NCBI GenBank assembly: GCA_000004695.1 | Contig: CM000151.3 | Span: 1,120,001-1,184,000, forward strand | Direction of reading: 5' to 3' | From: Dictyostelium discoideum | Lineage: Eukaryota | DNA: 64,000 bases | Shown: positions 1 through 64,000 of the stretch, one piece after another | How the letters are laid out: every line of letters begins with the position of its first letter | Position numbering within the stretch: the first letter of the stretch is position 1 | Translations under genes and position numbers: made by a program | Notes under the pieces: model-generated | Databases searched by the model: none | Seen by the model: only the letters and a program-made list of their open reading frames with translations | What the model was told of the DNA's origin: nothing

Positions 1-1
1 A

Positions 2-64
2 CCACTAACTGAAAAGTCTGAAACAAATGATAATGATAATAATAATAATAATAATAATATTATA

Positions 65-112
<48 letters not shown>

Positions 113-276
113 GATAATAAAAGCGATAATAATAATAATAATAATAATAATATTATAAATAATTATAATAATGAAAAAGATATCATTAATAATCAAGAAA
201 ATATTAATATAGAAACAAATAATAATAATAAACCTTATACTAATAATACTAATAATACTAATAATACTAATAATAC

Positions 277-356
<80 letters not shown>

Positions 357-2212
357 TTAATAATCAACAAAAGAGTACATTTAAGTCATCATTATCTTCA
401 TTCTTAACAAGTTATTATACTAGCTCAACAAATAATAATAATAGTGATAGTAATAATAATAATAATAATAATACAAATAATACAAATAATAATAAAACAA
501 CATATTTTGGACACGTTAGGAATTCAATATCATATGTCACTAGTAGTTTACCAGGAATACCATCATATAGTTCATTACCTTCATTTAACATTCCATTAAT
601 ATCATATATTTCAAATTCAATACCCTTCCCAATAAATTATTCAAGATCTTCAAATTTAACTAATAATAATAATAATAATAATACTACAACAACAACATCA
701 TCATCATCGTCATCATCACAACCAATACCAATAAAGAGTAATGATAAACAACAACAACAACAACAACAGCAACAACAATTAAATAATCCAATAGCACCAA
801 TAAATATGTCACCAAATTCATTTAATAGTATATCAATTGAAAGTAATAGATTGGTGATTAGTAATAGTTTAGGAACAGAGGAACAATTTCAAGATATTAT
901 ACGTAGATTAGAACAATCAAATTATAAATTACATTTGATTTCGTTAGATACATTCATTGAGAATATAAAGAATGATTTAACTCTATCAATAGATGATATA
1001 AGCTCTTCAGTTCAGTCCTATATTGCAACTACTTTACCAATATTAATGCATGTTTGTGCTTCAATTCCATTTCAAACCAATGAAGGTGCAATCAATATGA
1101 TCGAATCAAAGTCATCATCATCATCACCACTACCACCACCACTTCAAACTTTAATGGGCAAATCAATTAATGAAATCGAGATTATCATTTATGAATTTAT
1201 GGAACAATATATAGCTAGTAGATTATATCGTAGAATATTCTCATCTCAAGAGGCTATTCAAAAAGATACATTATTATGTGAACATATTTCAAGATTTCAA
1301 CATATTACACCCTCAAATTTAGATATCAATGATTCAATCATTTCAACACAATTCCTCGAACAAATTCAAGAGGAACTCTTATACATTTCAATCTTCAAAT
1401 CTCCACGTGAAAAATTAATGTGTATTAAAAAAAGTTTTAAATTATTATTTCAATTACTTTCAAAAACTCAATTACCAAGTGTTGTTGGTGCTGATTTATT
1501 ATTACCAATAGTAATTTTTGTATGTATTTTTTTTTTTTTTTTTTTTTATTTTTTTTTTTTTTATTTTTTTTTTTTTTGATCACTAAAATATCTAATTATT
1601 AATTTTTTTATTTTTTTTTTTTTCATTTAATTTTTAAAGTGTTTAATAAAATCAAATTTACCATTTCTCTGGTCAAATTTACAATTTATATCATTATTTA
1701 GAGATCCAACATTAATCGAGAGTGAAACAAATTATTTTTTAGTTACAATGATAACTGCAGCATCTTTCATTGAAAATATGACATTTGAATCTTTAACTGA
1801 TGCAGTCGATCCAAATGCACCACCAAAATCATCAGATGATAATATTATAATTGAATCAAATAATATAGAAATCAATAAAGAGAAAATTGAAGAACAAAAA
1901 GAAAATAATAATAATAATAATAATAATAATACATTAGAACCAATTATTATAGATACTTTACAACAACATGAATCAAATAAATTGGTTTCAGATAAAGAAA
2001 TTGTTAATGAAAATGAAAGAGAAATAAAAAATAGTGCCTCTAGTAACGATAATGATAAAATGAAAATAGTGACCAACAATGCAACAGAAGAAGAAAAAAA
2101 AAAATTATTCAAATTTTATAATTCTAAACCTGAAGAATTATCTGTCAAAGAAATTAAACAGCTTTTAAATGAATATAATTCTCTAGTTGATAAATACTTT
2201 GAAACTAAATAA
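2..2212 (+). CDS. VPS9-domain protein (Rab5-family GEF-like), 5' end lies outside the window; exons <2..1519 and 1640..2212
   Basis: Frame 2 is open from nt 2 through 1519 (N/S/Q-rich low complexity followed by a structured region). The VPS9 signature 'GADLLLPIVIFV' sits immediately before a GTATGT donor at 1520. The acceptor is tttttaaAG ending at 1639. The downstream exon continues the VPS9 consensus ('CLIKSNLPFLWSNLQFISLFRDPTLIESETNYFLVTMITAASFIENM', compare Rabex-5 'VLIKANPP..QSNLLYIQRYR...YYLTNL..A.SFIE'). The intron is 120 nt and preserves frame. Stop TAA at 2210-2212. Confidence 0.7.
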
Positions 2213-2728
2213 TTATTTCATTAATGTAACCACACAATAAATTTTAATAATAATAATAATAATCCCATAAAAAAACAAAAGCGCATTGCCATTCTTCAAC
2301 TTAAATTTAATAATTTACAAACCAAAACTTTTAATCAAAAAACAACACAAAATTTTACTAGAAAATAAAAAGAAAATTTTATTATTGGGGGGAACCCACC
2401 CACTTGTATTTTAGAATTTATTTACTTTTACTTTTTTAATTTATTGTTTTTTTTTTTTTTTTTTTTTTGTGGAAAATTGTGAAAAATATAAAAAAAAAGA
2501 AAGAATATATATCAAATGACCCAACCAAAGATTCAACATTGGTTATTTTTTTTTTTATTTTTTTAATTTCATTTTTTTTCTATTACAAAATGAAAAAATA
2601 AAATTGTAAATTTATCATATTATTTTTAGTTCTATTAATCTTTAAAATTATAATTATATCTTTTAAAAGATATTTTTATTTTCTATTTTTTTTTTTTTTA
2701 TTTTCTAAAGTTTTTCTTTTTTTTTTCT

Positions 2729-2759
<31 letters not shown>

Positions 2760-2813
2760 CACACCACATAAAGTTCAACTTTTGATAATTATTTGAATAG
2801 TACTTCTATTAAA

Positions 2814-3518
2814 ATGTCATATGATTATGATTATATAGTTAAAATTTTAATGATAGGAGATGGGAGTGTTGGGAAAACTTCAACAGTAAGGAGATTTGTT
2901 GATGACGACTTTAAAAAAGAAGAAATTCCAAAAGAAGAGTTTATGATAAAATATATGGAAATTGGTGACTTTGGAGAGAATGAAAATAATAATAATAATA
3001 AAAATAATAAAAATAATAATTATGGTAAAAGAGCAAAATTAATAATAAAAGAAGAAAGATTAGAAAAATATAGAATTGGTAGAAATGAATTTATAAGTTC
3101 AGATGGTTTTTTATTGTTTTTTGATGTAACTGATCGTTCATCATATATAAATTTATCAAATTGGATTGAAGAAATAAAATATAGAACTAGAAGAATCAAT
3201 AATGATGAATTACCACCAATAGTAATAGTAGGAAATAAAATTGATAAAGATGAATACTCAATTATGGTATCCCATGAAGAAGTTAAAGATTTTTGTGATA
3301 CAAGATCAATACCATTTATTTTTATCTCTGCAAAGTTTAATGAAAATGTTGAATTATCATTCACAACTCTCCAAAATTTAATCTTAAAAGAAAAATATTT
3401 TCCAAATGAATTATCGACACCATCATCCTCTTCCTCTTCATTATCTATTAACCTAAATGATGTTAAAACAAATAATAATAATAATAATAATAATAAAGAC
3501 AAATGTAACATAATGTAA
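2814..3518 (+). CDS. Atypical Ras/Rab-like small GTPase with C-terminal CAAX box (CNIM); it has an internal N-rich insert and lacks the canonical DxxGQ G3 motif
   Basis: Single exon. The P-loop is 'KILMIGDGSVGKTS', the NKxD motif is 'GNKID', and 'SAK' is present. It ends '...KDKCNIM*'. The true ATG is at 2814, because the ORF-track start at 2793 is a TTG. The usual DTAGQE is replaced by 'FFDVTDRSSY'. Confidence 0.7.
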   Translation: MSYDYDYIVKILMIGDGSVGKTSTVRRFVDDDFKKEEIPKEEFMIKYMEIGDFGENENNNNNKNNKNNNYGKRAKLIIKEERLEKYRIGRNEFISSDGFLLFFDVTDRSSYINLSNWIEEIKYRTRRINNDELPPIVIVGNKIDKDEYSIMVSHEEVKDFCDTRSIPFIFISAKFNENVELSFTTLQNLILKEKYFPNELSTPSSSSSSLSINLNDVKTNNNNNNNNKDKCNIM

Positions 3519-3881
3519 TATATTAAAAAAACACAAGACATGACATATACAGAATTTTTTTTTTTATTAATTATTAATATTATTATTATTTTTATTATTA
3601 TTATTATTGTTTGAATTATTATTTGAATTAATTATTATTATTTTATGATTAAAGGATGAAAATTAATGGTAAGGAGTGTTTATTTAATGATATGTATTGA
3701 TTTTATGTTGTTATTTGAAGTTGAGAAAGATTTAAATTAAATAGTTTTTTTTTTATTAATTTGTTTTTTTTTTTCATTCTATTTTGGAAACGGATTACCG
3801 ATCATCATCATCATCTGGGTCAATTAAACATAGAATTTCTACTAATGGGAAACCACCTGAAATTGTTTTGGTACATCTGAA

Positions 3882-3882
<1 letters not shown>

Positions 3883-3963
<81 letters not shown>

Positions 3964-3966
3964 GAT
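3883..3966. repeat. (GTT)n microsatellite, about 28 units
   Basis: Perfect GTT tandem run in intergenic DNA. It generates the poly-V and poly-T pseudo-ORFs at 3784-3998. Confidence 0.9.
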
Positions 3967-4337
3967 TTTAAAACAATTATATAAGTAAATTTATACATTG
4001 CAATGTAAATGTGAAAAAAAGGAAAAAAAAAAGAAAAAGATCTAAACTTTATATAGAATTTAAAAATAAAATTAAAAATACTTACCCTATAATATTTGTG
4101 GCATTTCCAGTTGAATTTACAGCTGAACTAAAGTTAGCATATGAACCGAATGATGGAATTGATGATGAGGTGGATGAGGTTGAAGTGGAGGTTGATTTTT
4201 TATTAAAATATTGTGCAAATGATTCTGTTGAAGTTGTTGCTCGGAAATTAAAGCAAACACTTTTTTGTGATGCTTTCACTGCTTTTTGAGCAAATCTAAA
4301 TGATGTATTCATTATTTATCTTTTAGATTATGTTCTG

Positions 4338-4368
<31 letters not shown>

Positions 4369-4559
4369 TGATTCGTTCGTAAAAAAAAAAAAAAAAAAAA
4401 AACAAAAATAAAAAAAAAAATAAAAATAAAAAATAAAAATAATTTCACAACACAACCAAATAAAAAAAAAAAAAAACAAAAAGAATTTTAATTCTAATTT
4501 AACAATTTAATTTTAAAATATTAAATAAAATATTATTTCTTAATCAAAATAAATAAATG

Positions 4560-4593
<34 letters not shown>

Positions 4594-4619
4594 AAGAATT
4601 TTAAATTAAGAATACAATT

Positions 4620-7035
4620 TTATTTACCAAAATTAAAAATATTTTTAAAATTTTTTAATAATCCACCTTTACCACTATTGATATTATTTTTATCATAGTT
4701 TTTTAATAATAATTTACCAAAATCTAATAAATGACGAAATTGATCTTGACTGATATCAAATGAATTTAAAATTTTATATTGATCGTCATTTTTTGAATCA
4801 AATAAATTTTGAATAATTTTTTTATTATCAGGATGATGGGATAGATCAAATCTTGATATTAATTCATTTCCTTTGAGTTTACTTTTAATTAATGATAAAA
4901 GTTTAATTTGAAATAAAATTAAAAAACGATCAGATATTTTATCACCATCATCCAAAGAGGTTTCTGTTGTTGTTGTTATTGTTGTTGTTATTGTTGTTGT
5001 TTCAATTGGTGATTCATATTTAAAAGAATTGAAAAATTCTTTTAAATTTATAATGAATTCAATATATTGATTATCCCAAGATGATACAACTTCTTTTGAA
5101 ATTTGAATTAATAAATTATTGATATTACTTGAATAAGGATTAATATATGGTGGCCAAATTAAAACAATATCATTTGTTAATTCTGAAAGAAAATAAAATA
5201 ATAATTTTAAATTTGAAAATAATTGTATTGGAATATCATAAATGATTTTATATTGATTATTTAATTTTAAATTTAATTTATAAAGTTTACAATATTTTTT
5301 AATTGATTTAAAATCACCACCTTTTAAACAATTTAACATTAATCTACCTAATAAAATTGGATTTAAATTTTCAGATGATTTTTTTAAGCAATTAATAATT
5401 TCATTTGAGTCTTCTTCAGTTGAAATTGGGTCATAAAAATAATTTTCACAAAAGAATTGACTAATCATTTGAGGTAATTCAATAATTTCTGATTTCCATG
5501 AGAAATAAAGTCTTCTAATTTCTAAATTAATTGGTAATGAATTATCATTCAATTTAGAATATAATTTACTTAAAACAATCTCTGGTTCAATTTCGTTATG
5601 TCTAACTTGAATTGCTTTATTTAAAAGTGGTAATATTAAATTAAATAATAATGGATAACCATTTGGATTCTTATCAGTTGGTAATGATTTTGAAATTAAT
5701 ATAATATATAAATTATTTAAACCACCAATATTTGATGCTATTTTATCAGAATAATCTTGATTTTTAATTATAAATTCCACAATATTATCTTGACCCAATT
5801 CAATTGCACTTAATAATTTCTGAATTGTAAATCCAAACTTTTTCAAATAAATTGAAAAGAAATCTAATTGTTTATTCATAAATTTACATTTAAAATGATC
5901 TTTTGAAAGTAAATTTGATTGTAATAATATTAAATTATTTTCTGATAATAATACTTGATTATCTTCATCACCATCACCAACACTACCACTGAGATCTCTA
6001 ATACATCTATAAGTAAATGATATATCTTGATTTGTATTTAATGTAATATTAAGTTTTTTAAATCTTTCTATAACATAATCTGAATAATCTGCTCCATCAA
6101 TTATAGTTTTAGATTTACCAATGAATATTAAACTATTTTCAACTAAGCATTTAAATAATGGAAGCATTACATCATTATTATTAAATGAGTTAATATTAAT
6201 ATCAAGTTTTAAAATTTTATTTGATTCAATTAAAAATCCAAATATTTCTATTAATTCTGAATCTCCATTATATGATTTTCTATTATCAATGTTTAATTTT
6301 GATAAAATTAGTTTTAAAATCTCTAAATTATTCTTTTCAATAAGTTTATTAACTAATAATGAAATTTCACAAAGTTGATCACCTTTAAATACTTGATCAT
6401 CCATTAAATTTAAATATTCCCTATTAATTTGTTGATGTTGTTGAAATTGTTCTTCTGTTAACAATTTTTGTTGTTTTTGTTGTTGTTCAAAATCAATACT
6501 ATTAACATGTCTTGTAAGTTGTTCAATAATCATTGAATTTGAAAGTATAATTCTTTTTTTTGAATCTGAATTTTTAAATAAATAATTAAATAATTCTAAA
6601 GAGAGAGTAGGATTAATTAGATCCATCTCATCATTAAATTTATAATCATTTAATTCTTCATGATATGTGTAATATAGTTTTAATTTTATTGGTGATATAT
6701 TATTTAAATTTATTGATTGCGAAAATCTTTGTTGTAAATCTTTTAAAAAATCATCACCCAATAAGTAATTTAAAAATTCCATATTAATATCACCTTTATT
6801 TAATTTTAAAATTAATTGATTATAGTTTCTAATACTAAATAATTGATCAATTGATTTAATAACTGTTTTAATATAATTTTTAAAAATTTGTAAATCTAAT
6901 TCTTTCCATTCTAAAAATAAATTTAAATCAGATTCTTTATAAATTAAATAATATTTATAAAATTCATTATTATTATTATAATTATAATTATTATAATTAT
7001 AATTATTATAACCATTTTCATTTTGATTTTCATTT

Positions 7036-7086
<51 letters not shown>

Positions 7087-7271
7087 TTTGAATGATAATT
7101 TAATTTTTCTATTAATAGTTGTTGGTTTCTTGTTTTTATAATTAATTCAATTGGTACATCATAAAAATTATATCTTATATATTTCAAATTTTTATTATGT
7201 AATTTTATAAATTTGAAGATTTTTTCTCTCAAATATTTGTTTCTGTAAATAGTTAAGAATAAATCCTCCAT
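4620..7271 (-). CDS. Hypothetical 883-aa protein; N-terminus carries the same 'FxxxxRNKYLRxKIF' motif that heads the FNIP-repeat proteins (F-box-like), followed by no FNIP repeats
   Basis: Uninterrupted ORF starting ATG 7271 (MEDLFLTIYRNKYLREKIFKFIKLH...) and ending TAA at 4620. Codon usage is typical of dictyostelid coding DNA. It contains poly-N and (NNY)n tracts. I recognise no named domain. Confidence 0.6.
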
Positions 7272-7657
7272 TTTTATTTTTATTTTTTTTTTTTTATATA
7301 TTTATATATTTTGATATATCAGTAACAAAAAACAAATAAAAAATTAGCGAATATCAAATATGTTTAGTTTTTTTTTTTTTTTGGCTTTTTTTTTTTTTTT
7401 GGTTTTTATTTTTTATTTTTTTTCTTAGAGTTGATTTGATTTGTTTTTTTATTTTTTTTTTTTTTTAATGTGGTTTGCCTATTTTTCAAAATTTTTTTTG
7501 AACAAATCAAAATGATTTTCGCAATAATAATAAAAAAATTAAAAAAAAAATCTTTTTTTTTTTTTATTTTTTGTGCACCTCACTCAAAAAACCCAAAAAA
7601 CCCCAACTGATAGTTTAAAGCTGGAAAAAAAAAAAAAAAATTTTATTTTATTTATTT

Positions 7658-8173
7658 TTATAATACAAAAGATTCGGCTTGGTTTTTTGATTGTTCATGA
7701 GTGTATTCATTTATAAAGTCATTAAAATTATCTTGTTCATTTTCTCTATCATATGAATTATTATTATCATTAAAATCATCATATACATCCTCACTACTAA
7801 AGTTATCTTCTATTGGAATTAGATAAGAGCAACCATAACATTGAATTTCTCTTGCTGGACATTGACAAAAGCAAATTTCAACACTTTTTCTATATTGTTT
7901 TTTATTTTCAACTTCACATAAATTATTATATTTATCATCATAATTTTCTTCAGTTTTTTTTTTTTCTTCTTCAATATAATTTTGTTGTAGTTGCTGTTGG
8001 AGATTTATTAATAATTGCATTTGATTTTGATAAAGATATGCATTTATTTGTTTCACTTCTTTTGATAACATATATGAACATTCACCACAATTCTTTTCAA
8101 TAGCTTTCAAAGAACAAAAACAAATAGTTGGGTTTTCACTATTACTATTCATACTACTATTTTGCGTAGTCAT
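7658..8173 (-). CDS. Small Cys-rich acidic protein (171 aa) with a duplicated C-F-C...C-x2-C-S-Y motif (putative zinc-ribbon-like)
   Basis: Single ORF 'MTTQNSSMNSNSENPTICFCSLKAIEKNCGECSYM...SVEICFCQCPAREIQCYGCSYLIP...' with two copies of CFCx(5-7)CxxCSY separated by a Q-rich coiled-coil-like linker. Confidence 0.5.
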   Translation of the reverse strand: MTTQNSSMNSNSENPTICFCSLKAIEKNCGECSYMLSKEVKQINAYLYQNQMQLLINLQQQLQQNYIEEEKKKTEENYDDKYNNLCEVENKKQYRKSVEICFCQCPAREIQCYGCSYLIPIEDNFSSEDVYDDFNDNNNSYDRENEQDNFNDFINEYTHEQSKNQAESFVL

Positions 8174-8207
8174 TATTTATTTTTATTTTTTTTAATTATT
8201 ATTTTAA

Positions 8208-8249
<42 letters not shown>

Positions 8250-8554
8250 TTAATTTTAATTTTTAATATAAGTAGCACTATTAATAATTGTAAATATTAT
8301 TTTTTTTTTTTTTTATTTTCAAACTTTTTTTTTTCTAAACAAAAAATAAATAATAATAATAATAATATAATAATTAAATAAAATAATTTCTCTTTTTTTG
8401 GATGTGTCTATATAAATAATCGGGCTGCTTCTGTGTATGCCAAACAAAAAAATGTGGTACGTATCTAATTATGTAACTGATTATATTTATAAAATTCAAA
8501 TCTACATAGTGTTCAATCACATCTGTGATCATGTACATCCTAATTTTACTAATA

Positions 8555-8585
<31 letters not shown>

Positions 8586-8875
8586 TTTATTTTTAAAAAA
8601 AACCACCACTAAAATCTTGTATTGATCTCAAATTCTAATAACCCCATCAAAATTAATAAAAAAGAAAAATATGTGATGACCCTTCTATCTCAATTTAATT
8701 CTATGGTATGATTTAATTTTAATATTAAAAATTGAGGGTAGTAAATATTATTTAAAAATGAAATTAGTTTTAAAAAAGTAATAAAAATAATAAAAAAATA
8801 AAAAATAATAAAAAAAGATAATTATTTTTTTTTTTTTTTTTTTTTTTTTTTAAGTTGTTACCAAGAGTAATTACC

Positions 8876-8915
8876 ATCATTTTTATTTTTATTTTTATTT
8901 TTATTTTTATTTTTA

Positions 8916-8946
<31 letters not shown>

Positions 8947-8970
8947 TTTATTTTTATTTTATTTTTATTT
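8876..8970. repeat. (TTTTTA)n microsatellite, about 16 units
   Basis: Perfect hexamer tandem array in intergenic DNA. Confidence 0.9.
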
Positions 8971-9143
8971 TTACTTTATTTTTTTTTAAAATAAATGAAA
9001 TAATTAAAATAAAGTAATAATGATAATAAATATATTTTTTTTTTTTAATTACCAGTTCTTAATAATAAATATAATTTAAAAAAAAAAAAAAAAATATATT
9101 AATAAAAATTGATTTAGTTAAATTTACAATTTTAAAATTTTTA

Positions 9144-10032
9144 TTAGAAAATTATCTTTTTTCTATAAAATAAACGTGGGCAACTTGATTTACACTCCAT
9201 TGAAGAAGCACAACCAGACCATATATATTGATTTGTAGAATCTCCGTTAGTTGTAACAATTCCAATAGACAAAAATACATTTATAATATTATAAATACTA
9301 TTTATAACAGTATATTTTTGTTCATAATTTTCTTGATTATTTTTAATGAAAAAATTTTCACAAATTTGTTCTAATGAAAGGAAATCCTAATTTTTTTTTT
9401 TTTAAAAAAAAAAATAATAAATTAGAAAATGTTTAAAAAAAAAAAAAAAAAAAAATCAATGTTTATATAAAAAAAAAAAAATATTTACCGTATTTGATCT
9501 TAGTTTTGGTGATAATAATAATTTTAATATTTGACAAGAAATTGCACAAAGTTGAGTCTTTTTTGGGAAATTAAATTGATCAATTTGAAGTTGAGATTGG
9601 AATTTTTTATTCAAAAAGAAAAACTCTTCACATTTTTGGCAAGCAAATTCATTTTTATCCTCTACAACGAAATTGGAAGCAGAATGAAAAATATTAAAAA
9701 TTAATTTTTTGAATTGATCACTACTGGTGCCATTCCAAAGGTAGTAGTCAGTAGTACCAATTTTTGAAACCACTTGAATACCTTCTAAGATATCAATAAC
9801 ATTTGATATGGTTGCAGTATTACCTTGAATTTCTTTATATAATTTATGAATTTGAAATTGTTTTTCATTACAATTAAAATGCTTTTTTAATAATTTTGTT
9901 ATATGTATTATTTCATTCATATTTGATTCTTTAAATTGATTTGAATTATTTACAAGTTTTGGTTTTTTATAAAATCTTTGTGGTTGTTCTTGTTGGTGTT
10001 GGTTTTGATGTTGGTTTTGGTTTTGGTGTAGG

Positions 10033-10072
<40 letters not shown>

Positions 10073-10760
10073 GAATTTGATGGGGTTCATCATTTTCAAC
10101 AACTCTTTTTTTACTTTTTTCATTAACATCATTATGAAGCAAATGTTTTGGTATTGGGAATGGTTTTTGAATTTCAACTGGTTCACCACAGAGTTCTTTT
10201 ATACGTCTTTGAATTTCATAAGCATAAAAATCTTCTAAATTATGTAAATGTTGGATATCTTCCTCCGGTGTTGGTTCAAACATTAAGTTATCAATTGGTT
10301 TTTGATTATAATAAATTTCAAGTTGGTCAATAATTTTATTTGATATATCATCAAGAGGTGTGGATTTATTTTTATTATATTTATAACAATATGGATTTTT
10401 AATATTTTGTTGTAGTTGTGGTTGTTGTTCTTGTTGTTGTTGTTTTTGTTGTTGTTGTTTTTGTTGTTGGATGTTATTATTATTAGGTTTTTGTTTTTGT
10501 TGTGATTTTTTTTGTTTTTTTTCTTTTTTATTTTCTTTTTTTTCAAGTTTATTTTCAATATCAGTAGGTGGTTGGAAATATTTTTTTTTTAAGCCACCTT
10601 CATTACAATTTTCACTGTTTTGTGAAAAAATAAAAAAACTATTATTTTTACATCCAATTTCAAAATTGGAGTTCTCATAGTCATTGGTGGTATTATTATT
10701 ATTAATATTATTAATATTATTATTATTATTATTATTATTTAAAATAAAAGTAATATCCAT
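9144..10760 (-). CDS. E2F/DP-family winged-helix-like protein; exons 10760..9489 and 9386..9144
   Basis: Exon 1 ORF starts at ATG 10760. It contains 'HITKLLKKHF...TATISNVIDILEGIQVVSKIGTTDYYLWNG', which aligns with the E2F DNA-binding domain 'LTKKFIELL...[29 protein letters not shown]'. A GTAAAT donor follows codon ACG (coordinate 9489). The acceptor is tttttAG at 9388-9387. Exon 2 is an 81-codon open frame ending TAA at 9146-9144. Intron is 102 nt. The protein has poly-N and poly-Q tracts. Confidence 0.5.
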
Positions 10761-10815
10761 TTTATAAAAAAAAATTATTTATTTATATATTTATTTTTAT
10801 ATTAAATTAAACAAA

Positions 10816-10853
<38 letters not shown>

Positions 10854-11276
10854 ATAGCTATAATTTATTAATTTTAATTTTTAATCTATTTTTTTTTTTT
10901 TTATTTATTTTTTTTTTTTATTGTTATAGTGTTTTTATATCTTGAAAAAAAAAAAATAAATAAATAAAAAAAAAAACAAATTAAAATTAAAATAAATAAT
11001 AATAAAAAAAATTGATTTAATGTCGAAATGTCCTTTCATTTTTTAAAAGTTCAAAAAACAAAAAGCATATTACTTTATATTAAATAGGAAATGTAGCGTC
11101 TCTTGATTTAAATCATTTTGTTGTAATTTTATCATTAAAATATTTTAATGATAGAAAATCATTATAATTCAACATAATGATATATAGCATTTTGTATGAC
11201 ACCACTTACAAAAATTAACAAACTTGACCATAACCACCCTTTTTTTAGTTGCGTGGTAAAAATTATTATTTTGTAG

Positions 11277-11311
<35 letters not shown>

Positions 11312-11373
11312 AATGAGATTCTATTTTTAAATTACCACCAAAAAAAATAATAATAATAATAATAATTATAATA

Positions 11374-11420
11374 CTCACACACACACACACCAAAAAAACA
11401 AGCACAACAAGCCCCAAACA
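11374..11420. promoter_or_regulatory. CA-rich island (ctcacacacacacacacc...caagcacaacaagcccc), a candidate G-box/CAE-type promoter element
   Basis: A CA-rich island inside a ~1.5-kb intergenic region that is otherwise >85% A+T, about 630 bp upstream of the E2F-like gene start (minus strand). Dictyostelid late-gene promoters use GT/CA-rich G-box elements. Confidence 0.3.
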
Positions 11421-11483
11421 ATTATTATAATAATAATTACAATTTTTTAATAAAAATAAACATTTATTGATAATAGCATTTGG

Positions 11484-11515
<32 letters not shown>

Positions 11516-12269
11516 TGGTGAGTAAATCTATATGTTCAAACTTTTCAATAAAAAAAAACAAATTACCTTTAATCAACTACCCCCAATTCATAAAAATAAA
11601 CTCCCACTAATCATTTTATGGCGCAATTAAATTTTTTTTTCAATCTGTCAGGATAATTATTTATATATAAATTATTATTTTATTATTTATTAATTTTTTT
11701 TTTTTTAACAATATATCAGGGTAAAAATAAAAAAAAATAAAAAAAAATAATTTAAAAAAAAAAATAATAATTAATAAAAAATAAAAAAAAAAAAAGTTAA
11801 TAACAGCAATAAGTTGTTCAGTGTGTGTTTAAAAAAAAAAAAAAAAAAGTAATGTTGAGTGTGATTCAACATTCTCCCACCATTAATAGTGATATACCGC
11901 TCTATAATTGTTATTATTATTTTTATTTTTACATTACTATTTTTGTTTTTTATTTTTATTTTTATTTTTATTAATAATAATATTGTTATTTTTTTAATTT
12001 TTAATATTGTTTAATTTTATTTTTTTATTTTTATTTATTTTTTACATAAAAAAATAAAAAAAATTAAATTAAACAATAAATGAATCTATTTTTTAAAAAA
12101 TTATTATAATTATTAGAAATAAATAAATTTTATTAATTTATTTTTTTTTTAATATTAATTTTTATTTGATTTGTTTTGATTTGATTTGATTAGATTTGAT
12201 TAGATTTTTTTTTTATTTTCAATGATTATAAATTATAATTAAAATTATTTGAAGGTATTAAACTAATAA

Positions 12270-15083
12270 TTATTTCTTGACATTTTTCTTTTTATTATTA
12301 TTGTTGTTGTTATTATTATTATTGTTATTATTATAATTATTATTATTTTGATTTTGATTTTGATTTATATTATTACAAATTGCTAATGATTTTTTAAAGA
12401 TTGAGTTTGTATCACTTTCATAATCAAAAACTCTAACCAATTTTGAAATTTTCTCCATTAAAGGAATATTATGTAAAATACTTTGATTTTTACTTTCAAT
12501 ATGAATATTTGTTAAAGATTCAGGAAGTGGTAATTGAATAGTTGGTTCACCACGAATTATTAATGTATGAATTGATGGTGGTAACCATTCTTTTGAAATT
12601 ATTGGTTGAATTAAATCCTCTTCTTCATCATCTTCTTCATTTGAATTATTATTATTATTATTATTACTATTATTATTATAATTATAATTATTACTATTAT
12701 TACTACTATATAAATATTTTTCCTGTTGTTTTTGTTGTAGTTGTTGATTATGATTAATTGCTTCTTGTAAAAATGGATGTTGGTGATTATTTGTATCTTC
12801 TTCTTCTTCTTCATTTTCTTGTTCTTCCTCAAGTTCATGTTCATGGTCATCTTGTATACTACCATCATTATTTTCAATTGAATGATCTAATTGTTGTTCA
12901 TTATCTTGTTGTTGTTGTTGTTGTTGTTTTTGTTGTTTTAATTGTTGTAATCTTTGTTGAGCAACTTGTTGTTGTATTTCTAATTGTTTTTGAGCTTGTA
13001 ATGCTTGTTCATTTTGTAATAATTGTTGTTGAGCGTATTGAGCTTGTTGTTCAACAAATATCTCATCAACAATTTCATAAGAGTCAATGAAAGAACGAAC
13101 AAAAGCACATTCTAAAATTAAGAGTGAAGATGGTAATGAATTTTTTAAGAATGGAGTACAAAATGATTTAACTCTTAATGATTTTAAAGTTGATGGTAAG
13201 GAACCAATTGGGATGACCGATGGTAAACAATCAAATTCGAGATTTGTAATTGATTGTGGTGGGAAACAGTTTGGTCCTAATTGATGATTGTAGGCACCAA
13301 TGAATTGAATTGATTTTAGGTTAACTAAATTCTTAAACATTTCTTGACAAATAGGTTTTTCATAACCTCTAAGTTTTAAATGAGTGATTTTTGAGCCCTT
13401 TTTACCAACCATGAAAACGTCAGGACCATCATGTTGTAAATTATTACCAGTGATAATTAATTTAGTAACATTGGATGGAATGTTAATTTCTTTATCCAAT
13501 ACATTTACAATGTTTAAATGTAACGATTCAACAGAACGTGGGAATGTTTCACGACTACTTGAAGATGAGAATGAATTTAAAATTGCACCAATGGTGGAAT
13601 CATCAGATGATAGACTTGGTAGATAATCACCACCACATCGCAACTTTTTAATATTTGAATTTGTACCCAAAGTTACATTCCTTTCTTGGGATCTAAATGA
13701 GAGCAATAGTGTACTTACATTGGATGGAATGTTGTAACCCAATTTCAATGGGAAAATGTATGAACTATTTTGATGAAATTCTAAATGAGTCAAAGAGTCT
13801 GGGAAAACACTTGGTGGTAATGGTTGATTATATCTTGGACCGAATATCATAGTTTTCAAGGAGGAAGGAATCACACCTATCACCAATGGTTGATTGAAAT
13901 GATTATCCAATGTTAATTTAGTCAATGTTGGGGGTAAACAACCAATAGTTAGAATTGGATTTTGTTGAGTACCCCCCAATTGTAACTCTGTCAACCCGAT
14001 TGGTAACGAGCCTATTGGTATGGGCAAACAAAATCTTTGGCCTAATTTCAAGGATTTTATGCCACTTGGTAATGAACCCACCTCAATCGGACGGAAATAC
14101 TCATTTCCAAAAGCCAACTCTGTCAATGACGATGGTAGTAATCCCGCTTCGAATGGTTGATTGAATTTACCACCAGTGTCCAATGAGGTAATTGCCCCGT
14201 CTATTGGCAGCAAGGGCACTATACCCAACTGGCCCTCCAATCTACCCTGCACTAATAACGGGTCGTTGAATGTGGAATTCAATTTCAAAGTTTTCAAATG
14301 TGATGGAATTGATTTGTACCCCAATTTAGTTGGAGATGAAATTGTAAGATTTGTAATGGAAGTTGGGAGAGAGCCTTCCTTAAATATAATTTTATTCAAG
14401 TGTCCTGACAACTCCAATGTGCTCACACCCACCGGCAATGACTTTATTGTCTTAATTAACTCCTCCTCATGTTGTTCATAACCAATTAAATGAACAGATC
14501 TTAAATAACCATAATATTTATAATCTGATAATGAGACGATACCACGAGAAACTTTACCAAAATAATTATGACCAAGATCTTGATGATAATGATTATGAAC
14601 TCTATGACAATTATGTTGTTGTTGTAAATCTGCACCGTTATCAATACAATTATTTAAATCTATACATTTAAAAACTCTCTTATCATAATGTAAATTATGA
14701 ATTCTAACATAACCTAATATTTTATCACGTACAACTTGATTTCTCCAAAGTTCAAAAAATTTACCACTTGTATATGCTGTCATATCTTTATTAAATTTCT
14801 TTGTTGTTTTTGCAATTAATTTATTTGCTTTCTTTTCACCACCTCTATCTATATCATTATTTATACCATTATTTATATTATTATTTATATTACTATTATT
14901 AATTTCATTATTATTATTGATGTTATTGGAATTATTGTTGTTAGCAATATTATTAGTAGTATTATTATTATTATTATTATTATTGGTATTATTAGTTGTA
15001 TTGTTATTTATATTTGCTTGATTATTTGGACTATTATTTATATTATTAACTACTGGTTGTTGAATCGAAATTGGTTGTTGCAT
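12270..15083 (-). CDS. FNIP-repeat protein (937 aa)
   Basis: Single ORF starting ATG 15083. It has at least 12 tandem ~22-aa repeats of the type 'FNQPL..G.LPSSLTELAFGNEYFRPIEVGSLPSGIKSLKLGQRF', the dictyostelid FNIP repeat. It has N-rich termini and a Q/E-rich coiled region. Confidence 0.8.
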   Translation of the reverse strand: MQQPISIQQPVVNNINNSPNNQANINNNTTNNTNNNNNNNNTTNNIANNNNSNNINNNNEINNSNINNNINNGINNDIDRGGEKKANKLIAKTTKKFNKDMTAYTSGKFFELWRNQVVRDKILGYVRIHNLHYDKRVFKCIDLNNCIDNGADLQQQHNCHRVHNHYHQDLGHNYFGKVSRGIVSLSDYKYYGYLRSVHLIGYEQHEEELIKTIKSLPVGVSTLELSGHLNKIIFKEGSLPTSITNLTISSPTKLGYKSIPSHLKTLKLNSTFNDPLLVQGRLEGQLGIVPLLPIDGAITSLDTGGKFNQPFEAGLLPSSLTELAFGNEYFRPIEVGSLPSGIKSLKLGQRFCLPIPIGSLPIGLTELQLGGTQQNPILTIGCLPPTLTKLTLDNHFNQPLVIGVIPSSLKTMIFGPRYNQPLPPSVFPDSLTHLEFHQNSSYIFPLKLGYNIPSNVSTLLLSFRSQERNVTLGTNSNIKKLRCGGDYLPSLSSDDSTIGAILNSFSSSSSRETFPRSVESLHLNIVNVLDKEINIPSNVTKLIITGNNLQHDGPDVFMVGKKGSKITHLKLRGYEKPICQEMFKNLVNLKSIQFIGAYNHQLGPNCFPPQSITNLEFDCLPSVIPIGSLPSTLKSLRVKSFCTPFLKNSLPSSLLILECAFVRSFIDSYEIVDEIFVEQQAQYAQQQLLQNEQALQAQKQLEIQQQVAQQRLQQLKQQKQQQQQQQDNEQQLDHSIENNDGSIQDDHEHELEEEQENEEEEEDTNNHQHPFLQEAINHNQQLQQKQQEKYLYSSNNSNNYNYNNNSNNNNNNNSNEEDDEEEDLIQPIISKEWLPPSIHTLIIRGEPTIQLPLPESLTNIHIESKNQSILHNIPLMEKISKLVRVFDYESDTNSIFKKSLAICNNINQNQNQNNNNYNNNNNNNNNNNNNKKKNVKK

Positions 15084-15150
15084 TTTTTCTTTTTTTCATA
15101 TACATGTAATATTTTATTATTATTTCTATATTTTTAATAAATATATAATG

Positions 15151-15336
15151 TATGTGATAGTGTGTTGAGTGTGTGTGTGTTTTAATGATTGTTTTTTAAA
15201 AAAAAATAAAAAAAAAATTGAATAGAATAAAAAAATAAAAAAATAATAATTAAAAAAAAAAAATTAATAAAAAAAAAAAAAACAAAAAAAAATACATCTT
15301 AAATGTGTGAGTGGAGTGTGTGGTTGTGTGTTTGAT
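15151..15336. promoter_or_regulatory. Two GT-rich G-box-like islands (tgtgatagtgtgttgagtgtgtgtgtg at 15151-15182; gtgtgagtggagtgtgtggttgtgtg at 15303-15336) upstream of the FNIP gene
   Basis: They are 60-260 bp upstream of ATG 15083 on the minus strand and read CA-rich on the coding strand. They are embedded in poly-A/T DNA. Confidence 0.35.
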
Positions 15337-15341
15337 TGAAA

Positions 15342-15376
<35 letters not shown>

Positions 15377-15747
15377 AATAATATATAAATAATTTTTTTA
15401 TTTTTCTTTTTCTTTTTTTTTTTTTTTTTTTATCCAATGGCAGTCACCCAAAATACACCTATTTTTATTTATTGGGTTCTATTTATAAACATTATGGATT
15501 TATCTGTGCCAATATTGGCCATATTAAAAAAAAATAAAAAAATAAAAATAAAAAAAATTTATTTTTAGAATTTTTAAGAAAATGAGGTTTTAAAAAAAAT
15601 TAAAATTAAAAAAATAAAATATTTAAAACAATTAATAATGATTTATATTATATTATAATTTATTTCTTTTTAATTTATTTCTTTTTAATAATTTTTTTAT
15701 TTTTTTTTTTTATTTTTTTTATTTTTATTTTATTTTTTTTTTTTTAT

Positions 15748-16914
15748 TTATTTTCCAATATAATTTTTACCAATATAATAAATTTCGGTTGATTCTGAAC
15801 GAGAAGCACCAGGTTTCATTGATTTTACAGAAATGAAATTTGATTCTAATAATTTAAAGAATTTTTTCTCTTCGCCACCTCTTGAAACTTTACAAACAAA
15901 TGTTCCACCCTTTTTTAAAGTTTTAAAAGCGAAAAATAATGCTAACCTTTGTAAATCTATTAAACGACTATGATCAACTTGTTGTAAACCAGAATATGAT
16001 GGAGCCATATCACTAACTACAACATCAACATAACAAGCAGACTTTTGTTTGAACATATTATCTATTGGTTGTTTTTGAAGATCACCATTACCACTACCAT
16101 TACCATTAGCACCACCATTTTCAATTAAATTTTGAATTTTTGAATCTGAATGAATTAATGAATGTTTGTATAATTTTAAATCATTTAAACTTTTAAATTT
16201 TGTTAATTCAAATATTTTATTTTGAGTTTCAGTTAAAGTGAAATCACCATGAATAAAGCAATCTTTATCTAATTGAAAATTTGAAGAAGTGTCAACAGAG
16301 ATTACTAGACCTCTATTGGTTACACGCTCTTGAATGTATTTACTCCAACCACCTGGTGCAGCACCTAAATCGACAACGATTTGACCTGGTTTGAATAACT
16401 GGATTTGTTCATCGATATTGATGATTTTATAAGCAGCTCTTGAGATTAAATCATTCTTTTGTGCCATTGCAACGTATGGGTCAGTCATTTGTCTCTTCAT
16501 CCAATCGTTCTTTACAATATTATTAGCCAAGCCTTTTGGCAAAATACCCGCACCGTTTTGGTGATTCTTTTTAGTGAATATTTGCTTTCTGTTTTTATTA
16601 TTACTAAAATTAATGTTATCCCTATTAACTGATAATCTCTTTCTAACCATCTCATCCTCCTCCATTGTCTTTTCTTTTAAATAAATTGTACTCTTTGGTA
16701 CTTGATGTTCAATACGATGTCTTTTTAAAAATTCAACTGCACTCTCATCTTTATCTTCAAAACCATTCATTATATTAACTATAATTTCATCTTTTTCAAT
16801 ATCATCTTTTTCAATATCATTATTATTATCCTTCTTTTCTTTTATAATTACTTCACTAGAGTATCTTTCCATTTTTGATGCTTTATTATTATTATTATTA
16901 TTAGTAGTAGTAGT

Positions 16915-16948
<34 letters not shown>

Positions 16949-17670
16949 AAGATTTCTTCATTATTCTTTTCTTTTATAATTACTTCACTTGAGTATCTAT
17001 CCATTTTTGATGCTTTTTTATTAGTTTTACCACTATTAAGCATAATTTCTTCATTTTCAAATTCATTATTATTTTTATCATTATTATTATCATTACTAGT
17101 AGTATTTATAACTACTCCACTTGAGGATCTATTAAATTTTGGAGCTTTTTTATTTAAATTATTTTTAGTTATTTCTTCATTTTCAAATTCATTGATGTTA
17201 TTATTATTACTCTTTACAATTACTTCAGTTGAGAATCTATTAAATGTTGGTACTTTTTTAGTATTATTATTATTATTATTATTATTTGGATTATTATTAT
17301 TATTATTATTTTTTGCAATCATTTCTTCAATTCCAAATTCATCTTCATCTTCAATATTATTATTTTTTTTATTCTTTTCTTTTATAATTACTTCACTTGA
17401 GAATCTATCTATTTTTGTATTTACTTTTTCAACTTTAATTGTATTTTTATCTTTATTTTCTTTACCTTCTATAGTTTTTTTTTTTAAAATAAAATGTTCT
17501 AAAATTTCATCGATTGAAAATTCACTAATTGGTGGTTTTTTTGTAAACTGTGTCTTGCTTTTTGATGATGATGCTAATGATCTATAACTACATATAGGTT
17601 TTATTATATTACTAGTATTAAGATGAACTAATCTTTTTAAAACTAATCTATTTGCTCTATTTGCTAACAT
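15748..17670 (-). CDS. Mitochondrial rRNA 2'-O-methyltransferase (FtsJ/RrmJ, MRM2-like) with a long N-terminal extension that contains tandem repeats
   Basis: The C-terminal 230 aa match the FtsJ family: '[37 protein letters not shown]' (SAM motif I), 'DVVVSDMAP' (motif IV) and 'GGTFVCKV...[21 protein letters not shown]'. The N-terminus '[17 protein letters not shown]..' looks like a mitochondrial presequence. The middle has five copies of 'K(A/V)xK(F/M)xR(F/Y)[10 protein letters not shown]' with matching ~120-bp DNA repeats across 16740-17450. Confidence 0.8.
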
Positions 17671-17997
17671 TTTTTGTGAAGAAAATTTAGATTGGAAAAA
17701 AAAAAAAAATTAAAAAATTAAAAAAAAAAAAAAAAAATTAAAAAAACGAATTCGTTTAAAAAAAAAAAAAATGAAAAATGAAAAAAAAAAAATAAATAAA
17801 ATAAATAATTCAAAAAAACAAACTATTAATAAAATAATATCTTGTTTAAAATATGTTGATATTTTTAAGATTTAACTTTATTTTTTAATTATTGATTTGA
17901 AAAATTCTTTTTTTTTTTTTATTTTTTGTTTTTTTTTTTTTTTTTTTTGTTGTTAATCATTTGATATTGTTTTTTTTTTTTTTTTTAATTATTTTCA

Positions 17998-21185
<3,188 letters not shown>

Positions 21186-21902
21186 TTAGTTCAATCTTTT
21201 TATTTGTTTTTTTTTTCTTTTTTATTTGTTTTTTTTTTTTTTTTTTTTTTTTGATTTTTTTATTTATTTTTTTTTTTTTTTTTTTACTTTTTAATACAAC
21301 ATTAAAAAAAAAAAAAAAAAAATAAATAATAAAAAAAAAAATAAAAAAAAAAAAATAAAAAATAAAAAAGTAAAAAAAAAAAAAATTAAAATTAAAATTA
21401 AAATTTTTTTTTTTTTTTTTTTGAATAATCCCTTTTCGAGCCTATTGACTTTTTTTTGACTCTCGTCCCAAAACGAATTTTTTTGATTGATCAAAAATTT
21501 CAAAGAAAAATAAAAAATAAAAAATAAATAAATAAAAAAAATAAAATAAAATAAATAAATCAAAAAAAATCAAAAAAAATAAAGAAAAAATAAAAAAAAA
21601 AAAAGATTAAAGTAAAAACAGAAACAGAAACAGAAAACAAAAAAATAATAAAAAAATTCAAATAAAGAAAAAAAAAAAAAAAACAAAAAAAAAAAAAGAA
21701 AAAAAAAAAAAAAAATTTTTTTTGTACCCGGACCGGAAGAAAATTTTTTTTTATTTTTTTTTTTATTTTTTTTTTAATTTTTTTTTTTATACAAAGAAAA
21801 AAACCCCCCTTAATATTTTTATTTTAAACAAAGGGGGCAAATTTAAAAAAAAAATTTTGGATTTTTTTTTTTTTTTTTTTTTGATTTTTTTTTTTTGATT
21901 TT

Positions 21903-21941
<39 letters not shown>

Positions 21942-22150
21942 TCCAATTTAATAATATACAATAAAATTTATAAATATAACTTTATTTATCTTCCCTCTTT
22001 GTTTCGTTCTTTTTTTTATAAAAAAAAAAAAAAAAAAAAAATTAAAAAAATAAAAAAAAAAAATTAAAAAACAAACCACTTATCCTTTTTTTTTTTTTCA
22101 CTTTATTTTTTTTTTTATTTTTAAAAAAAATATTTTATAAACCAAAACAA

Positions 22151-22183
22151 ATCACACAACCCCACATCCATCCACCCATCTAC
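22151..22183. promoter_or_regulatory. CA-rich island (cacacaaccccacatccatccacccatctaca) about 280 bp upstream of the gene starting at 22461
   Basis: A C/A-rich block inside >1.2 kb of near-pure A/T intergenic DNA. I interpret it as a candidate G-box/CAE element. Confidence 0.3.
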
Positions 22184-22460
22184 ATATAATTTTATTGTAC
22201 ATTTACACAAAAATAAAATAAAATAAAATAAATTAATATAAATACAGAAAGAGGATAAATAAATTTATTGTATATTAAATATAAAAAAAAAAAACTTATT
22301 GTATCATATAAAATCGAACTGTACTTTAAAAAAAAATAAAAAATAAAAAATAAAAAAATTAATCATTAATAAATATATAATAATACTTTATTAATAAAAT
22401 AAAATAAAATAAAATAAAATAAAATAAAACCGTACATATAAATAAATTTAATATAATAAA

Positions 22461-22977
22461 ATGGAAGAGGAATCATCACCACCATCAGTTAGAGTAAGTA
22501 AGATGTTTTTATTTTGTTTTTTTTATTTTTATTTTTTTTTATTTTTTTCCAGTATTAATAGATTATCAAAAATATAATTTCTAGAAATTACAAGAGAATT
22601 TTGAAGGACCTAAAGGTTCATCATCGTCATCACCATCATCATCACCATCATCATCATTTAGAAAAAGTAATAATAATACACCAGTTGGTGGTGGTAGTGG
22701 TTCAACAGATACAAGTAGTATTTCCAAAAAGGATGTTCAAGTTACAGTTGAGAAATTTTTGAAAGATGAAGTATTACCAAAAGGACATGCACCAGGTTCC
22801 ACTCATAAATCTGCTGTTGGAAAACCAGCACCAAATGAACTCGATAATAAAGCAAAACAAATTCCAAAATTCTCTGGAAATTCACATCCAGTTTATGGTT
22901 TAATGTTGGCTGGTAAACAACATGAAACCAGTTCCACTAAAAAGAAAATTGTAATTCCACCATCAAGTGCTTATTAA
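22461..22977 (+). CDS. Small Ser/Lys-rich hypothetical protein (about 142 aa); exons 22461..22493 and 22585..22977
   Basis: Exon 1 is 'ATG GAA GAG GAA TCA TCA CCA CCA TCA GTT AGA' followed directly by a GTAAGT donor. The acceptor is tttctAG at 22584. Exon 2 is open in frame from 22585 to TAA 22975-22977 ('KLQENFEGPKGSSSS...KFLKDEVLPKGHAPGSTHKSAVGKPAPNELDNKAKQIPKFSGNSHPVYGLMLAGKQHETSSTKKKIVIPPSSAY'). I recognise no domain confidently. Confidence 0.4.
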
Positions 22978-23093
22978 ATAATAAAAAAAAAAAAAAAAAA
23001 AAAAAAAAATAAAAATGAAAATAAAAATAAAAATAAAATAAATAAAATTGGAGTTTTGACATATGTATATATATTTAAATAAAATAAAAAATG

Positions 23094-23130
<37 letters not shown>

Positions 23131-23352
23131 AAAAAAGGAAATGTTTAATTTTGTGTAAAAAAAAAAAAAAAATATTTTTATTTTTATTTTATTATTTTTA
23201 TTAAAACAATTTTTTTATTTTTTATTTTATTTTATTTTTTTTATTAAAACAATTTTTTATTTTTTTATTTTCCATTTTTTATTTTAATCTCTTCAAATGA
23301 AAATATTAATATTTATTAATTAATAAAAAAAAATAATTAAATAAAAAAAAAA

Positions 23353-23857
23353 ATGTCAACAAATAATTCTACAGAGTCTTTTAATTTTCCTCCACCTCCA
23401 GAAAATTTAATAAATTATTCGAATAATGATACCTTAAATTTAAATAAAAAAAATACAACAACAACAACCACAACAAGTGAAAACTATAATAATAATAGAA
23501 ATAATAATAATATGAGACCTTCACCAACTCCAAATCAATCAAACTATAATAATTATACCAAAACAAATAATAATAATAATAATAATAATTATAATAATAA
23601 TTATAATAACATTAATGGTAACAATCCAACATATGCACAAATTCCCCCACCACAACCAATACCAATGCAACAAGATTCATTTTATGAGCAACCACCACCT
23701 GGTTATCATGGTGAAAATCCACAAGTATCCTCAATGGATAATTTCTTAGCAAAAGGAAAAGTGTACTCTGACCAAACAAAAAATAAAATTATTGAATTAA
23801 ATGGTAATTAATTTTAAATTTATTTAATTTTTTAAAAAAAATAATAATTATAACTAA

Positions 23858-23895
<38 letters not shown>

Positions 23896-24285
23896 GAACA
23901 ATATAAGGTTACAGAAACTGTTAAAAAAACAGCACATGACACAAAACCAAAGATTATTTCAGGCTTTAATTTTATGAAAACAAAAATTAATGATTTAATA
24001 GAAGGAAAGGGAACAAAAAATAGTGGTCCAGAATTTAATCCTGCATTGGTTACCACTAATAATAATCAACAACCTCAATATTATCCATCTCAACAACAAC
24101 AACAACAACCTCAATATTATCAATCTCAACAACAACAACAACAACAACAACATTTCTATCAACCTCAGCAATCTCAACAATTTAATCAAAACCAACAACA
24201 AACACCAATTATTCAAAAACAATACCAATCTCCTATTTCAGAACCAAGAAATTCTGAAAACTATTCAGTTGAACAACAAAATTAA
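23353..24285 (+). CDS. N/Q/P-rich hypothetical protein (about 280 aa); exons 23353..23803 and 23897..24285
   Basis: Exon 1 'MSTNNSTESFNFPPPPENL...QIPPPQPIPMQQDSFYEQPPPGYHGENPQVSSMDNFLAKGKVYSDQTKNKIIELNG', then a GTAATT donor at 23804. The acceptor is tttaatAG at 23895-23896. Exon 2 'EQYKVTETVKKTAHDTKPKIISGFNFMKTKINDLIEGKG...PQYYPSQQQQQQPQYYQSQ...' runs to TAA at 24285. The junction is phase 1 and consistent. Confidence 0.45.
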
Positions 24286-24875
24286 AATTAATATTTATTC
24301 AAAAATCAAATTCCATTTTAAGTTTTCTATTTTTTATTTAATTTTATTTAAATAAAAAAAAAAAAGGATAGGTTGGAATATTATTTATTTATTTTATAAA
24401 ACTGTTAATAAAAAAAAAAAAAAAAAAAACTCTTATTTTATTTTTCCCAAAAAAAACTTTTTGCTTAATTTTTTTTTTTTTTTCAAACATATTTTAACAT
24501 TAATAAATTATTTTATATTATTTATTATTTTTTAATTTTTTAATTTTTATTAAATTTGTTTTTCTTAAGAATAGGAAAAAAAAAAAAAAAAAAAAAAATT
24601 GATCAGATTTTACAGATAATTATAAGTAGATTTGAACTGTTTTTTAAAAAACAATTTATTTTTTTTTTTCCTTGAAGATATTTAAAATAAAAAAAACAAA
24701 AATAAAAATAAAAATAAATTTTAATTTTTTAAATTAAATTTAAAACGTTGTCTTTTTTTTTTTTTTTTTTTTTTTTAGTTTTTTATTTTTTATATATTTT
24801 TTATATATTTTTTATATATTTTTTTTTTTTTATTATTTTATATATTCATTTTTCATAAATTCAATTAAGATAGTC

Positions 24876-26424
24876 ATGGATGACAAAAATAATTATTTGT
24901 CATCATTAGATAATAATGAAGAAAATAATAGTAATAATAATAATTATAACAATAATAATAATAATAATAATAATAATGAACAACAACAACAACAACAACA
25001 ACAATTTTATCAACAAAGAAGAAATTCTTTAACATATATACCTAATAATATAATTGAAAATAACATCAACCACCACAACCACAATAATAATAATAATAAT
25101 AATATTAATAATGATAATAGTATTTTATATAGTAATGATAATACAACACTTACACAAAGAGAATATGCAGATGCAGATTATCCTTCAGAAGATGAACAAG
25201 AGGATGAAGAAGAAATAGATGGTACCATTTCAAAAGAAGTTGAAGAAACCATAACATTAATTGGTAAAGGTACAAATGTAATAATAGATAAAGGTAATAA
25301 TGAAAGTTTAATTTTAAATGTAAATGAAGATATATTAGCAACAACAACAACAACAACCACAACTAAAATAGAACATCGTCATCAAAAACCACAAGGAATG
25401 TGTTATGATGGTAGAAGGAATTATATCTTAATGGTTGATGCATTGGTTGCATTACTATTTGCACCAATTGTTTACTCAACTTATTATATACCAAATACAA
25501 CATTTTCACCATTTAAAGATAATGGTAATGGTGCCAGTGGTGTTAGTACTGGTGTTGGTAGTGGTGTTGATTCACCTAATGAAGAAATGAATGAGTTTTG
25601 GAAATATTGGTATTATAATATAGCATGGAGTAAATATGTATTATGGATGATTTGTATTATTTGTGGATTTGCATATGTTTCAATGATTACTGAGAAAAGA
25701 TCAGTACCATTTCATTGTCGTTATAAGAGACATCGTGACTTTTTTCAATTATTATTTGTTGGTACGATTTGGTTTGCAATTGGTGGACCTTCAAGAGCAT
25801 TATTTGGAAAGAATGACATTATCATCGGACTAGACGACCATATCACACAAAACACAACTCACGGCTACTCTGCAGAGGAGTCTTTCTTTTATAATTATTT
25901 CGGGTTCTTTATACCGTTTTTACTAGGTTTACACTTCACTTACCTTGATAGAAATTTATTCCTTCGTAGTGCTGGTGATAAATTTGGCACACCATCACTT
26001 TGGCGTACTTTCAAACCTTTAGAAATCATAGTACTTTGTCCAATAATTTTATTTATTTTAACAATGGCTGCCATTCATATTTATTTAATTGTATGTATCA
26101 CACACATAAAATACACATATAAAATATCATAATATAAATATATTAACTTTTTTTTTTTTTAAGATTCAAGATAAACTTTGGGAATATTTTGCAATTGCGT
26201 ATGGTTTATTTTTCTTTATATTAATTGGCGTTAGTTTATTGATAAAGTCAAGATACTATTTACATATTCATCACTACTTTATGTTTGGTTGTATGATACC
26301 TTTAACTGGATTTCAAACTATACTATCATTAATTTCTTTAGGTGCCGTTTCTGGTATTGCTGTAGAAGGTGTTAGCAGATGGTCAATGGGATTTTTATGG
26401 TACAGAGGTGAAAGAGTACTCTAA
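24876..26424 (+). CDS. Multipass membrane protein of unknown family (about 492 aa); exons 24876..26090 and 26164..26424
   Basis: N/Q-rich acidic N-terminus, then at least 6 predicted TM helices ('YILMVDALVALLFAPIVYSTYYI', 'VLWMICIICGFAYVSMI', 'FFQLLFVGTIWFAIGGP', 'FFIPFLLGLHFTYL', 'EIIVLCPIILFILTMAAIHIYLI'). GTATGT donor at 26091. Acceptor ttttAAG at 26163. Exon 2 'IQDKLWEYFAIAYGLFFFILIGVSLLIKSRYYLHIHHYFMFGCMIPLTGFQTILSLISLGAVSGIAVEGVSRWSMGFLWYRGERVL*' has a conserved-looking 'HIHHY' motif. Confidence 0.55.
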
Positions 26425-26549
26425 AAATAAAATTAAAAAAGAAAATAAAAAATAAAAAAATAAACAATAAAATAAATAATAAATAATAAATTTTAAATAC
26501 TGTCTCTCTCTAGAGAGAGTCTTGTATTCTTTATTTTATTTATTTTTTT

Positions 26550-27787
26550 TTAAAATTTGGATTTTTCAAATATTACTTTTTCTTCATACTCTTTTTTATA
26601 TCCAAATTCTTTTTTGATATTAATTATTTTACATTTTTTAATATTATTATTATTATTATTTGATAAAATTAATTCAAATAATGAAATTAAATTTGAAAAA
26701 TCTTTAAGGGCAGGGGGATGGAAAAAAGTTGTAATTTGAAATTCTGATATTAATTTATTGTTTGAAAGGACATTTTTAAATATTGTTGATGGTAATAAAA
26801 TATTATTAAAACTTAATTTCTCTAATGAATTTATTGATGAAATTAATAATGAAAAATTATTTATAAATGAATTATTAATTTGTAAATGTTTATCAAGATT
26901 ATTTTGGAAAATACCAGTTTTATTAACACATAAGTGACCAATTTCCAAAGACTTTATAGTTTCATTTAATTTTAATAAATTTAAAATTTCATACCATTGA
27001 TTTTTATATTTAGATTTTTCTTTAAAAGTACCAAAACTGTAGCAATTACAACAACGATTTTGACCATTATCATTTTCATGAATTTCATCATTATCATCGT
27101 CATTTAAAAAGTATAATAATTTATAAAAACAAAAATTAATTGAAATTGTTTTTAATTTTGGGATTTCGTTTAAACAAATTTTAAATTCATTAAATGTGAT
27201 TATACCTCTCATTTTAATATGTTCAATATTTGATATTAATGATGAGTCTATTGTTGATAAAATTTCAATGATTGGATATGAAATTGATTTACTTTGAGAA
27301 ATATCAGTTTCAATCATTTTTATTGATTTATTATAATGTTGGAGAGTTGATGCAATATTTTTAAAATTATCTTTATATCTTTCACCTCCAATTTTAATTG
27401 AAAATAATTTATCAATTAAATCATATGATGATGGTGATAATTTATCAATCTCCGTATCCATATCATTGAATTCATATTGATATAAATGAATTTTTTTAAA
27501 ATGATTTTTTAAATTTACCATCATTTCTTTAGGTGGTGTACATGATTGATGATACATTGGTGGTCTATAATATGGGAGTAAAGGTACATTTCTAATTACT
27601 AAATTATTGATTTTATCATCATTACCATCATTATTATTATTATTATTTTGTTGTTTAAATTTGTTTAATTGATTGATTAAATCATCAATATAATATGTTT
27701 TAGGTTGTATTAATTTAAATATATTTATACCAAAATAAAAATAATCATTTAATTTACTATAATTTATTTTTAATGTTTTTATAATTG

Positions 27788-27860
<73 letters not shown>

Positions 27861-28085
27861 TATTTTAAATATATTGGTAATATTATCAATTGAAATATAA
27901 TTATTCCATTCATGTGAAACTAATCTTAAATTTAGAGATAATTTATCTAAAATAAAATCAATTTCACCTCCTCCATTTATTTCAATATCTTTTTTTATTT
28001 TATTTATTTCTAAACATAAAAAATTTAAAATATATCTTTGTATATAAATTGAAAAAATACAAGTATTATTATTATTTTTGATCAT
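26550..28085 (-). CDS. Hypothetical 511-aa protein, N-rich, no recognised domain
   Basis: Single uninterrupted ORF running from ATG 28085 to TAA 26550, with a poly-N tract and coding-like composition. Confidence 0.55.
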
Positions 28086-28281
28086 ATCTTTTTTGTGAAT
28101 TTTTGATAAAAATAAAAAAAAAAACTAAAAAAAAAAAATAAGATTTATTATATAAAAAAAAAATTTGGAAATAAAATAGAAAAATTATTTTTAAAAAATA
28201 TCTAGATATTATAGATTCAGATGAATTTTAAAATTTTTGATTTAATTTCATACTAAATTAATTTTACACTTTTATTTTATT

Positions 28282-28319
<38 letters not shown>

Positions 28320-28336
28320 CTTCTCCAATTAATTTA

Positions 28337-28777
28337 TTATTCCAACATTGTTGGTATTCTTGAATCGAATAAAAAAGAATTTGAACTATTACTATTTAAA
28401 CTATTTGGTGTACTATCAGTATCTTTGGTTTGTTCAGTTTGAAGATTTCTTTTAACATCCCATGCATCTTCAATTAAAAGTTCATCATTGTTTACAATGA
28501 GTTGTCGATTCTCAATTGATTCCCAACGATAAGTTTTATTAATTTCATTGTATACAAAGTATTTATATTGAATATATACTGATTCTGGGAATCCTACACT
28601 TGCATCCCATAAATTACCAATATTCCATGTCATTCTTTTTGCTTTTGATGTATCCCATTCACCCAATTGGTTCATTGATCCAGTTATAAATAAAATTTCA
28701 CCAGGCTGAGTATTATAAACAATTGTAAATGTAACATTATTACCACAAAGTAATGATGAAGATGAACATCTGAACAT
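28337..28777 (-). CDS. CBM20 starch-binding-domain mini-protein (146 aa)
   Basis: 'VTFTIVYNTQPGEILFITGSMNQLGEWDTSKAKRMTWNIGNLWDASVGFPESVYIQYKYFVYNEINKTYRWESIENRQL' matches the CBM20 fold consensus (V.F.....T..GE.L.I.GS...LG.W......M......W...V.LP......YKY......W E...NR). The domain starts two residues after the Met. Confidence 0.65.
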   Translation of the reverse strand: MFRCSSSSLLCGNNVTFTIVYNTQPGEILFITGSMNQLGEWDTSKAKRMTWNIGNLWDASVGFPESVYIQYKYFVYNEINKTYRWESIENRQLIVNNDELLIEDAWDVKRNLQTEQTKDTDSTPNSLNSNSSNSFLFDSRIPTMLE

Positions 28778-29200
28778 TTTTCTTTAAAAAAAAATAATTT
28801 TTAAAATTATTGAAAATTATTTTTTTTTTTTTTTTTTTTTTTTTTTATATATATATGTAGTGTTAATAAATTAATTGAAGTTGTTAAAAAAAAAAAAAAA
28901 AAAAAAAAAGATAAAAAAAGTAAAAAAGTATAATTTTATATAAAAAAAGTAAAAAATAAAAAAAAAAAGTTTATATAATTAATAATAAATTTAAATAAAA
29001 ACCAATATAACCGACTATAGTATATTTTTTTTTTTTTTTTTAATTTACCCTTTATACTGTTTTGTTATTTTTTTATGTTTTTGTTTTTGTAAATTAATTA
29101 ATTTTATTTATATTTTGTTTTATTTATTTTTTTTTTTTTTTTATTTTTATTTTTATTTTTTTTTTTTTTATTTTATGAAAGTATTCAATTTTGAAATTTC

Positions 29201-29222
29201 CACCCCACCCAACACACACAAA
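29201..29222. promoter_or_regulatory. CA-rich island (ccaccccacccaacacacacaa) about 420 bp upstream of the CBM20 gene
   Basis: C/A-rich block embedded in A/T homopolymer-rich intergenic DNA. Confidence 0.25.
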
Positions 29223-29395
29223 TAAAAAAAATATAAAAATAAAATTTAATACTTTGGTAAATTTACAAAAAAAAGGTTACCCGTTTTATTGATAGTAGAT
29301 TTTGATTAATAAATAAATAATTGTTTTTTTTTTTTTATTTTTTTTTTTTTATTTATTATAATATAGGTTTTATATTTGTTATTTCTAAGCTATTA

Positions 29396-29431
<36 letters not shown>

Positions 29432-30555
29432 AAAAAAAATAAATTATATTTTATAATTATTAACAAAAATTTTAAAGAAATTTAATTTAAAAAAAAAGAA
29501 AAAAAAATAAAAAATAAAAAAAAAATAAAATCATCATTTAATTAGACCATGATATCAAAACTTATCTCTCACCCGGGTTATCCCCAAAAAAAAAAAAAAA
29601 AAAAATTTTTACATACAATTTACACAAAATTTAAAATGATTTTTATTATTTTTTTTATTTTTTTTATTTTATTTTTTTTTTTTTTTTTGTAAAAATTATT
29701 GTGTTGTTTTTAATTTTTAAATTTTTTTTTTTTTTTTTTTTTTTTTTCTTAATCATTGCACACAATCCAAATTTTGTTGGGGGTCATATAATTATATTTA
29801 TTTCCATTGTGGATAGTGCTCAGATTAAAGGTGAATACTTATTAGCAGCAATGAGACACTATAATTTAGGTTCTCTGAATTATAGTACTCCTATGAAATT
29901 GTTGTCAGTGTTTATTCATACATTAATTAATTAATTAATTATTTATTTAATTAATTAATTAATAAAAAAAAAGTAGAATAAATAAATAAAAAAAAAAAAA
30001 AAAAAGAAAAAAAATATATATAGTAATATATATTTCAACGGTTCTCAATTAAAACTGAAACTGTTGTTATATATAAAAGTTATAAATTTTTCTCTTTTTT
30101 TTTTTTTTATTTTATTTTATTTTTTTTCTTTTTTTTTTTTTTTTATTCTATTTTATTTTTTTATTTCTTCGCATAAAAATTTCAAAAAATTGATTTTTTA
30201 TTTTTTTTTTATTTTTATTTTTTTTTTCTTCACATAAAAATTTCAAAAAAAAAAAATTTCAAAAATTACGTGCATTTTTTTTTTTTTTTTTTAATTTTTT
30301 TTTTTTTTTTTTTGTTCATATAATTTTATTTTTACTTTTTTTTTTTTTTTTTTTTTTTTCTTTTTCAATCTTTTAATTTTTTTTTTTTTTTTTTTCAAAT
30401 ATTATTTTTTTATTTTATATGTATAATAAAATTTATTTATTTATTTAATGTGTTATCAAAAACAAATAATAAATAATAATATCCAAAAATAAATAATAAA
30501 AAAAAAAAAAAATATTGAAGTACATATAATAATATAATTTTCTTTATATATATAT

Positions 30556-38821
<8,266 letters not shown>

Positions 38822-39048
38822 TTGAATTAATTAATAAATATAAAAAAAAAAGAAAAAAAAAAAAAAAAGAAAACTATTTACTTTTTCTTTTTTTTTTTTT
38901 TTTTTTTTTCTTTTTTTTTTTTCTTTTGTATAGATATTAATTATTAAAAAGTTTTTTAAAATTTTATTTTATTTAATTAATTTTATTATTGTATTTACAA
39001 GTTTTTTTTTTTTTTTACAAAGATATATTTTTTTTTTTTTTTTTTGAT

Positions 39049-40899
39049 TTAATCAATAATTTTTAAAATATTATAAAGATTATGATTTAAACAATAATTT
39101 ATAAATTTAACATTTGAATATTTACAATAAATCTCATTTAGAGAATTTGGAAGTGATAGTATTTTAATTGAAGTTGATTTTGTGTTATTTATATACAATG
39201 TGGTAATAGTTTGTGGAAGTGAATATCTATCTAGAATTAATTCACGTTCTCCTGTGTAGGTTATATGTAATGATTTTAATTTTCTTGGGAAAATTGTGTG
39301 TTTTAGAGTTGAAATATCGAATAAGAAATTAAAAGAAATTTGCTCCACTGTTTCTGGTATTTTGAATAGATTAAATGTTGTGATATAAAAATAATCAAAT
39401 TCAATATTTACAATTGGTGTTGATGATTTTATTGAATATGGTAATCCTTGAAGTTTCTTTTGGTCAGATTTCACAATCACTGATGGTGATAGATTTGTTT
39501 TGAAAATGATTTTAGAGATTGGTAAATTTTGATCAAGATATTGAGGATTTGATTCAGTTATACTAATTACAAAGTTTTCCAAAGTCGATGGTAAATATTT
39601 GGCAATCATACTTCTTTTATATCTTTTAAATAGGTGAAGGGTTTTTAAATTTGGTGGTAATATATTTGGTTTATCAAATGGTTGATCGAATCTAGTACTT
39701 TCTCTAAGATCTAAATAAGTGAGAGATTGAGGTAATAATGATTCTTCATTACCACCTGTTGCTGTTGTTGTTGTTGAATCAATAAAAGGTTGGTCAAAAT
39801 TATGACCAAAAGTAATTGATTCTACATTTGTTGATTTTAAAAATCCAATGGGTCTATTATACATATATCCAAATATTATCTTTTTCAAAGTTGGTGGTAT
39901 TGATGATTCTTTAATTTCACTATTGAAATGGAATGAAAAAGTTATTGATGTTAAAAATGGTGGAAGTGAATCAATATTTTGATTAAATAATCTACCAAAT
40001 CTTAAAGATTTTAGTGATGTTAATTTTGACATATTTGATAACTTTTGATTAAATATACCACCAAAACGAATAGATTCTAAAGAAGATGGTAATTTTCCTA
40101 ATGATTTTAATTTACCATTAAAATATTCACCCAATTCTAAAACTTTTAAATTTTTTAATGATTTATCATCATTTTCTTCATTATCATAATCTTCTTTTTG
40201 TTGTTCTATAGCTCTACCACTACTTTTAAATGATGGTAATAATTTAAAAAATAAAGATGATGATCTTTTTCTTTTTGATTGTTTTGAAAAAATCATTTTA
40301 TTAAATGATGGACCAAGTTTTAAAGTTTCTAAACTTGTTGGTAGTACACCATATTGTATCTTTTGATTATAGGCATGTCCAAATTCTAAAGAAGTTAAAG
40401 ATTTTGGAAGTTGAGATGGCTTTAATGGTTGATTAAAGAAATTACCAAATACTAAAGTCTTTAAATTCACTAAACATTGGAAATCAATTGGCTGATTAAA
40501 CGATTCACCAAGTACAAGTGACGTTAAGGATTCTTTAACTGATAGCATTGGAAGGGTGTAGCATACTATTGGTTGGTCGAATTTCTCGCCAAATTTAATC
40601 GATCGGATAGAAGATACTGATACTGAGGGTAGAGTCTTGTTGTAATCTTTTTCACTCTCTAAAATTTCAATATTTGGTAAAGAGTTTAATAGAGTATTCA
40701 ATAATTGTTGATCTTGTTCTTGATAATCTTTTATTAAAATACTTCTTAAATACTCTTTCATTGGGTATTTAGCTAATGATTCTATGGTAAACTCTTGAGT
40801 ATGATAATTATTATTATATAATCTAACATGATGGAAGATTTGTTTTTTTAAATATTTATTTCTAAAAACTTTAAAAAATAATTTTTCTTGGATTTCCAT
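39049..40899 (-). CDS. FNIP-repeat protein (616 aa)
   Basis: Single ORF 'MEIQEKLFFKVFRNKYLKKQIFHHV...' followed by tandem FNIP repeats ('FGEKFDQPIVCYTLPMLSVKESLTSLVLGESFNQPIDFQCLVNLKTLVFGNFFNQPLKPSQLPKSLTSLEFGHAYNQKI...'). Confidence 0.8.
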   Translation of the reverse strand: MEIQEKLFFKVFRNKYLKKQIFHHVRLYNNNYHTQEFTIESLAKYPMKEYLRSILIKDYQEQDQQLLNTLLNSLPNIEILESEKDYNKTLPSVSVSSIRSIKFGEKFDQPIVCYTLPMLSVKESLTSLVLGESFNQPIDFQCLVNLKTLVFGNFFNQPLKPSQLPKSLTSLEFGHAYNQKIQYGVLPTSLETLKLGPSFNKMIFSKQSKRKRSSSLFFKLLPSFKSSGRAIEQQKEDYDNEENDDKSLKNLKVLELGEYFNGKLKSLGKLPSSLESIRFGGIFNQKLSNMSKLTSLKSLRFGRLFNQNIDSLPPFLTSITFSFHFNSEIKESSIPPTLKKIIFGYMYNRPIGFLKSTNVESITFGHNFDQPFIDSTTTTATGGNEESLLPQSLTYLDLRESTRFDQPFDKPNILPPNLKTLHLFKRYKRSMIAKYLPSTLENFVISITESNPQYLDQNLPISKIIFKTNLSPSVIVKSDQKKLQGLPYSIKSSTPIVNIEFDYFYITTFNLFKIPETVEQISFNFLFDISTLKHTIFPRKLKSLHITYTGERELILDRYSLPQTITTLYINNTKSTSIKILSLPNSLNEIYCKYSNVKFINYCLNHNLYNILKIID

Positions 40900-41175
40900 T
40901 TTTTTCTTTTTCTTTTTATGGTAATAAAAATTTTAACCAGGTTAAAAAATAAAAAAAATAAAAATAATAAAAAAATTAAAAATAAAAGTAATTAAACAAA
41001 AATAGATATTTTTAGATTTTTATTACTTTGATTACTTTTATTTTATTTTTAGATTTTTTTTTAATTATTATTTTTTATATTACTATAAACGAAAAATGTT
41101 GATGTGTTCTTTTTTGAGGTTCTATTATTCTTTTTTTAAAACTAATTGCGGCGTATGGTGTTTTTTATTTTGTGG

Positions 41176-41209
<34 letters not shown>

Positions 41210-42279
41210 GAAATTTACACCCCACAAAAATTAAATTAAAAAAAAAAAAAAAAATAATAATAATAATTAAAAAATTTATAATAATTTAAATGATTTTTGC
41301 AATTGATTTGAAATTTAAAAAATATCTGGACTGTTTGACCAATCCTCAATAAAAAAAAATAAAAAATAAAAAAATTAAAAAATAAAAAAAAAAAAATAAA
41401 AACTGGTAAATTTTTGGTGTTTTTCAAATCAATTACAAAAATCAATGGAAAGGCACTTTTTTTTTTTTTTTTTTTTTGTTTTTTTTTTTAATTATTTTTT
41501 TATTTTTTCTTTATTTTTTAAACAACATCCAATTACTTTAAATTATAAATTGTTAACCTTTAATTTTTAAAGTATTAAATTTATATTATAAAATTATTAA
41601 ACCATGAAAAATACTAAATAAAAAGAGATACATTTCATATTAGATTAATAGTCATTTGATTACCTAAAATTTTGCAATATAAAACTAATTTAGAATTAGT
41701 ATATTATGAATGTCATGTGGGTATTTAAAAGAAATTTAAACCCAGTAAAAAATAAAAAAAAAAACAAATAAAAAAAATATATTTTTTATAGTTTTTCACA
41801 TATCTGATTTGCTGGTTTAACTTTATTTTTTTATTTTTATTTTTATTTTTATTTTTTTTTTTATTTTTATTTTTATTTTTTTCATTGTGATTGCATTACT
41901 TCTTAACATTACATTTGATAATATTCCTTTTAAATAAAGTTTAAACTTAAAAAAAAAAAAAATAAAAACCCACTCTAACGATATGATAACGCTACTAGAA
42001 TCACAACATTAAGCCCACGCGTTCAACAAAGCTACAAGCCATCCGAAGATAACCTGTAGACAAGGCCAAGATAAAATAAAATACATTTTTGTTCAAAAAA
42101 AAAAAAATAAAAATAAAATAAATATAATTTAAATTTGTTTTTTTTTTTTTTTTTAAACAAAAATGTGATATTTTATTATATTTTTCTTGATTGTATTTGC
42201 TTGCCCTTTTTAAATTAAAAAAAAAACAAAACAAACAATTGGGTGACCATATGGTAAAAATAAATAATATCAATTGATA

Positions 42280-43790
42280 TTATGTTGAGCATGTTGGAAT
42301 ATATTGGCAACAGTCTCTACATGTAATATTTTTATGCCTGTTAACTTTAAAGGATATACATTTCAATCCTTGGGAAGGGCAATCTAAATCTTCACATGAT
42401 AAACAATCAGTTTTAATACAAATTGGAGAATCATCAATATTATAACAACGTTTACCATGTCCACATTTGAAAATTGAACATGGGTCATAAATAATAGGAC
42501 TATCACTTCCACTTATAGAGGTAGTAACTCCGATAGTAGCTGATGTTGTTACTGTCGATCCTCCAATTGTTGACCCACTTCCTCCACTTACAGTTGATGA
42601 AGTTGTTATTGTTGTTGTTGTTGTTGTCTCAATTGGAATTTCGGTAATTGTTGATACAATAGTGGTTGCAGTTGATGCAATAGTAGTTACTGGAGAACTT
42701 AATCTTGAGGGAGGTTCAACTTCATAGCAAGTACCATTTTCCAAGTGGTGGCATTGTAATGGAAAATCTGTTTTAAACCTTTTAAAAATTATAATAATAA
42801 TAATAATATAAATAATAAATATTAATTTTTTAAAAGTTTTTTTAAAAAGATAATAATAATTACTCTAATAAATGATAATCTGGTCTAAATTTTCTATTGC
42901 AATTAATTATTTCAGTCTCAAACATTTGACTTGGTGGATAACCAATTTTTTTAAAATCTAAACTAATCTCTGATTTATCAGTAATTCCAATATAAGAATA
43001 AACTGAAACACCATCAATGAAAATAAAAAGATCATCAGAATGCGATGCATAAAAATTCATTGGAGGATTATCTGGTGGGAAAAAGCTTACAAAATGTAAT
43101 CTTGCGCACCATTTATAATTATGATCCAATCCATTATTTCCAAAACCTAAACTATCAACTGGAAAGAATTTATCATTGTAATAATGTTTTGTAAAATCAA
43201 AATATTTAAAACCAGATGTAGTTGTTTTTGAACCTTCTTCTGCATATGTCCAACCATTAAAAGTTGATTCATTATGGACCTTTTTTTAAGTAAAGAAGGG
43301 AAAAAAAAGAATTATTAAATTATAAATTAATTCCAAATTTAATTTAAATATATATATAATAAATACCAATAAAATCTTTTCAGTTATTTCATCATATGTT
43401 GGGCTATTTCCATATGAATATGTCATTGAAAGTCCATCTGGTGTGAATTGAGATTTAGCTAATAAATAATCCATTGAAAATGTATTATCTTGAACTTCGT
43501 CCTATAAAAAAAAAAAAAAAAAGAAAAAAAAAAAAATATGATTAATTTATAAATATAATTTTTAATTTCTGATGACTATTTTTTAAAAAAAAAAATTACC
43601 ATATCAAAGTCTGGATTGTTGTTTACATCAAACCATGTTAATATTTGACCTAAAATTAAAAAATTATTAATAAACAAATATAAAACTAGTAATCTAATAA
43701 TATGTATTTCTTTTTAAACCTACCATTAACTGATATGGAAATATAAGAAATCAAAAATATACATAAAAAACTATGAATTAAAAAAGCCAT
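42280..43790 (-). CDS. Secreted PA14-domain protein with Thr-rich and Cys-rich C-terminal regions (Psi-family-like, about 388 aa); exons 43790..43724, 43649..43600, 43501..43367, 43279..42864 and 42778..42280
   Basis: Exon 1 encodes a signal peptide 'MAFLIHSFLCIFLISYISISVN' and has a GTAGGT donor. Exons 2 and 3 are short and bounded by GTAATT and GTATTT donors. Exon 4 is 'VHNESTFNGWTYAEEGSKTTTSGFKYFDFT...KWCARLHFVSFFPPDNPPMNFYASHSDDLFIFIDGVSVYSY...', which is the PA14 core, with a GTAATT donor. Exon 5 is 'EFKTDFPLQCHHLENGTCYEVEPP...TTTTTITTSS...DPCSIFKCGHGKRCYNIDDSPICIKTDCLSCEDLDCPSQGLKCI...CRDCCQYIPTCST*'. All phases are consistent and introns are 72-96 nt. Confidence 0.6.
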
Positions 43791-44189
43791 TGTCTTCCAA
43801 TTTAATTAAATAAAAATAATTTTGTCTGTTTTCCATTTTAAAAAGAAAAAATTGAAATAAAAAAAAAATAAAAAGAAAAAATAATAATAATAATAATTAA
43901 TAAATTAATATAAGCAAATGAAAAATTGTATTTAGGTGTGTGGATTGTTGAAATAAACTGTGGTCAGTTTATTATTTTATTATTATTATTTTTTTTTTTT
44001 TTTTTTTTTTTTTTTTCAATTCATGTAATAAATTGGGGGGTAACTTTTACAAAATAAAATCAAAAATGACAATAACAACTATTTAACAATTTTCTAATTC
44101 AATATTATAATATAATTTACTGATACACTTTTTTTTTTATTTTTTTTTATATAGTTTTTATGGAAAAAAAAAAGAAAAGAATTTGATAT

Positions 44190-44619
44190 TTAATCATCCT
44201 CAGTTGCTGAATCTAATACTTTGAGTGATACTTTTCCAGCAATTTTCAAACCTTTTACAAAACCTTTTGCAGTTTTTTCACGTTTACTCTTCTTTCTTTT
44301 AAGATAACCATTTGTAACTTTGTAATCTTCATGAACAACTTTATTTGCATATGGTCCACATGAATCTTTATGTTTCTTTAATTTTTTAAATTCTTTTCTT
44401 TGATGACCTGGCAAAGTATTTCTCCATTCTGTATATGCATGTAAATAATTTGGTGGAATATTTGTAAGACCAAAATCTAATGCTGTAATACCAATTTGAA
44501 GAACACCATGTTTAGCAAATGATAAATTTTCACATGTTAAAACTTCAATACCTAATGGTAAAAGTGAAAGATCAACACCAACAAAACCTAACAAATCATC
44601 ATTTCCAACTATAGTAAAA

Positions 44620-44692
<73 letters not shown>

Positions 44693-45207
44693 TTTAATGT
44701 TAATATTTTCATAAATATCCCAACTATAATAACATATTGTACAATAAAATAAAAAAAAAAATATATATATACCTTTATCACTATCATAAACATCAAAAAT
44801 AAAAAGTTCTCTACCAACACTTGAAATATCGAGTACAACCTCTTCATTCCAAACTGGATTTAAATTTTTTTCAATTACTTTTGTAACTTTCATAGAATCT
44901 ATACTTGTTGATTTGACTTTAATATAAGGATCAGAGTACCCTTTTTATTTAATAAAAAAAAAAAAAAAAAAAAAACAATATTAGTAAAAAATATGGAAAA
45001 CAATTAAAATAAAAAAATAAAAAACATACCATTTGCATCTGCAGAAATTAAGTTTGAAGCTGATATTAAACGAATTCTGATTTTACCATTTCCATTTGGA
45101 TTTACTACAAATGGACATGCTCCTGGTGGAAGAGATAATTTGTGATTTGCAACTATCGCAATTGGACAATTTGGATTAGTTGCAGCTATCATTGGTGCTT
45201 GCATCAT
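44190..45207 (-). CDS. C2-domain protein (about 254 aa); exons 45207..45030, 44940..44773 and 44608..44190
   Basis: Exon 1 is 'MMQAPMIAATNPNCPIAIVANHKL...IRIRLISASNLISADAN' with a GTATGT donor. Exon 2 is 'GYSDPYIKVKSTSIDSMKVTKVIEKNLNPVWNEEVVLDISSVGRELFIFDVYDSDK', a classic C2 beta-sandwich signature, with a GTATAT donor. Intron 2 carries (ATT)n. Exon 3 is 'VGNDDLLGFVGVDLSLLPLGIEV...' running to TAA 44190. Junctions are phase 1. Confidence 0.65.
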
Positions 45208-45670
45208 TTTTTATTTTCAAAATTAATACTTTGAGAGTTTTTGATAAAAATGAAGGTTTTTTTTTTTTTTTTTTTTTCATAAAGGAATAAAACAAAAAAA
45301 AAAAAAAAAAAATAAAAAAAAAATAAATAAAAAAAAAATAAAAATTGATATTTTAAAAAATCAAAGAAAAAAAAAAGTTGTGATCAAGTGACACAAATTG
45401 ATGTAAAGTCAGAAATAATAAAATATAAAAAAAAAAAAAAAAAAAAAAAACAAATCAAATTGTGGATGGCACCAAAAATTTTATTATAAACAATTCAAAT
45501 AAAAATTAAAAATTTGTGCCTTTTTGAAAATGATTTGTTTAATTTTTTTTTTTTGTTTTGTTTTTTTAGATATTTTTTTTTTTTACAACTTTTTATTTTT
45601 ATTTTTATTTAAAACTTTTTTTTTTTTTTTTTAAAAAAAAGTAGTAGTAGTAGTAATATTACTTATATTT

Positions 45671-46186
45671 TTATAAACCTTCAATTCTTGTATATAAAAC
45701 ATCTTCACCTTCATCAGTTGTTATTCTCTTTTTCATTGGATTTGACATTGATTCAGTTACTTGGAATTTAAGTGAACTATATGATTTTCTTTGTGGTAAA
45801 AGTCTAATTGCCAATTGATCTACAACAGTTGTTGCTACAGCTAATAAACCAAGACCTGAAACAAGAGTTAATAATAAAGTTTGGAAATGGAAAGAACCAA
45901 TTGTACCAGTTTGAATGAAAATAACACGAATACCATGACGTTTATAAAGTAATCTTGAATGAATACTTTCTAAAATGATTGTTTCTGGTACATCATAAAT
46001 TGTATTTGCAATTTGTTGAACTGAATAAACATATTTAAAATCTGATGTTGAATATGTATATGTATTTGAATATGTAATGAAAACAAATAATACAACACCA
46101 TCATATCTAATTGAAACATTTGAATCAACTGGTGCTATATATTATATTGTTTTGTATTATATTTTGAAAAAAGTAATTAATATATA

Positions 46187-46233
<47 letters not shown>

Positions 46234-47129
46234 AGAAAATTATAAAATTAAACTTACAAGCTTGATCTAAACTAACACCACCAAAAGATAATAATTGACC
46301 AATTGTCATGATATCTGGTTTACCTGATACACCAATTGAGGTACCATTTGCATCGATTTGAACTTCATCACCATCTTGATTTAAAATGTAACCATGTAAA
46401 TCGACTGCATTAAATTGAGAACCTGATGAAGATGCATACATTGTATGATCGATTAAAATTGTAAAACTCTCAATATCTGCAATATAAATATTTTTTGCAG
46501 ATCCTGGTTCATCAACAAATTTACAAGTTGGATCGGTAAAATTACAATTTGCTTCTTGTTTTGATAAACGAACACGTGTTGTACATGTAAATGTACTATC
46601 TTGACCAACTGGAAATAATGCTAATTGTTCATCCCAATAATTACATTCAAGTGGTGTAAATGGATATGTTGAACCATTATGTTGTTGATTTGAGCAATAT
46701 GTTAAATTTGATGCAAAAGTATTTGGCTAAATAAAAAAAATAAAACAAAAAAATAAAAAAAGAGTTAATCATAAAATTTAAAATTTAAAATTTAAAATTA
46801 AAAATAAAACTTACACCTTTTAAACTTGTTCTAACAGAACCAATTGGAACTTCAGTGAAAAGGTAACCTTTTTTTATAATTGCTGAATATACAACAATGT
46901 ATGCTACAATACCAACCAAAAACGATAAATGAAGTATACCTAAACGTCTGTCTCTAATTCTTACAATCTTTACTGTAGAATATTGAAATATATCATCTGT
47001 AATAAAATTAATTTGTGTGTTAATACTATTGTGTATATTTTTTATTTATTTTTTATTTATTATTTATTTTTTTATTTTATTTCTATAAAATTTAAATTCA
47101 ACAAACCCCAATCAAAACTAAAACCCATT
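45671..47129 (-). CDS. p2xA: P2X purinergic receptor (378 aa; matches my memory of P2XA); exons 47129..47108, 46996..46815, 46726..46258 and 46134..45671
   Basis: Assembled protein: 'MGFSFDW|DDIFQYSTVKIVRIRDRRLGILHLSFLVGIVAYIVVYSAIIKKGYLFTEVPIGSVRTSLKG|PNTFASNLTYCSNQQHNGSTYPFTPLECNYWDEQ...(10 ectodomain Cys)...GGVSLDQA|SPVDSNVSIRYDGVVLFVFITYS...RHGIRVIFIQTGTIGSFHFQTLLLTLVSGLGLLAVATTVVD...RIEGL*'. It has the P2X N-terminal YxTxK motif, TM1, the Cys-rich ectodomain and TM2. Donors are GTTTGT (exon 1, weak), GTAAGT and GTAAGT. Acceptors are ttattacAG, tttatttAG and atatatAG. The paralog assignment rests on my recollection of the P2XA N-terminus and 378-aa length, and should be confirmed. Confidence 0.75.
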
Positions 47130-47534
47130 CTTTTTTTTTTTTTTTTATTTCCAAATTATTATTTTTATTTTTTTTTTTTTTTTGTTATTTACAGTGTTGA
47201 ATTAAGAAAATAAATAAAAGATTTGTATGTATTTAAAACAAATTTATCGAAATCAATTATGATGTCACGTCTGTTTTTTTTTTTTTATAAAAAAAAAAAA
47301 AATTAAATAAAAAAAAAAAAAAAGTTTTATAAAAAATAAAATAAAAAAAAAAAGAAAAAAAATAAAATAAAAAAGTGAAAGGTCGGAAAAAGATATTTTC
47401 AATCTTTAAAGCGATCACCGCGGTTTTCAGTTTAACTAAAAAAATAAAAAATAAAATAAAAAAAATAAAAAATGAAAGTGTTTTAAAAATAAAAAAATAA
47501 AGGGATAAATCCATTGTTTTATTTATTTTCAATC

Positions 47535-47537
47535 AAA

Positions 47538-47600
<63 letters not shown>

Positions 47601-47633
47601 ACAAATAATAAATAAATAATAAATAAATAAATA
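47535..47633. repeat. (AAAT)n microsatellite flanked by a 24-nt direct repeat (ataaatccattgtttTatttatttt)
   Basis: About 25 AAAT units. Near-identical flanks lie at 47508-47532 and 47640-47663. Confidence 0.85.
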
Positions 47634-47767
47634 AAGGAATAAATCCATTGTTTATTTATTTTTTATTTTCCATTTTTTTTTATTTGATTAAAAATAAATA
47701 AATAAAAAATAGTAATAAATAAAAAAAAAAAAATAAAAATAAAAAATAAAAAAAAATTATTATTGTA

Positions 47768-48114
47768 TTATTTTGTAAATAATCTTGGTGAATTTGAAGG
47801 TGAACCAGACACATTTATAGAATTTGAAGGTAAATTTAAAATTCTTTTCGTTATAACAGGTGTTGAAGGATTACCATTGGTATTTGTCGTAGATAGTCTT
47901 TGATTTGAATGAGAAAATAATGAATTGTTTGGTGAATTACTACCATAATTTATATTTGAAATAATTGATTGAGGTAATAATGATGTAGAATATAAATTTG
48001 GTGATGATAATGGTTTAGATGGTAATAAATTATTATTTGGTATATTTTTTTTATAAATGTTATTTATATTTCTATTGTTATTATTAATACTATTAATATT
48101 GTTACTATTATTAA

Positions 48115-48152
<38 letters not shown>

Positions 48153-48801
48153 ATGCTATTACTTTGAGTATGTGATGGTCTTTGTTGTTGTTGTTGATAT
48201 AAAATTTCATTTACAACACCAATTGGTATATCCTCAAGTGGCGGTATCGATTCAGGTAGATAAGCAAATGCATGGTCAGCTTCATGAGAGAATTGATCTT
48301 TGAATGTATTGAATGATTCCAATGGTTCAGTGATAATAAGGTTAATACAAAAGTAAACAACCAAACCAAAGATCGCACAAACCACCAAATACATTGGTAT
48401 AGCAATCGCCCAATATTTACTTGGATAATAGTGTACACCCAATTCTGATAACACACTCTCTGGTATAAATGCCCATAATAGATATAATATATATCCTAAA
48501 AATGTTGCAATCCAATAAACAAATCCATAAACTTCTGTATTTGCTCCTTTTTTTGGTTGTTGTTGTTGTTGTTGCTGTTGTTGTTGCTGTGTCATCTCTT
48601 GTTGAAATTGTTGATGGTGTTGAGGTGAAGAAGATAATAATGGAGTTGAAATTTGTGTGGGTGTATTTATATTTGAAATCTGTGGTGGTGTTGTTATAGT
48701 TGATAATGCTGGTGTTGTATCTTCATTATTACTATTTATATTATATACAATTGGATTACTATGACTAGAATGAGACAATGAAGTTGGTGTATTTATAGAT
48801 A

Positions 48802-48845
<44 letters not shown>

Positions 48846-49576
48846 GTAGTAGTAGTACCAATAGTGGGAGTTGCTACTGCAGCAGTAGTTATTGTTGTTG
48901 TTGGTAAATTAAGTATTGGTACTGATGATGATGAAGATGATGTAGGTATTGACCCTATTGGCGGATTAACCTGTATAGGTGAAGATAAATTTGTACTTGG
49001 TGTAGTTGCTGTTGTTGTTGCTGTTGTTATTGGTGTAGTTGTTGTTGTTGGTTGTGATGGCGTAGTAGTAGTTGTTGTTGTTGTTGTTGTTGTTGTGGCA
49101 TTTGTTGCTCCTCCTCCAGTTGAGGATGCTACATTTATATTTGCATTGGCTGATGGAGATGGTGAAGGTGATGACGATATAATTGGCATTGTAACAATAG
49201 GTACAGATGATGATGATAATGATACCATAGGAATTGTTGTAGTTGTAGTTGATGTTGTATTATTATTATTACTATTATTACTATTATTACTATTATTATT
49301 ATTATTATTATTTGAAATAATAGTAGGTGGAGAATTTGGTATATGTGTATTTATTAAATCTAATTGAAATGTATTTAATAGTGGTAATGCTGGATGTGAA
49401 GTAGAGGATTGAAGTATTGGTGATGTAGATAGTGATGTACTTCCTAATCTATTGGTATTAATACCAATGCCACCTGTACTATTATTCAATTGATGTATAT
49501 TATGTGAATTTTGTTGTGATAATCTCCTTTGATGTCCACCATGAAAAGAGGATGTTGACCCTCCGCTTTGGCTCAT
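47768..49576 (-). CDS. PIG-P (GPI-GlcNAc transferase subunit P) homolog with very long N- and C-terminal low-complexity extensions (602 aa)
   Basis: The core 'EVYGFVYWIATFLGYILYLLWAFIPESVLSELGVHYYPSKYWAIAIPMYLVVCAIFGLVVYFCINLIITEPLESF' matches the PIG-P two-TM domain (EYYGFV.Y....F.LYL.WA.IPE..L...G.TYYP.KYWA.A.P.Y). The rest is S/T/N/Q-rich. Confidence 0.75.
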
Positions 49577-49784
49577 CCTTTAATGTTTTTCTGTATCTGA
49601 GTCTTTGTGTTATATATATAACAGATGAAAATTGAAATTAGTTTTTTTTTTTTTTTTTTTTATGTTTTTAGAAAAATGAAAATGAAAAGATTGTGTAAAA
49701 AAAAAAAAATAAAAAATAAAAAATAAAAAAAAATAAAATTTTTAACCATTTGGAACTTGGAAAAAAAAAAAAAAAAATATTTTC

Positions 49785-49825
<41 letters not shown>

Positions 49826-50435
49826 TATGATTTAATTTTAGTTTTTTTTAATATGAATTTAATTTATAAAAATAGAGTTCTAAAAAATTCTAGAAATGAT
49901 ATAAAATATAAAAAAAAATGAATGTAATCATTTTGTTTTTTTTTTTTTTTTAATCAAAAATTTTATTTTTAGTATTTATCAATTTATGTAATTGTTTTTT
50001 TTTTATTTTAAAGAACAATGAGTAGGGAATAAATTTTATAATAATAATTAAACCCTATTCTTTTTTTTTTTTTTTTTTTTTCCAAGAGTCAAGTTTGAAT
50101 GTTTTTATTTATTTGAAAAAATGATATTTTTCCGAGTTTATAATAAAAAAAAAAATAAAAAAAAATAATAAAAAATAGCGGGATTGTGTAAATTGTACCA
50201 TTGCAATGATGGTGACAAGTTACAACAAAGAAAAAAAAAATAAAAAAAATAAAAAAAATAAAAAAATAAAAATAAATAAATATTAGGAACCAATAAATAA
50301 CGATATAACATAACAAAAAAAAATATAATCATTTGTCGCACTTTATAACCCTTATTGTTTATATTTATAAATAAAATTTAAAAATATAATCATTTTGTCG
50401 CACTTTATGATTTTTTTTTTTTATTTTTTAAATTT

Positions 50436-50469
<34 letters not shown>

Positions 50470-50656
50470 ATGGTTTATTTAAAATAAAAAATAAAAACGA
50501 ATGGTTATGGCGTTTTGAATTGGGATTTTTTTGATGCTTTGGGAAAAAGTTGGTTTCCCAAATTGAGATATTTTAACAATCTTTTTTTTTTTTATTATTA
50601 ATATTTTTTTTTTTTCTTTTTTTTTTTTTTTGAATGCCGTTATTTACCATCAATTA

Positions 50657-50723
<67 letters not shown>

Positions 50724-50776
50724 TTTTTTCTTTTTTCTTTTTTCTTTTTTCTTTTTTTTTTTTTTTTTTTTTTTTT
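50657..50776. repeat. About 120-nt oligo-T tract (interrupted by single C's)
   Basis: Homopolymer block in the promoter region upstream of the ELO gene. Confidence 0.9.
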
Positions 50777-50946
50777 GTGATTGCCGATTTTAGATTCAAA
50801 ATATATTTGAATTGAACAATATCCTCAACCCCATCCCCTTTGTATATAAATTATAAAAGTAAGTATAGTTTAATTATTATTATTTTATTTTTTTTAACTC
50901 GTTCCAATAAATATTAAAAAATATAAATAATTTTTAAACAAATAGA

Positions 50947-52056
50947 ATGGAAACAATTCAATCAGTTATTACAGAATGGAGTGATTCAAAAAGTTGGGAT
51001 CATTTATTTCAACATAATTTCAAAGATTCAAACTGGTCAGAATTATTTGACCCAGTAAATTTCAAATTCAAATTTGGTACAACACCATTTTCTCAATTCC
51101 AAATTCTTCCATCAGTTATTTCCTTATATTTAGTTATAATTTTTTCAATTAAAGTAAATATTTCTTTTTTATTATTTCCTTATAAAAAAAAAAATTCTTA
51201 TTAATTTCTTATTTTTTATATCATTTTTATTTTATCTACTTTTTTTTTTTTTTTTTATCTTTTTAGTTTTTAATGAGAAATAGAAAACCATTTTCATTAA
51301 AATATGTTTCAATTTTACATAATGCTATCTTATGTATTTGGTCACTTGTTATGTGTGTAGGAATTTTATATGAAGTTATTAAAAGAATTACTGTAAGTGT
51401 TTTTTTTTATAAAAAAAAAAAAAAAAAATACATAATATATTAATTTTTTTAATTTTTTTATTTTTTTTATTTTTTTTTTATTTTTTTTATTCAAATAGGC
51501 TGAAGGACCATTATTTACAGTTTGTGAAACCGTTTCAGGATTTGATAAAGGTCCAGCATACTATTGGAGTTATATTTTTTATATTAGTAAATTTTATGAA
51601 CTTTTAGATACAGTTATTATAGTATTAAAAAAGAAACCATTAATTTTCTTACATGTTTATCATCATTGTATCGTTGTTTGGTTATGTTGGTATTTCATGT
51701 ACAGTGGTTGGAATCTCCAATTATGGGTTGTTTTCTTGAATACTTTTGTTCATGTATTTATGTATTACTTTTACTTTCAAACTGGTAGAGGTAAAACAGT
51801 TTGGTGGAAAAAATATATTACCATGATTCAAATTATTCAATTCATTTGTCTTGGTATTGCAGGTCTTTTACATTCAGCAGCAATCAATTTAAATTCTTCA
51901 CCATGTTTCACTCATTATCCAGCTTTCATTTCAGCTTATTTAATTAATTTCTCTTTCCTTTTCTTATTCTCTCAATTCTTTGTTAAATCTTATTCAAATA
52001 AACCAACTTCATCATCATCAACAACTACTCCAACTAAAACAAAGAAAATTGATTAA
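50947..52056 (+). CDS. ELO-family fatty-acid elongase (GNS1/SUR4; about 296 aa); exons 50947..51153, 51267..51392 and 51499..52056
   Basis: The histidine box is 'LIFLHVYHHCIVVWLCWYF' (HxxHH). Also 'KFYELLDTVIIVLKKK' and 'FLNTFVHVFMYYFYF'. Donors are GTAAAT and GTAAGT. Acceptors are tttttAG and aaatAG. All phase 0, so the frame is retained. Confidence 0.75.
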
Positions 52057-52212
52057 ACAAAAAAAAAAAAAAAAATATAAATAAAAAATTAAAAATTAAA
52101 AATTTAATAAAATAAAAAATAAAAAATTGTTTAGTATTATTAATTTTTTTTTTTTTTTTTTTCTAAAGTTTAAGATTGTATGTGTATGTATATGTTTAAT
52201 TTATTTAATTAT

Positions 52213-53323
52213 TTAAGATATATTATTATATAAAGTTACATCTTCATCATGCTTAATGATTTTCTTATTTTTTATATAATCTTTTAAACAATCTGATAAG
52301 GTTTTAAAAGCAACTTCACCATCTTCTTTTTCAAGATATGAAAATGTGACTCTGATATATGGTGTTTTAATGGTTCTATTTGGTGAACTTGAAATACCTA
52401 GACCAAAGATAACTTTATGATGTCTTAGGACATCTCTTACAAATTCATAGGAACAATCGATACCTAATAGTTTAACCCAAAAGTATAGACCAGCTTTTGG
52501 TACACTATATTCAACTTGACCTTTGAGATGTTTCTCTAAAAGTTCAATTGTTTCCCTTCTTTTTCTAATTAACACTTCTTGAACAAAATTAACATGACTA
52601 TCAAATTTTTCATCGCCCCAATTTGTTAATAATTTCTCTAATGCAATTTGAGTTAACCCACTTGAATGAAATATTGATGCATTCAATTCAAATGCTATCA
52701 CACCGAATAATTTTGAATTGGTAGTTACAAAACCCATTCTAATACCACTTGATAAAAACTTTGAAAATGTATCCAATCTAATAACTCTATCTTCTTTATC
52801 AATTGAAAGGAATGATTTGTTTAGCACTCTTTTACCATTTACTATCTCATTATCCAATTGTAAAAAGAAGTGAGGATCATCTTCTATGATTAATAAATCG
52901 AATTTACATGCAATTTTATAAATCTCTTCTTTTCTCTCCATGTCATATAAAATACCGGTTGGATTTTGACCATGTGGTATCATGTAAATTAATTTTGGGA
53001 ATTTCAAATCTGGATGAGTACTCTCCCAATTACTTAATAAATTATCCAATTCACTTGGTATCATACCTTTACTATCCATTTCACATGCTGCAAAATTAAT
53101 ACCTGATGGTTGTGTAACTGCAAACATACCACCATAAGTATATCTTTCAACTATTAATGTATCACCTCTATTAAAAAATGCTTTAACTAAACAATCAAGA
53201 GCATGTTGTGATCCTGGTGTCATTAATAAATTCCATTCTTTACCTGGTGTATTTGCTATTTTTAAAAAAATTAAATATAATAGTTTTAAAAAATTAATAA
53301 AATTTATATTAAATTATCATTTT

Positions 53324-53370
<47 letters not shown>

Positions 53371-53637
53371 TTAAAAATAGATAATTACGATCACATAATC
53401 CATGATGTCTTTGTTGAATTGATTTACACCAATTTCTTAATTTTGGTAAACCTGGTGAATCAGAGTATTGTTGCACTAAATCCAAGTCTTCTTTTGATAA
53501 TCTAACTTTTTCATTTCCCAAAAAATTAAAATTAAATTCTAATTCCTTAATTGGAAAAAATAATTTACTGGGTATACCTGCACCAAAAGATAACTTTAAT
53601 TTTTTGAATTAATATTTTAAATATTAAATGTTTTTTT

Positions 53638-53699
<62 letters not shown>

Positions 53700-53929
53700 A
53701 ATAAATAAATAGAATTATTTAAATAACATACAATTTCAGATGAAGCAAGAAATGTTGAAATTTCAACTTCTGTTAATTGACATGGTGTTGAATTTCTTAA
53801 ACTTAAATATCTTGAATAATCTTTAATTGGTTCTTTAAATTTATAATCATTGAATGATTTTCCATTTAAATTAATATTTGTATTGTTTAATTCTTGAGAA
53901 ATTTGATTAGAAATATCGCTTCTCATCAT
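52213..53929 (-). CDS. Class-I PLP aminotransferase of the 2-aminoadipate/kynurenine/aromatic (AADAT/Aro8) type (about 481 aa); exons 53929..53732, 53593..53389 and 53255..52213
   Basis: Exons 1 and 2 join as '...RNSTPCQLTEVEISTFLASSEI|LSFGAGIPSKLFFPIK...', which aligns with AADAT '...[36 protein letters not shown]'. Exon 2 holds 'QYSDSPGLPKLRNWCKSIQQRHHG'. Exon 3 holds 'TPGSQHALDCL', 'PHGQNPTG', 'LIIEDDPHFFLQ' and the PLP-lysine motif 'SFSKFLSSGIRMGFVTT'. Donors are GTATGT and GTAATT. Confidence 0.7.
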
Positions 53930-54064
53930 TATTTATTTATTATTTATTTTTTAAAAAATTAATATTGACACTATTATATAATACTATAGTCTAAGTGTGT
54001 AAATTAATAAAATAAAGTAAATTGAAATTGTTTTTTTTTTTTTTTTTTGTTTTTTTTTTTTTTG

Positions 54065-54095
<31 letters not shown>

Positions 54096-55036
54096 GTATA
54101 TGTATTGTTTTCTTTTATTATACTAAAATATAAAATTATTTTTGAATTGTTTGGAATGGGGAAAAAAAAAAATAATTCCCAAATTTGAATTTAAAAAAAT
54201 AAAAAAAAAAATTAAAAATAAAAAAAATAAAAAAAAATAAAAAAATAAAAAAAACAAATAATATTTTTTAATTTATTTTTAAAAATTAATATTTTTTGGG
54301 GTTTTTTTTTTTAATTAAAAATGACCCTATCTTTGATTTTTATCCAATTTTGAAATACAATCTATAAAATTGTCAATTAAAGATTTCAATAAATTACAAT
54401 TATAACAAAAAAAATTAATAATTATTAATTTTAAATTATTGCCAAATTAATATTTTTTTTTTTTTTTACCGAAAATGATTTTTTTTTTTTTTTTTTTTTA
54501 TGATATAGGATATTTTTTCAAGATTTTTTAAGATTTTTTTTTTTGTTATTTTTTATAAAAAAAATTGTTGATTAAACAAAAGTAAAATAAAAAATAATCA
54601 CTGAAATGAAGTTCAAATTGTTTTTGAATTCTTGTAATTTCAATTTTAATACTAAAAATAAAAAATTTAATTTCACCAAAAAAATAAAAAAAAAAATAAA
54701 AATTAAAAATTAAATTTTTTTTTTATAAAAATATTTAAAAATTTTTTTATTTTTATTATTTTTTATTTATTTTTTTTTTGTACAGATAAAAAGGAGTGTT
54801 TATATTTATGTGTATATATATATTTAAATATATATATATAGAACAACCACAAGTTATTAAACACTTTTTTTAAAAAAACAAAAAAAAAAAACAAAAGAAA
54901 AAATAAAATATAAAAAAACACAAGAAGTGATTTAAAACATATAATCATTAAGAGTAACAACACTTTTTATTGAACTCAGAAAACCAAACTACAACTAATT
55001 AATAACCAATATTAGTAATATTAATAATAGAAAGAA

Positions 55037-55113
<77 letters not shown>

Positions 55114-55134
55114 GCAACAGCAACAAAAAAAAAA
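55037..55134. repeat. (CAA)n microsatellite in the 5' flank of the DCN1-like gene
   Basis: About 30 CAA units with two CAG interruptions. It ends 34 nt before ATG 55168. A/T-rich stops follow, so it is non-coding here. Confidence 0.85.
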
Positions 55135-55167
55135 AAGGATAAAAATAAATAAATAAAAAAAATACCA

Positions 55168-56144
55168 ATGACAAGAAAATATACAAAGAAATCGAGTGGA
55201 TCCACTGCATCCACAACAAATTCTACGGCAGAGATTGTTGATCTAACTACATCGACTTCAAGTGTAAGAATAATTATAATTTTATCTATTTAACTTTTGT
55301 TAATAATAATAATAATAATAATAATATAATAATTATAATCATAATAATTGGAGAAAAGAGAGATACAGAGATATTAAATCCTTAAAAAAAAAAAAAAAAA
55401 AAAAAATTTTAAAAAAAATGAAAATAGGTAGGAAAAAAGAGGAAGAGTCCAGATGAAAAAGCACAACCAATAACAAAGAAAGCATTGAATTCATTAACAC
55501 CAGTTCAATCAATGTTTGAAAAATATAAAGGTAAAAATATAATTAAAGCAATTCATTATACCTATTTATATACATATATTTTCAATGTACATTTAGGTAT
55601 AATTTTATTAATTAATTTTTACCTATAATATTTAGATGATGATGAAACAATTGGGCCAGAAGGTATAGCAAGATTTTGTAGTGATATAGGCCTAGCACCA
55701 GATAGTGTAAGTTTTGTATTCATATTTATATATATACATATATGAACTTACTCTTTCTAACCAGAATTTTTTTTTTATTTGTATTTTATTAAAATAGTTT
55801 GAGATTTTAGTTTTAGCATGGACAATGAATGCATCTAAAATGGGATATTTTAGTAAGAATGAATTTAGTAGTGGATTTGAAAAATTACAATGTAGTGATT
55901 TATCAACATTAAAGAAACAATTAAATAGCACTTCACAAAAATTAAAACATGATTCAACTAAATTCACAGATCTTTATAAATATGCATTTGGGTTTGCAAG
56001 TGAAGTAGAGAGTAAAAAGTCAGTAGATTTAGGTACAGCTGCGGAAATGTTAAAACTATTATTACCTGAAGGTCCGCATACTACAAATTTTGCTGCTTTT
56101 TTATGTGTATGTTTTTTTTTTTTTTTTTTTTTCCCTAAATTATC

Positions 56145-56214
<70 letters not shown>

Positions 56215-56445
56215 TTGATTAATGAATTATAATTCATTTACAACTTTTAACTTTTTAAACAAAATTTTTTTTTTTTATATATATAGACACAACCAAATAA
56301 ATCAATTAATAAAGATCAATGGTTATGCTTTTTAGAATTCTCAAGAACTGTAAAAGCAGATTTATCAAATTATGATGATTCAGAAGCTTGGCCACTTCTT
56401 CTTGATCAATTTTCAGAGTGGGTTCAACAAGAGAAAAGGATATAA
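55168..56445 (+). CDS. DCN1-like protein (defective in cullin neddylation, PONY domain; about 245 aa); exons 55168..55263, 55428..55530, 55636..55706, 55798..56106 and 56287..56445
   Basis: The PONY domain reads '[19 protein letters not shown]|[44 protein letters not shown]...[28 protein letters not shown]' and '...[45 protein letters not shown]'. These are near-collinear with human DCUN1D 'IGPEGMEKFCEDIGVEPEN..MLVLAWKLEA.SMGFF.KEEW..G...LQCD....L......'. A 'GKKRKS' NLS sits in exon 2. Donors are GTAAGA, GTAAAA, GTAAGT and GTATGT. Intron 4 contains (AAT)n. Exon 1 is the least certain. Confidence 0.65.
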
Positions 56446-56503
56446 ATTAGTTTTTTTTTTTTTTTTTCAAAAATATGGTATTACCAACAAGAACGATTAA
56501 ATT

Positions 56504-56538
<35 letters not shown>

Positions 56539-56733
56539 TTAATAACTAAAGTATATAACTATAGAAAAAAAGCAAAAAAGAAATGTAAAAAGGGAAATTT
56601 GTACAAAAAAAAAAAAAAGGAAAAGAACTTCAATAAAAATATTAACTTTTTTTATTTTTTTTTTAAGTAAATCTTATCTATTTTTAAAGTTTTTATTTTT
56701 TTAAAAAAAAAAAAGTTTTTATTTTTAAAGTTT

Positions 56734-58544
<1,811 letters not shown>

Positions 58545-59281
58545 TTGAATATTATTTTTCTCTAATTTAATGTGGGAGATTGGTTTTTTTTATATATATA
58601 TATATATTAAAGAAAAAAAATTAAATAAAATAAAGAAATAAAATTTTTTATTTCTTTTTTCCAACCCCCAAAAAAAAAAAAAAAAAAAATGTTTAAAAAT
58701 ATCTTCAAGACTGAAAAACTAAAAAAAAAAAATAAAAAAAAAAAAATAAAAAAAAAAATAAAAAAAAAAGATTTTTTTTTTTTTTTTTTTAAAACTTTTG
58801 GCTTTGGCCAATAAATTGTCTTGATAACCTTATTTCTTTATTTTTTTTTTTTTTTTTCAAATATTTATTTTAATTTTAATTTTTTTTATTATTATTTTAT
58901 TTTATATTATTTTTTTTATTTTTTTTAATTTTTTTCTAAACATATTTTTTTATTTTTTTATTTTATTTTATTTTACTTTATTTTTCTTTTTTAAATTAGA
59001 TTGATAAATACGATAAAAAAAATTCTATAACAGTAATTTAGTAAATTCTTTTTTTTTTTTTATTTTATATTATTTTTTTTATTTTTTTTTTATTTTAATT
59101 TTTATTTTTTTTTATTTTTTTTTATTTTTTTTTATTTTTTATTTTTTTTTTTTATTTTTTTTTTAATTCAATTTTTTTTTTTTATTTTTTTTTTTTTAAT
59201 GTAATAGTACCTACAGATGATTTGTTATAAATATATAATCTATAATTATTTTTTATTTTCATTATAATAAATTTAAAATAA

Positions 59282-61834
<2,553 letters not shown>

Positions 61835-61858
61835 TAAATTAAAATATTTATATATCTA

Positions 61859-61893
<35 letters not shown>

Positions 61894-62003
61894 ACAAAAC
61901 AAAACATAATTATCATTTATTTTATATATAAATATTTATATATATTTTTATTTTATTTTTTATTTTATTTTATTTCTATTATTATTTATTATTATTATTA
62001 TTT

Positions 62004-63004
62004 TTAAAAATCTAAACTTTCATCATCTTGTTCTAAATATTGTTTAAAATAAACACAACGTTTGGGTGAAACTAAACCATTATCACTACATATATCGAAA
62101 ACTGGACAATTACCACATGGCATATTACAAAAATTATTTACAGGTATTGGTGTTTTAGTTGGTTTATAGAGGATACCAGATCTTCTACCAAGCATTGCAC
62201 CCATTCTAGTATCTCTCATCTCTTCGATATCACCATCGTAGATGACAGTGTTAACTAGTGCTTGAATATCCTCTGGACCTAAACTTTGACTTGTTGCCTC
62301 TTCAGCAACTTTTCTAAGATAAGTGATGATATCTGCTAAATCTACGGCACCTTTATTGTCTACAAATGTTTTAATATGCATTTTCATGATTTGAATATAT
62401 TGATGATCATACGATTGATCCGAATACAATTGACCACCTGTGATCTCTCTACTTGGTTCCATATTATATAACATGTATACTTTTTTTCTACCACTTTGAA
62501 TTGATTTCACTGATTTAATAAGTTTTCTTGATTCTAATGTCTTTAAAATCTTTGTAATTTGTACTTGTTGATAACCTGAACTATTCTTTAATTCTCTTGT
62601 CCATGCACCTGTATTCGATGATGCTTCAATTAATTGATATATTAAAAAATCTTCAACTCCTAATCCTCTAAATCTAAAATTTTTAAAAATAACAATTAAC
62701 AAATGACAAATAAACTATTATTAATATTGATAATGAATAGTTATCTATTAAAATAATAATAATAATATTAATAATAATAATTTAATAATTACTTTGCTTG
62801 ATCTTCAGGATTAACTTCTTTATATGATGTCGTTTCATCAGAGTTTTGTATAAGCATTAATCTACCTTGCTTGATTAGATTATTTATAACTTTAACTATT
62901 TCCTCCATTTTATGTCCTAAACTAACCTCAATCATTTGTTGAGTTAGACCTGTTGGATATTTATGACATAAATCTAAAAATTTATTCTCCAATTCTTCAG
63001 ACAT
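62004..63004 (-). CDS. RNA polymerase III subunit RPC6 (POLR3F/Rpc34; about 293 aa); exons 63004..62793 and 62673..62004
   Basis: Exon 1 is 'MSEELENKFLDLCHKYPTGLTQQMIEVSL...', a winged helix like POLR3F 'IIELCHQFPHGITDQVI'. Exon 2 has 'FLIYQLIEASSNTGAWTRELKNSSGYQQVQITKILKTLESRKLIKSVKSI..KKVYMLYNMEPSREITGG', which matches POLR3F 'LVYQIIEDAGNKGIWSRDIRYKSNLPLTEINKILKNLESKKLIKAVKSV..KKVYMLYNLQPDRSVTGG'. The C-terminal Cys cluster 'CNMPCGNCPVFDIC...SPKRCVYF' is the Fe-S site. Donor GTAATT (phase 2). Acceptor ttttAG at 62675-62674; an alternative AG 6 nt downstream stays in frame. Confidence 0.7.
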
Positions 63005-63611
63005 TTTTTAAGTATATGTATATTTTATTTGTTTTTTTTTATTTTATTTTATTTTATTTTATTTTATTTTATTTGTTTTTTTTTATTCGTTTTTTTTTTT
63101 TTTTATATATTTAATAGTTTTTTTTTATTTTATTTTTATTTTTATTTTTATTTAAATTTATATTTTTTAAAATTAAGTAGGTTGGAATTTATATAGTGAG
63201 ATGGGGTGTTATATATTATTTACAAAGGAGAAAAAGTGTACTTCTTGTTTTTACACAAATAAAAAAAAAATGAGGAAAAAAAAAATGAAATTAATTTAAA
63301 GCCAACATTTCACGATTTTTTCAAAAAAATTTTATTTTAAATTTTTTTTTTTTTCATATTTTTTTTTTTTTTATTTTGGGAAATTAATCAAGATAGTATG
63401 GAATAAAAATATTAAAAAAAAAGAAAAAAAAAGTTATATAACTAGAGTTTTTTATTTATTTAATTATTAAATTAATTAATCATTTTATTTATTTTGATTA
63501 ATTTAATCATTTAATTATTTATTTAATTATTTAATTAATTATTATATTTACTTATTTAATTAATTAATTAATTATTATATTTATTTATACATATTTATTT
63601 ATCTATTATAT

Positions 63612-64000
63612 TTATTTATAAAGATATTTGAAAGGAGGTATAAAACAATTTTTGAAAGAAACATTTTCAAAACCTTTTAAATAAATAGTATTTGTTGATT
63701 CAGTTTTAAAAAAATGACGAACAGTTGATGGAATAGTTGAATAGTCTAAAGTGGTTTTAATATTTCCAATATATAAATAACATACACTACTTGGTATTAA
63801 TGATTTGGTGTTATTGGTTGTCATTGATGAGAAAGGTGTGATTGAATTTGAGTCACATGATGATGTAGTTAAAGATTGATTAAAACCATCCAATAATATA
63901 ATACCCATGGTAGTATTTGGTATTGATCCCTCTATCAGTGTATTATCACCAATTTCACCTAAAAATATATATTTCAATGGGGGCATTAAACTTGGTAGTA
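63612..64000 (-). CDS. FNIP-repeat protein, 3' portion (the gene continues beyond the window end)
   Basis: '...LPSLMPPLKYIFLGEIGDNTLIEGSIPNTTMGIILLDGFNQSLTTS...YLYIGNIKTTL..IPSTVRHFF' has FNIP-repeat character (LP.SL..L.FG..FNQ.L). The frame stays open upstream of the ATG at 63986 and up to nt 64000, so the N-terminal exon or exons are outside the window. Confidence 0.5.
   Translation of the reverse strand, partial: LPSLMPPLKYIFLGEIGDNTLIEGSIPNTTMGIILLDGFNQSLTTSSCDSNSITPFSSMTTNNTKSLIPSSVCYLYIGNIKTTLDYSTIPSTVRHFFKTESTNTIYLKGFENVSFKNCFIPPFKYLYK

Follow-up and report, generated by a model that had tools for sequence, protein, structure and literature searches.

Genes and features at the locus

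The window, a 64,000-nucleotide stretch of Dictyostelium discoideum AX4 chromosome 2, has a G+C content of ~20%, and all genes named in an earlier note on this DNA are located on its minus strand. Two of these genes were said there to share an F-box-like N-terminal motif: one for an 883-aa protein, here called W883 (N-terminus MEDLFLTIYRNKYLREKIFKFIKLH), and one for a 616-aa protein identical to the D. discoideum AX4 protein DDB_G0272066 (N-terminus MEIQEKLFFKVFRNKYLKKQIFHHVRLY). Both N-termini, which are read from the minus strand, had been quoted correctly. The coordinates of these genes and of the features discussed below are collected in Table 1.

Pfam scans placed FNIP repeats (PF05725) in DDB_G0272066 and in a 937-aa protein. 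The window had been credited with three more FNIP genes besides the pair above; two of these entries stand by Pfam, but one of the two is DDB_G0272066 itself, counted a second time, and the third is the fragment near the window edge, which at 15.6 bits falls under the Pfam FNIP cut-off of 21. Neither W883 nor its paralog P0001 had an FNIP match at E ≤ 1, and W883 matched no Pfam family of any kind at that threshold, in agreement with the earlier description of this gene as lacking FNIP repeats. A local FGxxFN-type repeat HMM gave W883 a score of -19.7 bits but also missed the 937-aa FNIP protein; FNIP calls therefore rest on the Pfam scans, this HMM being too narrow.

A regular-expression search of all six frames of the window located the motif in exactly three genes (those for W883, the 616-aa protein, and the 937-aa protein), together with one spurious non-coding match. 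In the 937-aa protein, where it had been overlooked, the motif lies at residue 109 and is preceded by an Asn-rich leader, and a His/Gln-rich insertion parts the two halves of the domain to which it belongs. An exact-sequence look-up of a neighbouring 171-aa gene returned no record.

Table 1. Genes, domains, and sequence features in the window
Feature	Coordinates	Strand	Basis
W883, 883-aa orphan protein; no FNIP repeats, no Pfam/PDB relatives	4620..7271	-	Pfam, PDB profile search
W883 Asn-rich low-complexity linker, residues 65-104, between N-terminal module and body	6960..7079	-	Sequence; model without secondary structure there
W883 conserved N-terminal module, residues 1-62	7086..7271	-	Identity to paralog
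W883 shared hairpin motif, residues 2-30 (EDLFLTIYRNKYLREKIFKFIKLHNKNLK)	7182..7268	-	hhalign versus FNIP N-termini, HMM alignment
937-aa FNIP-repeat protein with Asn-rich leader	12270..15083	-	Pfam FNIP, E 1.6e-50, 169.4 bits
937-aa protein, domain second half, residues 166-204 (...SLSDYKYYGYLRSVHL...)	14472..14588	-	11.9 bits, profile positions 20-58
937-aa protein, domain first half, residues 109-146 (FFELWRNQVVRDKILGYVRIHNLHYDKRVF...)	14646..14759	-	34.3 bits; regular expression
DDB_G0272066, FNIP-repeat LRR protein, 616 aa	39049..40899	-	Pfam FNIP, E 3.7e-47, 158.7 bits
Complete domain of DDB_G0272066, residues 5-62	40714..40887	-	79.7 bits, profile positions 2-59
Probable C-terminal end of another FNIP gene running past the window edge; weak	63612..63986	-	Pfam FNIP, 15.6 bits

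W883 has a single known D. discoideum paralog, P0001 (855 aa). A whole-protein search with W883 recovered this one paralog and no orthologs from other species, probably because poly-Asn words dominated the selection of candidates, and a profile search of PDB sequences with the W883 family alignment gave nothing relevant. Identity between W883 and P0001 is 74% over residues 1 to 62 and 37% over residues 105 to 883. The AlphaFold2 model of W883, generated from an alignment of two sequences, was unusable (mean pLDDT of 34.8); it is all-alpha, with a helix-break-helix at R10-N11, and DSSP assignments on this low-confidence model predict a hairpin made up of helix 2-10, a kink at R10-N11, and helix 12-25. 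Since the model is unusable, the argument for the N-terminal module as an independent folding unit comes from the conservation pattern and the linker. Read from the sequence, the module is a separately conserved unit of 62 residues that is joined by a poly-Asn linker to a body predicted to be all-alpha. Because this linker separates the module from the body and the protein has no LRR, the hairpin of W883 cannot cap an LRR.

Homology of the shared motif

An HMM built from FNIP N-termini, as the earlier note had suggested, was constructed from 157 sequences with the W883 family excluded (the FNIP-only profile). Against this profile, W883 scored 22.5 bits (34.2 bits without composition correction), with an i-Evalue of 6.7e-5 for 13,000 proteins, and P0001 scored 13.1 bits (25.4 bits uncorrected). 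K, N, I, F, Y, and L, the residues that make up the motif, are all common in the AT-rich Dictyostelium proteome, so the resemblance could be one of chance or composition. Such an explanation would be consistent with the HMMER bias correction, which takes ~12 bits off each W883-family score, and with the spurious non-coding match of the regular expression. However, none of 26,000 decoys, half of them random sequences of Dictyostelium composition and half locally shuffled real proteins (13,000 each), attained the W883 or P0001 scores with or without bias correction, the highest decoy scores being 11.6 bits with the correction and 21.8 bits without it. No other ORF of the window or of the paralog's locus (L001) scored above 12.1 bits, and both families have the match at their extreme N-terminus.

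Profile-profile comparison gave the same picture. The W883 family aligned to the FNIP N-termini by hhalign over 29 columns (W883 residues 2 to 30) with E 3.3e-5 and 45% identity, and its N-terminus aligned to the 157-sequence FNIP profile over 38 columns with a probability of 95.7% and E 9.7e-9. The decoys, ORF scores, and hhalign results effectively refute a chance resemblance, for which we see a negligible probability. The earlier proposal that W883 and the FNIP proteins have a motif in common was thus well founded, and we consider it very probable, as far as homology and the identity of the motif are concerned, that the W883 motif is homologous to the FNIP N-terminal element.

Extent and distribution of the N-terminal domain

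FNIP-repeat proteins are one of the largest Dictyostelium gene families, and we know of almost none with a known function. The shared motif is a ~30-residue helix-turn-helix hairpin, and the N-terminal domain that it opens is ~60 residues long, with the hairpin as its first half. The hairpin follows the pattern LFFKiWRN-kyLrneIfkhLrlYN, with an invariant Arg-Asn at the turn, and the consensus of the domain in the 157-sequence profile is dkLFFKiWRNkyikneIlkhlrlYnihkkkkffsieelknYkyKeYlksi. In W883, the invariant positions correspond to L4, F5, Y9 (Trp in the FNIP proteins), R10, N11, and I18. A search for FNIP relatives yielded 102 proteins. The element was present near the N-terminus in 37 of the 39 FNIP proteins from named group-4 Dictyostelium species (D. 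discoideum, D. citrinum, D. firmibasis, D. dimigraforme, and D. purpureum), the remaining two being truncated or degenerate, and in 0 of 8 FNIP proteins from Cavenderia, Heterostelium, Tieghemostelium, and Polysphondylium.

When a profile of 27 N-termini was compared with 1.84 billion representative proteins, it matched 128 clusters (at 50% identity) with E ≤ 1e-3, nine of them with E ≤ 1e-10. These matches span profile positions 1 to about 60, and all 10 that were sampled came from group-4 Dictyostelium species. A four-sequence N-terminal alignment, used as the query of a word-indexed database search, gave no matches. The expansion is of uncertain size: beside the 128 clusters stands a published count of 557 FNIP sequences in the genus Dictyostelium. 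Forty carriers of the full domain, picked for being the least FNIP-like or for having long N-terminal extensions, were scanned with Pfam: all 40 were FNIP proteins, and none had an F-box. On these sequence comparisons, the domain is specific to group-4 Dictyostelium, where it heads nearly all FNIP-type LRR proteins.

W883 and P0001 were the only non-FNIP carriers found, in a search where carriers of the hairpin by itself would score below the library-wide E-value limit. Their matches cover profile positions 3 to 35 (W883) and 3 to 37 (P0001). Because both match only the first ~38 positions, the W883 family shares the hairpin and not the whole domain. The earlier suggestion of a modular domain that moves between dictyostelid families is therefore weakly supported by the hairpin on these two proteins and runs against the uniform FNIP context of the full domain. 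No Pfam family covers the domain, either in whole proteins or in the 27 N-termini, and we found no paper that describes it as a family. The nearest prior statement consists of per-protein assignments in the supplement of Boland et al. (PMC9485057).

Comparison with F-boxes

The motif had been read in the earlier note as a degenerate F-box, with a possible role in SCF recruitment. The 27 isolated N-termini had no match to Pfam F-box families at E ≤ 10, and the whole W883, 616-aa, and 937-aa proteins had none at E ≤ 1; an in-window control, DDB_G0272020, matched the Pfam F-box at 2e-7. A profile search of PDB sequences with the N-terminal alignment returned no match. Profile-profile comparison of the N-terminus, a check that had also been proposed, found no significant F-box similarity. 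Probabilities from hhalign against canonical, Dictyostelium, and FNIP-associated F-box alignments were 0.2 to 0.6% (E 0.1 to 0.35), with E values similar to those of a reversed-profile control (0.55 to 0.65), whereas a positive control, in which the F-box-like N-termini of non-Dictyostelium FNIP proteins were aligned to canonical F-boxes, reached 95% (E 4e-8). The best F-box alignment paired the 157-sequence profile with four FNIP F-boxes of dictyostelids outside group 4 (E 0.022, probability of 2.2%). It matched helix 2 to helix 1 of the F-box, which is the register originally put forward, and is non-significant after ~15 comparisons. DDB_G0272060, one divergent F-box-like sequence encoded in the window, outscored the domain in the same kind of comparison (hhalign E 0.003 to 0.015).

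The domain consensus is also missing both the Leu-Pro before helix 1 and the hydrophobic/Cys-Lys-x-Trp (VCKxW) helix 3 of F-boxes, and instead of a three-helix fold of 40 to 50 residues, AlphaFold2 predicts two helices and then LRR-type strands. With every tested defining sequence feature having failed and the predicted secondary structure mismatched, F-box homology is unsupported. The FNIP domain resembles FBXL-type F-boxes (e.g., Skp2; PF00646/PF12937/PF18511) in the order of its parts, in which a short helical N-terminal element is followed by irregular and then regular LRRs, and in that some of its carriers co-purify with Skp1. It differs from them in showing no profile or profile-profile similarity, in its lack of the Leu-Pro start and the CKxW motif, and in two long predicted helices rather than three short ones.

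Three other candidates were considered and rejected. An F-box upstream of the domain, in the ~140- to 200-residue N-terminal extensions of an FNIP subfamily, found no Pfam match, and its hhalign E values were 0.36 to 0.52. Judged by sequence pattern, a BC-box/SOCS-box reading of the helix lacks the required small residue, and a mitochondrial presequence is at odds with the acidic residues that are present.

FNIP proteins of other lineages do carry F-boxes. Pfam detected an F-box N-terminal to the FNIP repeats in P0035 and P0071 (both Heterostelium album) and in P0093 (short contig), and many Megavirus FNIP proteins have N-terminal F-boxes (Huyton et al., PMC9525666). A true F-box thus occupies the position of the domain in FNIP proteins of other dictyostelids and of giant-virus-like metagenomic contigs. 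The F-box and FNIP proteins of Megavirus/Mimivirus, Heterostelium, and Tieghemostelium have the same PF05725 repeats and the same layout as the Dictyostelium proteins, an N-terminal module and then FNIP LRRs, but their N-termini are detectable as F-boxes (Pfam; hhalign, 95%), and the Dictyostelium domain is not. An F-box and the FNIP N-terminal domain were never seen in one protein among the proteins examined.

Predicted structure of the domain

AlphaFold2 modeled residues 1 to 190 of DDB_G0272066 from a 27-sequence alignment with a mean pLDDT of 87.9, and with values of ~90 over residues 11 to 60. The model has a helix at residues 2 to 13, a break at R13-N14, and a second helix at residues 15 to 30. 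This hairpin is followed by a strand (35-37), a short helix (39-43), a strand (53-56), and a helix (61-73), and then by further strands every ~20 residues, of LRR type. In the order of its secondary structure and in its level of confidence, the model corresponds to an LRR N-terminal cap, a description inapplicable to W883, which has no LRR. In FNIP proteins, the LRR solenoid would bear the hairpin at its N-terminal end, and two or three irregular LRR rungs after the hairpin would form the second half of the domain. A plain LRR N-terminal cap would account for the predicted topology just as well as a docking role. Compared with LRR N-terminal capping modules, such as the short module of 15 residues in CroV539 (PDB 7zal; PMC9525666), the FNIP domain is much longer (~60 residues including the irregular rungs) and far more conserved than its repeats, and its hairpin is shared by a protein without LRRs, where a flexible linker sets it apart.

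Association with Skp1 and possible roles

Published Skp1 proteomics includes carriers of the domain. DDB_G0293774 was reported in both vegetative and slug Skp1 co-IPs, and DDB_G0272482 and DDB_G0268782 were reported in the vegetative co-IP (Boland et al. 2022, Fig. S3; PMC9485057). In all three proteins, the authors' predicted "F-box-like sequence" falls on the domain segment (PMC9485057), and the printed fragments scored 41.9, 30.0, and 20.7 bits, respectively, for DDB_G0293774, DDB_G0272482, and DDB_G0268782 against the FNIP-only profile. The segment marked in that study is thus the FNIP N-terminal domain, but it was treated there as a set of individual, speculative F-box candidates; the authors described neither a domain common to the family, nor its confinement to group-4 Dictyostelium, nor its presence in the 883-aa family (PMC9485057). 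Three or four only of the 92 Skp1 interactors are FNIP-type proteins (PMC9485057). Given the many FNIP genes in the genome, this enrichment in the interactome is modest, and the co-purification may be indirect. One further protein, DDB_G0289995, has a UniProt-annotated F-box and then the string NIFYKVWR, which corresponds to profile positions 3 to 10 (figure in PMC9485057); an F-box and the domain may therefore occur in series, which argues against their identity.

It is possible to view the domain as a true but extremely diverged F-box, as proposed in the earlier note and by Boland et al.: helix 2 (RNkyLrneIfkhL) would derive from F-box helix 1 (LPxEILxxIfxxL), the segment after it would descend from helices 2 and 3, and Skp1 binding would be canonical. 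The position of the domain, equal to that of the true F-boxes in FNIP proteins of other lineages, and the mutual exclusion of F-box and domain in every protein examined are consistent with such descent, as are the published F-box-like assignments on three proteins that co-purify with Skp1 and the register of the best hhalign comparison, non-significant as it is. However, that alignment is the high point of ~15 comparisons with probabilities up to 2.2%, Pfam stays empty at E ≤ 10, the Leu-Pro start and the VCKxW signature of helix 3 are missing, and what is predicted after helix 2 is a strand, a short helix, and a strand rather than two further helices. With DDB_G0289995 hinting at both elements in series, we regard this descent as improbable. 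A purely structural role is the other alternative, in which the hairpin has no partner and serves only to shield the LRR solenoid at its hydrophobic end; its conservation would then reflect a folding constraint maintained while the repeats diversify, and Skp1 co-purification would be indirect or substrate-derived. The hairpin stands directly before the first LRR-type strands of the high-confidence AlphaFold2 model, an F-box signal appeared in no test, CroV539 likewise bears a short N-terminal capping module (PMC9525666), and the full domain was found with FNIP repeats only, all of which would be expected of a cap. Against this, the hairpin heads W883 and P0001, both without LRRs; in W883 it is parted from the body by a poly-Asn linker of ~40 residues and shows double the conservation of the remaining protein; and three carriers are among the Skp1 pull-down proteins. 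A cap and nothing more would fit the predicted structure in the FNIP context well and the W883 context not, and we consider it a possible but rather unlikely account.

Since conservation of the hairpin remains strong in proteins that offer no LRR for capping, the hairpin is most likely a protein-docking element besides being a cap. The explanation that we favor overall, with moderate confidence, is that of a homologous, non-F-box hairpin belonging to the FNIP N-terminal domain, a hairpin that would both dock a protein partner and act as a cap. Skp1 would be the best candidate partner of this hairpin. Direct docking to Skp1, through a derivative of the F-box or through a module that took its place, is to us the most attractive of the possible functions; it is suggested by the three co-purifying proteins and by analogy, and we take it to be quite possible, if short of probable. 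The narrower proposal, that in group-4 Dictyostelium the canonical F-box gave way to this domain as a lineage-specific module for Skp1 docking, is one that we offer as tentative and rather doubtful. Four observations count toward an adaptor role (the F-box-equivalent position, the exclusivity with F-boxes, the Skp1 proteomics, and the autonomy of the element in W883), and by analogy, a function of the domain as an SCF adaptor is plausible.

The near-universal presence of the domain, its F-box-equivalent position, and the three Skp1 co-purifiers together provide a testable, family-wide hypothesis, namely, that FNIP proteins are ubiquitin-ligase substrate receptors. If the narrower proposal of a replaced F-box is true, the whole FNIP expansion would represent SCF substrate receptors, the 883-aa family with the hairpin only would be a further, non-LRR class of receptor, and the SCF receptor repertoire of Dictyostelium would approach plant and nematode scale. 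Should the domain prove to be no more than a structural cap, the finding would be biologically ordinary and still useful for annotation, for which the sequence profile is ready.

F-box and F-box-like proteins in the window and the hairpin motif

Two proteins encoded in the window bear on F-box recognition. DDB_G0272020, which served as the in-window positive control for F-box detection, has a canonical F-box (PF00646; E = 2e-7, Pfam) and ankyrin repeats (Ank_2; E = 9e-44); the gap between its two ORFs is probably an intron. It is also listed in the published F-box table that includes DDB_G0272060 (Boland et al. 2022, PMC9485057). DDB_G0272060 was among the Skp1 interactors in vegetative co-immunoprecipitation, and a split F-box with an LRR-like body was predicted for it in the same study. 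No F-box was found in DDB_G0272060 by Pfam; by hhalign, its stretch 'NLRLVSHEWNNYIS' aligned with F-box helices 2-3 (E = 0.003 to 0.015).

The FNIP protein DDB_G0289995, encoded outside the window, carries a UniProt F-box annotation, and in Fig. S3 of PMC9485057 its F-box-like stretch reads immediately into 'NIFYKVWR'. If this arrangement is real, one protein can carry both an F-box and the hairpin motif (LFFKiWRN) in series, and this would speak for the hairpin as a cap that follows the F-box rather than as the F-box.

Features in the window and at locus L001
Feature	Position	Strand	Remark
N-terminal domain of 937-aa FNIP protein	window 14472-14759	-	two pieces
DDB_G0272060	window 26550-28085	-	511-aa ORF
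F-box-like stretch of DDB_G0272060	window ~27891-27932	-	hhalign
954-aa ORF	window 30556-33420	+	
1772-aa ORF	window 33503-38821	+	
DDB_G0272020	window 59282-59953 and 60140-61834	+	two ORFs, short gap between
F-box of DDB_G0272020	window ~59693-59812	+	PF00646
945-aa gene adjoining P0001	locus L001 2479-5316	+	

Context of the N-terminal domain

In the 937-aa FNIP protein, a His/Gln-rich insertion separates the two halves of the N-terminal domain (residues 109-146 and 166-204), and an Asn-rich leader of ~100 residues precedes the entire domain. One Dictyostelium FNIP subfamily outside the window (P0140, P0154, P0159, P0160, P0162, P0174, P0179, P0186, P0187, P0196, and P0215) has a conserved extension of ~140 to 200 residues upstream of the LFFKiWRN domain, with the pattern ME..LF.WL...L..IL.LS.NGL.IS...; this extension matched no Pfam family, and hhalign comparison with F-boxes revealed no resemblance.

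At locus L001, the gene for P0001 (paralog of the 883-aa hairpin protein) lies next to a 945-aa gene, which matched no Pfam family, and a ComC-type LRR/EGF gene. No FNIP gene was found within 10 kb on either side of P0001; the orphan family with the hairpin is therefore not just a component of FNIP gene clusters.

The 954-aa and 1772-aa ORFs, which lie ~80 bases apart, are probably a single gene with an intron. Between them falls a match to the motif regular expression (33447-33491), which we rejected as spurious. Cys/His patterns at the ORF junction and near the C terminus look like PHD-type zinc fingers.

What the first reader, a model, noticed from the sequence alone, without database searches (positions are those of the whole stretch)
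9144..10760. E2F-like winged-helix protein in which the DNA-contacting RRxYD motif is replaced
The segment '...TATISNVIDILEGIQVVSKIGTTDYYLWNG' aligns closely with the E2F recognition helix and wing ('[29 protein letters not shown]'). However, the invariant RRxYD that contacts the TTTSSCGC site is A-T-I-S-N here. That suggests an E2F-fold protein that either binds a different sequence or acts as a non-DNA-binding partner or decoy. The gene also has a previously unannotatable second exon (81 codons, Cys-rich tail) after a GTAAAT donor.
Basis: partly seen in the sequence, partly recalled or inferred. Interest (0 to 1): 0.6.

Follow-up and report, generated by a model that had tools for sequence, protein, structure and literature searches.

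The report
Degenerate two-domain atypical E2F of Dictyostelium
This social-amoeba gene encodes a fast-evolving relative of the "atypical" E2F cell-cycle regulators (E2F7/8/DEL type, two winged-helix domains in one chain) in which the arginine motif that reads the E2F DNA site is replaced in both domains, although the domains are still under purifying selection.

Summary
A two-exon gene on the minus strand (10760..9489 and 9386..9144, with a 102-nt GT-AG intron) encodes a 504-aa protein. It scores above Pfam's E2F_TDP gathering threshold (27.6 bits against 25.7, E 2.4e-6).

Exon 2 is not just a Cys-rich tail. It encodes most of the second winged helix, which the intron splits.

The tandem region aligns collinearly with plant DEL proteins (hhalign E 3.7e-6; 200 shuffles reach at most 26.5 against 44-46). 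It aligns best with Polysphondylium pallidum DELb (BLASTP E 1e-9), including a shared linker motif, NIFHS..N...(D/E)..EF.C..C.

Every DEL/E2F7 reference aligned keeps RRxY(D/E) in the first domain and (R/K)RxYD in the second. This protein has ATISN and NSIYN, and the recognition helix plus wing has lost its positive charge.

Orthologues were found only in D. cf. discoideum and D. citrinum. They have the same intron and the same motifs, and dN/dS is about 0.14 in both domains.

The dictyostelid transcription-factor census (Forbes 2019) already lists two E2F_TDP genes "unique to Ddis", so the gene is probably catalogued. The tandem DEL-type origin and the double motif loss appear undescribed.

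Most likely it is a DEL derivative that no longer reads the E2F site. Whether it is a non-binding regulator or has a new DNA specificity is unresolved.

The parts
9144..10760 (-). Whole gene: 2 exons, 504-aa product.
   Evidence: Orthologue models P0003 (488 aa) and P0125 (500 aa) have the same structure.
9489..10760 (-). Exon 1 (424 codons). It holds a low-complexity N-terminus, a conserved block, a poly-Q stretch, winged-helix domain 1, the linker and helix 1 of domain 2.
   Evidence: Read-through into the intron stops after 10 more codons, which gives the 434-aa ORF.
9387..9488 (-). Intron, 102 nt, GTAAAT...TTAG, phase 0.
   Evidence: The orthologous introns are 100 nt (D. citrinum) and 103 nt (D. 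cf. discoideum) at the same position. Identity to D. citrinum drops to 0.44-0.48 here.
9144..9386 (-). Exon 2 (80 codons plus stop): helices 2-3 and the wing of domain 2, then a 22-aa tail.
   Evidence: dN/dS is 0.22 against D. citrinum.
10149..10397 (-). Conserved N-terminal block (residues 122-204). It has no family match and its role is unknown.
   Evidence: It is nearly invariant among the three orthologues. dN/dS over residues 117-205 is 0.17, against 0.81 for residues 1-116. Pfam and PDB sequence searches gave no hit.
9729..9926 (-). Winged-helix domain 1 (residues 279-344), E2F_TDP-like.
   Evidence: On the 103-aa fragment, Pfam matches residues 26-83 to profile positions 8-65, E 0.011 alone. 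The domain is collinear with DEL DBD1. dN/dS is 0.135.
9801..9815 (-). ATISN (residues 316-320), at the position of RRxYD in domain 1.
   Evidence: Alignments. One D. citrinum assembly has STISN here.
9567..9728 (-). Inter-domain linker (residues 345-398). It contains NIFHSASNFVVEDKNEFACQKCE, with the CxxC at 9630..9641.
   Evidence: It matches the P. pallidum DELb linker NIFHSSRNYITDETEFVCENCKH. dN/dS is 0.14.
9489..9566 (-). Domain 2, N-terminal part (residues 399-424, helix 1), encoded in exon 1.
   Evidence: The Pfam stretch 405-482 spans the splice junction. Alignment.
9213..9386 (-). Domain 2, C-terminal part (residues 425-482: helix 2, recognition helix, wing), encoded in exon 2.
   Evidence: On the domain-2 fragment alone, Pfam E2F_TDP scores E 8e-4. 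A plant DEL HMM hits this exon in the six-frame translation at E 1e-5. dN/dS for domain 2 is 0.148.
9288..9302 (-). NSIYN (residues 453-457), at the position of RRxYD in domain 2.
   Evidence: Alignments. It is invariant in all the orthologues.
9147..9212 (-). C-terminal tail CASSMECKSSCPRLFYRKKIIF (three Cys).
   Evidence: The first 18 residues are identical in the orthologues. P. pallidum DELb has no equivalent tail.

Best explanation
The gene encodes a lineage-restricted, fast-evolving descendant of the DEL/E2F7-8 type of atypical E2F. Two E2F/DP winged-helix domains sit in one chain, joined by a conserved linker. By analogy with E2F8 they would pack against each other as an intramolecular E2F-DP-like pair; that step is inferred.

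Shown: in the Dictyostelium discoideum species complex both recognition helices have lost the arginine pair of RRxYD (ATISN and NSIYN), and the recognition helix plus wing has lost most of its positive charge. The hydrophobic framework of both domains, the linker and an N-terminal block remain under purifying selection.

Inferred mechanism: the protein keeps the E2F-type fold but can no longer read the TTTSSCGC/GCGC E2F site. It most likely acts through protein contacts as a DNA-binding-deficient regulator (a pseudo-transcription factor). The slightly less likely alternative is that it has been retargeted to a different DNA sequence.
For: Family and architecture
- Pfam E2F_TDP is above its gathering score, with two stretches. 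It is reproduced in all orthologues and precomputed for P0003 and P0125.
- No E2F_CC-MB, DP or other domain hit appears at E<=10.
- hhalign aligns 204 columns collinearly with the tandem DBDs of plant DEL (Prob 87%, E 3.7e-6). The score lies far outside 200 shuffles.
- The best pairwise relative is PpalDELb (phmmer 28.8 bits; BLASTP 44.3 bits, E 1e-9, 192 aa spanning both domains and the linker). Canonical DdisE2F and DdisDP score 6.6 and 9.0 bits.

Motif loss
- In the 7-sequence alignment, all five DEL/E2F7 references keep RRxY(D/E) in DBD1 and (R/K)RxYD in DBD2. The two rows from this gene family (this window and D. citrinum) do not.
- Net charge of recognition helix plus wing is -2 and -1 to 0 here, against 0 to +4 (DBD1) and +4 to +8 (DBD2) in the references.
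- RRXYD is described as invariant in E2F/DP and responsible for contacting the GCGC core (Medina et al. 2016, PMC4862756).

Constraint
- dN/dS against D. citrinum is 0.135 (domain 1), 0.143 (linker) and 0.148 (domain 2), against 0.81 for the N-terminal 116 residues.
- The ORF is intact, with the same intron, in three further assemblies.
Against: - No confident 3D model was obtained. Both single-sequence AlphaFold runs gave pLDDT of about 38. The fold and the intramolecular pairing therefore rest on sequence homology only.
- Each domain alone is below Pfam's threshold (15.9 and 19.5 bits).
- Loss of RRxYD shows loss of the canonical contacts, not loss of all DNA binding. Polar T/S/N residues on a recognition helix could read AT-rich DNA, and basic patches (KSKKRV, YKKPKL) lie just upstream of domain 1.
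- No expression, localisation or interaction data could be tied to this gene.
- Orthology to PpalDELb rests on 24% identity and one shared linker motif.
Confidence: 0.45

Rival explanations
1. It is an atypical E2F with changed specificity. The two winged helices still bind DNA as a pseudo-dimer, but the new recognition-helix residues (T/S/N) read a different, probably AT-rich, site suited to the 78% A+T genome.
For: - Both recognition helices are under strong purifying selection although the arginines are gone. NSIYN is invariant and the Tyr of domain 2 is kept.
- Basic stretches flank domain 1.
- The protein keeps the complete two-domain geometry that positions two helices in adjacent major grooves.
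Against: - Net charge of the DNA-facing helix plus wing fell to between -2 and 0, against up to +8 in DNA-binding relatives.
- The N-terminal (R/K)xxKSL arm is also lost in domain 1.
- The first motif position varies (A or S) between two D. citrinum assemblies.
- To my knowledge no E2F/DP-fold protein is known to bind DNA without the RR pair.
Confidence: 0.3
2. It is a decaying relic: a DEL gene that lost its function in the D. discoideum lineage and is drifting towards a pseudogene.
For: - The family is very divergent and narrowly distributed. An exhaustive phmmer search of 1.84 billion representatives with exon 1 residues 263-424 found only the D. cf. discoideum cluster.
- The N-terminal 116 residues evolve almost neutrally (dN/dS 0.81).
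Against: - dN/dS is 0.13-0.15 in both domains and the linker, and 0.17 in the N-terminal block.
- The ORFs are intact and the splice sites conserved in four assemblies.
- Exon boundaries coincide with sharp drops in DNA identity.
Confidence: 0.05
3. It is not an E2F relative at all. It would be a generic winged-helix protein whose weak Pfam hit reflects fold-level or compositional resemblance.
For: - Each domain alone is sub-threshold in Pfam.
- PDB sequence searches find nothing.
- phmmer against all proteins does not reach canonical E2Fs.
Against: - Two independent tandem hits to the same Pfam family sum above the gathering threshold, and no competing winged-helix family is significant for the whole spliced protein. 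Scanned alone, the domain-1 fragment gives comparably weak hits to Cac1_C (E 0.0079) and DUF4143 (E 0.018) alongside E2F_TDP (E 0.011).
- The alignment with DEL proteins is collinear over two domains plus linker, with z of about 10 against shuffles.
- E2F-specific strings are kept: NV(I/L)..LEGI, IY.I.NV..S.G, (Y/F).W.G.
- The linker motif shared with PpalDELb lies outside the winged helices.
Confidence: 0.05
4. It is an inter-molecular decoy. One or both degenerate domains would pair with canonical E2F or DP (the Dictyostelium e2f and tfdp2 products), forming heterodimers with only one functional RRxYD half. That would poison E2F-site binding, as reported for human TFDP3/DP-4 (from my own knowledge, not checked here).
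For: - The hydrophobic framework that forms the E2F-DP interface is retained while the DNA contacts are lost.
- Forbes et al. 2019 list e2f, tfdp2 and one of the two Ddis-unique E2F_TDP genes as prespore-specific. It is not shown that the listed gene is this one.
Against: - A tandem arrangement favours intramolecular pairing, as in E2F8.
- No coiled-coil/marked-box dimerisation domain is detectable.
- There are no interaction data.
Confidence: 0.15

Closest known systems
Dictyostelid DEL-type proteins (PpalDELb, PpalDELa, DfasDEL in Medina et al. [quoted passage not shown] 2019)
   Same: - Two E2F_TDP domains in tandem at the C-terminal end, after a long low-complexity N-terminus.
- A collinear alignment over about 190 residues.
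- A shared linker motif with PpalDELb: NIFHS..N...(D/E)..EF.C..C.
   Different: - The group 1/2 proteins keep RRFYE in DBD1 and (K/R)R(I/L/V)YD in DBD2. This protein has ATISN and NSIYN.
- Identity is only about 24%.
- This protein adds a conserved N-terminal block and a Cys-containing tail.
Atypical E2Fs: animal E2F7/E2F8 (structure 4YO2) and plant DEL1-3/E2Fd-f
   Same: - Duplicated E2F-type winged-helix DNA-binding domains in one chain.
- No detectable DP-dimerisation, marked-box or pocket-protein-binding domains.
- An insertion between helix 2 and the recognition helix in the second domain.
   Different: - E2F7/8/DEL bind the canonical E2F site through RRxYD in both domains and repress E2F targets. 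Both motifs are replaced here and the DNA-facing surface has lost its positive charge.
- No canonical E2F site lies in this gene's own upstream region: the only TTTSSCGC in the 64-kb window is at 19937.
Canonical Dictyostelium E2F (DDB_G0284129) and DP (tfdp2, DDB_G0276799)
   Same: The same Pfam winged-helix family (PF02319).
   Different: - Canonical E2F and DP each have one DBD, with KRRIYD retained.
- They score only 6.6 and 9.0 bits against this protein, compared with 28.8 bits for PpalDELb.
- They are conserved throughout Dictyostelia (Forbes 2019). Homologues of this gene were detected only in the D. discoideum complex.
DNA-binding-deficient transcription-factor paralogues that act as inhibitors (human TFDP3/DP-4, Id proteins). 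Cited from my own knowledge and not tested here.
   Same: A transcription-factor fold is retained while the DNA-contact residues are lost. This is a possible mode of action.
   Different: Those proteins act by heterodimerising with active partners. This protein carries both halves of the dimer in one chain, and no partner is known.

Membership tests
E2F/DP winged-helix family (Pfam PF02319, InterPro IPR003316) | Significant match to the family profile | tested here: met
   27.6 bits against the gathering score of 25.7, E 2.4e-6, two stretches. All three orthologues match, best E 8.9e-8. Each domain alone is sub-threshold (15.9 and 19.5 bits).
E2F/DP winged-helix family (Pfam PF02319, InterPro IPR003316) | RRxYD DNA-recognition motif in the recognition helix, described as invariant in the family (Medina 2016) | tested here: not met
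   ATISN in domain 1 and NSIYN in domain 2. The same holds in the orthologues, with STISN in one D. citrinum assembly.
E2F/DP winged-helix family (Pfam PF02319, InterPro IPR003316) | Winged-helix fold (three helices plus a beta wing) | tested here: inconclusive
   The low-confidence AlphaFold models show H-H-H-E-E for domain 1, but pLDDT is about 38. No fold search was possible.
E2F/DP winged-helix family (Pfam PF02319, InterPro IPR003316) | Binding to the TTTSSCGC E2F site | not testable with these tools
   This needs EMSA, SELEX or ChIP.
Atypical E2F (E2F7/E2F8/DEL) | Two tandem E2F-type DBDs in one polypeptide, collinear with family members | tested here: met
   Pfam gives two stretches. 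hhalign aligns 204 collinear columns with plant DEL, E 3.7e-6, well outside the shuffles. BLASTP against PpalDELb gives E 1e-9 across both domains and the linker.
Atypical E2F (E2F7/E2F8/DEL) | No DP-dimerisation, marked-box or pocket-protein-binding domains | tested here: met
   No Pfam hit other than E2F_TDP is significant in the 504-aa protein at max E 10. This is absence of a hit, not proof of absence.
Atypical E2F (E2F7/E2F8/DEL) | Both DBDs carry the RRxYD-type contact motif | tested here: not met
   All five DEL/E2F7 references aligned keep RRxY(D/E) in DBD1 and (R/K)RxYD in DBD2. This protein keeps neither.
Atypical E2F (E2F7/E2F8/DEL) | DP-independent repression of E2F target genes | not testable with these tools
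   This needs reporter assays or a knockout transcriptome.
Orthologue of P. pallidum DELb | Best reciprocal similarity, a shared lineage-specific linker motif, and synteny | tested here: inconclusive
   PpalDELb is the best of eight references, and the linker motif is shared only with it. No reciprocal proteome search or synteny test was possible. No D. purpureum or D. lacteum intermediate was found.

The most novel reading that the evidence does not exclude
This would be a naturally occurring 'pseudo-E2F': a DEL/E2F7-8 descendant that lost DNA reading in both winged helices but is kept by selection as a protein-level regulator. It might modulate the RblA/E2F/DP axis or prespore gene expression in the D. 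discoideum lineage. It would also be an exception to the stated invariance of RRxYD across eukaryotic E2F/DP proteins.
Probability: 0.35. Interest if true: 0.55.

Novelty: new variant of a known kind. Interest (0 to 1): 0.4.

Why it matters
The RRxYD motif is described as invariant in the E2F/DP family across eukaryotes and as the element that reads the GCGC core. A member that has replaced it in both domains of a tandem pair, yet is held under purifying selection, is a natural separation-of-function variant. It shows which parts of the E2F fold are kept when E2F-site reading is given up.

It also fills a gap in the evolutionary record:
- A cell-cycle survey (Medina 2016) found DEL-type genes in group 1/2 dictyostelids but none in D. 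discoideum.
- The transcription-factor census (Forbes 2019) lists 'e2f-like genes unique to groups 1 and 2' and '2 genes unique to Ddis' as separate sets.

The linker homology found here suggests these are the same lineage, strongly diverged in group 4.

Dictyostelium has a tractable Rb/E2F system (rblA), so a knockout and a DNA-binding assay are straightforward. The scope is narrow, however: one small species complex, with no functional data yet.

Tried and rejected
- Structure prediction failed. The tools refuse the spliced sequence. I then spent both AlphaFold jobs on single sequences: the exon-1 part, and P0003 submitted by mistake without an alignment. Both gave pLDDT of about 38, so no fold search could be run.
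- PDB sequence searches with the two-domain region and with the family profile found nothing useful.
- An exhaustive phmmer search of 1.84 billion representatives with exon 1 residues 263-424 found only P0003 and a spurious WD40 protein.
- Word-indexed searches with the protein and with a three-species profile found only D. citrinum and D. cf. discoideum. No D. purpureum or other intermediate could be recovered.
- The search seeded with DEL sequences returned only plant DELs in its top 120. An HMM built from them plus one P. pallidum DEL fragment has low diversity and matched mainly the recognition helix and wing. hhalign was more informative.
- I considered an LxCxE Rb-binding motif. 'KELCGE' does not fit the spacing, so I rejected it.
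- I looked for a second family member in the window and found none.
- I looked for a canonical E2F site near the gene and found none. The only TTTSSCGC in the window is at 19937.
- I could not determine which dictyBase ID the gene has. DDB_G0272264 and DDB_G0282499 are the candidates, and no paper text mentions either.

Full report
**1. What is in the sequence**

The window is about 20% G+C with poly-N/poly-Q coding, which is typical of Dictyostelium. On the minus strand an ATG at 10760 opens a 434-codon ORF. After codon 424 (ACG, ending at 9489) comes GTAAAT. After 102 nt comes TTAG, followed by an 80-codon open frame and TAA (9386..9144). Splicing gives a 504-aa protein.

**2. The splice model is sound**

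No reads are available, so the evidence is comparative.

- The D. citrinum and D. cf. discoideum loci (L003, L004) have GT-AG introns of 100 and 103 nt at the same codon boundary. The lengths are not multiples of three and the introns contain stops.
- A third assembly's contig ends inside the intron right after GTAAAT.
- In 50-nt windows, identity to D. citrinum is 0.76-0.96 in the C-terminal part of exon 1 and in exon 2. It drops to 0.44-0.48 in the intron and to 0.3-0.5 immediately after the stop codon.
- Exon 2 has dN/dS 0.22.
- GenBank models P0003 (KAM9979251.1, 488 aa, 92% identical) and P0125 (500 aa) use the same junction.

The exon is therefore real.

**3.

hmmscan of the spliced protein gives Pfam E2F_TDP (PF02319) at E 2.4e-6 and 27.6 bits, above the gathering score of 25.7. 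There are two stretches, and the better one is residues 405-482, which spans the intron.

- Alone, domain 1 scores 15.9 bits and domain 2 scores 19.5 bits. The call depends on both domains, and hence on the correct gene model.
- All three orthologues scanned match the family, best E 8.9e-8. The database's precomputed Pfam column also lists PF02319 for P0003 and P0125.

Exon 2 therefore encodes helix 2, the recognition helix and the wing of a second winged-helix domain. Only the last 22 residues (CASSMECKSSCPRLFYRKKIIF) form a Cys-containing tail.

**4. The architecture is that of atypical E2Fs**

I fetched 120 plant DEL (E2Fd/e/f) proteins and compared their N-terminal 270 residues with the family's C-terminal alignment.

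- hhalign aligns 204 columns collinearly: domain 1 to DBD1, linker to linker, domain 2 to DBD2 (Prob 87%, E 3.7e-6).
- Two hundred column shuffles of the query give a mean score of 14.5, sd 3.0 and maximum 26.5, against 44-46 for the real alignment. The similarity is not compositional.
- No other significant Pfam domain (E2F_CC-MB, DP and so on) appears.

**5. The closest relatives are dictyostelid DELs**

The E2F/DP FASTA of Medina et al. 2016 (PMC4862756, Figure 2 source data 2) contains DfasDEL, PpalDELa and PpalDELb. For D. discoideum and D. purpureum it contains only E2F and DP.

| Reference | phmmer score against this protein (bits) |
|---|---|
| PpalDELb | 28.8 |
| AthaDEL3 | 22.6 |
| Capsaspora E2F7 | 13.0 |
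| PpalDELa | 13.0 |
| DdisDP | 9.0 |
| DfasDEL | 6.7 |
| DdisE2F | 6.6 |
| human E2F4 | 3.8 |

BLASTP against PpalDELb gives 44.3 bits and E 1e-9, with 24% identity over 192 residues spanning both domains. The linker, which lies outside the winged helices, shares NIFHSASNFVVEDKNEFACQKCE with PpalDELb's NIFHSSRNYITDETEFVCENCKH.

This points to common descent from a dictyostelid DEL gene. Strict orthology remains unproven.

**6. The motif**

In the 7-sequence alignment, DBD1 reads RRFYE (PpalDELa, PpalDELb, DfasDEL), RRIYD (AthaDEL3) or RRLYD (Capsaspora E2F7). DBD2 reads KRIYD, KRLYD, RRVYD or RRLYD. This protein and D. citrinum have ATISN and NSIYN.

- The first position of domain 1 is A or S in two D. 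citrinum assemblies. NSIYN is invariant.
- The (R/K)xxKSL arm that precedes helix 1 is also gone in domain 1 (SNMNEII).
- Net charge of recognition helix plus wing is -2 (domain 1) and -1 to 0 (domain 2). The references have 0 to +4 and +4 to +8.
- Medina et al. state that RRXYD is invariant within E2F/DP and contacts the GCGC core. The E2F4-DP2 and E2F8 entries 1CF7 and 4YO2 carry RRIYD, RRVYD and RRLYD.

**7. The gene is functional**

Nei-Gojobori dN/dS against D. citrinum:

| Region | dN/dS |
|---|---|
| Whole gene (dS 0.41) | 0.28 |
| Domain 1 | 0.135 |
| Linker | 0.143 |
| Domain 2 | 0.148 |
| Residues 117-205 (N-terminal block) | 0.17 |
| Residues 1-116 | 0.81 |

The degenerate domains are constrained, so this is not a pseudogene.

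**8. Distribution**

- phmmer of exon 1 residues 263-424 against 1.84 billion representatives found only the D. cf. discoideum cluster and a spurious WD40 hit.
- Word-indexed searches found only D. citrinum and D. cf. discoideum.
- At 28.8 bits, PpalDELb itself would fall below a database-wide threshold. Absence from D. purpureum is therefore not established.

**9. What is already known**

Forbes et al. 2019 (PMC6873476) catalogued dictyostelid E2F_TDP proteins through IPR003316. They report:

- five such proteins in D. discoideum: e2f, tfdp2, a second tfdp2-related gene, and 'a set of 2 genes unique to Ddis' (DDB_G0282499 and DDB_G0272264);

The window gene is very probably one of the two Ddis-unique genes, but I could not tell which. 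The E2F_TDP annotation is therefore not new. I found no description of three things: the tandem DEL-type architecture, the link to the group 1/2 genes, and the loss of RRxYD in both domains under purifying selection.

**10. Mechanism**

Shown:
- E2F/DP family homology and the tandem DEL-like arrangement;
- loss of both arginine pairs and of positive surface charge;
- purifying selection.

Inferred:
- the two domains pack as an intramolecular E2F-DP-like pair, by analogy with E2F8;
- the protein cannot recognise the canonical E2F site.

Open: whether it binds no DNA and works through protein contacts (my preferred reading, about 0.45 including the inter-molecular decoy variant), or reads a new, probably AT-rich, site (about 0.3). 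A relic gene and a non-E2F winged helix are each at or below about 0.05.

**11. Verdict**

The finding is real. The protein is a new variant of a known kind, a degenerate atypical E2F. It is of moderate interest as a natural exception to RRxYD invariance in a tractable Rb/E2F model organism. It is limited by its narrow distribution, the prior cataloguing of the domain and the lack of functional data. Interest 0.4.

Noticed in passing
window 10998-11293 (240-530 nt upstream of the ATG at 10760, read on the minus strand): A non-coding block of about 250-300 nt is 84-98% identical to D. citrinum and about 100% identical to D. cf. discoideum. That is more conserved than the coding exons (dS 0.41), while the rest of the intergenic region falls to 30-60%. 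Indels of 2 and 4 nt exclude a conserved ORF. It contains a perfect palindrome, TATCATTAAAATATTTTAATGATA. There is no Rfam match at E<=1, and the RNA fold z-score is about -2 on both strands. It may be a promoter or 5'UTR element, or an unknown ncRNA.
   Followed up: partly
L002 1802-2924 (D. citrinum GCA_054859145.1, contig JBTAPK010000026.1): Gene model P0002 fuses a mitochondrial-type NADH dehydrogenase 75-kDa (nad11-like, Fer2/NADH-G_4Fe-4S) sequence directly to the orthologue of exon 2. The join sits at the intron's 3' end, and exon 1 lies on another contig that ends inside the intron (L001). This looks like an assembly or annotation chimera.
   Followed up: partly
L004 8624-9989 (D. cf. 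discoideum), compared with L003 and window ~7600-8200: Downstream of the orthologue, D. cf. discoideum carries a DDE_Tnp_4/HTH_Tnp_4 transposase gene. D. citrinum instead has a 164-aa gene followed by a 926-aa gene, and the window has ORFs of 171 aa and 883 aa. This is a lineage-specific transposon insertion next to the locus.
   Followed up: no
window 10149-10397 (protein residues 122-204): A conserved N-terminal block (TPLDDISNKIIDQLEIYYNQKPIDNLMFEPTPEEDIQHLHNLEDFYAYEIQRRIKELCGEPVEIQKPFPIP) has dN/dS 0.17 (measured over residues 117-205). It matches nothing in Pfam or PDB and has no counterpart in PpalDELb. It may be a lineage-specific interaction module.
   Followed up: partly
window 9630-9641 and 9147-9212: There is a CxxC in the inter-domain linker (also present in PpalDELb as CENC followed by HHH) and three Cys in the C-terminal tail (C-x6-C-x3-C). 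All are invariant in the orthologues. Together they could form a zinc site tying the tail to the linker, but this is purely speculative.
   Followed up: no
window 8890-8990 and 10800-10870: A tandem (AAAAT/AAAATAAAAAT)n-like repeat lies 3' of the gene, and a T-run of about 45 nt lies just upstream of the ATG. These are typical Dictyostelium intergenic low complexity.
   Followed up: no
window 12270-15083 (-), 39049-40899 (-), 15748-17670 (-), 30556-38821 (+): The neighbouring genes are two FNIP-repeat proteins, an FtsJ-like methyltransferase and two adjacent PHD-finger ORFs (954 and 1772 aa, possibly one gene). The FNIP gene upstream of the E2F-like gene is syntenic in D. citrinum, where the upstream gene model also hits FNIP. 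In D. cf. discoideum a gene of similar size sits in the same position but has no Pfam hit on record. Nothing links any of these functionally to the finding.
   Followed up: partly
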